From positions 1 to 41,937 of the IMG/VR virus record IMGVR_UViG_3300031110_000003: DNA of 41,937 nucleotides; one strand, 5' to 3'. The position numbers and the translations under genes are program-made. The DNA is from a virus. This document shows, in pieces, positions 1 through 41,937 of the stretch (position 1 is its first letter; each line of letters starts with the position of its first letter). Under the pieces are notes generated by a model. That model saw nothing but the letters and a program-made list of their open reading frames with translations, had not been told where the DNA came from and made no database searches.

Positions 1-127
1 CCAGAGCTTCCATTCTCATGCCCTGCATAAGTTGGATAAGGCACGCCCAGAGCCTCGGCGGCATCTGACGCTTTTTCAAAACCAGCCTGCTTGCGAGCGG
101 CTGCTAATCTTTCATGAAGTTCCATGA
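1..127. repeat. Terminal direct repeat, copy 1 (identical to 41811..41937); implies a circular or terminally overlapping 41,810-bp element
   Basis: Read directly: bases 1-127 (ccagagcttccattctcatg...catgaagttccatga) match 41811-41937 base for base. Copy 1 carries the first ~41 codons (minus strand, ATG at 125) of the repressor gene whose full copy is 41561..41935. Confidence 0.9.
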
Positions 128-147
128 TTGTGATTATGTCATAACTC

Positions 148-192
148 ACTATGAGAAACTCATTGACAAATGACTATGAGTTTTCCATAGTC
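148..192. promoter_or_regulatory. OR-like control region: two 15-bp operator palindromes (150-164 TATGAGAAACTCATT; 176-190 TATGAGTTTTCCATA) overlapping a rightward promoter TTGACA(163-168)-N17-CATAGT(186-191)
   Basis: Lies in the 72-bp gap between divergent HTH genes. The same 15-mer family (TATGAG-AAA-CTCATA) recurs twice at 39664-39710. The -35/-10 spacing was counted base by base. Confidence 0.6.
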
Positions 193-197
193 TGCGT

Positions 198-410
198 ATG
201 GAACAAGCAATCAATGTCAAAGATCTCCGCGCCACATTGAAGATGACCCAGGCTGAGCTTGGGGCGGCAATCGGCGTTGACCAAAGCACAGTTTCACTCT
301 GGGAAGCCGGTATGAAACCGCGTGGACCTGCGATGAAGCTGCTTTCGATGCTGGCGCAGAATGGCAAAGTTCCATCTGCCAAGCGCTCCCGCATGAGGGC
401 GTCAGCATGA
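198..410 (+). CDS. Cro-like XRE-family helix-turn-helix regulator (70 aa)
   Basis: HTH signature [29 protein letters not shown]. Divergent from the repressor gene. The ATG lies 7 nt after the predicted -10 and has no SD, so the mRNA may be leaderless. Confidence 0.8.
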
Positions 411-706
411 CCACTCCAAACCTCAACCCCAATCAGGATTACCCAATGAGCGACGATATTACATCGGAAGCCCAGACAATTGCTGTCGGCCAATTGCGAG
501 CCTTCATCGAGCGTATTGAACGCCTTGAAGAAGAAAAACACACCATCGGCGACGACATCAAGGAAGTTTATGCGGAACTGAAAGGCTCTGGTTTTCAGCC
601 TAAAGTCGTTCGCGAAATCATCCGTCTCCGTAAGAAAGAAGATCACGAGCGTCAGGAAGATGAAGCGATGCTTCAGCTTTACATGGACGCATTGGGCATG
701 GGCTGA
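407..706 (+). CDS. gapR: GapR / DUF2312 (UPF0335) family DNA-binding protein, phage-encoded copy (99 aa)
   Basis: [69 protein letters not shown] matches Caulobacter GapR closely as I recall it. ATGA overlap with the cro-like stop codon. Confidence 0.85.
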
Positions 707-709
707 ACG

Positions 710-931
710 ATGAGCGCGACCGTATATCCCACACAAGACGGTAATTTCATTGCGACTTGCCAGATCACCGGCAGAGGCGCGAGCGGTCGCACTCGTCATC
801 ATGCTTTATCAAATCTCCTTTTGTCTGCCGCCTCCCAAGCCCCCCGCTTAAAGGCAGACGAAAAAGCCGTGCCACCTTTCAATAAGCGTGGCACGGCTCT
901 CCTTTCGAGCGAGGGCGGCGATGAGGAATAA
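710..931 (+). CDS. Small hypothetical protein with a HicB-like/UPF0150-type N-terminal motif (73 aa)
   Basis: YPTQDGNFIATCQITGRGASGRTRHHALSNLLLSA fits the Y..DG.F.A....G..G.T...AL.NL pattern of HicB-like folds. It starts 4 nt after the gapR stop. Its 3' end contains the 866-897 hairpin, so the true end is uncertain. Confidence 0.4.
   Translation: MSATVYPTQDGNFIATCQITGRGASGRTRHHALSNLLLSAASQAPRLKADEKAVPPFNKRGTALLSSEGGDEE
861..897 (-). terminator. Rho-independent terminator for minus-strand transcription
   Basis: Perfect 10-bp stem gccgtgccac (866-875) / gtggcacggc (888-897) with a 12-nt loop. On the minus strand it is followed by TTTTT (complement of 861-865). It sits 78 nt downstream of the minus-strand ORF ending at 975. 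Confidence 0.65.
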
Positions 932-974
932 ACCTCGCTCAATCTCAAATTCAGTTTCACAAATCAGCCGAGCG

Positions 975-1184
975 TTAAGTGCGCGTTCTTTTGGGCGCAA
1001 ATGCCTGATCGCCAAGTTCTTCGGCTGTAGCGGGTGCAACTTGGCGGCGCGTGGCCGGGGTTTTCCTCTCTACCTTGAACAAAGCAGGGTCACGCATCTG
1101 AGCATCCGCGTCATTTCTTCGGGCTATCGCGGCTTTACGAGCGTTTTGCAGAACTCTCCAAGCCGCGTGTCCGATGTGTTCCAT
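975..1184 (-). CDS. Hypothetical basic protein (69 aa) transcribed against the rightward early operon
   Basis: ATG at 1184 is preceded by AAGGAAGG (SD) 2 nt upstream. Sequence is MEHIGHAAWRVLQNARKAAIARRNDADAQMRDPALFKVE... It has a dedicated terminator at 861-897. The competing plus-strand ORF 888..1304 is Ser/Arg/Phe-rich and looks non-coding. Confidence 0.5.
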   Translation of the reverse strand: MEHIGHAAWRVLQNARKAAIARRNDADAQMRDPALFKVERKTPATRRQVAPATAEELGDQAFAPKRTRT

Positions 1185-1246
1185 GACCTTCCTTTTGGTT
1201 GGGTATCTCGTCTGTCTGACAAGAAACCTATCGAAGGATTTCGTGC

Positions 1247-1675
1247 ATGGGCGACTCAAAATTTCAGCAACAGCAACATCAATTGGTTTCGGAGCGCGAG
1301 ATGAGTAGCTGCGAGATGGCGGGCCGCTATGTCCGCGAAATGACAGACAGAGAGGCCAAAGGGTGGGGCGACCAGAACAATGCCCTTAAGCGCCTAAGCC
1401 GTCGATACGGCATGTCTTACTGGACTTTGAACAATCTGCGCATTGGACGATCCAAGACGGTTGAAGCTTCGATCTTCAAGCGCGTCCAGTCCGCATATTT
1501 CGACTACTGCGAGCGCCAGATAGCGCAACTCCAACATGATCTTGAACTCGAAAAAGCGGTGAGCGGCGATGCTGATATGGAAGATCTGGTCGGCGAGGCT
1601 TCGCAGCTTCTGGCGTCTCTTCGTGAAGCGAAAGAAGCGAAGAAAACAAATCTTCGAGCGAATGGAGGCCGATAA
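1247..1675 (+). CDS. Hypothetical early protein (142 aa)
   Basis: Long ORF with ordinary composition and a coiled-coil-like C-terminus. AAGGA lies 9 nt upstream of the ATG. An internal ATG start cannot be excluded. Confidence 0.6.
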   Translation: MGDSKFQQQQHQLVSEREMSSCEMAGRYVREMTDREAKGWGDQNNALKRLSRRYGMSYWTLNNLRIGRSKTVEASIFKRVQSAYFDYCERQIAQLQHDLELEKAVSGDADMEDLVGEASQLLASLREAKEAKKTNLRANGGR

Positions 1676-1678
1676 GAA

Positions 1679-1777
1679 ATGAACCTCTTTCACGCCGCTC
1701 TCGTCTCAGCCCTTTCAACAGCCCTGACAATCTTGCTGATCGACTTGATCGGCTTCTATTTCCTATGGAGAATGTAA
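1679..1777 (+). CDS. Micro-ORF: 32-aa hydrophobic peptide MNLFHAALVSALSTALTILLIDLIGFYFLWRM
   Basis: Translated by hand and below the ORF-track cutoff. It starts 4 nt after the previous stop. Its TAA overlaps the next ATG (TAATG at 1775-1779). One predicted TM helix. Confidence 0.45.
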   Translation: MNLFHAALVSALSTALTILLIDLIGFYFLWRM

Positions 1778-1828
1778 TGGAAGCGCAGAAAATCCCGCAT
1801 TACGTAAAGCCTGCACTCGGTCGCCTCC

Positions 1829-2026
1829 ATGGGGGGGGCAACCTTAGCTCGCGAAGCCTCGCACACGGAAGAAGCCATAAAGGGCGGTGGTTTCGTCTAT
1901 TTCACATTGCCGGACGGCAGAGCAGTCGGTCCCGCTTCGGGCAAGTGGCTCATCGAAAATTCATTAGTTTCACCAACTGGCGACGATCTGTTTCCGGGTG
2001 GCTCTCAAACCTATCGTCTTGCGTGA
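1829..2026 (+). CDS. Hypothetical protein (65 aa as written); the reading frame may really begin at 1777 and be broken at a G8 run (1831-1838)
   Basis: The frame from 1829 gives a protein-like sequence (GGGFVYFTLPDGRAVGPASGKWLIENSLVSPTGDDLFPGG). The ATG at 1777 is coupled (TAATG) to the upstream micro-ORF. After the G8 run its frame turns Arg/Ser-rich. One G fewer would fuse the two. Confidence 0.5.
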   Translation: MGGATLAREASHTEEAIKGGGFVYFTLPDGRAVGPASGKWLIENSLVSPTGDDLFPGGSQTYRLA

Positions 2027-2033
2027 GGTAGCA

Positions 2034-2249
2034 ATGCTTAACCTGCGCGAGATGCACGATATTGCCAAAGGCGAAGTATCTTCGATGGAAGATCTTATTC
2101 GCAAAGGCCAGCGCTCAAAGCCGCCGCGTCCGGATAACTGGATCGCGCAGCATCAGCGCATCCTCCAGCACCGTAGACAGGTTGTTAAGCTCATAGAGAA
2201 AGACATTGCCGAATATGTTCGCAAGGCAGAAGGCGAGGCGGCAGCATGA
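2034..2249 (+). CDS. Hypothetical early protein (71 aa)
   Basis: ATG at 2034 has GAGGT 6 nt upstream. Sequence is MLNLREMHDIAKGEVSSMEDLIRKGQRSKPPRPDNW... ATGA overlap with rusA at 2246. Confidence 0.6.
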   Translation: MLNLREMHDIAKGEVSSMEDLIRKGQRSKPPRPDNWIAQHQRILQHRRQVVKLIEKDIAEYVRKAEGEAAA

Positions 2250-2599
2250 TCAGGCTCGCTCTCCCGTTCCCTCCGTCTGTCTGGGATATCTATGTCGGAT
2301 GGGGCAAGTCTCGCCGCCTATCGCCTGAATATGCGAAGTGGCGCAAAGACTGCGGCTTCTTCCTCAATCGCAAGAATGAATTCATTGACGGGCCTTTCAG
2401 CATCTCAGTTGCTTTGAAGCGTCCGCATAAGCGCTGCGATCTAGACAATCGAATGAAAGCGCTTCTCGACGTTCTCCAGCATTACAAGGTCATCAAGAAC
2501 GACAGCCTCTGTGAACGCCTCACAATGACGTGGGATGCCGGTCTGAAAGAGGAGTGTGTCGTCATCTTGCAGCGCTCCGAGGAGGCGTTAGCGTCATGA
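2246..2599 (+). CDS. rusA: RusA-family Holliday junction resolvase (117 aa)
   Basis: LPFPPSVW N-terminus and RCDLDNRMKALLDVL motif match RusA (LPWPPS..., RRRDLDN..KA..DAL). Confidence 0.8.
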   Translation: MIRLALPFPPSVWDIYVGWGKSRRLSPEYAKWRKDCGFFLNRKNEFIDGPFSISVALKRPHKRCDLDNRMKALLDVLQHYKVIKNDSLCERLTMTWDAGLKEECVVILQRSEEALAS

Positions 2600-3426
2600 G
2601 CAGGTGGGTGCGCGTTCAAACCTCCATATTCGACCATGAACTGTTCCAGGCTGAACCACTGACAGAGCGCGAAGCATGGCTATGGCTCATTGCAAATGCA
2701 GCGTGGAAAGCTACGCGCCACCGTGTCGGTGCAGACATGCATGAAGTGCCAGCGGGTAGCCTGTTTGTCACTCTGCGCCAGCTCCAAACAGCATGGAAAT
2801 GGAAGTCTGATTATCGAGTCCGCTCATTCCTAAAGCTCCTCGAAAAAGAGGGAATGACCGTTTCTGAAACGAACGCAGGTAAAACGCAGATAACTATCTG
2901 TAATTACTCGCATTATCAGGAAGCGGAACGCACGGATAACGCAAGCGCAACGCAAGAAAAACGCACTAAAGACACCAATACACCAAATACATCTTCACTT
3001 CGTTCAGATGTTACGGCGCAAGCGCCTGCAAAAGCAAAACGCGGTTCGAGACTGCCTGATGATTTCTTGGCGGATATCTCGGAAGCCGTGCGTCTTGGCC
3101 TTTCGGAGCAAGATGCTCACCGTGAGGCCGATAAGTTCCGCGATTACTGGAGCGGGCAGCCGGGGCAGCGTGGCGTCAAACTCGATTGGCCAGCCACATG
3201 GCGCAACTGGTGCCGATCAGCCGTAGAGCGCAAGCCTCACCGCAAAGAACCTCCTCCGAAGCCTCGAAATATCGGGGATGCAATACGCGACGAAGCACGG
3301 CGACTTGGAGTTTTGAGAAATGAACCAGATAGCGAAAACCGAGGATTTCACGGCGAAGGCAACGCAGGAGGAAACGTTACAGTGCTTGACCTTGCTTTCA
3401 AGCCTGCCCTCAAGGGCTTCGGCTGA
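2596..3426 (+). CDS. Replication initiator, lambda O / DnaD-like winged-helix type (276 aa)
   Basis: The N-terminus (WVRVQTSIFDHELFQ...EREAWLWLIANAAW...LRQLQTAWKWKSDYRVRSFLKLLEKEGM) and the C-terminal LPDDF...KFRDYW...KLDWPATWRNW block are typical of phage replication proteins. An iteron array lies in the inter-domain linker. ATGA overlap with rusA. Confidence 0.65.
   Translation: MSRWVRVQTSIFDHELFQAEPLTEREAWLWLIANAAWKATRHRVGADMHEVPAGSLFVTLRQLQTAWKWKSDYRVRSFLKLLEKEGMTVSETNAGKTQITICNYSHYQEAERTDNASATQEKRTKDTNTPNTSSLRSDVTAQAPAKAKRGSRLPDDFLADISEAVRLGLSEQDAHREADKFRDYWSGQPGQRGVKLDWPATWRNWCRSAVERKPHRKEPPPKPRNIGDAIRDEARRLGVLRNEPDSENRGFHGEGNAGGNVTVLDLAFKPALKGFG
2872..2965. repeat. Candidate origin of replication: six AACGCA iterons phased at exactly 11 bp
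   Basis: AACGCA starts at 2872, 2883, 2927, 2938, 2949 and 2960 (spacings 11, 44, 11, 11, 11). An AT-rich stretch (2966-3000) follows. The array lies inside the initiator gene. Confidence 0.6.
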
Positions 3427-3895
3427 CGATCAGGTCAACATTGCTGGTTTCTACATGGCTCTCGAAGGTGTGGCGCGCCACGGTCTGCAAACCGCAACAA
3501 AGCAAATCATGCAGGGTTCGCTCGGTCACGCCTTCCTCCCAAGCCCGCCAGAGCTTCGTCAGGAATGCGACAAGGTAATGAAGCCGATCCTCGAAGCGCG
3601 TGCCAGAGACAGCTACGAGCGCCGTATTCTCAAGGAAATGGCAGCAGACAACACCCGCGCAAAGTGGACGCCAGAAAGCCGAGCCCGCGCAACCGCAAAG
3701 TGGGAAGCGACCAAAGCACAGCAGCGCCTCGACAATGCGGCAGAAGAAACCCGCCGCGACCAGTTCGACACCAGCCCAGAGGCTTCTATGGCTCGCCTTA
3801 AGGCAGCAGACGAAGAAGCTGGCAATGACTTCAACCTCGACAAAATCAAGAACGCGCCGAGCGACACATTCAAGCAAGCGGGGAAAGCAGCATGA
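3320..3895 (+). CDS. Hypothetical replication-module protein (191 aa)
   Basis: Protein-like from its first codons (EETLQCLTLLSSLPSRASADDQVNIAGFYMALEGVARHG...). GGAG lies 10 nt upstream. It overlaps the initiator ORF by 107 nt, so one of the two ends or starts is uncertain. Confidence 0.6.
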   Translation: MNQIAKTEDFTAKATQEETLQCLTLLSSLPSRASADDQVNIAGFYMALEGVARHGLQTATKQIMQGSLGHAFLPSPPELRQECDKVMKPILEARARDSYERRILKEMAADNTRAKWTPESRARATAKWEATKAQQRLDNAAEETRRDQFDTSPEASMARLKAADEEAGNDFNLDKIKNAPSDTFKQAGKAA

Positions 3896-4122
3896 TCACG
3901 CTGACCAAGCGCCAGAAAGACGCATACGATTTTATCACCTCGTACACCCGAACTAATGGCTATGGGCCTTCCTATGAGGAAATCTCTACAGGGCTTGGCC
4001 TTGCCTCTAAGTCCGGTGTTAATCGCCTCGTCTACGGTCTGGTAGATCGTGGCTTTCTCATCAAGCACCCCGGCATTGCCAGAGGTTATTCATTCCCACA
4101 ACAGGAAGGGAGGGCCGCATAA
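3892..4122 (+). CDS. LexA N-terminal DNA-binding-domain-only protein (winged HTH, 76 aa; no S24 autoprotease domain)
   Basis: MITLTKRQKDAYDFITSYTRTNGYGPSYEEISTGLGLASKSGVNRLVYGLVDRGFLIK aligns along its length with E. coli LexA residues 1-65 ([54 protein letters not shown]). The ORF stops right after the domain. Confidence 0.75.
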   Translation: MITLTKRQKDAYDFITSYTRTNGYGPSYEEISTGLGLASKSGVNRLVYGLVDRGFLIKHPGIARGYSFPQQEGRAA

Positions 4123-4646
4123 TGTTCGCAGTATCAGCAACCCGGACAAATCAAGGCGCGGCGAAGATTATCGCGCAGCGTAATGCAGAACTTAAGGCGC
4201 AAGAGCGTTTGAAGCTTGAGGATCAGGTATCTGCGAGCAGTGAAGCCGAGCGCAAAGCATCGGAACAGCTTGCGAGCATTCGCAGGGCAGCAGAAATAGT
4301 CTCGAAATTTCGCGTGATCGCAATCGGGGAGACCGAGCGTCAGCCCATTCGTCAAATTGTAATGGATGCAATTGAGGGATCAAAGTTCGGATATGACGAC
4401 ATCATAGGCCATCGCCGCATGCGAGAAATGACTGACACGCGCCATTACATCATCCTTTGTGTTTGGGCTATGCGCCCAGACTTAAGCACAACCCAACTCG
4501 GTAAGCATTTGGGCGGGCGCGACCATTCAACAATCATCCATGCAAAGGGTCGCTTTGGTTTTGAAAGCCGGGAAGAAGCAGCGCGATTCATAAAGCAGCA
4601 CGGCAGAGACGCCACACTCGCGCGTCTCGTCAAGCAAGCGGCATAA
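4122..4646 (+). CDS. DnaA domain IV (Bac_DnaA_C)-like HTH protein without an AAA+ module (174 aa)
   Basis: IIGHRRMREMTDTRHYIILCVWAMRPDLSTTQLGKHLGGRDHSTIIHA matches the DnaA C-terminal DNA-binding signature (...[39 protein letters not shown]). TAATG overlap with the preceding gene. Confidence 0.7.
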   Translation: MFAVSATRTNQGAAKIIAQRNAELKAQERLKLEDQVSASSEAERKASEQLASIRRAAEIVSKFRVIAIGETERQPIRQIVMDAIEGSKFGYDDIIGHRRMREMTDTRHYIILCVWAMRPDLSTTQLGKHLGGRDHSTIIHAKGRFGFESREEAARFIKQHGRDATLARLVKQAA

Positions 4647-4674
4647 GCATAACCCCAGGCGATGAGGAAACACT

Positions 4675-5301
4675 ATGGCGGCGTATAGCAAGGCAGCAAA
4701 GCGACGATTGAAAAAAGGCAGGCCATTGTTGCCAGCAGCAGAACGGGAGCCAAACGGACGCAAGAGCAGGAGAAAATCGGCTGTGGTACGCAGGATGCAT
4801 GAGACGGAAGCAGAGACAAAGCTAGTTGTGATTTCTGCCCGCATGAAAATGGGCATGTCAGCATCAATCGCAGAGCGCCCAGAAGCTGGATCCGTTCTCG
4901 GTCGCCTGCATATCCTATTTCCTGATCGCGTCACCTATGCGCATTATCAGGCAGGCTTGCGCTACGGTGCAGACTATTGCCGGTATTACGCTTTGAGCGG
5001 CATTCCATATCCATCAGCGCGCGCTCACGACATGACCCGCGTTCAAGGCGTGGGTACAGACAAGCCAGAAGCCGCAGGGCAGGCGCGTGACCGCATCCTC
5101 GATCTGGGTGAAGCAATCCGCAAGGTCGATCAGCAAGGCCGACCAATCGCCACGACAATCCGCAAGGTGTGCATTCTCGATGAGGACACAGGCATGCACC
5201 TGCCTCACATGGTTCGCTTCCTCGCCATAGGCTTAGACGCGCTTGTGGATTTCTATGGGATAGATCGTAAGGCGATTCCACAGGACTTGACTAATGAATG
5301 A
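4675..5301 (+). CDS. Hypothetical protein, last gene of the rightward early operon (208 aa)
   Basis: Long ORF with a basic N-terminus, followed by a strong terminator. No domain recognised. A late-regulator role is only a positional guess. Confidence 0.6.
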   Translation: MAAYSKAAKRRLKKGRPLLPAAEREPNGRKSRRKSAVVRRMHETEAETKLVVISARMKMGMSASIAERPEAGSVLGRLHILFPDRVTYAHYQAGLRYGADYCRYYALSGIPYPSARAHDMTRVQGVGTDKPEAAGQARDRILDLGEAIRKVDQQGRPIATTIRKVCILDEDTGMHLPHMVRFLAIGLDALVDFYGIDRKAIPQDLTNE

Positions 5302-5353
5302 CATTTAGTCAGCCTGAATAAGGTAGCTGATTTGCGCGACCAGAGAAGAATAC

Positions 5354-5378
5354 AGCGGCTTTCGGGCCGCTTTTTTTG
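5354..5378 (+). terminator. Rho-independent terminator ending the rightward early operon
   Basis: Stem agcggc (5354-5359) / gccgct (5366-5371), followed by a T-run that extends to 5377. Confidence 0.7.
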
Positions 5379-5414
5379 TGGTACCTTCCCGTTGGGCTAA
5401 CTCATGGGGGTTAC

Positions 5415-5846
5415 ATGGAGCCGGGAAGAAACAATTATCCATTCCGCGATTGGCGCGACGATATGGAAGACGGTACATTTCACGGGGGGCAGCGACGGCC
5501 GCGCGAGCGCAGCTCAATATACGTTCACCTAGCGCTATTTTGTGTTTGGCTTGCATCAATAGGTTTAGTAACGAGCATTTTAGTGCCAATTTTTTTGGGA
5601 TTAATTTCTTGTGTCGTTCAGAGCTACCTATTCTTGAAAAATGGTATTTGGCCTGGTTATACTGTCGTTGATTTATTGTCTCACAAGCAGATCAACGTTG
5701 AGTGGGCTCAACAGCCTGAAACAATGTTCGGGGTCCACAAACTTTTTGCAGCTACAGATTTGTGGATGCTGCTTCCCATTGGGTTGATATGGGCCGCAGC
5801 GGTATTGGCCATAGCTCGGATGGCAGTGAAAATCGCGCGCTATTGA
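5415..5846 (+). CDS. Integral membrane protein, stand-alone moron (143 aa, about 3 TM helices)
   Basis: Hydrophobic segments are IYVHLALFCVWLASIGLV, ILVPIFLGLISCVV and LWMLLPIGLIWAAAVLAIA. The gene is bracketed by terminators at 5354-5378 and 5874-5903. The local sequence is visibly AT-richer. Confidence 0.6.
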   Translation: MEPGRNNYPFRDWRDDMEDGTFHGGQRRPRERSSIYVHLALFCVWLASIGLVTSILVPIFLGLISCVVQSYLFLKNGIWPGYTVVDLLSHKQINVEWAQQPETMFGVHKLFAATDLWMLLPIGLIWAAAVLAIARMAVKIARY

Positions 5847-5873
5847 ACTGAAGCACATCGAATTAGCATCTAC

Positions 5874-5903
5874 AGCCTCGCGAAAGCGGGGCTTTTTCAT
5901 TTT
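5874..5903 (+). terminator. Rho-independent terminator (GAAA tetraloop)
   Basis: agcctcgc (5874-5881) GAAA gcggggct (5886-5893) forms 8 bp including one G-U pair, then TTTTTCATTTT. Confidence 0.7.
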
Positions 5904-5982
5904 AGGCGGCACTAAAGTATCGGTTGTAATTGCCTATATTGTGAGCAAGTATGTACCTTCCCTGACGGGGTTTTCGAATTTG

Positions 5983-6014
5983 CCCACTTAGCCAACCGGT
6001 TGAGTGGGTTTTTT
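5983..6014 (+). terminator. Second plus-strand terminator-like hairpin with a T6 run and no ORF upstream
   Basis: cccact (5983-5988) / agtggg (6003-6008) with a 14-nt loop, followed by tttttt (6009-6014). It abuts the stop codon of the minus-strand HTH gene. Confidence 0.45.
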
Positions 6015-6199
6015 CATTCTGGTAACCGCCAAGCAGGAAGGCCAAAGGCAAGAGCGGCACATGCCAAGCCGATATAGGCTGGAGCGCCCTCTGCCTTATA
6101 CTTAGCAACAGAGTTGCGTGATAGATCAAGCGTCCTTGCTGCTTCGCGCTCACTGAAGCCCATATGTTCGATCCAAGCACAAAAGTCTTTCGCTTCCAT
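6014..6199 (-). CDS. Small HTH DNA-binding regulator (61 aa)
   Basis: FCAWIEHMGFSEREAARTLDLSRNSVAKYKAEG is a helix-turn-helix pattern of the small Cro/YdaS-like type. It lies on the minus strand inside the accessory island. Confidence 0.65.
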   Translation of the reverse strand: MEAKDFCAWIEHMGFSEREAARTLDLSRNSVAKYKAEGAPAYIGLACAALAFGLPAWRLPE

Positions 6200-6255
6200 T
6201 GGATTTGCCCTATATTAAGGAAGGAACTGACCGCCTTAGCGGCCAGCCCCTTCAA

Positions 6256-6342
6256 TTACCTGCTGAGTTGGTCAATCATCATTGCAAGTGCGATGACCAG
6301 CTGGCAGGCTTGAAGGATAAGATTGAGCGTCTCGTAAGACAT
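6256..6342 (-). CDS. Micro-ORF: 28-aa peptide MSYETLNLILQACQLVIALAMMIDQLSR
   Basis: Hand translation. The ATG at 6342 has AAGGA 7 nt upstream. It sits 56 nt upstream of, and co-oriented with, the HTH gene. Moderately hydrophobic core. Confidence 0.4.
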   Translation of the reverse strand: MSYETLNLILQACQLVIALAMMIDQLSR

Positions 6343-6402
6343 TCTCTTTTCCTTCGGTACACTAGGAAAGAACCATTCTTTCCTCTCAGTGTGATTATAT
6401 TA

Positions 6403-6452
6403 TGGCTCATATTTGAGCCAAAGTCAACACATATTGGCATAAAATTGAGCCA
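6403..6452. promoter_or_regulatory. Operator-like inverted repeats in a divergent promoter region
   Basis: TGGCTCA-tatt-TGAGCCA is a perfect palindrome at 6403-6420. An imperfect copy TGGCAT-aaaat-TGAGCCA is at 6435-6452. TTGAGCCAAA is repeated exactly at 6413 and 6445 (32 bp apart). The region is AT-rich and lies between the minus-strand peptide/HTH unit and the plus-strand secreted-protein gene. Confidence 0.5.
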
Positions 6453-6527
6453 AATTATAATTATTTTGCAGCCGTTGGTCATTCCAGCGGCTTTTTTGTT
6501 TTCTGCAACCCAACAAGAGGTAAACAC

Positions 6528-6833
6528 ATGAAGCTGTTTCGAAGTCTGATCTTCGGCTGCGCTGCTATGCTCGCAGCTATCCTTTGCATGAGTGCGCCAG
6601 CATCGGCTGTTGATTACAGTCCGGGCGTGTATCAGATCCACTCAGTCAGTTATGATTATGTTGTGCCTGACGTTTTCAAAGCTGTCGCTGTTCTGCCAAC
6701 AGCCGTCGCGCTTCCAGATCGAAGTAGCAACGCCCATGCAGTTGCATACATTTGCCAGAACCAGCCCAACTCAGCATTCCGCCAGTCGGTCGAAGCCTAT
6801 TCGCATATCGACCCGCACATCAAAGCAGCCTGA
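6528..6833 (+). CDS. Small secreted protein with a Sec signal peptide (101 aa)
   Basis: MKLFRSLIFGCAAMLAAILCMSAPASA / VD is a classic signal peptide with an AXA site. AGAGG SD lies 7 nt upstream. Confidence 0.7.
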   Translation: MKLFRSLIFGCAAMLAAILCMSAPASAVDYSPGVYQIHSVSYDYVVPDVFKAVAVLPTAVALPDRSSNAHAVAYICQNQPNSAFRQSVEAYSHIDPHIKAA

Positions 6834-6998
6834 CATTGCTGGTTGTCACCCCGCCGTTCGTAACTGATCGGCGGCGGTGCTCATTTCCATCTTCTCAACG
6901 CGAGGGGATTGATATGAGCATCAAGATTTCATTTGGAGAGTTGAGGCAGGCGTTTAAGCGCCTACCCCTAATTCTAATCTGGAAATGTTTGCGTGAAG

Positions 6999-7139
6999 TT
7001 ATTTCTTCTGCTTCTCAGTATCTTTGATCTGAGTGGTGAAGCCGCCACCAACCTTGCTTGCCGACTTATCAGCCGCGGCTGACTTGTCCTTCTTAGGTTT
7101 GCGCACTTCACGATTACTGCGTACTTGGCCTTTTGCCAT
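6999..7139 (-). CDS. Small lysine-rich hydrophilic protein (46 aa) MAKGQVRSNREVRKPKKDKSAAADKSASKVGGGFTTQIKDTEKQKK
   Basis: Hand translation. It resembles the short MAKGQ..REx+KPKK proteins common in Rhizobiales, from memory and unverified. The SD is weak. It competes with a plus-strand 37-aa ORF at 6914..7027. Confidence 0.4.
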   Translation of the reverse strand: MAKGQVRSNREVRKPKKDKSAAADKSASKVGGGFTTQIKDTEKQKK

Positions 7140-7291
7140 GACGGAAACTTTCTTGCTTAAAGAGCGGAGTGTTCCAAACCTGCACAGATGTCCGTTCAGG
7201 TCATTTTGCTCTGGTTTAAGCCTATCACTAATGTCCCGCGCCTGTACGATAATTCAATGGACCGGATCGGCTATATGAGGATTGAGGAACG

Positions 7292-7381
7292 ATGACCGCC
7301 AAGCTTCTCGCTCTCTCTGCGTTTATAAAGAAATGGTTCAAGCCTAAGCCTTATTGGGCTGACGACAATGAACGGTGCTAA
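7292..7381 (+). CDS. Micro-ORF (29 aa) MTAKLLALSAFIKKWFKPKPYWADDNERC immediately upstream of terS
   Basis: GAGGA SD lies 3-5 nt upstream. The stop is 3 nt before the terS ATG. Confidence 0.35.
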   Translation: MTAKLLALSAFIKKWFKPKPYWADDNERC

Positions 7382-7384
7382 TTA

Positions 7385-7894
7385 ATGAGTGAGAATCGTG
7401 ACGAGAAAGGCCAGTTTCTAATAGGGCATTCGGAAGCAGGTCCGGGGCGTGACAGCCTCTATGATCCGTTGATGAATGACATGGTGAGAAAGCTCGCATT
7501 GCTGGGCCTCACAGATGAGGAAATGGCCAAGTTTTTCGGAGTGTCACAGCAAACGTTCTATAACTGGCAAAAAGAATTTCCCGCTTTTTTTGAGTCAGTC
7601 CAAGAAGGCAAGATTATTGCAGACGCTAACGTGGCTGACAGCCTCTATAAGCGCGCGACTGGCGAACACGTTGAGATTGAGAAGGCTTACCGGAATAAGA
7701 CAACAGGTGAAGTCGAACTCGTTAAGATCAAGCAATACATTCCCGGTGAAAGCGGCGCGGCTATGAACTGGTTGAAAAACCGCCGCAAGAATGATTGGCG
7801 CGACAAGCAAGAGCACGAGCTTACCGGCAAGGATGGCGGCGCAATCATCGTGAATACAGTCAAGCGGGTGGTTGTCGATCCAAAGGCGGATTGA
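7385..7894 (+). CDS. terS: Terminase small subunit (169 aa)
   Basis: HTH block LTDEEMAKFFGVSQQTFYNWQKEFPAFFESV and ...AAMNWLKNRRKNDWRDK are typical of small terminase proteins. It directly precedes terL. Confidence 0.8.
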   Translation: MSENRDEKGQFLIGHSEAGPGRDSLYDPLMNDMVRKLALLGLTDEEMAKFFGVSQQTFYNWQKEFPAFFESVQEGKIIADANVADSLYKRATGEHVEIEKAYRNKTTGEVELVKIKQYIPGESGAAMNWLKNRRKNDWRDKQEHELTGKDGGAIIVNTVKRVVVDPKAD

Positions 7895-9204
7895 TGAAAA
7901 CTGAAGAAATAGAAATTCCAACAGCGCGTGTATTTCTGCCGCTACTTGAACCGGCCCGTGATAAGGGCGCTTGGGGAGGTCGCGGTTCTGGCAAGTCTCA
8001 CTTCTTCGCTGGCATGCTGATTGAAGATAGCTTGGCAGAACCGGGAAACAGCGGTGGTGAAGGGCTTCGGTCTGTTTGCATCCGTGAAGTACAGAAGGAT
8101 CTGGCACAATCTTCCAAGGCATTGATTGAAGCAAAGCTTGCTTCTCTGCGCTTGGGTGAAGCTGACGGGTTCAAGGTTTACAAAACCGAGATATCAACGC
8201 CCGGCGATGGCCTGATGATCTTCAAGGGCATGCAGGAATATACCGCCGAAAGCATCAAGTCGCTGGAAGGTTTCAAGCGCTCTTGGTGGGAAGAAGCGCA
8301 AACAGCATCTAAAGGATCAATCAAGCTTCTCCGCCCGACAATGCGTGCTCCAGGCGCTCAAATGTGGTGGAGTTGGAACTCTCGCAGAAAGACTGATGCC
8401 GTTGACGTGATGCTCCGAGGTTCGGAGATACCAACAGGCGCTATCGTCGTTAACGCAAACTGGCGGGATAATCCTTGGTTTTCAGATGAACTGGAGCAAG
8501 AGCGTCTCGACTGTCTGAGAATAACGCCAGACGATTACGAGCATGTCTGGGAGGGCGGCTACGTGACAATCGCTTCTGGTGCTTATTTCGCCAAATCGCT
8601 GATTGAGGTGAAGAAAGAAGGCCGTATAGGCCGAGTATCTGCTGACCCGCTTATGACATTGCGGGCCTTTATCGATATTGGCGGAACAGGGGCTAGGGCG
8701 GACAGCTTCGCTATCTGGATTGCCCAATTCATAGGCAAGGAAGTGCGTGTCCTTGATTACTATGAGGTTCAAGGGCAACCAGCCGCCGCTCATATCAATT
8801 GGCTGCGAGGTAAAGGCTTCTCGCCCGACAGGTGTCAGATTTGGCTCCCTCATGACGGTTCAACGCAAGACCGCGTGCATGACGCCTCATATGAGGGATA
8901 CTTTCGACAGGCTGGTTACAAGGTGACTGTCATCCCCAATCAGGGGCGCGGTGCTGCAACCATGCGTATTGAGGCCGCTCGACGCCTGTTCCCTTCCATC
9001 TGGTTCAATGAGGAAACAACACAAGCAGGACGTGACGCGCTCGGCTGGTATCATGAAAAGCGCGATGAGCAGCGCGGCATTGGCTTAGGGCCAGAACATG
9101 ATTGGGCTTCACACGGCGCTGACGCTTTCGGCCTGATGTGTGTTGCATACGACGAGCCAAAGAAAAAAGATGATTGGGGTTTCCAAGCCCGCAAGGTGGT
9201 GTAA
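7894..9204 (+). CDS. terL: Terminase large subunit (436 aa)
   Basis: Walker A WGGRGSGKSHFFA near the N-terminus, with a nuclease-type C-terminal half. ATGA overlap with terS. Confidence 0.9.
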   Translation: MKTEEIEIPTARVFLPLLEPARDKGAWGGRGSGKSHFFAGMLIEDSLAEPGNSGGEGLRSVCIREVQKDLAQSSKALIEAKLASLRLGEADGFKVYKTEISTPGDGLMIFKGMQEYTAESIKSLEGFKRSWWEEAQTASKGSIKLLRPTMRAPGAQMWWSWNSRRKTDAVDVMLRGSEIPTGAIVVNANWRDNPWFSDELEQERLDCLRITPDDYEHVWEGGYVTIASGAYFAKSLIEVKKEGRIGRVSADPLMTLRAFIDIGGTGARADSFAIWIAQFIGKEVRVLDYYEVQGQPAAAHINWLRGKGFSPDRCQIWLPHDGSTQDRVHDASYEGYFRQAGYKVTVIPNQGRGAATMRIEAARRLFPSIWFNEETTQAGRDALGWYHEKRDEQRGIGLGPEHDWASHGADAFGLMCVAYDEPKKKDDWGFQARKVV

Positions 9205-11459
9205 TGGCTGAACGTGAAAAACGCATGGATGACGAGCAGCTTTGCACTGTCGTCGGCGCCATGGTCAAAGACGCAGAGAGCTATCGCACGGAGCGTTCTG
9301 TCGAGCGCATCAAAGCCACTGAGTATTTTGACGGCGATATGAAGGACGTGCCGGTTGACGATGGCAGATCCCGTGTTGTGTCGCGTGATGTTCGGTCAGC
9401 GGTTAAAAAGCTTCTGCCGTCCGTCATCCGCACCATTCTCGGTAACGACGAGATTGTTGAGTACGCGCCAATTGCAGAAGGTGATGAGGGCGGTGCAGAG
9501 CAGGCAACTGATTACGTGAATTACATTGCGCTGCCGGAATGTAATGGCCGCCAAGCTATTGAAGACGCAATCAACGACGCGCTGCGCCTTCGCAATGGCA
9601 TCCTCAAATGGTGGCAGCAGGAAATCATCGACGTAAAGGTTACGCGACACAGCGGCCTCGATGAAATGGCCTTTGTTCAGCTTGTCAGCGACGATGATGT
9701 TGAAGTGCTTGAGCATTCTGAGCGCGAGGAAACAATCGACGCGCCAGAGGGACCGATGGTCATCTCTGCGCATGACGTGAAGATACGCCGCCGTATCATT
9801 ACATCGCTGCCGATGATCAAAGCGCTCCCGCTTGAAAACTGGCTTATCCATCCTGATGCAATCCGCCTGGACGATAGCCCGATACTGGGTGAGAACTACC
9901 GCATTCGCCGGTCTGATCTGGTCAAGATGGGGTATGACCGCGCCGTAGTGGATAAACTTCCCGCTTCCGGCAATAACTCGACAGAGCAGGAAGCAGAAGA
10001 AGACGCGCGCCGCCGTGATGTGTTCACGCAGGACAATGTGCAGGCTACAGCGCTGGATGAGATTGACTTCTACGATCTGCTTGTGCGTGTGGATTTTGAT
10101 GATGATGGCATCGCAGAGCTTCGCCGTATGGTGTTTGCTGGCGGGATCAAAGCCGAATACTTGCTGGAAAATACCGAGTGGGACGAGATCAATTACGCTG
10201 ATATTGTCTCTGAGCGCAGGCCGCATCAGTGGGAAGGCAACTCCATCCCTGATGATGTGATGGAAATCCAAAAGATCAAGACTGTTCTCCTGCGCCAGAC
10301 CATGGATAATCTTTACTGGCAGAATAATCTCCAGCCGATTGTGCAGGAGGGCCAGATTGTTAATCCCGGCTCGGTGCTTAATCCGAAGTTCGGTGAACCG
10401 ATCCGCGTTTCTCAAGGCGTCGATGTGCGTGCTGCTGTTGGTTACAATCAGGTGCCAATGGTTGCCGATAAGTCGTTCAACATGTTGGCCTATATGGATC
10501 AGGAAGTGACCGATCGCACCGGCATTTCGGATGCATCAAGCGGGATGGCTCCAGATGCTCTGCAAAACATGACAGCTAAAGCCACAGCGCTTGTTGAGCA
10601 GTCTGGAATTGGACAAACAGAACTTATGGTGCGCTGCATCGCGGAAAGCCTCAAGCCGGTATTCCGTGGCCTGCTCAAGCTGATTATCGAACATCAGGAT
10701 AAGCCACGCACTGTCCGGCTTCGCAATAAATGGGAAACGTTTGATCCGCGTTCATGGGACGCGAACATGGATGCGATTGTCAATGTCGGGCTTGGTGCCG
10801 GTACTCGCGAGCGCGACATGATGGCAATGCAGCAGGTCATAGCCCTTCAAAAGGAAATACTTGCTTCTATGGGCACTGTCGGCATGCAGTATGTAACGCC
10901 AGACAATCTCTACAACGCGATTTCTAAGATGGTGGAATCGGCTGGTCTCAAGTCCGTGAACTTGTACTTCACGAAGCCTGATCCGCAGGCGATACAGCAA
11001 GCCATTCAGCAGCAGTCGCAGCAGCCAAGCCCAGAGGAAATCAAAGCCAACTCTGCCAAAGAGCTTGAGCAGATTCGCACGCAAGGCAAAATGCAGGTTG
11101 AAGGCTTCAAGTCTCAAACCAAGATGGTTGAGTTTGATAAGAAAATGCAAGCCGATGCTGTCAAGGAGCGGGAACAGCGTGATGCAGACCTGCATGTCAA
11201 TCTCGCTGAATTGGACCGTGAAAGCGAGGGCCGCCGTCAGCAGATGGTTGTTGACGCACAGCGTGATGCTGATCGCAATCAGACCGATATTGATAAAGCT
11301 CTGATCAGCCAGCAGACAGAGCGCGAATGGATGGATACCCAGTTCACCATTCAAGCTATGCGCAATGCGGCTGACGTGCAGAAGGCAGAAGCGACAGGAA
11401 TCAACAAGACGTTTGACCGCGCGCCAGACGGCAATAAGCAAGGCAGGACAGGGCGATGA
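9204..11459 (+). CDS. Portal protein with a long charged C-terminal coiled-coil extension (751 aa)
   Basis: Called from size and position after terL (TAATG overlap). The C-terminal ~150 aa are rich in Q/E/K/R/D. Confidence 0.8.
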   Translation: MAEREKRMDDEQLCTVVGAMVKDAESYRTERSVERIKATEYFDGDMKDVPVDDGRSRVVSRDVRSAVKKLLPSVIRTILGNDEIVEYAPIAEGDEGGAEQATDYVNYIALPECNGRQAIEDAINDALRLRNGILKWWQQEIIDVKVTRHSGLDEMAFVQLVSDDDVEVLEHSEREETIDAPEGPMVISAHDVKIRRRIITSLPMIKALPLENWLIHPDAIRLDDSPILGENYRIRRSDLVKMGYDRAVVDKLPASGNNSTEQEAEEDARRRDVFTQDNVQATALDEIDFYDLLVRVDFDDDGIAELRRMVFAGGIKAEYLLENTEWDEINYADIVSERRPHQWEGNSIPDDVMEIQKIKTVLLRQTMDNLYWQNNLQPIVQEGQIVNPGSVLNPKFGEPIRVSQGVDVRAAVGYNQVPMVADKSFNMLAYMDQEVTDRTGISDASSGMAPDALQNMTAKATALVEQSGIGQTELMVRCIAESLKPVFRGLLKLIIEHQDKPRTVRLRNKWETFDPRSWDANMDAIVNVGLGAGTRERDMMAMQQVIALQKEILASMGTVGMQYVTPDNLYNAISKMVESAGLKSVNLYFTKPDPQAIQQAIQQQSQQPSPEEIKANSAKELEQIRTQGKMQVEGFKSQTKMVEFDKKMQADAVKEREQRDADLHVNLAELDRESEGRRQQMVVDAQRDADRNQTDIDKALISQQTEREWMDTQFTIQAMRNAADVQKAEATGINKTFDRAPDGNKQGRTGR

Positions 11460-11695
11460 ACGACGATGAACGTCGCCGCGCTGCTCAGGCTCTGCGCGAA
11501 ATCCCTTTCTTCAACGAACTCTGGAATGAGTTTGAGCAGGCAGCAATTAATGCATGCCTGAATGCCAAATACGATGATCACGAGGCCCGCCAAGCGCATG
11601 CAGCAGAAGCCCGTATCATCCGCAGATTCCGCTCACGGTTGGAAGCCATAGCAAACGAAGGCCAATCCACACTGAGCCGAAAAGCGCCAGCATAG
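11456..11695 (+). CDS. Hypothetical head-module protein (79 aa)
   Basis: ATGA overlap with the portal stop. Helical, protein-like composition. Confidence 0.6.
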   Translation: MNDDERRRAAQALREIPFFNELWNEFEQAAINACLNAKYDDHEARQAHAAEARIIRRFRSRLEAIANEGQSTLSRKAPA

Positions 11696-11724
11696 GGCTG
11701 GCGACAACTCCCCAAGAGGAAATC

Positions 11725-12702
11725 ATGACAGGCGAAACCGACAACCTGCCCTTGGGCGGGACCGATAACGCGACCCCTCCGACTGCTCTCGATCACCCAG
11801 ACAATCTGAATTTTCTTGAACCCGATGACGAATTGGACAATCACGAAGCTCAGCAGCACGGGACCGATGACGAACGCGAGCCAGTTGAGATCAACGATGG
11901 TCAAGAGACTGACCAGCCAGAGTTTCTGGACGATACTGACCCCGCATTGGAAGCGGAACAGCCGGAAGGCTCGGAAGCTGCAATCAAGGATGATGTGGTT
12001 GTCACGGTAAATGGTGAACAGGTGGCCTTGGGCGACCTTAAAGCCGGATACATGAAACAGGCGGACTATAGCCGAAAGACACAGGAGCTTAGCAATAAGC
12101 GCCGTGATCTGGAGGTTCTCTCAACCCGCGTTCAGCACTCAGTGAATGCGATCGCACAGTTCCTAACGAACCAAATCCCACCTATGCCTGATGCAAGTCT
12201 GGCGATGACCGATCCAAGCCGCTACGTGCGGGAAAAGGCAGTGCATGAAAATGCCATGTCTCAGGTCACGCAGGTGTTGCAGCAATCCGGCGATGTTGTT
12301 GGTGTGGCGAACACGCTCACTGCTGAGCAGCGTTCTGAAGTCCTCGCGACGGAAAACGCCAAGCTTGCAGAAGCATTCCCACAGACAGCCACGCAGGAAG
12401 GACGCCAGAAATTCTTTGAGCGCGCAGCCGGTGCAGCCCAACATTTCGGTTACACACAAGCCGAAATTGGCGAAGTAACGGATCATCGCATGTTCGCTCT
12501 CGCTCATTATGCCAAGATTGGCATTGAGGCCGAGGCAGCACGCAAGAAAGCGCGTGAAAAGGTTGCTGACGTTCCCCCAGTTGCACCGCAGCGCAGACAA
12601 CAGGGGCAGAATGCAGGGAAAGTTCAGGCCAACAGGGACGCGATTAAGCGGTTGAACGAAACCGGATCGATCCATGACGCAATGCGGATCGATTTTGATT
12701 GA
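11725..12702 (+). CDS. Putative scaffolding protein (325 aa)
   Basis: Lies between portal and capsid genes. Strongly acidic N-terminal third and helical remainder. AGAGGA SD. Confidence 0.6.
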   Translation: MTGETDNLPLGGTDNATPPTALDHPDNLNFLEPDDELDNHEAQQHGTDDEREPVEINDGQETDQPEFLDDTDPALEAEQPEGSEAAIKDDVVVTVNGEQVALGDLKAGYMKQADYSRKTQELSNKRRDLEVLSTRVQHSVNAIAQFLTNQIPPMPDASLAMTDPSRYVREKAVHENAMSQVTQVLQQSGDVVGVANTLTAEQRSEVLATENAKLAEAFPQTATQEGRQKFFERAAGAAQHFGYTQAEIGEVTDHRMFALAHYAKIGIEAEAARKKAREKVADVPPVAPQRRQQGQNAGKVQANRDAIKRLNETGSIHDAMRIDFD

Positions 12703-12727
12703 TCATCTTTGTTCATAGGAGGCCATA

Positions 12728-13723
12728 ATGGCTGCTCTTGCAAATACGTACCGCACGACAAACGCTGTCGGTAATCGCGAAGAACTTTCGGACGTTGTGA
12801 ACCGCATCACGCCCGAAGATACCCCAATTTATTCTCTCATTCCGAAAGGCAAGGTCGTTTCTGTCCATCCTGAATGGGAAACGGATGATCTGGCTGCTCC
12901 TGCCGCGAATATCCAGGCTGAAGGCGATGAATACGCGTTCAATGCGGTGACACCGCCTGATCGCATGGGCAACTACACCCAGATTATGCGCAAAACCTTC
13001 ATTGTTTCGGGCACGCAGGAAGTTGTCGATAACGCGGGCAATGTTGAAAAGACCAAGTACCAGAAGCTCAAGAAGGGCGTCGAAATCCGCAAGGACGTGG
13101 AGTTTGGTATCGTCAGCAATACACCATCGCTTGGCGGTAACACGCGTCAGTTTGGCTCTCTGCCTTCATGGTTGAAAACCAACGTGTCGCGCGGTGCAAC
13201 TGGGGCAAACGGTGGCTTTGACGCAGGCACGGGTCTGACGGTTGCAGCAACGAATGGTACGCAGCGCGCTTTCTCGAAGGCGCTCGTCGATAACGTCATG
13301 GAACAGACCTACAAGTCGGGCGGCAATGTTCGTCACCTTGTTGTTTCTCCATATGTGAAAAGCGTGTTCGTTAAGTTCATGTCTGACGCAAACGTGGCTT
13401 CATTCCGCTATGCAGCTTCGGCTGATGGTCGCAAGACTATCGTTGCGAATGCTGATGTGTATGAAGGCCCGTTCGGTAAGGTGCTTGTGCATCCAAACCG
13501 TGTCATGGCAACCGCTGCGACGGCTCGCAATGCCTTTTTCATTGATACTGATATGCTGAGCTTTGACTGGCTTCGTTCGATCAAGGAAGACAAGGAAGCC
13601 GGTAGCGTCAAGACAGGCGATGCTCATAAGGGCGTTCTGCTTGGCGAAGGCACTCTCAAAGTGAAAAACGAGAAAGGCCTAGGCGTCATTGCTGACGTGT
13701 TCGGCCTGACCGAAACCACTTAA
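12728..13723 (+). CDS. Major capsid protein (331 aa)
   Basis: The N-terminal pattern REELSDVVNRITPEDTPIYSLI...EWETDDL...NYTQIMRKTFIVSGT is typical of a widespread HK97-fold capsid family. AGGAGG SD upstream and a strong terminator after the gene. Confidence 0.8.
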   Translation: MAALANTYRTTNAVGNREELSDVVNRITPEDTPIYSLIPKGKVVSVHPEWETDDLAAPAANIQAEGDEYAFNAVTPPDRMGNYTQIMRKTFIVSGTQEVVDNAGNVEKTKYQKLKKGVEIRKDVEFGIVSNTPSLGGNTRQFGSLPSWLKTNVSRGATGANGGFDAGTGLTVAATNGTQRAFSKALVDNVMEQTYKSGGNVRHLVVSPYVKSVFVKFMSDANVASFRYAASADGRKTIVANADVYEGPFGKVLVHPNRVMATAATARNAFFIDTDMLSFDWLRSIKEDKEAGSVKTGDAHKGVLLGEGTLKVKNEKGLGVIADVFGLTETT

Positions 13724-13747
13724 TCCTCCGCGCAAAACTGAACGTAA

Positions 13748-13779
13748 AGGGCTGGCATCCGCTGGCCCTTTTTCTTTTC
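13748..13779 (+). terminator. Terminator/attenuator after the capsid gene
   Basis: agggctggc / gctggccct stem (with G-U pairs), loop atcc, followed by tttttctttt. Confidence 0.6.
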
Positions 13780-13795
13780 AACCAAGGAGTTGGAT

Positions 13796-14071
13796 ATGAC
13801 TGAGAACACAAATCAGCAGACCCCTGCCGTTACGCAGAGCGCGGAACAAGTAGCAGCTGCGCCCGCAACCACGACTGCGCCGCAGCAAGACGCAAACACC
13901 GCCCGCAAGAAGACTGCGCCGCAGCTTATTGAAGTTTCTATCAAGCGTGATTTTTGGGATGCAGACGGCGAGCGACATGTAGCTGGCACGATTGTTTCTG
14001 TCCCAATCGAAGCCGCGCTTGAAGGCATCGAAACCGGCGCTCTCGCTCGCGTTAAAAAGGGCGATAAATAA
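13796..14071 (+). CDS. Hypothetical head protein (91 aa)
   Basis: AAGGAG lies 6 nt upstream of the ATG at 13796 (the ORF-track start at 13790 is TTG). Low-complexity N-terminus. Confidence 0.65.
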   Translation: MTENTNQQTPAVTQSAEQVAAAPATTTAPQQDANTARKKTAPQLIEVSIKRDFWDADGERHVAGTIVSVPIEAALEGIETGALARVKKGDK

Positions 14072-14072
14072 T

Positions 14073-14396
14073 ATGGCAATACGGGACGGCGATTTCGTTT
14101 TGGTGGACTACGACCATTTCTCAGGTCGTTCCGTATGGTCGATGTTTAACGGTGAAAAGACAGTTTATCGCATTGATTACCCAGTCGATAAACTTGTTAC
14201 GCAAAACCAGACCGAGCGCAACAACGCGCCACAGGGCTGGCAGGGTGACTGGCACAAGGTCGCTAGCGTGCCCCTGAATATGGCTTACGACAGCGGGCTT
14301 GTTGAAGCCATGAACCAGAACGACGACAAATTCATAAGCCGCATGCTGAACGACAGTGACAACCGTGCGTGGAGGACGAAAGATGGCCGCGTTTAA
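14073..14396 (+). CDS. Hypothetical virion protein (107 aa)
   Basis: The ATG follows the previous stop by 1 nt. Ordinary composition. Confidence 0.6.
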   Translation: MAIRDGDFVLVDYDHFSGRSVWSMFNGEKTVYRIDYPVDKLVTQNQTERNNAPQGWQGDWHKVASVPLNMAYDSGLVEAMNQNDDKFISRMLNDSDNRAWRTKDGRV

Positions 14397-14961
14397 GGAC
14401 TATCTCGACCTACGGCTTGCGGTATCAGATCTCGTAGGCAGCAGAACTATTTCTGACGTAATGCCGCGCCTTGTCGCTATGGCAGAGGCAGACCTAAATC
14501 GAAAACTGCGCTGTCGACAAATGATCGTGACAGATACGCTATATTTCGAGGAAGGCGAGGCACAGTTGCCAGCCAACTATCTCGAAATGATTGGCTTACA
14601 GGTTGGGCCTCATCGCCGCATCAAACAAGGCTCTCTCACGCAGGCGCGTGATGGTAGAGCCTATGCTGTAACTGGCAGCTATATCTATCTCAGCAACGGG
14701 ACATTTGAAGCGCAGGCTGATTACTACGCCAGGCTTACCCCGCTTAAGTGCTCTCCAGCCTGCACGAATTGGCTTCTGAGCGATTATCCGGACGTGTATC
14801 TCTACGCAGTTGCACTCCAAGCCGCCAAGCACCTCCGCGATCCGGAAACAGCGATGACGTTAACTCCGATGTTGGGTGATGCGGTGCAGGCAACTCGCGT
14901 TGATGATGAGCGCGCGCAATGGGCGCAGGGTGTAGTCCGCGTTGCAGGAGTAACCCCATGA
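14383..14961 (+). CDS. Putative head-tail adaptor/neck protein (192 aa)
   Basis: GGAGGA SD. The N-terminal FKDYLDLRLAVSDL...VAMAEADLNRKLRCRQM resembles adaptor-type proteins. The function is assigned mainly by position. Confidence 0.45.
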   Translation: MAAFKDYLDLRLAVSDLVGSRTISDVMPRLVAMAEADLNRKLRCRQMIVTDTLYFEEGEAQLPANYLEMIGLQVGPHRRIKQGSLTQARDGRAYAVTGSYIYLSNGTFEAQADYYARLTPLKCSPACTNWLLSDYPDVYLYAVALQAAKHLRDPETAMTLTPMLGDAVQATRVDDERAQWAQGVVRVAGVTP

Positions 14962-15575
14962 CATTATTGTCGATTGTTCAGGACGTAGCAAAAAACGTTG
15001 GCCTGACGCCACCAAATACGGCGCAGTCAGATGATCCAGACGCGATCAAACTTGTGCAGTTCGTCAATGAAACAGGCTTGGAACTGTCCCGCCGTGTGAA
15101 CTGGAATGCACTGACATTTGTGCATCGAGTGACAGCGACAGGCCTTGACCAGAAATATGCTCTCCCTGCTGATTTCAGCAGGCTATCTGATGGCCTTTGC
15201 GTGAACTGTGATGGCACTCCGGTGCGCGGTGGCCTTACGGCAGATGAATGGTTTTCACTGACGCCTGAAGAAGGTGATCCAAGGTTTTTCCGGTTGCTCG
15301 GCAAATCACTGGGGGTTTATCCGTATCCAGAAGTTAGTCAGCTGCTGGCGGTTTCCTACATTTCGTCGCAATGGGCACATGATGTTTCCAATCATGGCAT
15401 TGTTGAAATGTCGAAAGACAACGACGAGGCGTTGATCCCATCCGCGCTGATCGCGCGTGGCGCAGTCTGGCGGTTTCTACGCCATGTTGGCAAGGATTTC
15501 AGCGATCATCTTGCTGAGTATGAAGCAATGTTGCTCGATCACGCTAATGCAGAGGCAGGAGAGCGTCAGCCATGA
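14958..15575 (+). CDS. Hypothetical neck/tail structural protein (205 aa)
   Basis: ATGA overlap with the previous gene and an AGGAG SD. No domain recognised. Confidence 0.6.
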   Translation: MTLLSIVQDVAKNVGLTPPNTAQSDDPDAIKLVQFVNETGLELSRRVNWNALTFVHRVTATGLDQKYALPADFSRLSDGLCVNCDGTPVRGGLTADEWFSLTPEEGDPRFFRLLGKSLGVYPYPEVSQLLAVSYISSQWAHDVSNHGIVEMSKDNDEALIPSALIARGAVWRFLRHVGKDFSDHLAEYEAMLLDHANAEAGERQP

Positions 15576-17155
15576 CAGTTCGCCCTGGACGCGCTGATGT
15601 TCGCCCAACTGCACAGAAGCCAAAAACGCAGCAGGCCTATTCGTGGCCGTCGCCTACGCTCGGTTGGGTGGCAAATGCAAATATAGCCATGTCACAGCCG
15701 ATGGCTGCCTATTTTATGGAAAATTGGCTCCCGACAGCAACAGGCATAATCATGCGTCGAGGCTGCGAAACCTTTAAAACCATCGGCAGCCAGCCAGTAA
15801 GGGCCATGTTTTCGTATGTGGCTGGCAATCTGCGCAAGCTGTTTGCGGCGGACGATACCGGCATATTCGACATAACGAGCGTTGTCTCAGAAGCGCATCC
15901 ATGCACGAATGGAGATTGGAAAACAGCGCAATATCAGTCCTCGGATGGCGTGATTTACATTCGAGGCGTCAACGGAATTGACACTCCATTTCTGTTTAAT
16001 GGATCAAGTTTCAGCGATACGCCCGCTCTTACGTTTCCATCAGGCTCAACGGCTGAGCCAGAGGATATGGCAAGCACTTGGGTTTATAAGAATCGCTTCT
16101 GGTTCATCCAGAAAGAGACGATGGATGCGTGGTATCTGCCTGTCGGTCAGATTGGTGGAGAGTTAAAAAAATTCTCTCTCGGCGGGCAATTCAAGTTCGG
16201 CGGAGCGCTTTTGATGGGCGCTACATGGTCGCGAGATACCGGCTCTGGCATGAACGCTATGTGCGCATTCTTCACTACTGAGGGTGAAGTCGCGATTTAT
16301 CAGGGCGATGATCCGGCAGAAATAGCGACTTGGTCACTGGTCGGTGTCTACCGCATTGGCAAGCCACTCGGCCCAAAAACTATGGTCGATGCTGGCGGAG
16401 ATCTGATAACCGCGACAGACGTTGGGTTTATTCCGCTCTCAACAGCCTTGCAGACAGATTTTTCCATCCTTGGTAACGCTGCTCTCTCTGACAGTATTGT
16501 GGATGCGTGGAAAACAGAGGTTCAGGTCCGCAATTTCGCGCCGTGGAATGTTGCTTTCTGGACGAAGCAGCAGCTTGTTATTGTCGCTCTTCCAACAATA
16601 GAAGGCGAAGACGCTACATGGTGGGTTGTGAATGCCAGAACAAAGGCATGGGCACCGTTGCGCAACTGGGATGCAACCTGCATTCAGATTTTTGAGGATC
16701 GTTGTTTCTACGGCACCAAAGACGGCGAAATCGTTGAAGCGAACGTAGGCGGGACAGATAAGGGTCAGACCTATACGTCAACCTGCATCCCCATGTTTGA
16801 CCAGATGGGAGCGGCGGGGCGTAAGGAAGTCTCGATGCTCCGTGCTGTTTTGCGTGGACCATATGCGGTCAATGATAAGCTTTCTGTTCAGTCAGACTAT
16901 TCCATTCGCATTCCAGCGCCTCCAAGCGCTGCTGCCGTTCAAGGCCAAGGCTTATGGGGCGGAGCTGACTGGGGAACGGATAACTGGGCGCAGGCCGGAA
17001 CTGACCGCGAGGTATATCAGCGCTGGCGTTCAGCGTTCGGCAGCGGTGAGGTTCATGCGCCGTGTCTCCAGATCACAAGCGGTGCTATCGCACCTTTGGA
17101 CGCTGAACTGATCAGGCTTGATGCAACGTTCACTCTTGGCGAGATTGTCACTTGA
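15572..17155 (+). CDS. Large virion structural protein, possibly tail hub/nozzle (527 aa)
   Basis: ATGA overlap. Called from size and position downstream of the neck genes in a genome that lacks tube, sheath and tape-measure genes. The function is positional inference. Confidence 0.6.
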   Translation: MTVRPGRADVRPTAQKPKTQQAYSWPSPTLGWVANANIAMSQPMAAYFMENWLPTATGIIMRRGCETFKTIGSQPVRAMFSYVAGNLRKLFAADDTGIFDITSVVSEAHPCTNGDWKTAQYQSSDGVIYIRGVNGIDTPFLFNGSSFSDTPALTFPSGSTAEPEDMASTWVYKNRFWFIQKETMDAWYLPVGQIGGELKKFSLGGQFKFGGALLMGATWSRDTGSGMNAMCAFFTTEGEVAIYQGDDPAEIATWSLVGVYRIGKPLGPKTMVDAGGDLITATDVGFIPLSTALQTDFSILGNAALSDSIVDAWKTEVQVRNFAPWNVAFWTKQQLVIVALPTIEGEDATWWVVNARTKAWAPLRNWDATCIQIFEDRCFYGTKDGEIVEANVGGTDKGQTYTSTCIPMFDQMGAAGRKEVSMLRAVLRGPYAVNDKLSVQSDYSIRIPAPPSAAAVQGQGLWGGADWGTDNWAQAGTDREVYQRWRSAFGSGEVHAPCLQITSGAIAPLDAELIRLDATFTLGEIVT

Positions 17156-17595
17156 ACATTATCTGGGCTGGTTCAGCTAACCCCGATTTAAACCGTGCGC
17201 TCGGAACGTGGTGCGCTCAGCAGATCGGCATGCCTCGACCATTTGAAGAGCCATACACGACTATGGGCGTGATGGATGGCACCGAACTTACGGCGGTAAT
17301 CCTCTACAATAATTACCAGCCAGAAGCAGGTGTTATTGAGTTTCATGGTGCGAGCACGACAGCCCGATGGCTTACCAAACCCGTTCTCGATGCGATGTTT
17401 GATTATCCGTTTGAGCAAATCGGCTGCCAGATGGTCGTTACGCGAAACTCAGCGAAAAACAACAGACTGAAACGCGTGCTTTCGGCTTATGGGTTTGAAC
17501 ACGTGACGATTCCCCGACTGCGTGGGCGGGATGAAGATGAGCGCATATTCTGGCTGTCAGACGATGCGTGGCGCAGCAACAAATTCAACAGGTAG
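17152..17595 (+). CDS. GNAT-like acetyltransferase embedded in the virion module (147 aa)
   Basis: ...ARWLTKPVLDAMFDYPFEQIGCQMVVTRNSAKNNRLKRVLSAYGFEHV... resembles the RimJ/RimL-type GNAT core (...yaF..lg..ri...v...N..s.r.lek.GF). The annotated start is TTG, and internal ATG starts are possible. Confidence 0.45.
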   Translation: MNIIWAGSANPDLNRALGTWCAQQIGMPRPFEEPYTTMGVMDGTELTAVILYNNYQPEAGVIEFHGASTTARWLTKPVLDAMFDYPFEQIGCQMVVTRNSAKNNRLKRVLSAYGFEHVTIPRLRGRDEDERIFWLSDDAWRSNKFNR

Positions 17596-18616
17596 GTGTA
17601 TTATCGGCAAGCCAAAGGCACCCAAAGCCCCCGATCCAAAAGAAACTGCTGCTGCCAGCACGTCAACGAACGTAGGCACAGCTATTGCCAATGCATATCT
17701 TGGCAATGTCAATCAAATCACTCCTGATGGAAGCCTGACTTATAGCCAGACTGGTACGCATCAATGGAAAGATCCTTACACCGGCAAGACATATGATGTT
17801 CCGACTTTCACAGCCGAGCAGAAGTTGTCTGAGCAGCAGCAGGCCATCAAAAATCAGACAGATGGTGCCGAGCTAAATCTTGCAGGCTTAGCTAATCAGC
17901 AGTCTGGCATGCTCAAAGACTATATGAGTAAGCCGTTCGAATATAATAATCAGGACGTTGAGAATTGGGCTTATGACCTCGGATCACAACGGCTTGATCC
18001 TCGTATGGCAAAAGAGGAAGAGGCGCTTCGTTCACGACTTCTAAACTCTGGCGTTCGTGAAGGCTCGGATGCATGGAATTCTGAAATGTCTCGCATGGGA
18101 CAGAATAAGAATGATGCTTACAACCAACTCATGCTTCAAGGCCGCAGTCAGGCCATGCAGGAAGCGCTGGCAACCCGTAATCAGCCAATCAATGAGATTA
18201 CGGCGCTTCTTTCCGGTTCTCAGGTTTCACAGCCAAATTTTGTTAACTCGAATATGCCGACGATACCGACAACTGACACGGCAGGCATTATCAACCAGAA
18301 CTATCAGAACCAGATGGCGGCCTATCAGCAAAAGCAGGCGGGTCTTGGTGGCTTGTTCTCTGGCATTGGCAGCCTTGCGGGCGGCTTGATAGGGCTTTCA
18401 GATGACAAGACGAAGAAAAACAAGAAACGCCACGGTGACGTGGACGGCGAAATGGGCCTCTGGTCGTTCAACTATAAGGACGAGCCAGCGGGCACACCAA
18501 AGCATGTCGGCTTGATGGCCTCCGAGGTCCAAAAAGAGAAGCCGTCTGCCGTGATCAAAAAGAACGGTGTTCGCTATGTCGATTACGGCAAAGCCCTTGG
18601 TTTGATGGGAGTGTAA
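17564..18616 (+). CDS. Virion protein with a C-terminal S74-type intramolecular chaperone (auto-cleaving) domain; start uncertain
   Basis: The C-terminus LSDDKTKKNKKRHG...GLWSFNYKDEP...HVGLMASEVQKEKPSAVIKKNGVRYVDYGKAL matches the SD..K.N...Y.F.Y...H.G..AQEV...P.AV...VDY pattern. The N-terminal KPKAPKAPDPKE region begins just after the GNAT stop, where there is no canonical start codon. Confidence 0.65.
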   Translation: MRGAATNSTGRCIIGKPKAPKAPDPKETAAASTSTNVGTAIANAYLGNVNQITPDGSLTYSQTGTHQWKDPYTGKTYDVPTFTAEQKLSEQQQAIKNQTDGAELNLAGLANQQSGMLKDYMSKPFEYNNQDVENWAYDLGSQRLDPRMAKEEEALRSRLLNSGVREGSDAWNSEMSRMGQNKNDAYNQLMLQGRSQAMQEALATRNQPINEITALLSGSQVSQPNFVNSNMPTIPTTDTAGIINQNYQNQMAAYQQKQAGLGGLFSGIGSLAGGLIGLSDDKTKKNKKRHGDVDGEMGLWSFNYKDEPAGTPKHVGLMASEVQKEKPSAVIKKNGVRYVDYGKALGLMGV

Positions 18617-18617
18617 T

Positions 18618-20939
18618 ATGGCTGGCGGCTTTATTTTCGACACCTCGAAAGGTGAAACTCCTGAAACTGTTGCTCGAAAGCGTGCCCTAGCTGATGCTAT
18701 AATGGGCCGCATCGGCTCTCGCGGGGCCAATAATGTTGGCGAGGGTATCGGCAATGCTCTCTCTTCCATTGGTCAAGGTATTCAGGCCAATGTGCTTGGT
18801 CGTAGAGCAGATAGTGCTGCCGCTGCTGGTCAGGCTGAGGGCAACAGCGTTTTTAATAGCCTGATCTCATCCATGACGGGCGGTGCGGGCTTTCCTTCAT
18901 CAGTTGCTGCTGGCGCTTCACCTACGAGCGCCGCCGCCACCGGCACGAAGACTTATTCACCAAACGGCACTGCGCTGCGTGATGGAATCATCGAGACAGC
19001 TAAAGCCATTGGTGCTGATCCATTGGATTTGGCGACCGCTATTTCATATGAGACGGGCGGCACATTTGATCCTTTGAAGAAAGGACCGACAACGAAGTAC
19101 GGGCAGCATCGCGGTTTGATCCAGTTTGGTGAGCCGCAGGCGCAGCAACATGGTGTGAACTGGGGTGATCCGCTTGGCTCTCAGCTTGGTGCTAACGGAG
19201 CGGTTGCCAACTATTTCCGCTCGTCAGGATTTAAGCCGGGAATGAGCGGACTTGATCTGTATTCGACTATCAATGCAGGTTCTCCGGGGCGCTATTCTGC
19301 CAGCGACGAAAACAATGGCGGCGCGAAGGGGAATGTTGCCGACAAATGGAACAACCAAATGGGCGGGCATCGTCAGAAGGCGCTTGCCTTGCTCGGTGGA
19401 GGTTCGCAAGGTGTGGACTATACGCCAACAAATTCAATCCCCGCGCAAACACCACAGCAAGCAATTCAGTCGGTTTCACCTGTAGCTGACCCAGACGGCC
19501 TATTTGCGCCGGGGGCTGACGTTACAGAGGCTGATTTGGCTTTTGCACGACAGGCAACAGGGCCAGAGGCTCCCGCTTCAGGTGGCGCAACGTTCGGCGG
19601 GCCTGAATTGGTGTATGACGGCAAGGGAATGCGCTATGTTGATGAAGGTGCGCAGCGCGCCGCCAATCCACCTATGCCTTATAACGGGGTGGGTGCATCC
19701 ATTGACGGATACGCCGCACCCACGCCAGCCCAAGCCAATTTCAATGACCGGTGGAGCGCAGGTGCGGTTGATCCGACACAAACCGCAAGCATTCCGGGTG
19801 CAACGCCGCCTCCAGCGCAAATGCAGCCGCAAGGTGGACCATCGCCGGAACTCCTGCGCCAAAATGACATGATGCTCGGCGGTGCGCTCGCTCCGCAAGG
19901 ACAGGCACCACAGCAGGCGGCTAATACATCCGGCTTCTTTCCTGCCGCGCCAAGCCAGAATGCACCACAACAAGTGCCGCAACAGAGCAATGATCGGCTC
20001 CAGTCGCTTATGCGTGCAGCGTCTAATCCTTGGGTCCAGCCTGAACAGCGGGCAATAATCAACACTCTCATCCAGCAGGAAATGCAGAACCAAGACCCAT
20101 TACGCCAGCTTCAAATGCGGAAGTTGCAGGGTGAATTAAACGCAGCGCCGGAACGCAAGACGACTACTATTAATGGCAATCTTGTGGATACACAGAATGG
20201 TCAGGTAATCGCGAATTTCCCTGATCAGGTGAAGCCAACCGGCGACATGCAAGAATACGAGTACGCCAAGCAGCAGGGCTATCAGGGGTCTTTTGCAGAT
20301 TACCAGCAGTCGATGAAAAAAGCTGGCGCGAATAGTACGAATGTGACCGTTGGTGAAGGCGACAAATTCTATGAAGCCCTCGACAAAAAGAACGCCGATA
20401 CATTTGCGGCTCTTTCTGATACCGGCATTCAGGCACGTTCGAAACTTGCACAAATCGAGCGGCTTGGCGGCTTAATGCAAGCATCACCATCGGGCGCAAC
20501 TGCTGCCCTTAAATTAGCGGCTGGTGAGTATGGCCTTAAGACAGAAGGCCTTGACGACCTGCAAGCAACGCAAGCGCTGATCAATGAACTTGTTCCGCAG
20601 CAGCGCCAGCCGGGGTCGGGTCCAATGTCTGATGCTGATCTGGCTCTATTCAAGCAGTCTTTGCCACGCATCATCAATACCGCGGATGGCAACAGCCTCA
20701 TTCTTGATACTATGCGGGGGATCACCCAGTATCAAATGCAGATGGGCGATATTGCTGATCGAGTTGCTAACCGTGAAATTTCAGCCGCAAAGGGGCGTGA
20801 CGAGATTAAAAATCTGAAAAACCCGTTGGAAGGGTTTCGTACTTCGACGAAGGATAAGTCGGATAACGTTCCGTCTGGCGTGGATAAAACTATTTGGGAC
20901 GTCATGACACCAGAGGAGCGGGCGCTATGGCAGAACTGA
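18618..20939 (+). CDS. Internal virion/ejection protein with a lytic transglycosylase-like domain (773 aa)
   Basis: AISYETGGTFDPLKKGPTTKYGQHRGLIQFG is an SLT-type motif (catalytic E, GLMQ-like). A long Gln/Pro/Ala-rich linker (about 19400-20100) is followed by a helical C-terminal half. Confidence 0.7.
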   Translation: MAGGFIFDTSKGETPETVARKRALADAIMGRIGSRGANNVGEGIGNALSSIGQGIQANVLGRRADSAAAAGQAEGNSVFNSLISSMTGGAGFPSSVAAGASPTSAAATGTKTYSPNGTALRDGIIETAKAIGADPLDLATAISYETGGTFDPLKKGPTTKYGQHRGLIQFGEPQAQQHGVNWGDPLGSQLGANGAVANYFRSSGFKPGMSGLDLYSTINAGSPGRYSASDENNGGAKGNVADKWNNQMGGHRQKALALLGGGSQGVDYTPTNSIPAQTPQQAIQSVSPVADPDGLFAPGADVTEADLAFARQATGPEAPASGGATFGGPELVYDGKGMRYVDEGAQRAANPPMPYNGVGASIDGYAAPTPAQANFNDRWSAGAVDPTQTASIPGATPPPAQMQPQGGPSPELLRQNDMMLGGALAPQGQAPQQAANTSGFFPAAPSQNAPQQVPQQSNDRLQSLMRAASNPWVQPEQRAIINTLIQQEMQNQDPLRQLQMRKLQGELNAAPERKTTTINGNLVDTQNGQVIANFPDQVKPTGDMQEYEYAKQQGYQGSFADYQQSMKKAGANSTNVTVGEGDKFYEALDKKNADTFAALSDTGIQARSKLAQIERLGGLMQASPSGATAALKLAAGEYGLKTEGLDDLQATQALINELVPQQRQPGSGPMSDADLALFKQSLPRIINTADGNSLILDTMRGITQYQMQMGDIADRVANREISAAKGRDEIKNLKNPLEGFRTSTKDKSDNVPSGVDKTIWDVMTPEERALWQN

Positions 20940-22465
20940 CAATAGAGCAAAAGCGTGCCATGGCTACAGCATCGGCGCGACTGCGACTTCAATCTGCTAG
21001 GCCTATTGAACCTTCACTAGATGGTTGGTCTGTGGCTGATCAGGCGGACAAGATCGAGGCGGCGCGTCAACCGGGTGCCTTCACGGATGCGACAGATAGC
21101 ATTTTGCAGGGCATCCCGTTCGGTGACGAAATTGTCTCCGGCGCTATGGCTCCATTCAAAGCAGGCATCAGTGCAATTCAGGGCGAAGGCTTTGACATAG
21201 GACGTGAATATAACCGTTCTATGGATTTGGAAGAGGAAATGCGCCGCCGTCGTGAAGACCGATCCCCTGTCGCGTCTACAGTCGGTAGCATTGCTGGTGG
21301 GCTTGGTGTTGGCGGTGTGGCAGCAAAAAGCGGCATGACGCTACTCAATGGTGCGAAGCCTACACTTCTCTCAATGGGTGGACGTGGCGCAGCGGAGGGC
21401 GCTTTGTGGGGCGCAGCTTATGGCGCTGGCGAAGGGCGAGGGCTTAATGATCGGGCATTTAACGCGGCCACCGGGGCGGGCTTTGGAGCTGCTTTAGGTG
21501 GCGCAACCGGATCGTTGGCGCGCATTGGTGCGAACAAAGTTGACACTTCTGCTTTGCCGAATGCGGATGATCTGAAAACCGCCGCTCAAGCCGCATATCA
21601 ACGTGCGGATGACGCCGGGGTTGTCTATTCATCTAATGCAATGAAACGCATTCGTGACCAGCTTTTGGGCGACTTCACAGACTTCGGCTATCATCCCGAG
21701 CTGCAATCTGGCGCAAAGGTCGCCTTTAATGAAATTGACCGGCTTGCGGGTCAGAATGTCACCCTCAAAGGAATGGACACTGCACGCAAAATAGCCGGGA
21801 ACGCCTTTCAGCCAGGGAACAAGTCAAACAACGCTCTGACCGGGAAAATAACAACCGCGCTTGATGATTTAATTGCTAACCCACAGGCTGGGGATATTAT
21901 ATCTGGGAATGCGTCTGCCGCTTCTGGTGCAATCAAAGAGGCGAGAGGCTTTTATGGTCAAGCTCGCAAGCTTGAGACAGTCAACGGTTTGATGGAGCGA
22001 GCGGGGCTTAGAGCCGCGTCAACAGGTTCGGGTGCAAATGTTGAGAACGCTACTCGTCAAGAACTGCGTAAAATCCTAACGTCCGACAAGATGAAGCGCG
22101 GCTTCACTAAGCCGGAATTGGAAGCCTTGAAAGAGGCCGTGATAGGCACACCAACGCAGAATGCATTGCGGGCCATTGGCAAATTTGCACCTTCTGGCGT
22201 TGTGTCTGGCGGCGTTGGAGCTTCGACAGGCGGCTTTCTTGGTAATCTTATCGGAGGTCCAGTAGGCGGAGCGATTGGAGCGGTCGGCCTCCCTGCCATA
22301 GGTTTTGGCGCAAAGGCCGCAGCAGATGCCGGGGCCAGAAGCAGCGCTCGAATGCTTGAGGCGTTGATTGCATCAGGCGGTAAATTGCCTCAAGCGCAGT
22401 TAAGCGGTACGAAAAAGGCCCTTATTGACCTGATAACTCGATCTGGCGTTGTTGCTGCTCTGTAG
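20927..22465 (+). CDS. Internal virion/ejection protein with Gly/Ala-rich membrane-like segments (512 aa)
   Basis: GGAGCGG SD at 20915. Repeated GxxxG-rich hydrophobic stretches include VGSIAGGLGVGGVAA, GAAYGAGEG and GGFLGNLIGGPVGGAIGAVGLPAIGFGA. Confidence 0.7.
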   Translation: MAELTIEQKRAMATASARLRLQSARPIEPSLDGWSVADQADKIEAARQPGAFTDATDSILQGIPFGDEIVSGAMAPFKAGISAIQGEGFDIGREYNRSMDLEEEMRRRREDRSPVASTVGSIAGGLGVGGVAAKSGMTLLNGAKPTLLSMGGRGAAEGALWGAAYGAGEGRGLNDRAFNAATGAGFGAALGGATGSLARIGANKVDTSALPNADDLKTAAQAAYQRADDAGVVYSSNAMKRIRDQLLGDFTDFGYHPELQSGAKVAFNEIDRLAGQNVTLKGMDTARKIAGNAFQPGNKSNNALTGKITTALDDLIANPQAGDIISGNASAASGAIKEARGFYGQARKLETVNGLMERAGLRAASTGSGANVENATRQELRKILTSDKMKRGFTKPELEALKEAVIGTPTQNALRAIGKFAPSGVVSGGVGASTGGFLGNLIGGPVGGAIGAVGLPAIGFGAKAAADAGARSSARMLEALIASGGKLPQAQLSGTKKALIDLITRSGVVAAL

Positions 22466-22631
22466 AACAGAAATCGATCCCGGAGCAGAGCGCTTCACCA
22501 ATCCAATACCGAGCGGGTTTGGCCAATACCACCACACAAAAAATCACAAACGCCATCTGTATAAAAAACGGCTTGGCGTTTGCCCCGAAGAACGGGCGCT
22601 TTTCATTCGGATTGTGGTCGATCTGCTTCAT
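22422..22631 (-). CDS. Small single-pass membrane protein (69 aa), second gene of an antisense two-gene unit
   Basis: Its ATG overlaps the lipoprotein stop (TAATG at 22633-22629). TM segment is FFIQMAFVIFCVVVLA. It overlaps the 3' end of the convergent ejection-protein gene by 44 nt. Confidence 0.5.
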   Translation of the reverse strand: MKQIDHNPNEKRPFFGANAKPFFIQMAFVIFCVVVLAKPARYWIGEALCSGIDFCSTEQQQRQIELSGQ

Positions 22632-22972
22632 TAATAGCAATTCGTGGTGGTTGTGGTGCCGTAGGTATTGCTGTTGCATGTCACACGCCGGTTAGCGTTC
22701 TGCTGCATCGCGTTTCCGTAAGATTGACCTGCACCAGCAAATCCCGCTGCTGCTCTCTGATAGGCAGATCGGTGATTACGCTCTCGCTGATCGGTCTTAA
22801 ACATGCGGCACTGCATATACGGGGTGCTTCCTGGCTTGGCTCCAATGGAACGGCAGTATTCATCGTCCATTTGAGCTAACTTTTCTTTGCCGATCATGGC
22901 ATCGCCAACTGGTGTTCCCTGACACGCACTCAACGAAATAACTGCCGCAGCAGCAAACAATAAAACCTTCAT
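22631..22972 (-). CDS. Lipoprotein (113 aa), encoded antisense to the late operon
   Basis: The signal peptide plus lipobox MKVLLFAAAAVISLSAC is clear. The mature part carries cysteines (CRSIG...YMQCRM...CNSN...NCY). Confidence 0.75.
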   Translation of the reverse strand: MKVLLFAAAAVISLSACQGTPVGDAMIGKEKLAQMDDEYCRSIGAKPGSTPYMQCRMFKTDQRERNHRSAYQRAAAGFAGAGQSYGNAMQQNANRRVTCNSNTYGTTTTTNCY

Positions 22973-23029
22973 CCCAATCCCTATCTATCGCCGACGATAG
23001 AATAGACGAAGATTATTCAAGTTAAAAGC

Positions 23030-23057
23030 AGGCCGCTCCGTTTGGGGCGGCTTTTTT
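23030..23057 (+). terminator. Hairpin plus T6 between the antisense lipoprotein unit and the tail-fibre genes
   Basis: gccgctcc (23032-23039) gttt ggggcggc (23044-23051) with one G-U pair, followed by tttttt. An A-rich left flank makes it weakly bidirectional. Confidence 0.6.
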
Positions 23058-23071
23058 ATTGGAGAAAGCCT

Positions 23072-23872
23072 ATGCCTTACGATGCATTGGGGAACTTCTC
23101 GCTTGTTTCAGGCTATTTGGCCGTAACAGGACAGAAGGTATTGCCGTCCAATCACAACCCGCCGCTGGAAGATATAGGCAGTGCGCTCAGTCAGGTGTTG
23201 CTGCGATCAGGCGCGGCCCCAATGACTGGCGATATCAATATGAATGGCTTTCGTTTGATCGATTTGCCGAATGCAACACTCCCCGGGCATGCGGTTGCCT
23301 ATCGTCAGTTTGCTGGAATATTGCCAGTTGGAACTATCCTTGACTACGCAGGGGCTGCCGCGCCGACAGGCTTTATGTTTTGCGCAGGACAGTCAGTGAA
23401 GCGGGTTGATTTCCCGGAACTATTTGCGGCCATTGGCACCGCCTTCGGTGCGGGTGACGGGTCTACAACGTTTCTCTTGCCTGATGCGCGTGGTCGCGTG
23501 ACAGCCGCCAAGGACGACATGGGCGGGACAGACGCACAAAGGCTCTCATTCTTCGCCGCTGCTGCAAAGACTATAGGCGGTGTTTTTGGCGTTGCATCAC
23601 ATGTTCTGACGCTTGGTCAGATGCCAAAGCATGACCATACGGGCAAGGTTGGCGCAGCGGGAAAGCACCGCCACACGATAGCAAATATGGGGCTTTGGAC
23701 TTCTGATGGCAGCACTTCTGTTCGTTCGTGGGGTCAGACTGGCCAGACCCTTAATACGGACGAAGCTCCGGATCATGATCACACCATTCCCAGTCAAGGT
23801 GCTGATGAAGCTCACACAAACGCGCAGCCAACTCTCATCATTAACAAAATCATCCGCGTTTTTCCGGTTTAA
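23072..23872 (+). CDS. Tail fibre protein with a phage tail-collar domain (266 aa)
   Basis: GTILDYAGAAAPTGFMFCAGQSVKRVDFPELFAAIGTAFGAGDGSTTFLLPDARGRV is the classic tail-collar motif. GGAGA SD. Confidence 0.85.
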   Translation: MPYDALGNFSLVSGYLAVTGQKVLPSNHNPPLEDIGSALSQVLLRSGAAPMTGDINMNGFRLIDLPNATLPGHAVAYRQFAGILPVGTILDYAGAAAPTGFMFCAGQSVKRVDFPELFAAIGTAFGAGDGSTTFLLPDARGRVTAAKDDMGGTDAQRLSFFAAAAKTIGGVFGVASHVLTLGQMPKHDHTGKVGAAGKHRHTIANMGLWTSDGSTSVRSWGQTGQTLNTDEAPDHDHTIPSQGADEAHTNAQPTLIINKIIRVFPV

Positions 23873-23881
23873 GGAGGGGGC

Positions 23882-24190
23882 ATGTCTTGTTGCTTCATCA
23901 CATCGACTTTTGGCAGCTGCATCGATCTGGATCTCACATATGCCGATAGCACGGGTGCGCCAGAAAATATCTCTGGTGACTTGTTCGAGGTCGAAACAGC
24001 TTCGAAGCCAGCCTTCAGGTCGGCAGTATTCACGGTCACAGATGCCCCGAATGGTCTGGTGAGCTTTCATCTCCCATCCGACAAGGCCGAAAAACTCTCG
24101 TTGGGCAACATCAATTGGTTTCGCGTCAGTCGCACGCTGCCAGACGGTTGCAATATCGTTTCAGAGAAAATCTGGGTGAACATCATATGA
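23882..24190 (+). CDS. Hypothetical tail-fibre-module protein (102 aa)
   Basis: Strong AAGGAGGGGG SD directly upstream. Beta-rich composition. Confidence 0.65.
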   Translation: MSCCFITSTFGSCIDLDLTYADSTGAPENISGDLFEVETASKPAFRSAVFTVTDAPNGLVSFHLPSDKAEKLSLGNINWFRVSRTLPDGCNIVSEKIWVNII

Positions 24191-25599
24191 GTATCAAGGT
24201 CGATAATAAATCGAAGCCGCCGAAGCTCACAATTTCATCAAAAGGAACTCCCGGTCGTTCTGCCACTATTTCTATTGGTGTGACTGAAACGCTTCCGGCA
24301 TCTTCTGCTGCCAGTGTGACCAATACTGGTGATGGAACAAATGCCGTCCTAAACTTCGGCATACCAACCGGAAATAACGGGTGGACGCCAGTTCTGGCCG
24401 TAGCTATCGACCAAACTCGTAGAGTATTGGAAGTTGTTGAGTGGGTAGGTGGAGACGGCACACAGCCAGATGTTAGGGGGTATGTTGGCGCAACAGGAAT
24501 CGTATCAGATATAGCCGAGGCGATTGATATACGTGGACCCGAAGGACTGGGCGGCGGTGATATGCTGGCCTCGATTTATGATCCCAATGGTAAAGCTGTT
24601 GACGTGTTCAGTATGTCCAATATGGCTGAGGGGTCTGACGCCAAGATAATGACAGCGGCAGAGCGGGACGCGATAGCTGCGAACACATCCGCCCGTCACA
24701 CGCACAGCAATAAATCCATTTTGGATTCTACGACCGCATCATTCACAACAGGATTAAAAACAAAGCTTGATGGCATTCCAGCAGACGCTGACAAAACGCC
24801 AGGCATTGCCACAAGTTCAGCAAACGGCCTCATGTCATCTGCGGACAAGATCACGGTCGATGGGCTTCCATCCGCCTTGGCCGCTACAGAGAAGACAGCG
24901 AATAAAGGGGCTGCCAACGGCTATGCTTCGTTGGATGCGGCGGGAAAGATACCTTCGGCGCAACTCCCCCCGGTCGCAATAACTGATACCTTTGTCGTGA
25001 ACAGTCAGGCTGCCATGCTGGCCCTGACTGTTCAGGTGGGTGATATTGCTGTCCGAACCGATCTGACCAAGACGTTTATTCTGCGCGCTGAGCCGGGATC
25101 AGTCCTTGCAAACTGGACTGAGCTTCTTACTCCCCCCAGTGCTGTTATCTCAGTCAACGGTGAAACTGGCGCTGTCACCGTCACTAAATCGATGGTTGGC
25201 CTTCCCAACGCTGACAACACGTCTGACGCAAACAAGCCAGTAAGCACAGCACAGGCGGCTGCAATAGCGCTGAAAATCACAAAGTCAGGCGATACAGGCC
25301 TTGGTGGGTTTGCATCGTTTGTTCATTTTTTCGGTTCATCGAATGGTCAGACGTTTGTAGTGGATCGCGGCACCAGCAATTTTAAGCTGATCAATAACAA
25401 TGGGCCGTTTGTGTTACAGGCTCCAGATGACATTTGGGCTACATTTGCAATTATGGTTTGGCCGTTGGCTGGGGCAGGTGCGCTAACGGCTGTGGGCTTC
25501 AACAGGGTAACTGGAACCTTTGATCCGACCAAAGGTAATAGACTTTACATAACATCCTTTGGAAATCAGAGTTTTCTCGACATAAAGGCGTCAGATTAA
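24187..25599 (+). CDS. Tail fibre protein (470 aa)
   Basis: Fibre-type motifs are present: ANGYASLDAAGKIPSAQLP, GLPNADNTSDANKPVSTA, HTHSNKSILD. ATGA overlap with the previous gene. Confidence 0.8.
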   Translation: MSIKVDNKSKPPKLTISSKGTPGRSATISIGVTETLPASSAASVTNTGDGTNAVLNFGIPTGNNGWTPVLAVAIDQTRRVLEVVEWVGGDGTQPDVRGYVGATGIVSDIAEAIDIRGPEGLGGGDMLASIYDPNGKAVDVFSMSNMAEGSDAKIMTAAERDAIAANTSARHTHSNKSILDSTTASFTTGLKTKLDGIPADADKTPGIATSSANGLMSSADKITVDGLPSALAATEKTANKGAANGYASLDAAGKIPSAQLPPVAITDTFVVNSQAAMLALTVQVGDIAVRTDLTKTFILRAEPGSVLANWTELLTPPSAVISVNGETGAVTVTKSMVGLPNADNTSDANKPVSTAQAAAIALKITKSGDTGLGGFASFVHFFGSSNGQTFVVDRGTSNFKLINNNGPFVLQAPDDIWATFAIMVWPLAGAGALTAVGFNRVTGTFDPTKGNRLYITSFGNQSFLDIKASD

Positions 25600-26765
25600 T
25601 GTCTATTGGTCAATTTATGCCAATGTTCAGCGTCGGATCGACTTATCAGCCTGATCCTTATTCTGACTACGTGGTCATGTCGTTGGATATGAATACGCTC
25701 GCTGGCGGCGCTCCGGTCGATAAAAGCAATATGCCGACAGCGTTTGTGGTTGGTGGAGCGCCCGTTCTTGACGCTGTAAATACGCTATTCGGAAAGCCGT
25801 CGATACTGTTCTCAGGAACAGGTCAGTATTATCATCAAGCACGACCGACAGAGGCTTATTATGATCTGGCTGCGAGTGGGGATTTCTGCGTTGATCTATG
25901 GTTCAATATGCAAGTTCCGAACAGCGGAATATACGGCTGTTTGACTTGTCATAAAATTACGTCAGGTGGGAATGAACCGCAGCTATTAATCCAACCTACT
26001 GCAACAAGCGGCAAATACCGTGTTGTGCTCAACGCTGTTAATGCTGACCGCATTATTTCGAGTTATATAATTGATCCGGGTACTTGGTATCATGTGTCTT
26101 ACGGACGTGCTGCCGGTAACCGTTGGTTCATGTATATCAACGGTGTGCTTATTGGCACGTACACCAATACCAATAATATGTCGACGATGTCGATGACCCT
26201 TGGGGCCTCAGGGTGGAACCGTAGTACAAATGCTACGGATAAATTTAAAGGCAACATGGCAAATCTTCGTTGGTGGAACGGTGTGTCACCCCGTGATGGT
26301 GTGACTAATTTCACGCCTCCGAGCGCACCGTGGGGTCCGGTAATAACTCTGTTTGAAAATATTCAGATTACTAACGGTAATGTTGCCGATCCGGGAGTGC
26401 CTACTTTTATTTATCGTGGCTATATGGCGGCTGCCAGTAACCCAACCACTAATACGGGCAGTATCGATAAAGAAGGCTTTATCGGTGAAACTATCGATAA
26501 TGCACTCTTCATGGACTATCCGGGATACAGAGCGCCGCAAGTTATTTTAGTGGGCGCGAAGACAAGGCAGCAATGGCTGAGGCTAAATTGTGTCACACCG
26601 TTGATCCAGTTCAGGTCTCCAAGCCTCACATACCCAATCAATAAATTCCAGTTAACGGGTTCTAACCTAGCAGGAGCGGCTACAACCCCCTCCGTGGCAA
26701 CATCGGCTAATGGGCAGCTACTATTCCCACTTAGTCAAATTACTCATATCGAGCGGAGGGCTTGA
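25599..26765 (+). CDS. LamG/concanavalin-A-like lectin domain protein, probable receptor-binding component (388 aa)
   Basis: GDFCVDLWFN...WYHVSYGRAAGNRWFMYINGVLIG...FKGNMANLRWW is the Laminin_G_3-type pattern. TAATG overlap with the fibre gene. The segment is visibly AT-richer than its neighbours. Confidence 0.65.
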   Translation: MSIGQFMPMFSVGSTYQPDPYSDYVVMSLDMNTLAGGAPVDKSNMPTAFVVGGAPVLDAVNTLFGKPSILFSGTGQYYHQARPTEAYYDLAASGDFCVDLWFNMQVPNSGIYGCLTCHKITSGGNEPQLLIQPTATSGKYRVVLNAVNADRIISSYIIDPGTWYHVSYGRAAGNRWFMYINGVLIGTYTNTNNMSTMSMTLGASGWNRSTNATDKFKGNMANLRWWNGVSPRDGVTNFTPPSAPWGPVITLFENIQITNGNVADPGVPTFIYRGYMAAASNPTTNTGSIDKEGFIGETIDNALFMDYPGYRAPQVILVGAKTRQQWLRLNCVTPLIQFRSPSLTYPINKFQLTGSNLAGAATTPSVATSANGQLLFPLSQITHIERRA

Positions 26766-26766
26766 A

Positions 26767-27204
26767 ATGCTGCACTTACTCAAAGCTGGCACGGTCGTTA
26801 TGGTTGTCCCTGTCGGTGCGACTATCACGCATGACGGATTCACGGTCTCACCCGCCAGTATCACTTCTATGATGCCTGAAGGGTATTCTTTTGTGGAGGC
26901 ACCGCCAGCACCGGACCCGGAACCGCTAACCCCGGAAGAACTCCGGGCGCAGATGCCTAATAAATCAATGGTAGAGTTTCGGGCCGCATTGCGCTCGATC
27001 CGAACGGAGGCCGTGCCGAATGGCATTTATGCGGCTGACATTAACGCTAAGATTGATGAGATTATCGATCTCGACCTACAGGAAGAAGCGCGAGACTATT
27101 TCAATCTTGGACAATATGCCGAACGGCTAAATCCTTGGGTTGATATTCTCGGCGCAATGTTCGGGCTTTCGCCGCAGGAAATTGACGTTCTTTGGGCATC
27201 TTAG
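26767..27204 (+). CDS. Hypothetical protein, possibly a fibre assembly factor (145 aa)
   Basis: GGAGGG SD. It is the last gene of the fibre cluster. No domain recognised. Confidence 0.55.
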   Translation: MLHLLKAGTVVMVVPVGATITHDGFTVSPASITSMMPEGYSFVEAPPAPDPEPLTPEELRAQMPNKSMVEFRAALRSIRTEAVPNGIYAADINAKIDEIIDLDLQEEARDYFNLGQYAERLNPWVDILGAMFGLSPQEIDVLWAS

Positions 27205-27313
27205 ATTGTTTCTTCATCGGTAGGGCCTGATGCCTCATCGCGAAAAAAGAATACATGCCAAGCACCATTATACCCATGCCGATTAGCATCAGCATCACGT
27301 TAAACCAATACAT
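27101..27313 (-). CDS. Possible small membrane protein (70 aa) MYWFNVMLMLIGMGIMVLGMYSFFAMRHQ...
   Basis: N-terminal TM helix followed by a basic tail. Weak SD. The 3' half overlaps the convergent gene by 104 nt. This is a low-confidence call. Confidence 0.25.
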   Translation of the reverse strand: MYWFNVMLMLIGMGIMVLGMYSFFAMRHQALPMKKQSKMPKERQFPAAKARTLRREYQPKDLAVRHIVQD

Positions 27314-27644
27314 CCCGCACCACACCCCATGATTGCGTGTGAACGCTAAAACAATCAATTCTAAATTACAATGATAAGCTGTGATTAGAGCCTTAATGCG
27401 CGTTAAGGTCGCATAGAAAACCCCAGATGCTGGCGGGCGATCTGGGGCTGGCGCTCCCAAGTGGTTTCCCACCTGTAAAGTGCATACGTTCTTTACCAGA
27501 CGGTAAAAGATTAACACTCACCAATTTCAGGTAAACTTCACCTAAAAGAACGCCCCGGCAACGGGGGCGCTACCGGGGCCGCGCAGACAGAAGCGGGGGC
27601 CTCTATCGCGCTAACTAATCATCTCACAAAAATAGGAAAAGACA

Positions 27645-28328
27645 ATGGCACGACGCATCAACGCGGCGGGGCTTTCGCTCATCCAGCAATGGGAAGGGCT
27701 TAAGCTGACTGCTTATAAAGACGTGGCTGGTATCTGGACGATTGGTTACGGGCATACGTCCGCAGCCGGATCGCCATCAGTCACGCCGGGAATGACAATC
27801 ACAAAGGCAGAAGCTTCGCGCATTCTGCAGAACGATTTGGCGAAGTTCGAAGCGCGGGTTGAACGGCTGGTCACGGTGTCGCTGACTGAGAACCAGTTTG
27901 CGACCTTGGTTTCGTTCGATTTCAACACCGGCGCACTGCACAAATCGACATTGCTCAAAAAGCTGAACAAGGGCGATTACAACGCGGTGCCGGCAGAGCT
28001 TGCCAAGTGGGTCAACGCTGGCGGTAAGAAAGTGCAGGGGCTTGTGAACCGGCGCGCTGCCGAAGCGGGTCTATGGGCTAAGGGTGCTTTCGTATCGTCA
28101 AACACTGTTACAGCGACGACGAAGGCGAACAAAGCTGACGTTGCAACAATCGGTGGTGCCGGTGCTGCTGGTGCGGCTGCAACAATCGGCCCTGTCATTC
28201 CAGAGATTGTAAGCACGATTTCCAATCAGCAGGATGAATTGTCGAGCGGTCAGTGGGTGCGTGTTGCAATTGCCGCGATAATCGTCGGTCTGGCTCTCTG
28301 GGGCATCTATCGAAAGATCAAATCATGA
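27645..28328 (+). CDS. GH24 (T4/lambda R-type) lysozyme endolysin with a C-terminal transmembrane anchor (227 aa)
   Basis: The catalytic region QQWEGLKLTAYKDVAGIWTIGYGHT carries the E/D/T triad. A Gly/Ala-rich linker is followed by the TM helix WVRVAIAAIIVGLALWGIY at the extreme C-terminus. Confidence 0.9.
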   Translation: MARRINAAGLSLIQQWEGLKLTAYKDVAGIWTIGYGHTSAAGSPSVTPGMTITKAEASRILQNDLAKFEARVERLVTVSLTENQFATLVSFDFNTGALHKSTLLKKLNKGDYNAVPAELAKWVNAGGKKVQGLVNRRAAEAGLWAKGAFVSSNTVTATTKANKADVATIGGAGAAGAAATIGPVIPEIVSTISNQQDELSSGQWVRVAIAAIIVGLALWGIYRKIKS

Positions 28329-28600
28329 TCTGGGCGCTAATCCCCAACTGGTTGAAGATGACCGCCGCCGCCGTACTGGCGGCATTTTTGTGTCTGGCTG
28401 CTGGATATGCGGCTGGAACCATCAAAGAGCGTCAGCGGTCAGCATTGGCCGCAGCAGAAGCAACCGCAAAGGCAATCCAAAAGAGGGCAGATATAGATGA
28501 GGAAGTTATCAATTTGGATGCTGTTGCTCTGTGTAAGCAGCTTGGCGGGGTGCGCGAGCAATGCGACCAACTGCGCGGGCTGGAAGCAGATAAGCCTTAG
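28325..28600 (+). CDS. i-spanin (Rz-like), N-terminal TM plus periplasmic helical domain (91 aa)
   Basis: ATGA overlap with the endolysin. TM segment is MTAAAVLAAFLCLAAGYAAG. It contains the o-spanin start in another frame. Confidence 0.75.
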   Translation: MIWALIPNWLKMTAAAVLAAFLCLAAGYAAGTIKERQRSALAAAEATAKAIQKRADIDEEVINLDAVALCKQLGGVREQCDQLRGLEADKP

Positions 28601-28700
28601 GCCTGACACGGCGCTCTATCTGGCTGGCAACGATCTAAAGGCAGGACAGGGCATTGCTTCACACAACCAATTTGGAAATGCGCGGGGCTGTTGGAAGTGA
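28497..28700 (+). CDS. o-spanin (Rz1-like outer-membrane lipoprotein), overlapping the i-spanin gene (67 aa)
   Basis: Lipobox in MRKLSIWMLLLCVSSLAGC. It starts inside 28325..28600 in the +1 frame and extends 100 nt beyond it. Confidence 0.8.
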   Translation: MRKLSIWMLLLCVSSLAGCASNATNCAGWKQISLRPDTALYLAGNDLKAGQGIASHNQFGNARGCWK

Positions 28701-28708
28701 GCACATCA

Positions 28709-29008
28709 ATGTCAGATACAGAAGCAGACCTTCGCGCTCGCGTCGTCGGGCTGGAGCAAGCAACGCAGACAAATAATCAGCGTCTTGCCACTCTCGAAAC
28801 TTGGCAGCGGCAGCGGGAAATTGAAAGCGCTCGCAATGATGAGAAATGGGTGGCGATGGAGGCACGTATTGATACTCGGTTTTCAGGGCTAGAAAACTCG
28901 GTCAGAGGCATCCAGTCTTCTCTTTATCGTATCAACTGGATGATTATTGGCGGGTTGGTTGCTGCCTTTGTTGCTTTTGTCGTGGGCGGAGGGTTGAAGT
29001 CGCTCTGA
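28709..29008 (+). CDS. Coiled-coil protein with a C-terminal TM helix, lysis-associated (holin candidate) (99 aa)
   Basis: The TM segment is INWMIIGGLVAAFVAFVVGGGL at the C-terminus. It is the last gene of the lysis cluster. The function is inferred from position only. Confidence 0.4.
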   Translation: MSDTEADLRARVVGLEQATQTNNQRLATLETWQRQREIESARNDEKWVAMEARIDTRFSGLENSVRGIQSSLYRINWMIIGGLVAAFVAFVVGGGLKSL

Positions 29009-29019
29009 CGGTTTAGCAA

Positions 29020-29049
29020 TAAAAAAGCCGCCCGACTGGAGTAGGGCGG
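29020..29049 (-). terminator. Rho-independent terminator of the omp gene (minus strand)
   Basis: gccgccc (29026-29032) / gggcggc (29043-29049). On the minus strand it is followed by TTTTTT (complement of 29020-29025). Confidence 0.7.
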
Positions 29050-29071
29050 CTTAGTATGCGGTAAAAAGTGA

Positions 29072-29839
29072 TTAGAACTTGTAGTTAACACCTACGCGAA
29101 TTTCGCTTACATCGGTCTTGAAACGACGCTCGCCCGATGCCGCAGGAAAGTTTGGATCTGTGATAGTAACGGTCTTTTTGCCATAGTTGGAATACAGATA
29201 TTCCGTCTTAAGCGTCCAGTTGTTTGTCACTGCGTATTCGACGCCTGCTCCGATGCTATAGCCCACAGAAACTTTCGAAGACGAATTTTCGAAGTTAGGT
29301 CGAGCGGTCCCCGACCGGCAAGAAGTGCTACCCGCAGGGAATAGGATCGGATCCAGACCATTCTTATCGGAGCAACCAACAGAATGTTTTAGGTCTGCCC
29401 ATGCAAGGCCACCTGTGACGTACGGCAAGAAGCGATCAGCAGCGTAACCGAGACGAGCGCGAACGGTACCGTGCGTGCCAATCTTGTCTTTGGTGTAATA
29501 AGTGCTGTACTGAGCGGTGTCGTACCAATTTCTCTTAATGGAGCCGAACGAAACATCTGCTTCGGCACCGAGAACTACATTGTTGTCAAACTGCCAGTTG
29601 TAGCCTGCTTGAAGACCGCCAAAACCGCCATGCAGCTTCTTTTCAGGAGCCGCAGGATTGTAAACATCCTCAGTTTTACCCCAGCCGTAACCAGCGTGTG
29701 CACCAACATACACGCCACTCCAGCTGAACGTTGGTTCAGCAACAACGACAGCTGCCGGTTCTTGATAAACGATTGCATCAGCAGCAAAAGCAGCAGATGA
29801 AAGCATTGCAGTAGCTGCAACAGCGAGAATAAAGCGCAT
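29072..29839 (-). CDS. Omp25/Omp31 (RopB/Pap31) family outer-membrane beta-barrel protein (255 aa)
   Basis: Signal peptide MRFILAVAATAMLSSAAFA, then WSGVYVGAHAGYGWGK..., GGLQAGYNWQ, and the C-terminal ...IRVGVNYKF terminal-Phe barrel signature. All are hallmarks of the Brucella/Rhizobium Omp25/31 family. Confidence 0.9.
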   Translation of the reverse strand: MRFILAVAATAMLSSAAFAADAIVYQEPAAVVVAEPTFSWSGVYVGAHAGYGWGKTEDVYNPAAPEKKLHGGFGGLQAGYNWQFDNNVVLGAEADVSFGSIKRNWYDTAQYSTYYTKDKIGTHGTVRARLGYAADRFLPYVTGGLAWADLKHSVGCSDKNGLDPILFPAGSTSCRSGTARPNFENSSSKVSVGYSIGAGVEYAVTNNWTLKTEYLYSNYGKKTVTITDPNFPAASGERRFKTDVSEIRVGVNYKF

Positions 29840-30057
29840 GATATTCTTCCCTTAGCCCATAATTTGTCAGATAGAGTTAACCATCAAACGTCCGCGAAAC
29901 TAGTGTAATTATGCAACACTGGATTGTTTGAGGCGCCTAGCCGTTTTGTGGTTAACAAAACATTACTCGTGATGCAGGTTCGAAACTTTTCATAGAGATA
30001 CACGTTTTCGGAAAACTGCACAGTAAATCTGAGCCGTGCCGAAGTAAGGACTCACCT

Positions 30058-30252
30058 CTATTCTTCCGGGTCTGTTCCGCTTTGCCCTATATAAACGCCG
30101 TGCGCCGCTTGTAGCATAGCTTTTGCCGCTTCAAATCGGTCCCATCCAACCGCTTCAGCTTCATCGAGGGCGTCAATGATCTTAGCTGCCATTTCTTCCT
30201 GACAGTCTAAATCACGGTCAACATAGCCTTCTTGAAATTTTGGTCCGTTCAT
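30058..30252 (-). CDS. Small acidic hypothetical protein (64 aa)
   Basis: ATG at 30252 has a GGGAGAGAG SD. Sequence is MNGPKFQEGYVDRDLDCQEEMAAKIIDALDEAEAVGWDRFEAAKAM... Confidence 0.55.
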   Translation of the reverse strand: MNGPKFQEGYVDRDLDCQEEMAAKIIDALDEAEAVGWDRFEAAKAMLQAAHGVYIGQSGTDPEE

Positions 30253-30306
30253 GGCGCTCTCTCCCATTGTTTAAAAGAGATTTAGTGCGCGTAGGTAATT
30301 GGTCCA

Positions 30307-30334
30307 TAGGTTCAAGCTAGGTTCGGTGAACCTA
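30307..30334. promoter_or_regulatory. TAGGTTC direct repeat (30307, 30318) plus inverted GAACCTA (30328-30334); contains GTTC-N7-GTTC (30310-30324)
   Basis: Counted directly. The spacing of the direct copies is 11 bp. A third AGGTTCG copy is at 30388-30394, next to the tRNA-like core. These are either integrase arm-type sites or an alphaproteobacterial SOS-box-like element. Confidence 0.45.
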
Positions 30335-30396
30335 AAGAGAGCTATTTATTCGCTTCTCTTATTCCGTCTAACATATTGATGTATCGGAGGTTCGAA

Positions 30397-30441
30397 TGGT
30401 GGGCGTAACAGGGATTGAACCTGTGACCCCTACAATGTCAA
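30397..30441 (-). other. attP core: 45-nt copy of the 3' part of a tRNA gene (anticodon loop reads GAC, Val-like), not a complete tRNA
   Basis: The reverse complement is TTGACAT-TGTAG-GGGTC-ACAGG-TTCAATC-CCTGT-TACGCCC-A-CCA. That parses as anticodon loop, 3' anticodon stem, variable loop, T arm, acceptor 3' strand, discriminator and CCA. No matching 5' half follows. It sits 75 nt from the integrase stop. Confidence 0.75.
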
Positions 30442-30515
30442 TATATATCCCCTACCGGAAAAGCAGGAAATACGGGGAAGGGAGAGCTAAATATTAGCCC
30501 TCTCCGTACCCATGT

Positions 30516-31550
30516 TCATTTTGTGTTCTCCTTGGCAGGTTCACTTGTGCCAGAGGGAACTACGTACATTCCCATGTCCAAAGCTTCAGCAGCTTTACGC
30601 AAATGCGTAGGAGAATATCGGGCGTAAACTCGGCTGGTTATAGCAGAGTTTTTGTGGCCCAGATACTGAGATACCTCCTCCATTGGAACGCCAGCCTCAA
30701 TCATCCAGACAGCAGCAGTGTGGCGGAAGACGTGAGCCGATATTCCGTCTAATCCAGCTTTCTCAGCCGCCGTAGCGATTCCTTTTTTTAAACTCTTTAC
30801 TGGCTGTCCAGCCCACTCGACCACATAGTCAGTCATAGCCCCGGAACGTGCTTCCTTGAGGACCGTTAACAACGTTGTGTTGATTGGAACAATGGCGCGC
30901 CCTTTTCGACGGGCTGCATCGCTTGGATCACGTAGATAGATCAGCTTCCTTCCCAAATCGACACGATCCCATGTCAATTCCAGGATAGCAGTCACGCGCG
31001 CGGCAGTCGCTAACATGAGATGAAATGCTAAGCGCAGGTGAGGCGTCCTTGCTTCTGCAAGCATTCTCTTTGCCTCATCGCGCGTCATGTACCTGTCTTT
31101 TGGTTCAGGCTTCTTTGGGCGCTCGATGTGCGGGGCTTTGGCAATCAGCCCATTCTTCTCTCCCCAGACAAGCACCATTCGCAGGTGGCCCAATTCTGTG
31201 TGAATTGTACCGTCTGCAATACCTTTTTTATGGCGCTCAGCAATGTGCGCTCTGCAATCTTCCTTTGTGATGCTTTCGCCGTCACGTTCCCCAAAACGCT
31301 CTTTTAAAGCCTTCCAAGTGTGTTTCATCGTGGCGATAATTGCATGTCCAGCCTTGTCAGTGACGTATCCATTCCAAAGGTCAGAAACCTTCTGACCCTC
31401 GGCACGCGTCATTTCTGCATAGATTGCAGGCGCAAGGAGGTAAGCTTGGCGCGCGTCATCGGTGCCAAGCGAGTAGCGGTGCCTTTTACCGTTTCGTTCG
31501 AACGTGAGAGCGTATTTGCCTCGTAGTCGGGTAATTCTCCATTCTGACAT
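30516..31550 (-). CDS. int: Tyrosine recombinase integrase (344 aa)
   Basis: The catalytic region has ...ATAARVTAILELTW..., HVFRHTAAVWMIEAGVPMEEVSQYLGHKNSAITSRVYARY (R...HxxR...H...Y). Confidence 0.95.
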   Translation of the reverse strand: MSEWRITRLRGKYALTFERNGKRHRYSLGTDDARQAYLLAPAIYAEMTRAEGQKVSDLWNGYVTDKAGHAIIATMKHTWKALKERFGERDGESITKEDCRAHIAERHKKGIADGTIHTELGHLRMVLVWGEKNGLIAKAPHIERPKKPEPKDRYMTRDEAKRMLAEARTPHLRLAFHLMLATAARVTAILELTWDRVDLGRKLIYLRDPSDAARRKGRAIVPINTTLLTVLKEARSGAMTDYVVEWAGQPVKSLKKGIATAAEKAGLDGISAHVFRHTAAVWMIEAGVPMEEVSQYLGHKNSAITSRVYARYSPTHLRKAAEALDMGMYVVPSGTSEPAKENTK

Positions 31551-31702
31551 TCGAACCTCTCAACGTCACTGATCTTGATACGCAACAATTTACCTCCGAG
31601 GCGAAAGCCCCCGAGCTTCCCCTCTCTGATGAGATTGCGAACGTGTTTTTCTGAACAAGCCCACCGTACGGCGAGCGTTGCGGGCGTAAATAGCGCCTCC
31701 AT
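31409..31702 (-). CDS. xis: Excisionase / AlpA-type HTH protein (97 aa as an open frame; the 3' part overlaps int)
   Basis: LFTPATLAVRWACSEKHVRNLIREGKLGGFRLGGKLLRIKISDVERFE is the excisionase HTH_17 pattern. The frame stays open 142 nt into int. Confidence 0.75.
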   Translation of the reverse strand: MEALFTPATLAVRWACSEKHVRNLIREGKLGGFRLGGKLLRIKISDVERFECQNGELPDYEANTLSRSNETVKGTATRLAPMTRAKLTSLRLQSMQK

Positions 31703-32034
31703 TATTCACCTCTTAACTGGTTTGAAAAGTGATTTGTTTCTGTTTCGTTCACGGTGTAATAGCTGTCACTGATATAAGGAGACAGCACATGTCGCGATTT
31801 AAAAGCAGCCGTAGTCCGGCATTGGCAGATGATAGGCGCGAGCAGGTGTTGTCCGACTTGCTTAAGCTGCGAGAAGGCCTTGCCAGCGATGTTACCAATC
31901 TTAAGATCGGATCGGATGACTACAACGCTCTGTCGCAGCTTATCCTTCAAATCGTTGACGCGGGCATAGCCGTTTCCGGTGAAAGCGATTGGGTTAGCAA
32001 ATGGCATCGTACAAGCGGCTGGAAGTAGGCCCAT
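31702..32034 (-). CDS. Hypothetical protein (110 aa) filling the gap in the leftward operon
   Basis: Coupled at both ends: TGATG with the upstream gene at 32036-32032 and TAATG with xis at 31704-31700. It is fully antisense to the plus-strand ORF 31789..32028, so only one of the two may be real. Confidence 0.45.
   Translation of the reverse strand: MGLLPAACTMPFANPIAFTGNGYARVNDLKDKLRQSVVVIRSDLKIGNIAGKAFSQLKQVGQHLLAPIICQCRTTAAFKSRHVLSPYISDSYYTVNETETNHFSNQLRGE
31789..32028 (+). CDS. Alternative hypothetical protein (79 aa) on the opposite strand
   Basis: AAGGAGA SD lies 7 nt before the ATG at 31789. The sequence is helical and protein-like (DDRREQVLSDLLKLREGLASDVTNLKIGSDDYNALSQLILQIVDAG). It is codon-aligned antisense to 31702..32034. 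Confidence 0.4.
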   Translation: MSRFKSSRSPALADDRREQVLSDLLKLREGLASDVTNLKIGSDDYNALSQLILQIVDAGIAVSGESDWVSKWHRTSGWK

Positions 32035-32237
32035 CACTCCCCGCCTTTCAGGGCTTGGCGAACCTCTCCAGCCATTGCCATTCTCAAATGACGTTCTCGG
32101 ATTACCCGGTAATATCCGTCAGAACAGCGGATGCGATAATCCGCATAGAACGGATTAAAGTTCGGGGTGTAGCGTTCAATGATAACGCCCGGCACGCCGC
32201 TTAGAACCGAAACCACCACTTCGCCTGAGTGCTTCAT
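32034..32237 (-). CDS. Hypothetical early protein (67 aa)
   Basis: ATGA overlap with the upstream gene at 32237-32234. Sequence is MKHSGEVVVSVLSGVPGVIIERYTPNFNPFYADYRIRCSDGYYRVI... Confidence 0.6.
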   Translation of the reverse strand: MKHSGEVVVSVLSGVPGVIIERYTPNFNPFYADYRIRCSDGYYRVIRERHLRMAMAGEVRQALKGGE

Positions 32238-32503
32238 TCGCTCTGCTCCCCTAGTGGGCTGGCGTTGAGCAACCCAGACCAAATTTGTCGTGTAGCTGCT
32301 GGGCCAAGCATCATCTTGTATGCGGCGGCATCCATCCACTCTGTCGGCTCCTGTAGAGCGGCGAGGATGGTGGAAATGGCGGCTTTGGATAATTTGCGAT
32401 AAAAATCTTGCTCGTCTGATCTCTCCAAATGCCAAGGAAGTCCGGTGTCTAATGCTGTTTGCATCTCCCTCGCCACTTTCTCGATCAGTTCCTTACTCGC
32501 CAT
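32234..32503 (-). CDS. Hypothetical early protein (89 aa)
   Basis: Starts MASKELIEKVAREMQTALDTG... and has ordinary composition. Confidence 0.6.
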   Translation of the reverse strand: MASKELIEKVAREMQTALDTGLPWHLERSDEQDFYRKLSKAAISTILAALQEPTEWMDAAAYKMMLGPAATRQIWSGLLNASPLGEQSE

Positions 32504-32615
32504 GACTGGCCTCCTGAAAAGCTCGTTTCGCCTTTGCATACCAAACTCCAGCTCGGTCGGGGTTGAACCAGAACCAAATTACAAAGAACGTCATTAAAAA
32601 TTCGAAGCCGTTCAT
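32493..32615 (-). CDS. Micro-ORF: 40-aa membrane peptide MNGFEFLMTFFVIWFWFNPDRAGVWYAKAKRAFQEASHGE
   Basis: Hand translation. ATGA overlap with the upstream stop (32615-32612). It overlaps the next gene's start by 11 nt. Confidence 0.45.
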   Translation of the reverse strand: MNGFEFLMTFFVIWFWFNPDRAGVWYAKAKRAFQEASHGE

Positions 32616-32815
32616 TCTATGGCCTCCTTTGCGCGCAATATGGCGATGCGAACTTCTTGTGTGATGCCTAAGCGTGCCTGGTTATCCCGACCTGTGTAGA
32701 ACCGATTTACAAACCCAGCGCGGCGTAGCTTTCTGTCAGTGAAGTACCAAAAAATGCTGGGCACCTCTGCACCGGAGGCGATACGACACAGGCGCTTTAA
32801 ATCACGGGAGGTCAT
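32612..32815 (-). CDS. Hypothetical early protein (67 aa)
   Basis: An ORF in the coupled operon series. No domain recognised. Confidence 0.55.
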   Translation of the reverse strand: MTSRDLKRLCRIASGAEVPSIFWYFTDRKLRRAGFVNRFYTGRDNQARLGITQEVRIAILRAKEAIE

Positions 32816-32984
32816 TGGAAGACTCCGTTCTCTTATTCCAAGTTGCGATTAAGCGTTCCTCAGACTGATTAGGCACTGTAGCCACGTAGCAACCCTCACA
32901 AGTGATGTAAGGGTTATTGCCGCTGTGAGGGTGGACAAGCCGCGCAGATTTCCCGCAAAATGGACAGTTTTTTAGAGGCATCAT
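32802..32984 (-). CDS. Lar-family restriction-alleviation-like zinc-ribbon protein (60 aa)
   Basis: LKNCPFCGKSARLV...ITCEGCYVAT...ERLIATWNKR matches the Lar pattern CPFCG...C..C...AI..WN.R. Confidence 0.7.
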   Translation of the reverse strand: MMPLKNCPFCGKSARLVHPHSGNNPYITCEGCYVATVPNQSEERLIATWNKRTESSNDLP

Positions 32985-33340
32985 TTGCCGTCCTTACGCT
33001 TAAGGATATTCGCAATCCTGTTGTGAGTATCGAGAGCGGAAAAGACGCGATCATCGCGAGAGCAGCATTGTTCAGGCTTCACGAAACAGGAAATGATCGC
33101 GGCAGCATCCAATAGCGTGTCTTTCATTTCCTCGTATTCTCGACGGTCTTTGTGTCTTGCAACATTGATGGCTTCTGCAACGGCTTCCTGAGTGTCGAGA
33201 TCGATACCGATGTAATTGCAGAAGTTCACCCAATCATCGCTCATGCTGTCGGCGCGTTGCTTCTCGTCTTGATAAAGGCGCAGAAGCTCGGCTTCCCTAT
33301 CAGGCCCGTCTAGCTTGGATAGTCTGTCAATGAGGGTCAT
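32981..33340 (-). CDS. Hypothetical early protein (119 aa)
   Basis: ATGA-type overlaps at both ends. Helical and acidic. Confidence 0.6.
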   Translation of the reverse strand: MTLIDRLSKLDGPDREAELLRLYQDEKQRADSMSDDWVNFCNYIGIDLDTQEAVAEAINVARHKDRREYEEMKDTLLDAAAIISCFVKPEQCCSRDDRVFSALDTHNRIANILKRKDGK

Positions 33341-33840
33341 GGTTTGGCCTCCAAGGCGGCTCGGGCAATGCTGTTTGCCTGTGATTGTGGCGACGAGTAT
33401 TTAACTACTCGCTCCAATACCTTCCTTGTTTCTGAGAGTTGGGCTTCGGCTTTGTCTGTTCGTTCGACTAAACCAGCCGCTATTTCCTCCAGTGCGTGGT
33501 ATCGCGCCCGTTCCGCCGCAATGATGGCCTCGGCCTGCGAGCGCGTGACGACTGCAACTTGACCAGATGCACCTTCATTCTTGTAAAGACGGCTGATGCC
33601 CAATCCTTGGAAATCAAGTTGCCTGCCATATTCTGACGGAACATAACCCACGGTCTCCAACTCCTCGACCGGCGCGGCGGGGCGGGTGTTCCAGGCGGCG
33701 ATGGCTTGATCTTTGTTATTGCTGCCGTATGCTGATGATTTGCATTCAAAGCATTGCACCTGAAATACGCTCATAAATATTGTGCATTTTACTTTATCTA
33801 CACCGCCACAAAACGGGCAAGGCTTCAATTCATTCGCCAT
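33337..33840 (-). CDS. Second Lar-like zinc-ribbon protein with a C-terminal coiled-coil extension (167 aa)
   Basis: The N-terminus LKPCPFCGGVDKVKC...VQCFECKSSAYG...DQAIAAWNTR is followed by about 100 extra residues. Confidence 0.6.
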   Translation of the reverse strand: MANELKPCPFCGGVDKVKCTIFMSVFQVQCFECKSSAYGSNNKDQAIAAWNTRPAAPVEELETVGYVPSEYGRQLDFQGLGISRLYKNEGASGQVAVVTRSQAEAIIAAERARYHALEEIAAGLVERTDKAEAQLSETRKVLERVVKYSSPQSQANSIARAALEAKP

Positions 33841-34090
33841 GATCGCTGCCTCCTGTCGGGCGGGTGATTGGCGGATACCCATTCTCGGCCATAATCTTGT
33901 CGCACTCTTTCAAGGAGAGCAGCTTACCCGTACCGTAGTCGAGGCTGTCGATTATCCAGTCTTCGTCGATTTCGTTATAGCCAGTGCCGTAACGCTCTTC
34001 GAAAAGCTTATGAATTTCTCGGTTGTTAACGTTGTGCTTCCTCGCGAGACGGCAGGCGGCGTGTAAACGTGATGTTGTGAGCTTACTCAT
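33830..34090 (-). CDS. Hypothetical early protein (86 aa)
   Basis: GGGAG SD. ATGA overlap with the upstream stop at 34090-34087. Confidence 0.6.
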   Translation of the reverse strand: MSKLTTSRLHAACRLARKHNVNNREIHKLFEERYGTGYNEIDEDWIIDSLDYGTGKLLSLKECDKIMAENGYPPITRPTGGSDHGE

Positions 34091-35052
34091 TCCGACGCTC
34101 CCGGTGAGGCTGGGAGGGGACGCCAGTGGGTGGGTCTTTCTATTGTAAGACTGTCGTAGTAATGACCATCCCAAACATCTCTATATGTTGGGCCGCCTTC
34201 CATGTGGGGGTACAACACATATTGCTTACCCGATGAGCAGCGGAACGGCCATTTGCCGTCCCAACCAATAAATTCCGTCCCATCCTTCGGCGCGGTCTCA
34301 ATCGGCAGCCACCCATCCGCTACAGGCTGAGAGAGGGCGCGTAGGCGTTCAACTTCTTTTTCAAGGTCTGTAACGCTGTGCTTCAAGCCGTAAGCAGGGT
34401 CGCCGCCAATTGGGTCTCCCTCGTTATTCAATCCGAGAACTTCGCGATTGTATTTGTCGCGCCAGTCAACATTGTTTTTATTTGAAGCTCTGTCGTCTAC
34501 GTCTAAGCCAATTTCATTGAATGGGTCAGAAAGGGAATAAAGAGGCATCGAAAAGATATTGCCGGTGGTGGCAGCAGGTTCGTCGTAAACCTCCCACGTA
34601 TCTTCTGAAAGATTTCTATCTCCGGTCAAATGTCCGAATGGCCCATAGAGCCGCCGTCCTTCCTCCAACGCCTGCGCACGCGGAGATGGGGCCGTTATCG
34701 GATTTCCGATATCGATTGCGGACAGGATGCGAGCCTCATAGTCGGCCTGTGCTGCGGATTTGGCGGTTTCGAGGTTGTCGTAAATTGCAAAAAGCGCTGT
34801 CATTTCTTCATTATCAAAAAGAAGATTGTACTGTCCTTCTTTCGGATTGCTGATGAAGTACCAGCCTACGACCGTTTGCGCACGATCTCGAATGCCGTCA
34901 TCATCCTTTTCCCACTCCAGCTCCTTCACCTTCACCCCTTGCAGGAAAGGCAGGGCGGCTGTGAGGGCTGCGCGCATGTAGTCATCAGTTATACCGAAGC
35001 CACCTTCAGTTGCTTCTTGTGCTGCACGTACTGCTTCATCTGGGATGGTCAT
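34087..35052 (-). CDS. DUF551-type C-terminal domain protein (321 aa)
   Basis: The C-terminus DGWLPIETAPKDGTEFIGWDGKW...THWRPLPASP fits the W.PI...P.DG...L...W.PLP pattern of DUF551-like phage proteins. GGAGGG SD. Confidence 0.55.
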   Translation of the reverse strand: MTIPDEAVRAAQEATEGGFGITDDYMRAALTAALPFLQGVKVKELEWEKDDDGIRDRAQTVVGWYFISNPKEGQYNLLFDNEEMTALFAIYDNLETAKSAAQADYEARILSAIDIGNPITAPSPRAQALEEGRRLYGPFGHLTGDRNLSEDTWEVYDEPAATTGNIFSMPLYSLSDPFNEIGLDVDDRASNKNNVDWRDKYNREVLGLNNEGDPIGGDPAYGLKHSVTDLEKEVERLRALSQPVADGWLPIETAPKDGTEFIGWDGKWPFRCSSGKQYVLYPHMEGGPTYRDVWDGHYYDSLTIERPTHWRPLPASPGASE

Positions 35053-35300
35053 GAAACCCTCCAAACACGGACTGTTCCGTCGATTTGAACACGAGAGATG
35101 AACTTCCATCCATTGCCGCGAGCGTATTGGCTCATTGCGGCTTTCACCGATTTCTTACGACCGCCAGAAACAAGAAAACTGTCACCCGGAAGCATTTTTG
35201 AAAAAGGATAACTGATACGCTGTTCATCGTCTTTGAAACGACCATCAACAGGGATCGGAATGCCTTTTTCGATTGTTGGTAAATTGACGTGTGCGTTCAT
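35049..35300 (-). CDS. Hypothetical early protein (83 aa)
   Basis: ATGA-type overlaps at both ends. No domain recognised. Confidence 0.6.
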   Translation of the reverse strand: MNAHVNLPTIEKGIPIPVDGRFKDDEQRISYPFSKMLPGDSFLVSGGRKKSVKAAMSQYARGNGWKFISRVQIDGTVRVWRVS

Positions 35301-35716
35301 GCTCGCGTCCTCGCAATCCCAGACTGCATGAGCCGGGACAATGGAAGTGGTGGAAGGGCGGACTTGTCGATGCGGCCGGACTTTTCGAATTTCGGGAAGC
35401 CGGCGCTTTTAAGCGTGCCTTTCGGGCGCTTAATGCCTAGGTGCTTTTCCTCGCGGCGCTTGGCTTCGGAAATGACTGCCACGTCCTGACGGGTCTTTTC
35501 CTTATGGCAGCATTCGACGCCGAGGAGCTGACCGTCCTTTGCAGTAAGCTTTGCGCTCTTATCGATCTCAAGAGCATCTGCTTTGATATGATCGATATGA
35601 TAAGGCTTCTTGCCGAGGATCAGGCCGCAACCCTCACAGACGATTTCACCGTTAGGCTGCATCGAACGCTTGACGATTTCGGCATAGACCGACTTTGAGA
35701 ACTCACGCCGTGCCAT
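35297..35716 (-). CDS. HNH endonuclease (139 aa)
   Basis: CEGCGLILGKKPYHIDHIKADALE...CCHKEKT gives the Cys pairs plus the H-N-H core. Confidence 0.8.
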   Translation of the reverse strand: MARREFSKSVYAEIVKRSMQPNGEIVCEGCGLILGKKPYHIDHIKADALEIDKSAKLTAKDGQLLGVECCHKEKTRQDVAVISEAKRREEKHLGIKRPKGTLKSAGFPKFEKSGRIDKSALPPLPLSRLMQSGIARTRA

Positions 35717-35894
35717 GATGCACCTCCGAGAAGTCGGTAATCGACAGCGCTATATCAACAGCGAGAACACATTCCCGATCGAACCTTGTTTCCTCTGTTT
35801 CATTGACCAAAGCTGAATGTGTATCGGCATATTGCTGTGCATTTTTACGGGATCTGCGAGCATCCCAAGGAGCGCGTAAGGAAATAGCGGTCAT
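35703..35894 (-). CDS. Hypothetical early protein (63 aa)
   Basis: An ORF in the coupled series. No domain recognised. Confidence 0.5.
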   Translation of the reverse strand: MTAISLRAPWDARRSRKNAQQYADTHSALVNETEETRFDRECVLAVDIALSITDFSEVHHGTA

Positions 35895-36313
35895 GCTGCG
35901 TCCTCCAAGAAGGCGAGCGGGTCATAGCCAACGGCTTCGGAAAGCTTAGCCATTGCCTGATCCATGTAAGCGCAGAACTCGTCGTGGTTCATTGCTTCAA
36001 AGGATGTGCTGTCCGTTGCGATGTAGGATGAGCCGTCGAGGTTGTAACGAATTTCGACGTAGCCACAGGCACGCTTTAGCGCGTCATGTAGCTTTTCCGA
36101 GTTTGGCCACTTGCCTGTTGCTTTCACAACTTCGTTGAGAGCTTTCCAATATGTGCGCTGTTGAGGAAGGGAACGCTTGGTAAGCGATGCCAGGTTAAAC
36201 TCTGTGCCAAGAGGGGCCGCGAGCAACAATTCAGCATCGAAGCCGGAAACTGGCTGCAAACCGCGAGGGGTCTTGCGAACGACAATGAGCGCTTTTTCTT
36301 TCTTGGCCATCAA
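35891..36313 (-). CDS. NinB/DUF1367-like recombination-associated protein (140 aa)
   Basis: KRSLPQQRTYWKALNEVV... resembles the RSL.QN..LW motif of NinB-type proteins. It lies adjacent to SSB and the SSAP. The assignment is tentative. Confidence 0.4.
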   Translation of the reverse strand: MMAKKEKALIVVRKTPRGLQPVSGFDAELLLAAPLGTEFNLASLTKRSLPQQRTYWKALNEVVKATGKWPNSEKLHDALKRACGYVEIRYNLDGSSYIATDSTSFEAMNHDEFCAYMDQAMAKLSEAVGYDPLAFLEDAA

Positions 36314-36705
36314 CGGAACTCCGGCGCAAACGGAATCTCATCATCTATATCATTCGAGAAATTGGCTGGCTGGCCAGCATGACGCGACCGTGACGGCTCG
36401 CTGCGTTCTTCACGCTTAGGAGTATCGAAGTCGACTTCATTCACGCGGATCGTCGGATATGACTTTCCTTCATGTTCGCGCAGACCAAATTCACCATTCG
36501 CAGTGACGCGGGTTCCTTTGCGCAAATACTGCTCAAGGCTCTCGCCGCGCTTTCCCCAGATAGAGGCGTCAAACCACATCGTGCTCTTGTTCTGCCCGTA
36601 ACCGTCATCAACAGCCACGGTAAATCCAAGAACGGAATCCCCATTTTGAGTGCGACGAAGAACAGCGTCTTTGCCAATGCGGCCGGAAATTGTGATGTTC
36701 TTCAT
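36310..36705 (-). CDS. ssb: Single-stranded DNA-binding protein (131 aa)
   Basis: OB-fold N-terminus MKNITISGRIGKDAVLRRTQNGDSVLGFTVAV...WFDASIWGKRGESLEQYLRKGTRV and acidic tail DIDDEIPF. Confidence 0.9.
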   Translation of the reverse strand: MKNITISGRIGKDAVLRRTQNGDSVLGFTVAVDDGYGQNKSTMWFDASIWGKRGESLEQYLRKGTRVTANGEFGLREHEGKSYPTIRVNEVDFDTPKREERSEPSRSRHAGQPANFSNDIDDEIPFAPEFR

Positions 36706-36707
36706 GG

Positions 36708-37394
36708 TCAGGCCGCTTTCTGTTCTTCGGGGAGAGTGTTGCCGTAATCGGTGAGCGCCTGTTTCAGATTGTTTTGCCAATCAATAGGCAGCTTTTTTCG
36801 AAGCTCCATGCATTCCGCGTCACGCCACCAACGGCCAAGATCTGGCTGTGTCGTGTTCTGGCGCATGTCTTTCTCCAGCGCGGTATAAATAGCGCGGGTT
36901 TCATCATTCTTCGGTGCAGCAGGCTGGGTGTTCTGTGTTTCTTCCTGTCGAAACTCTTTCTCGACTTCGGCCACGTATTTCTGATCATCCCAACGACCAA
37001 GGAAGATGTTGGCGGCTATTCCAAGCTGCGAAGCGGCCTTGATAATCGCGTCCGTCAGGCTCTTTTTCGGCGCATCTTCATCAGACATGAGGCCCTTATC
37101 GCGGGTCTTCATGAGCGCTTTAGTCTGGCCGTAAGATTCGTAATAATGCTGACGGTCTGTGTGCCAGAAGCGAATGCGGCACCAATGCAGAATTTCATCA
37201 CCGAGTGGCGTGAAGTCTTCCGCCAGCACTTCCCAGCCAAAACCCTGACCAACAGGCCCAAACATTTCAGTCAGGCACATGATGACGTATTGAGGGTTTG
37301 GTGATGTTCCCTTGTAAGCCTTGCCTGTAATGGCTTTGGTGTACTTAGGATCAATATCGGCATGCGAATTCCAAAGATCTAGATTGGCTGACAT
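36708..37394 (-). CDS. Single-strand annealing protein, Rad52/Sak-like (228 aa)
   Basis: KKSLTDAIIKAASQLGIAANIFLGRWDD matches the K..TDAL.KA.S.LGIG.D.Y motif of Sak/Rad52-type SSAPs. It lies immediately upstream of ssb. Confidence 0.65.
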   Translation of the reverse strand: MSANLDLWNSHADIDPKYTKAITGKAYKGTSPNPQYVIMCLTEMFGPVGQGFGWEVLAEDFTPLGDEILHWCRIRFWHTDRQHYYESYGQTKALMKTRDKGLMSDEDAPKKSLTDAIIKAASQLGIAANIFLGRWDDQKYVAEVEKEFRQEETQNTQPAAPKNDETRAIYTALEKDMRQNTTQPDLGRWWRDAECMELRKKLPIDWQNNLKQALTDYGNTLPEEQKAA

Positions 37395-38143
37395 TACGCA
37401 ACCTTCCGTTCTTCGTTGACGGTAACGCCGTCGATGTTGTGATTGCCGCTGGCTACAATCTGGCGCGCAAGCCCATCTAAGAACTCGCGAAGTTCAGCAT
37501 TCTTATTTGACCAGACGTAACGAGCGAACGCGGTGTAATCGGTGACTTGTGAGACGTATGAGGTGCGCAGTGATGCGGCACGGCCAAAGCCCTTTGCAGA
37601 TGCTTTCTCGTTACCGATACGGCGCGCTTGCGAATCCGCTGCCTTGGCCTCTTTCACAAGCTGTTCAGCCTGTTCGTTCTGCTCAAGATTATCGCCGGTG
37701 CGCTGGCGCATAGCCTCCATAGCAAGACGGTTCTTTTCTTCCGCTTCTTTGAGTGCTGCCGCTTCTCTTTCAAGGCGCTCGTCTTCCTGCTTTTGAAGCC
37801 ATGGAGCGAGAGCTTTCTTACAAGCCTCAACTGCCTTCACAGTTTTGCCTGTGACGGTTTTTGTCTTGCCAATCAGGAGATTGAACCGATCCTGTATTTC
37901 GGACTTTGCATCATCGTGCGGCTTAGCCTCGTCCTTGCGTGCTTCGTCCGCTTCCTTCTCCGCTGCCTGTACAAGGCGCATAAGCTTCTGAATTTCGTCT
38001 GCCTGCTCTTGGCTGGTGATTTCTGCGCCATCGAGCCAAAGCTTGGCTTCGTCATAAAGTCCGTCGATCTTGTCCTTGACGGTTTCATATGCCGATGGAG
38101 GGTTGTTGCCGCCGATGACGGCGCGTTCATTTTCGGTTGTCAT
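37394..38143 (-). CDS. Coiled-coil hypothetical protein with an N-terminal GGNNPP motif (249 aa)
   Basis: TAATG overlap with the SSAP gene. The centre is highly charged and helical. Confidence 0.65.
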   Translation of the reverse strand: MTTENERAVIGGNNPPSAYETVKDKIDGLYDEAKLWLDGAEITSQEQADEIQKLMRLVQAAEKEADEARKDEAKPHDDAKSEIQDRFNLLIGKTKTVTGKTVKAVEACKKALAPWLQKQEDERLEREAAALKEAEEKNRLAMEAMRQRTGDNLEQNEQAEQLVKEAKAADSQARRIGNEKASAKGFGRAASLRTSYVSQVTDYTAFARYVWSNKNAELREFLDGLARQIVASGNHNIDGVTVNEERKVA

Positions 38144-38147
38144 GCCA

Positions 38148-38333
38148 TCACCTTGCTAAGTTGAGATTGCGGAAAGCCGAATGCCAAAGCCGCGCGGACA
38201 CTTTCCAGTAATCAGAGGCGCGTTCTCCTCGACCTTTCAAATCGTCGTAAATCGCCCAATCGCGGTATTCCTTCGCCAATTGGCGCTGGGTCTGCGAAAG
38301 GGAGAAGAACTGCTTCTTGGCTTCTTCACTCAT
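38148..38333 (-). CDS. Hypothetical early protein (61 aa)
   Basis: An ORF in the operon series. Confidence 0.5.
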   Translation of the reverse strand: MSEEAKKQFFSLSQTQRQLAKEYRDWAIYDDLKGRGERASDYWKVSARLWHSAFRNLNLAR

Positions 38334-38539
38334 GCGGCAATCCCTTCTTCGACTAAAAACTGGTGATCTGTGAGGGTGAGATATATCGACCGGATTTCAC
38401 GGCGTGCATCGTAAGGAAGAGGGCGGGCGAGAAGGTCGCCAGCTGCTTCAATGCGTTCGTCGATCGGCTTGTCTGTGCTGATTGCTGTCAGGTATTTCTC
38501 AACCTGTTCAGCGCTTAGGTGATCGGCATGATTGGTCAT
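38330..38539 (-). CDS. Hypothetical early protein (69 aa)
   Basis: ATGA-type overlaps with both neighbours. Confidence 0.55.
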   Translation of the reverse strand: MTNHADHLSAEQVEKYLTAISTDKPIDERIEAAGDLLARPLPYDARREIRSIYLTLTDHQFLVEEGIAA

Positions 38540-38949
38540 GACGCCACCCGCTGATCAGTGAGCGCGTTTTCAGACAGGCGCTTCATGGTTTCAGTCAGAG
38601 GGTTGATGAAATCGACTTCAATGTCGTTCTTGCGGCCAAGTTCGATGACATTGCCAAGAGCGCCCATGAATTCGCGGAACTTGGTTTCTTCGGCTGTTGG
38701 CAAGGCGGCAATGAACTTACGTGCTCTGGCAATTAACTTTGAAACGTTGTCGCCGCGCATGTATTCATTTTCGACATCCCAATCCCTTACGGAATTTGGC
38801 TTGCGCCATTCGAGCGTAAGCAAATGTTCTGCGTGACTTTCCACCCAGAAACGTACGACTGTTTGGGTTTTGCCCTTAGCTGCCAGTGCTGCTTGAAGTT
38901 CGTTGCAGACTGTCTGCATTTCAATGATTGTCATGGATTTAGAGGACAT
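38536..38949 (-). CDS. Hypothetical early protein (137 aa)
   Basis: GGAGTG SD before the ATG at 38949. Ordinary composition. Confidence 0.6.
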   Translation of the reverse strand: MSSKSMTIIEMQTVCNELQAALAAKGKTQTVVRFWVESHAEHLLTLEWRKPNSVRDWDVENEYMRGDNVSKLIARARKFIAALPTAEETKFREFMGALGNVIELGRKNDIEVDFINPLTETMKRLSENALTDQRVAS

Positions 38950-39058
38950 CAACTTCACTCCGAGCGATTTCCGCCATTGTTTCTGCATGGCAGAGCATGA
39001 GAAACGTTGCTGCTATGGCGATGATTAAAAGGGTGAGGGCGAGGGCGGCGTAGGTCAT
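38939..39058 (-). CDS. Micro-ORF: 39-aa membrane peptide MTYAALALTLLIIAIAATFLMLCHAETMAEIARSEVDVL
   Basis: Hand translation. ATGA overlap with the upstream stop (39058-39055). It overlaps the next start by 11 nt. Confidence 0.45.
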   Translation of the reverse strand: MTYAALALTLLIIAIAATFLMLCHAETMAEIARSEVDVL

Positions 39059-39285
39059 GATGCGCCCTCATAACTTTCGTTGAATTGCTGTCCTTCAACC
39101 GGCCAAACGGTGATGGTCGCACCCATTTCTAGAGCCTCACGAACAAACCAAACAATGTCGGCATTCGTGTCGAACGGCACATGCATACTGAGTAAATGGC
39201 CGTCTTTATCGCGGCTTTCAGCTTGCCAGCCTTGGCTTCTAACTTCCTCGGAAGTCATGAGGTTAATCTTGTTCGGATTTTTCAC
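39055..39285 (-). CDS. Hypothetical early protein (76 aa, GTG start)
   Basis: GGAGG lies 5 nt upstream of the GTG at 39285, which follows the previous stop by 2 nt. Confidence 0.55.
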   Translation of the reverse strand: MKNPNKINLMTSEEVRSQGWQAESRDKDGHLLSMHVPFDTNADIVWFVREALEMGATITVWPVEGQQFNESYEGAS

Positions 39286-39287
39286 GT

Positions 39288-39629
39288 TCACCTCCACCGG
39301 CTGTCTGAGCCGATCAGCAGGCACTCATCGAGCGACACTGTGCGGACGGCTGGCGTTTCTGTGTTTTCAAAACGGATTGCGGCGTAAGCGCTGCGCAGTT
39401 CTTTACCGAAAATGAACTGGCGTTCCGCTGCCGTAGGCTTCCAGTCACGCTTTGAAGGACGGGTGCGCTGGAAAGCGATGTAAGCATTCGTTTTCTCATG
39501 AGCGCGCTTGAAAGCTTCGGCCTGTAGCGAATAATCGCGCACCTTTTTCGCTGGCTTAGCCACTGTCTGCGCAATGCCTGCAAAGGCTTTGGCAAGGTCG
39601 TTTCCGGTGATCTGGTATGTGGAGTGCAT
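39288..39629 (-). CDS. First gene of the leftward early operon, hypothetical (113 aa)
   Basis: GGGAG SD. It lies about 30 nt downstream of the predicted leftward promoter and operators. Confidence 0.65.
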   Translation of the reverse strand: MHSTYQITGNDLAKAFAGIAQTVAKPAKKVRDYSLQAEAFKRAHEKTNAYIAFQRTRPSKRDWKPTAAERQFIFGKELRSAYAAIRFENTETPAVRTVSLDECLLIGSDSRWR

Positions 39630-39659
39630 TTCGTTGCTCCCAACTCGTTTGTTGAGATC

Positions 39660-39710
39660 AAACTATGAGAAACTCATACTTATGTCAAATAGAAATATGG
39701 AAAAGTCATA
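39660..39710 (-). promoter_or_regulatory. OL-like control region: operators TATGAGAAACTCATA (39664-39678, perfect palindrome) and TATGGAAAAGTCATA (39696-39710) flanking a leftward TTGACA -35 (complement of 39683-39688)
   Basis: It shares the 15-mer family with 150-164 and 176-190. On the minus strand TTGACA is followed after 16-17 nt by ATAGTT/TAGTTT. The first operator covers the -10. Confidence 0.6.
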
Positions 39711-39753
39711 ATAATTTTTGACCGCCGCTACAAACCGTGTAGAATCAGGGTGC

Positions 39754-39781
39754 AAAAAAGCCTCCCGGTGAGGGGAGGCTT
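39754..39781 (-). terminator. Rho-independent terminator of the DUF2806 transcription unit
   Basis: agcctccc (39759-39766) / gggaggct (39773-39780). On the minus strand it is followed by a T6 run (complement of 39754-39759, whose first base is also the last stem base). Confidence 0.7.
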
Positions 39782-39844
39782 CCTGCCTGTTAGATTATAT
39801 AAAAAATAGCTTTGATAATTGCGGCGATGGGGAGATAAAGGCGC

Positions 39845-40033
39845 ATGAGTGGCGGAACACTGAAATTGACTAGAGTTATTCAGCAGATAGCATATGAAAT
39901 AAAATTGTACTTAATGATAAGAAGACTTGAACGAATAACTCGTACTTTAGTTATGTTAAAAGCCACTGATGCGCTTTGTGTGGCGCACCAGCTGAACAAG
40001 ATTGTTAATAATTCTATCTTAGAAAAAGATTAG
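39845..40033 (+). CDS. Questionable small ORF (62 aa) convergent with the DUF2806 gene
   Basis: GGAGAT lies about 9 nt upstream. The region is AT-rich. The ORF lies inside what would otherwise be the 250-nt 3' UTR of the DUF2806 transcript. Confidence 0.25.
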   Translation: MSGGTLKLTRVIQQIAYEIKLYLMIRRLERITRTLVMLKATDALCVAHQLNKIVNNSILEKD

Positions 40034-40947
40034 GATTTTTGAATAATCTTAACCTCTCCGCCTAACTCTTTTATATACTCTGCAAATTCTGTAATAAAAT
40101 TGGCGTCGTAATGGCTCCCCAATATAGGGAGTAACTCACGACCGACGCGCGTTAAAATAGATACGCCTAACCTAATTTGATTTTTTGATGTCACCTCAAA
40201 ATATAAATTATTATAATCAAAATATTCTTTAACGCCTTCATTGTTAGGGTCCCGCGATACGCCCTTGCTTCTGCCGGTTGTCAAAAATCCTATATGTTCC
40301 AAATCCAGTAGGTCAACATAGTTGGGGCCAGAGCTTATCGACTTTACGTCTGGAACATACATTCCATCTATCGTTCGGCACAACGTCGATTTAATTATAT
40401 CACTAGTGCGCTTATCCAAGACGGACATCAATTGCAGTGAAGATAGCGAGAACGCGCCGGGCTTTCTTATTTCATCAGCTAGAATTGATGCCCAATGGTC
40501 TCTCATTCTTTCAGTAGACGCTTTTCCTGCGTACTCAGAAAAAGTATTCAGCCAATCATCGTCAACTTGGGGGTGGTCTTCCGGTATGCTGTCATTGGCT
40601 AATTTTTCCGTTGTCTTTTCAGCGACACTTTCTCTGTTTTGTTGACTTCGTAATGCTGAAATAACAGTGTATTCTTTTGTTCTCTGTATCAAATCTGGGT
40701 CTTGCAATCCTTCCGATATAGCTTTTTCGGTATACGCCTCTAAAGATGCTTCTCTAGCTTTAGTTGTGGCGCGGATACTAGAGGATACCTGTTCTCCTTT
40801 TGCTTGCAGTGTATCGATCCACGCTGCTCCAGCATCTCCAGCACCTTTCACTATTCTTGAAATGCTGCGCACAGCCCCCGGTATCTTTAACCAGTCATAA
40901 TTCGCTACTGTTGCCCAAAAGCCCTTTTGCGGCTCCAGTTCGGTCAT
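40030..40947 (-). CDS. DUF2806-family protein (305 aa), immunity-region moron
   Basis: The central block VDDDWLNTFSEYAGKASTERMRDHWASILADEIRKPGAFSLSSLQLMSVLDKRTSDII matches the conserved DUF2806 core as I recall it (DW...F......S.E.M...WA.ILA.E...PG.FS...L..L). The segment is visibly AT-rich. Confidence 0.65.
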   Translation of the reverse strand: MTELEPQKGFWATVANYDWLKIPGAVRSISRIVKGAGDAGAAWIDTLQAKGEQVSSSIRATTKAREASLEAYTEKAISEGLQDPDLIQRTKEYTVISALRSQQNRESVAEKTTEKLANDSIPEDHPQVDDDWLNTFSEYAGKASTERMRDHWASILADEIRKPGAFSLSSLQLMSVLDKRTSDIIKSTLCRTIDGMYVPDVKSISSGPNYVDLLDLEHIGFLTTGRSKGVSRDPNNEGVKEYFDYNNLYFEVTSKNQIRLGVSILTRVGRELLPILGSHYDANFITEFAEYIKELGGEVKIIQKS

Positions 40948-41057
40948 TGTTCCGTCCCCTTATTCAGCTTCTCAAGTTCTCGCGACGTTAGTGCGCATTC
41001 CAGATCATATGCAGATTCGCTTATCCACAGCCACAATTTGCGTGTGCTTCCTCGCAT
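40944..41057 (-). CDS. Micro-ORF (37 aa) MRGSTRKLWLWISESAYDLECALTSRELEKLNKGTEQ, coupled to the DUF2806 gene
   Basis: Hand translation. Its TGA overlaps the DUF2806 ATG (ATGA at 40947-40944). The SD is weak. Confidence 0.3.
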   Translation of the reverse strand: MRGSTRKLWLWISESAYDLECALTSRELEKLNKGTEQ

Positions 41058-41172
41058 TACTCTACATTTAGTTGTCCTAATCTGGTGGTGAATTTTTTCC
41101 TAATATGTTCTTGAAATGTTCTCATTCCTGAGTCATCCTGCCGCACAAACAAGCGTACAGGGAGTATGGGTA

Positions 41173-41430
41173 ATGGGCATGGAAACAAACTACATCGTGC
41201 AGAGCTACAGCAAGGGTTATCGGGGCAAGCTGGTTGCCGATACGCCTTTCATTGCAAAAGATGTGGCGCATGCAAAGCGCACGGCGGAACGCATGGCAAA
41301 TAGCAGTCCTATGGTAATTGCATTCACGAATACCGGCGATGCCGAAACAGGTGATTTCGAGCCGCCTAAGCTTATCTTCGCTCATGGCGATCAATTGCCG
41401 CCAGAAGTCGATGAGATGGAAAAGGTCTAA
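41173..41430 (+). CDS. Hypothetical protein (85 aa), divergent from the DUF2806 unit
   Basis: GGGAG lies 8 nt upstream. Sequence is MGMETNYIVQSYSKGYRGKLVADTPFIAKDVAHAKRTAERMANSSPMVIAF... Confidence 0.55.
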   Translation: MGMETNYIVQSYSKGYRGKLVADTPFIAKDVAHAKRTAERMANSSPMVIAFTNTGDAETGDFEPPKLIFAHGDQLPPEVDEMEKV

Positions 41431-41445
41431 CTTCTGGGGGCGTAA

Positions 41446-41697
41446 ATGATCAGGTATAAGCCGCGCAAGAAATCCAAGAGGGATGAAACCCTTACGGAGT
41501 TGCGGGGAATTGCTGGCGGCTTATCTCTGCTGGAGATGCGCAGAATCATTGAACGCGATGCTACTCTGAAGATGATTTTGCTTTTACCTGAGCCTGTTCT
41601 TGACGAGGCTCTTCTGGTTGGTAAGGCGCTGCAAGCTTGCGCAAAACATCGGCATAGCTCTCCTGAAGATCTGGAGGAAGGCTATCATAAGCCATAA
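41446..41697 (+). CDS. Questionable ORF (83 aa) whose 3' part is antisense to the repressor gene
   Basis: GGGGG SD lies 6 nt upstream and the first ~40 aa look protein-like. It overlaps 41561..41935 by 137 nt. Confidence 0.3.
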   Translation: MIRYKPRKKSKRDETLTELRGIAGGLSLLEMRRIIERDATLKMILLLPEPVLDEALLVGKALQACAKHRHSSPEDLEEGYHKP

Positions 41698-41935
41698 GTA
41701 TCTCACGATACTTCGACGCGAGATCGACCATTGGGCCGGTCCCGCGCATCAGCCATTCAAAGCGCACTTTGAACCGCTTGGCATACATCTCGCCTTTGTC
41801 CGCACGGAAGCCAGAGCTTCCATTCTCATGCCCTGCATAAGTTGGATAAGGCACGCCCAGAGCCTCGGCGGCATCTGACGCTTTTTCAAAACCAGCCTGC
41901 TTGCGAGCGGCTGCTAATCTTTCATGAAGTTCCAT
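41561..41935 (-). CDS. CI-like XRE-family HTH repressor without a recognisable S24 peptidase domain (124 aa)
   Basis: LHERLAAARKQAGFEKASDAAEALGVPYPTYAGHENG is the HTH. It is divergent from the cro-like gene once the circle is closed (ATG = base 125 of the repeat). Confidence 0.8.
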   Translation of the reverse strand: MELHERLAAARKQAGFEKASDAAEALGVPYPTYAGHENGSSGFRADKGEMYAKRFKVRFEWLMRGTGPMVDLASKYREILMAYDSLPPDLQESYADVLRKLAAPYQPEEPRQEQAQVKAKSSSE

Positions 41936-41937
41936 GA
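41811..41937. repeat. Terminal direct repeat, copy 2 (identical to 1..127)
   Basis: Base-for-base identity with 1-127. Confidence 0.9.

Follow-up and report, generated by a model that had tools for sequence, protein, structure and literature searches.

Introduction

Belisama, which is encoded in an integron cassette of V. cholerae N16961, belongs to the DUF2806 proteins, and its action against phages has been tested: it protects V. cholerae, with culture lysis at high multiplicity of infection in the absence of phage amplification, it is toxic at high expression, DUF2806 is its sole recognisable domain, and its authors took BLASTP similarity to the V. cholerae N16961 protein as their criterion of membership (10.1101/2024.07.02.601686). 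Abi-alpha (ef2833), from prophage 6 of E. faecalis V583, is expressed during lysogeny from its own promoter, brings lysis forward by about 10 min and aborts the infection, and it has been described as similar to PF10987 (PMC6356687). The relationship between DUF2806 and Abi-alpha is a reported one, drawn from published statements of the HHpred type. The same architecture as at the locus presented below has been described for BstA, in a paper that also calls the region between cI and N a hotspot of mosaicism (PMC8585504).

Here we describe a DUF2806 gene in a temperate phage. The window, by which we mean the whole stretch of DNA that was analysed, consists of 41,937 nt of the virus record IMGVR_UViG_3300031110_000003; the full contig that contains it is referred to as L003. 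In our judgement the cassette around this gene is probably, with considerable room for doubt, an abortive-infection cargo gene of the Belisama/Abi-alpha type that has a lineage-specific small partner and resides in a repressor-OL hotspot. The original prediction, which held that no function was established for the DUF2806 family, has been overtaken in this respect by Belisama as a tested defence protein and by Abi-alpha as a reported relative, so that the unit it had singled out as the best candidate for an undescribed anti-phage function remains a strong anti-phage candidate but can no longer be called undescribed.

Source phage and immunity region

The immunity region found no match when compared by megablast with 50,697 phage records, and for the structural half of the window the only matches, at ~72%, were with head genes of Rhizobium phages. 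The phage is not a described one, and it is best explained as a temperate phage of the Rhizobiales type. The features of its immunity region are collected in Table 1. The gene order of the full contig includes the complete repressor gene (132 aa, the first 8 codons of which fall beyond the window) and a divergent HTH_3 cro.

Table 1. Features of the immunity region, with coordinates in the window
Feature	Coordinates	Strand	Remarks
OL	39664..39710		two operator palindromes TATGRR-N3-YYCATA, at 39664-39678 and 39696-39710
Promoter-like site TTGACC-N16-TAGAAT	39718..39745	+	10/12 consensus matches
Intrinsic terminator	39754..39781	-	hairpin, then U-tract; dG -23.2 kcal/mol, z=-3.9
Variable cargo segment	39826..41104		1279 bp; homology breakpoints and lowest GC
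62-aa gene	39845..40033	+	convergent, 4-nt overlap with DUF2806 stop codon
DUF2806 gene	40030..40947	-	305 aa; Pfam PF10987 E=1.1e-21
37-codon ORF	40944..41057	-	inside DUF2806 5' leader; not supported as a gene
85-aa gene	41175..41430	+	convergent with repressor gene, divergent from cargo
Repressor gene	41561..41937	-	PHROG transcriptional repressor E=3.8e-10; weak HTH_3 match

The OL-like operators that had been proposed are real. Their palindrome, TATG-N7-CATA, occurs four times in L003 against 0.16 occurrences expected and is common to OL and OR: two copies make up OL and one belongs to OR just past the window. OR has a second copy, AATGAGTTTCTCATA, at a distance of 26 nt. The operator palindrome is also kept in 10 sibling prophages. 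Hexamers read by eye on the minus strand (TTGACA at 39688-39683 and TAGTTT at 39665-39660) would constitute PL. A further promoter-like site abuts OL and faces the 62-aa ORF (Table 1); it recurs in equal register in the siblings, with 9/12 matches in L115, 11/12 in L116 and 10/12 in L117, and is regarded as a putative promoter-like element of the backbone.

A simple consensus scan overlooked the terminator, the hairpin of which was detected by folding against shuffled sequences, none of 200 shuffles folding equally well. Its strong hairpin and U-tract are thus as real as had been claimed, but it is not the cassette's own terminator: it lies within a segment common to L114, whose hairpin at that place has a different stem, and L115, L119 and L122 each have a hairpin of their own, while at the DUF2806 loci L007 and L061 a hairpin and T-run stand directly past the small ORF. 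The element belongs to the common backbone and is an analogue of lambda tIMM; it would end leftward transcription before OL/PL.

Between the DUF2806 unit and the repressor gene there is also a gene of 85 aa that had been overlooked in the original prediction. It has no Pfam, PHROG or PADLOC assignment; homologues occupy the equivalent place in L114-L117 and L120, and it falls inside the homology block; it is semi-conserved backbone and not cargo.

A variable cargo slot between the repressor gene and OL

The homology with the sibling prophages L114-L117 ends at window position 41105 and restarts at 39825 (L114) or at 39748-39722 (L115-L117). The cargo so delimited has a GC content of 0.418 (mean of the window, 0.517), which is below that of every non-overlapping window of its length (minimum 0.466, z=-5.3) and makes it the most AT-rich stretch of the window, in agreement with the AT-richness remarked on earlier. 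In 10 prophages whose repressors are 73-97% identical, cI and OL are between 616 and 3189 nt apart: the slot is empty in three siblings, contains the abortive-infection protein BstA in one (PADLOC E=2e-126), and is filled in others by PDC-M41A/B (a candidate system), a Gp49+HTH_37 pair, DUF3800 or an AAA ATPase. The repressor-OL slot is a cargo hotspot, and the cassette that concerns us lies in it, between the repressor gene and OL/PL, as a segment that varies at equal immunity specificity. Horizontal acquisition, which had been suggested from base composition, is supported by the differing or absent cargo of the siblings, by the sharp breakpoints and by the foreign base composition itself. 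The placement of the unit between the OL operators and the repressor, in a position equivalent to that of lambda rexAB, likewise holds, with the operators at OL and OR bracketing the unit; P22 sieB, which had been named as a second parallel, does not to our knowledge occupy the repressor-OL slot.

The DUF2806 protein and its relatives

The predicted 305-aa ORF exists, together with its ATGA overlap with the 37-codon ORF, and a ribosome-binding site (AAGGGGA) stands 8-9 nt upstream of its ATG. The profile search that had been recommended for its DUF2806 core places the protein well above the gathering cutoff of PF10987 (78.1 bits against 24.5), for half of the model only: the match is confined to residues 88-187 and to model positions 1-97 of 221, short of the whole model. 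The first half of TIGR03899 also matches the protein, below cutoff. All 66 collected relatives match PF10987, and at E<=1e-3 the protein finds 7556 cluster representatives (50% identity), mostly as full-length matches. An AlphaFold2 model (pLDDT 87.4, pTM 0.82) consists of a helical N-terminal half and an alpha/beta C-terminal domain (about residues 197-303), the latter unrecognised by Pfam and included in full-length matches with hundreds of representatives. The protein is acidic (pI 5.2), has a mass of 34 kDa and contains no transmembrane segment, its maximum 19-residue hydropathy being 1.05. It departs from its relatives at two nearly invariant positions, G158D (G in 63 of the 66) and A182S (A in 62 of the 66), substitutions that could mean altered or lost activity. 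An identical copy of the gene is present in a second, independent sample.

No catalogued defence homology came to light when the cassette proteins were run through PADLOC v2.0.0 (2023) at E<=0.1, and PHROGs gave no match for either the DUF2806 or the 62-aa protein. Nothing under E=0.7 was returned by a profile search of PDB sequences, and the structure prediction and fold search proposed at the outset led to a confident model without a PDB match (best Foldseek E 0.63, with no usable match and no similar solved structure); in BFVD the sole Foldseek match is a 229-aa viral protein without an assigned function. The Pfam model of Abi_alpha (PF14337) has no match to the window protein at E<=1 and matches three of the 66 relatives weakly (best E=0.0034). 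The DUF2806 protein is presumed to be an abortive-infection effector or sensor.

At nearly all of about 50 loci, the DUF2806 gene is AT-richer than its surroundings. A different prophage lineage (L007, L067, L131-L134) contains the closest homologues, which follow cI-S24 and have its orientation; five relatives occupy the gpA-portal interval of P2-like prophages (old/tin), a site that is a published defence hotspot; and further homologues occur in tail gene clusters, at prophage ends and beside S24 repressors. At L061 the upstream neighbour is an Mrr_cat nuclease-like protein. The survey of homologues, which had been suggested as a way of distinguishing variable cargo from core genes, has come out on the side of variable prophage positions, the P2 gpA-portal and S24-adjacent ones included.

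A conserved convergent gene

The convergent 62-codon ORF noted in the original prediction is real, and it can be upgraded to a conserved gene, with homologues in equal position at L007/L008, L061 and L067; sequence, reading frame and location are all retained. The AT-rich 3' sequence of about 250 nt that had been described downstream of the DUF2806 gene is present as stated, but its content, this conserved small gene, had been overlooked. A profile of the 62-aa protein finds the L067 homologue at E=1.9e-7 among 25,248 six-frame segments, dN/dS between the small ORFs of L007 and L061 is about 0.3, the depositors' annotation includes the ORF as a gene, and GGGGAG stands 8-13 nt upstream of its ATG. 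Among the places listed as encoding P0202, the DUF2806 gene is always convergent and overlapping. The protein is basic (pI 9.9; maximum 19-residue hydropathy 0.85); it was not found in a search of IMG/VR, and among 5.8 billion proteins it is represented by three clusters only, all of them with the cassette.

The small ORF is confined to one Brucellaceae subclade and absent with more distant DUF2806 genes, which means that the DUF2806 family as a whole does not depend on it; within these bounds it also accompanies the closest DUF2806 relatives in the other two prophage lineages. With respect to adjacency of the toxin-antitoxin kind, a small partner gene is co-conserved with the DUF2806 gene. 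This conserved small partner of DUF2806 is previously undescribed, and its candidate roles are those of a regulator, an antidote or an antisense partner. The position of the terminator implies that the DUF2806 mRNA would have a 3' tail of ~250 nt that is fully antisense to the 62-aa gene.

Expression signals and minor elements

A possible promoter had been placed at 41060-41110, where a consensus scan of the minus strand found no promoter-like site, nor did it find one upstream of the DUF2806 gene. The sole promoter-like site on the minus strand, at 40975-40946, was rejected for DUF2806, since it overlaps the start codon and cannot serve this ORF. The transcriptional autonomy ascribed to the unit is not supported, since no promoter was found; in two relatives, L067 and L007, the gene follows cI in the same orientation, at L067 only 17 nt past the cI stop codon. 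We infer that DUF2806 is expressed in the lysogen; by analogy, the BstA carried in a sibling's slot would have to be lysogen-expressed in order to work.

The 37-codon ORF does exist with the ATGA overlap that had suggested coupling, but as a gene it was rejected: by reading it has no Shine-Dalgarno sequence, it is absent from the depositor's gene calls and from three other loci with the cassette (L007, L061, L067), and the window contains 246 ATG-initiated ORFs, itself included, that reach or exceed its 37 codons. The perfect DnaA-box consensus reported inside it is indeed present at 41021-41029, as the only perfect copy; a functional DnaA box was rejected, as this single copy is at chance level, with 8 matches at up to one mismatch against 6.2 expected. 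Rfam, applied to L003 and L067, identified only a tRNA at the L067 prophage end.

Proposed function and alternative explanations

The course of events that we propose begins with a mobile two-gene cassette, 39826-41104, lodged between the repressor gene and OL/PL, in the slot of lambda rexAB and BTP1 bstA. The lysogen would produce the soluble DUF2806 protein, which superinfection by an unrelated phage would activate; the infected cell would then lyse prematurely or die without releasing progeny. The terminator would halt the leftward DUF2806 transcript before PL, and the small basic protein, the antisense mRNA or both may serve to limit toxicity or to confer self-immunity on the prophage upon induction. 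Points against this reading are that no DUF2806 promoter was found, that the 85-aa gene on the opposite strand comes before cI, that the Pfam match covers half of the model, that PADLOC, PHROGs, the Abi_alpha model and solved structures gave no match to the DUF2806 protein, that two of its nearly invariant positions are altered, and that the small ORF is restricted to one subclade.

A tentative extension, which we think possible without expecting it to be correct, is that the DUF2806 and 62-aa genes together form an undescribed two-component version of the Belisama/Abi-alpha family, in which the small gene, driven from the backbone promoter abutting OL, would restrain the killer in the lysogen through its basic protein, through an antisense RNA of ~190 nt to the DUF2806 3' tail, or through both. 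It could also provide cognate self-immunity upon induction, comparable to that conferred by aba and based on a different device. If the small gene is instead an antidote (as protein or antisense RNA) to a DUF2806 toxin, the pair could be an addiction module that mainly stabilises the prophage, and this would fit the toxicity of over-expressed Belisama, the conservation of the pair with overlapping 3' ends and with one acidic and one basic partner, and the presence in a sibling's slot of the Gp49/HTH_37 pair, which we read as toxin-antitoxin-like; most DUF2806 genes, however, apparently including those of Belisama and Abi-alpha, are without such a partner, and we consider a pure addiction role rather unlikely. 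Since toxin-antitoxin and abortive-infection roles are compatible, it is in part a sub-case of the abortive-infection cargo that we favour.

That DUF2806 is an optional accessory serving the phage's own cycle, for instance in the timing of lysis, in the choice between lysis and lysogeny or in anti-repression, is suggested by its position in the regulatory region, by the fact that the phenotypes of Abi-alpha and Belisama touch on lysis timing, and by the resemblance, by eye, of its helical core to helix-turn-helix-like segments; cargo is nevertheless missing from three siblings that share the immunity system, homologues sit at unrelated positions and the base composition is foreign, which makes such a role improbable. 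We give equally little weight to a decaying or inactive copy kept by hitch-hiking, in spite of the G158D and A182S substitutions at nearly invariant positions and the lack of a recognisable promoter, for a frame of 305 codons has stayed uninterrupted in AT-rich DNA and is preceded by a good ribosome-binding site, the core keeps most of the other residues that are nearly invariant, the structure model is confident and the copy in the second, independent sample is identical. Blockage of DNA entry by superinfection exclusion at the envelope would be in line with the observation that repressor-adjacent prophage genes are often Sie genes, a point made in connection with E. faecalis prophage 6 (PMC6356687), but neither protein has a hydrophobic segment (maxima 1.05 and 0.85) and the characterised relatives kill or lyse infected cells, and we therefore hold this mechanism to be very improbable.

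The DUF2806 family is large and has one tested member, Belisama, but neither a structure nor a mechanism, and the present locus offers a well-delimited natural setting for it: 1.3 kb in a defined hotspot, allelic to BstA and with empty-slot siblings as controls. Should the small partner control or neutralise DUF2806, it would provide a handle on how the family is kept harmless and on how the prophage spares itself, and would be a reagent with which to look for the trigger; should the cassette be inert, it would be just one more accessory gene. The repressor-OL hotspot of this Rhizobiales phage group is moreover a cheap source of further defence candidates, among them DUF7946/7947, DUF3800 with a 123-aa protein, an AAA_16 ATPase and a 177-aa hydrophobic protein.

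Comparison with known systems

Convergent overlap at the 3' ends is a feature of the type I toxin-antitoxin pairs txpA/RatA and bsrG/SR4 of B. subtilis, which belong to prophage-like elements, and our locus shares with them the convergent transcription and RNAs that are complementary at their 3' ends. Their toxins are small membrane peptides and their antitoxins are non-coding, whereas here a 34-kDa soluble protein faces a small partner with conservation at the protein level. In lambda, rexA-rexB is likewise found between cI and OL/PL, as exclusion cargo that the lysogen expresses, with a terminator before PL; the proteins are unrelated to those described here, RexB is a membrane protein, unlike the two proteins of the present cassette, and rexAB directly follows cI whereas here the 85-aa gene on the opposite strand intervenes.

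BstA of the Salmonella prophage BTP1 resembles the present case in its location downstream of the repressor, in its terminator-ended unit, and in the abortive infection and the need for a self-immunity device that are proposed here, and in a sibling of this prophage it is BstA that fills the corresponding slot; the two are not related in sequence, and the self-immunity of BstA resides in the aba DNA element inside the gene and not in a small ORF. Abi-alpha is likewise a single prophage-encoded protein of about 270-300 aa with reported similarity to PF10987, and differs in belonging to another Pfam family (Abi_alpha/DUF4393), in its Gram-positive host and in having no described partner gene. 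Belisama is a single-gene integron cassette, in contrast to the prophage immunity-region cargo with a convergent partner ORF found here, and the link between the two is by shared domain and not by sequence alignment; both are small soluble mobile accessory genes with a DUF2806 domain, and the abortive-infection-like lysis with toxicity seen with Belisama is the phenotype that would be expected of the present cassette.

Immunity region and boundaries of the cargo

The window lies, in the opposite orientation, within a 50.8-kb metagenome contig (L003) in which the full repressor has 132 aa, its first eight codons being lost at the window edge, and is followed by a divergent HTH_3 cro-like gene, while the leftward operon carries SSB and Lar-like genes and runs through to the integrase. 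The proposed OL-like operators are real: the palindrome TATG-N7-CATA, which occurs four times in L003 versus 0.16 expected, is present at OL and recurs at OR, with one copy between the repressor and cro genes and a second OR copy also seen, so that the immunity region extends from about 39664 to 42000. As read from the sequence, the early-left promoter PL would have an operator within its spacer. A gene with a GapR DNA-binding domain adjoins cro in the early-right operon, outside the window, and the early-left operon holds two restriction alleviation genes.

Ten sibling prophages from IMG/VR (L114-L123), whose repressor is 73-97% identical and whose OR and OL carry these operators too, differ in the distance from repressor start to OL (616 to 3189 nt) and in what this slot carries. 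The homology of L003 to L114-L117 breaks sharply at window position 41105 and restarts at 39825 (L114) or at 39748-39722 (L115-L117); these breakpoints delimit the cargo, whose GC of 0.418 is below that of every non-overlapping segment of the same length (minimum 0.466, z=-5.3). The 85-aa gene, which was absent from the original prediction and has no family assignment, lies inside the block shared with the siblings and is therefore backbone rather than cargo; it is kept at the equivalent place in L114-L117 and L120 and is missing from the siblings with an empty slot.

Several further features were recorded around these boundaries. An element of ~45 nt, conserved just past the breakpoint in L114-L117 ahead of four different cargos, could be a shared promoter, a regulatory site or a recombination site; the window retains only its degenerate end. 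The cargo boundary is straddled by an imperfect 23-nt direct repeat (74% identity). An 83-aa ORF, not called by the depositor, shares 137 nt with the repressor gene's 3' end on the opposite strand, and its first 40 residues match phrog_32610 weakly (E=1.3e-4). Among the sibling cargos, the DUF7946/DUF7947, DUF3800 plus 123-aa, AAA_16 plus HTH and 177-aa proteins have no known defence role and are, by position, defence candidates.

Features of the window (positions without a locus name) and of related prophages
Feature	Position	Strand	Remarks
Lar_restr_allev genes	33337-33840; 32802-32984	-	Pfam marks on L003
Putative PL, TTGACA	39688-39683
Putative PL, TAGTTT	39665-39660
OL operators	39664-39678; 39696-39710		TATG-N7-CATA
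Promoter-like site	39718-39745		TTGACC-N16-TAGAAT; abuts OL operator, directed at small ORF
Terminator	39754-39781	-
Cargo	39826-41104		1279 bp
Small ORF	39845..40033	+	62 aa
DUF2806 gene	40030..40947	-	305 aa
Micro-ORF	40944..41057	-	37 codons
DnaA box	41021-41029
Degenerate end of ~45-nt element	about 41060-41071		CTAAATGTAGAG
Direct repeat	41075-41120 (L003 9828-9873)		AACATTTCAAGAACATATTAGGA / AAAAATTCACCACCAGATTAGGA
85-aa gene	41175..41430	+	between DUF2806 unit and repressor; convergent with repressor gene
83-aa ORF	41446-41697	+
GapR-domain gene	L003 8432-8692
~45-nt element	e.g. L116 5860-5905		TCTTGACGAAAGGTAAACGGCATTTTGCCGCCGCTAGATGTTGTG
L114 slot	6009-6686	+	DUF3800 with 123-aa protein
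L115 slot			BstA (PADLOC E=2e-126); 82-aa ORF
L116 slot	6918-7757 (DUF7946/DUF7947)	-	Gp49 and HTH_37 pair; DUF7946/DUF7947 protein
L117 slot	about 5980-7203	+	AAA_16 ATPase with 189-aa HTH protein
L119 slot	5909-6442	+	177-aa hydrophobic protein
L120 slot			PDC-M41A/B, i.e. DUF5131 protein and partner
L118, L121, L123 slots			empty (about 250 nt)
Mrr_cat / NA-iREase1 gene	L061 3-1010	+	nuclease-like
GGTGAGGTAAGGGTTCGAGCTAAAGACCCCCCTACCCCC stretch	L007 about 9230-9650; L061 about 2390-2740; L067 about 6130-6330

Although the original prediction was largely right in its observations, including all three ORFs and the ATGA shared by the 37-codon and 305-aa frames, it failed on the coupling of the micro-ORF, the DnaA box and the private terminator. 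The micro-ORF is rejected as a gene, since it has no upstream ribosome-binding site, was left out of the gene calls, is one among 246 ATG-ORFs of at least its length, and lacks a counterpart in the loci of close DUF2806 relatives (L007, L061, L067). No minus-strand promoter was found at 41060-41110 by a simple consensus scan, and the perfect DnaA box, a lone copy, is treated as chance (8 near-matches in the window versus 6.2 expected). The terminator hairpin (-23.2 kcal/mol, z=-3.9), though not picked up by the simple consensus scan, is followed by a U-tract on the minus strand; it lies, however, within the block shared with siblings, of which L114 forms, at the equivalent place, a hairpin whose stem differs, and L115, L119 and L122 have hairpins of their own. 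It is thus a backbone element of the immunity region, and insulates the cassette from PL.

The DUF2806 protein and its relatives

The profile search suggested earlier returned Pfam DUF2806 (E=1.1e-21, 78 bits versus a cutoff of 24.5), with the alignment limited to residues 88-187, or positions 1-97 of the 221 in the model; NCBIfam TIGR03899 aligns to the same residues below its cutoff, and PADLOC v2.0.0 and PHROGs gave no match. A word-indexed search with the single protein yielded only two relatives and a three-sequence profile 66, while an exhaustive profile search yielded 7556 cluster representatives with E<=1e-3, 507 of them reaching E<=1e-30. Proteins of 300-345 aa, aligned over their full length, make up most of these, so that the whole architecture is common, including the C-terminal domain outside the Pfam model. 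A confident AlphaFold2 model (pLDDT 87.4, pTM 0.82) predicts a helical half to ~residue 190, followed by an alpha/beta domain (197-303); Foldseek found no relative of the model among solved structures (best E 0.63) and, among viral models, a single unnamed 229-aa protein.

The closest relatives occupy comparable positions. P0004 (44% identity), in a Brucellaceae MAG prophage of a different lineage (L007), sits in the same kind of slot, in the order cro, cI-S24, three small genes, DUF2806 and an exonuclease-RecT-integrase operon; in L067 and the Pseudochrobactrum prophage (L131-L134) the DUF2806 gene starts 17 nt past the cI-S24 stop codon. Elsewhere, the gene abuts an S24 repressor in L030 and L036, has one within about 1 kb in L034, and in five P2-like prophages (L035, L037-L040) occupies the old/tin hotspot, which is flanked by gpA and the portal gene. 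Its AT content exceeds that of its surroundings in nearly all of some 50 loci. In L061 a nuclease-like gene directly upstream makes a small defence cluster with the cassette. A conserved non-coding stretch (…GGTGAGGTAAGGGTTCGAGCTAAAGACCCCCCTACCCCC…) separates cassette and early-left operon in the Brucellaceae lineage, its L067 copy having no Rfam match.

The convergent small gene

The new element here is a conserved convergent partner gene, the 62-aa ORF. Counterparts, at ~30% amino acid identity to the window copy, stand at the equivalent place in L007/L008, L061 and L067, each extending over the DUF2806 stop codon with an overlap of 4-12 nt, with the frame open despite AT-rich DNA, pN of 0.19 and pS of 0.44 (L007 versus L061), and gene calls by the depositors. 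A profile built from three of these ORFs recovered the L067 copy (E=1.9e-7) and nothing else among 25,248 six-frame segments; in 5.8 billion proteins the 62-aa protein falls into three clusters only, and the Pseudochrobactrum version has a convergent, overlapping DUF2806 gene at six of the six places listed. Because the terminator of the DUF2806 transcript lies just past the small ORF (window, L007, L061), the DUF2806 mRNA must cover the whole length of this ORF in antisense. A consensus scan placed a promoter-like site before the small ORF, one that L115, L116 and L117 also have in the same register.

Function and comparison with known systems

The DUF2806 gene and the small ORF form a horizontally mobile cassette that is allelic to BstA within a hotspot of prophage defence. 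We consider a defence role rather probable: the DUF2806 protein would be present in lysogens and act by abortive infection, as Belisama and Abi-alpha do. That the small gene is a second component, which might restrain the DUF2806 protein or supply self-immunity, is a tentative refinement that we think doubtful.

Other readings, each less probable than defence, have to be weighed against it. The two genes may be a prophage-stabilising toxin-antitoxin pair; the small protein is basic (pI 9.9) and the DUF2806 protein acidic (pI 5.2), and full induction of Belisama is toxic (bioRxiv 10.1101/2024.07.02.601686), but the 62-aa ORF is absent beside more distant DUF2806 genes. DUF2806 might instead serve the phage's own cycle; against this, some relatives lie among tail genes, after a primase or at a prophage end, and the homologues are variable cargo, not the conserved core genes that would have spoken against the original prediction. 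Against envelope-level exclusion, the DUF2806 protein has no hydrophobic segment. Finally, the gene may be an inactive copy, with D in place of the G found in 63/66 relatives at residue 158 of the LAGEIRKPG motif (G158D) and S in place of the A found in 62/66 at residue 182 (A182S).

Position and family both lend good support to the defence idea itself, whereas the accompanying view that DUF2806 has no established function is contradicted by the literature, where defence members of the family have been tested or reported before. Belisama, encoded by an integron cassette of V. cholerae and with DUF2806 as the only domain that can be recognised, protects against phage, with cultures lysed at high MOI and phage not amplified (bioRxiv 10.1101/2024.07.02.601686). 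Abi-alpha of E. faecalis prophage 6, expressed from its own promoter in lysogens, makes infection abortive, lysis coming about 10 min early, and was reported by its authors to resemble PF10987 (PMC6356687); our comparison gave this resemblance weak support, the Abi_alpha model matching three of the 66 relatives (best E=0.0034) and not the window protein. The same repressor-slot architecture was described for BstA, together with the cI-N interval of lambdoid phages as a mosaic hotspot, occupied in lambda by rexAB (PMC8585504), and the terminator of the present immunity region is an analogue of lambda tIMM.
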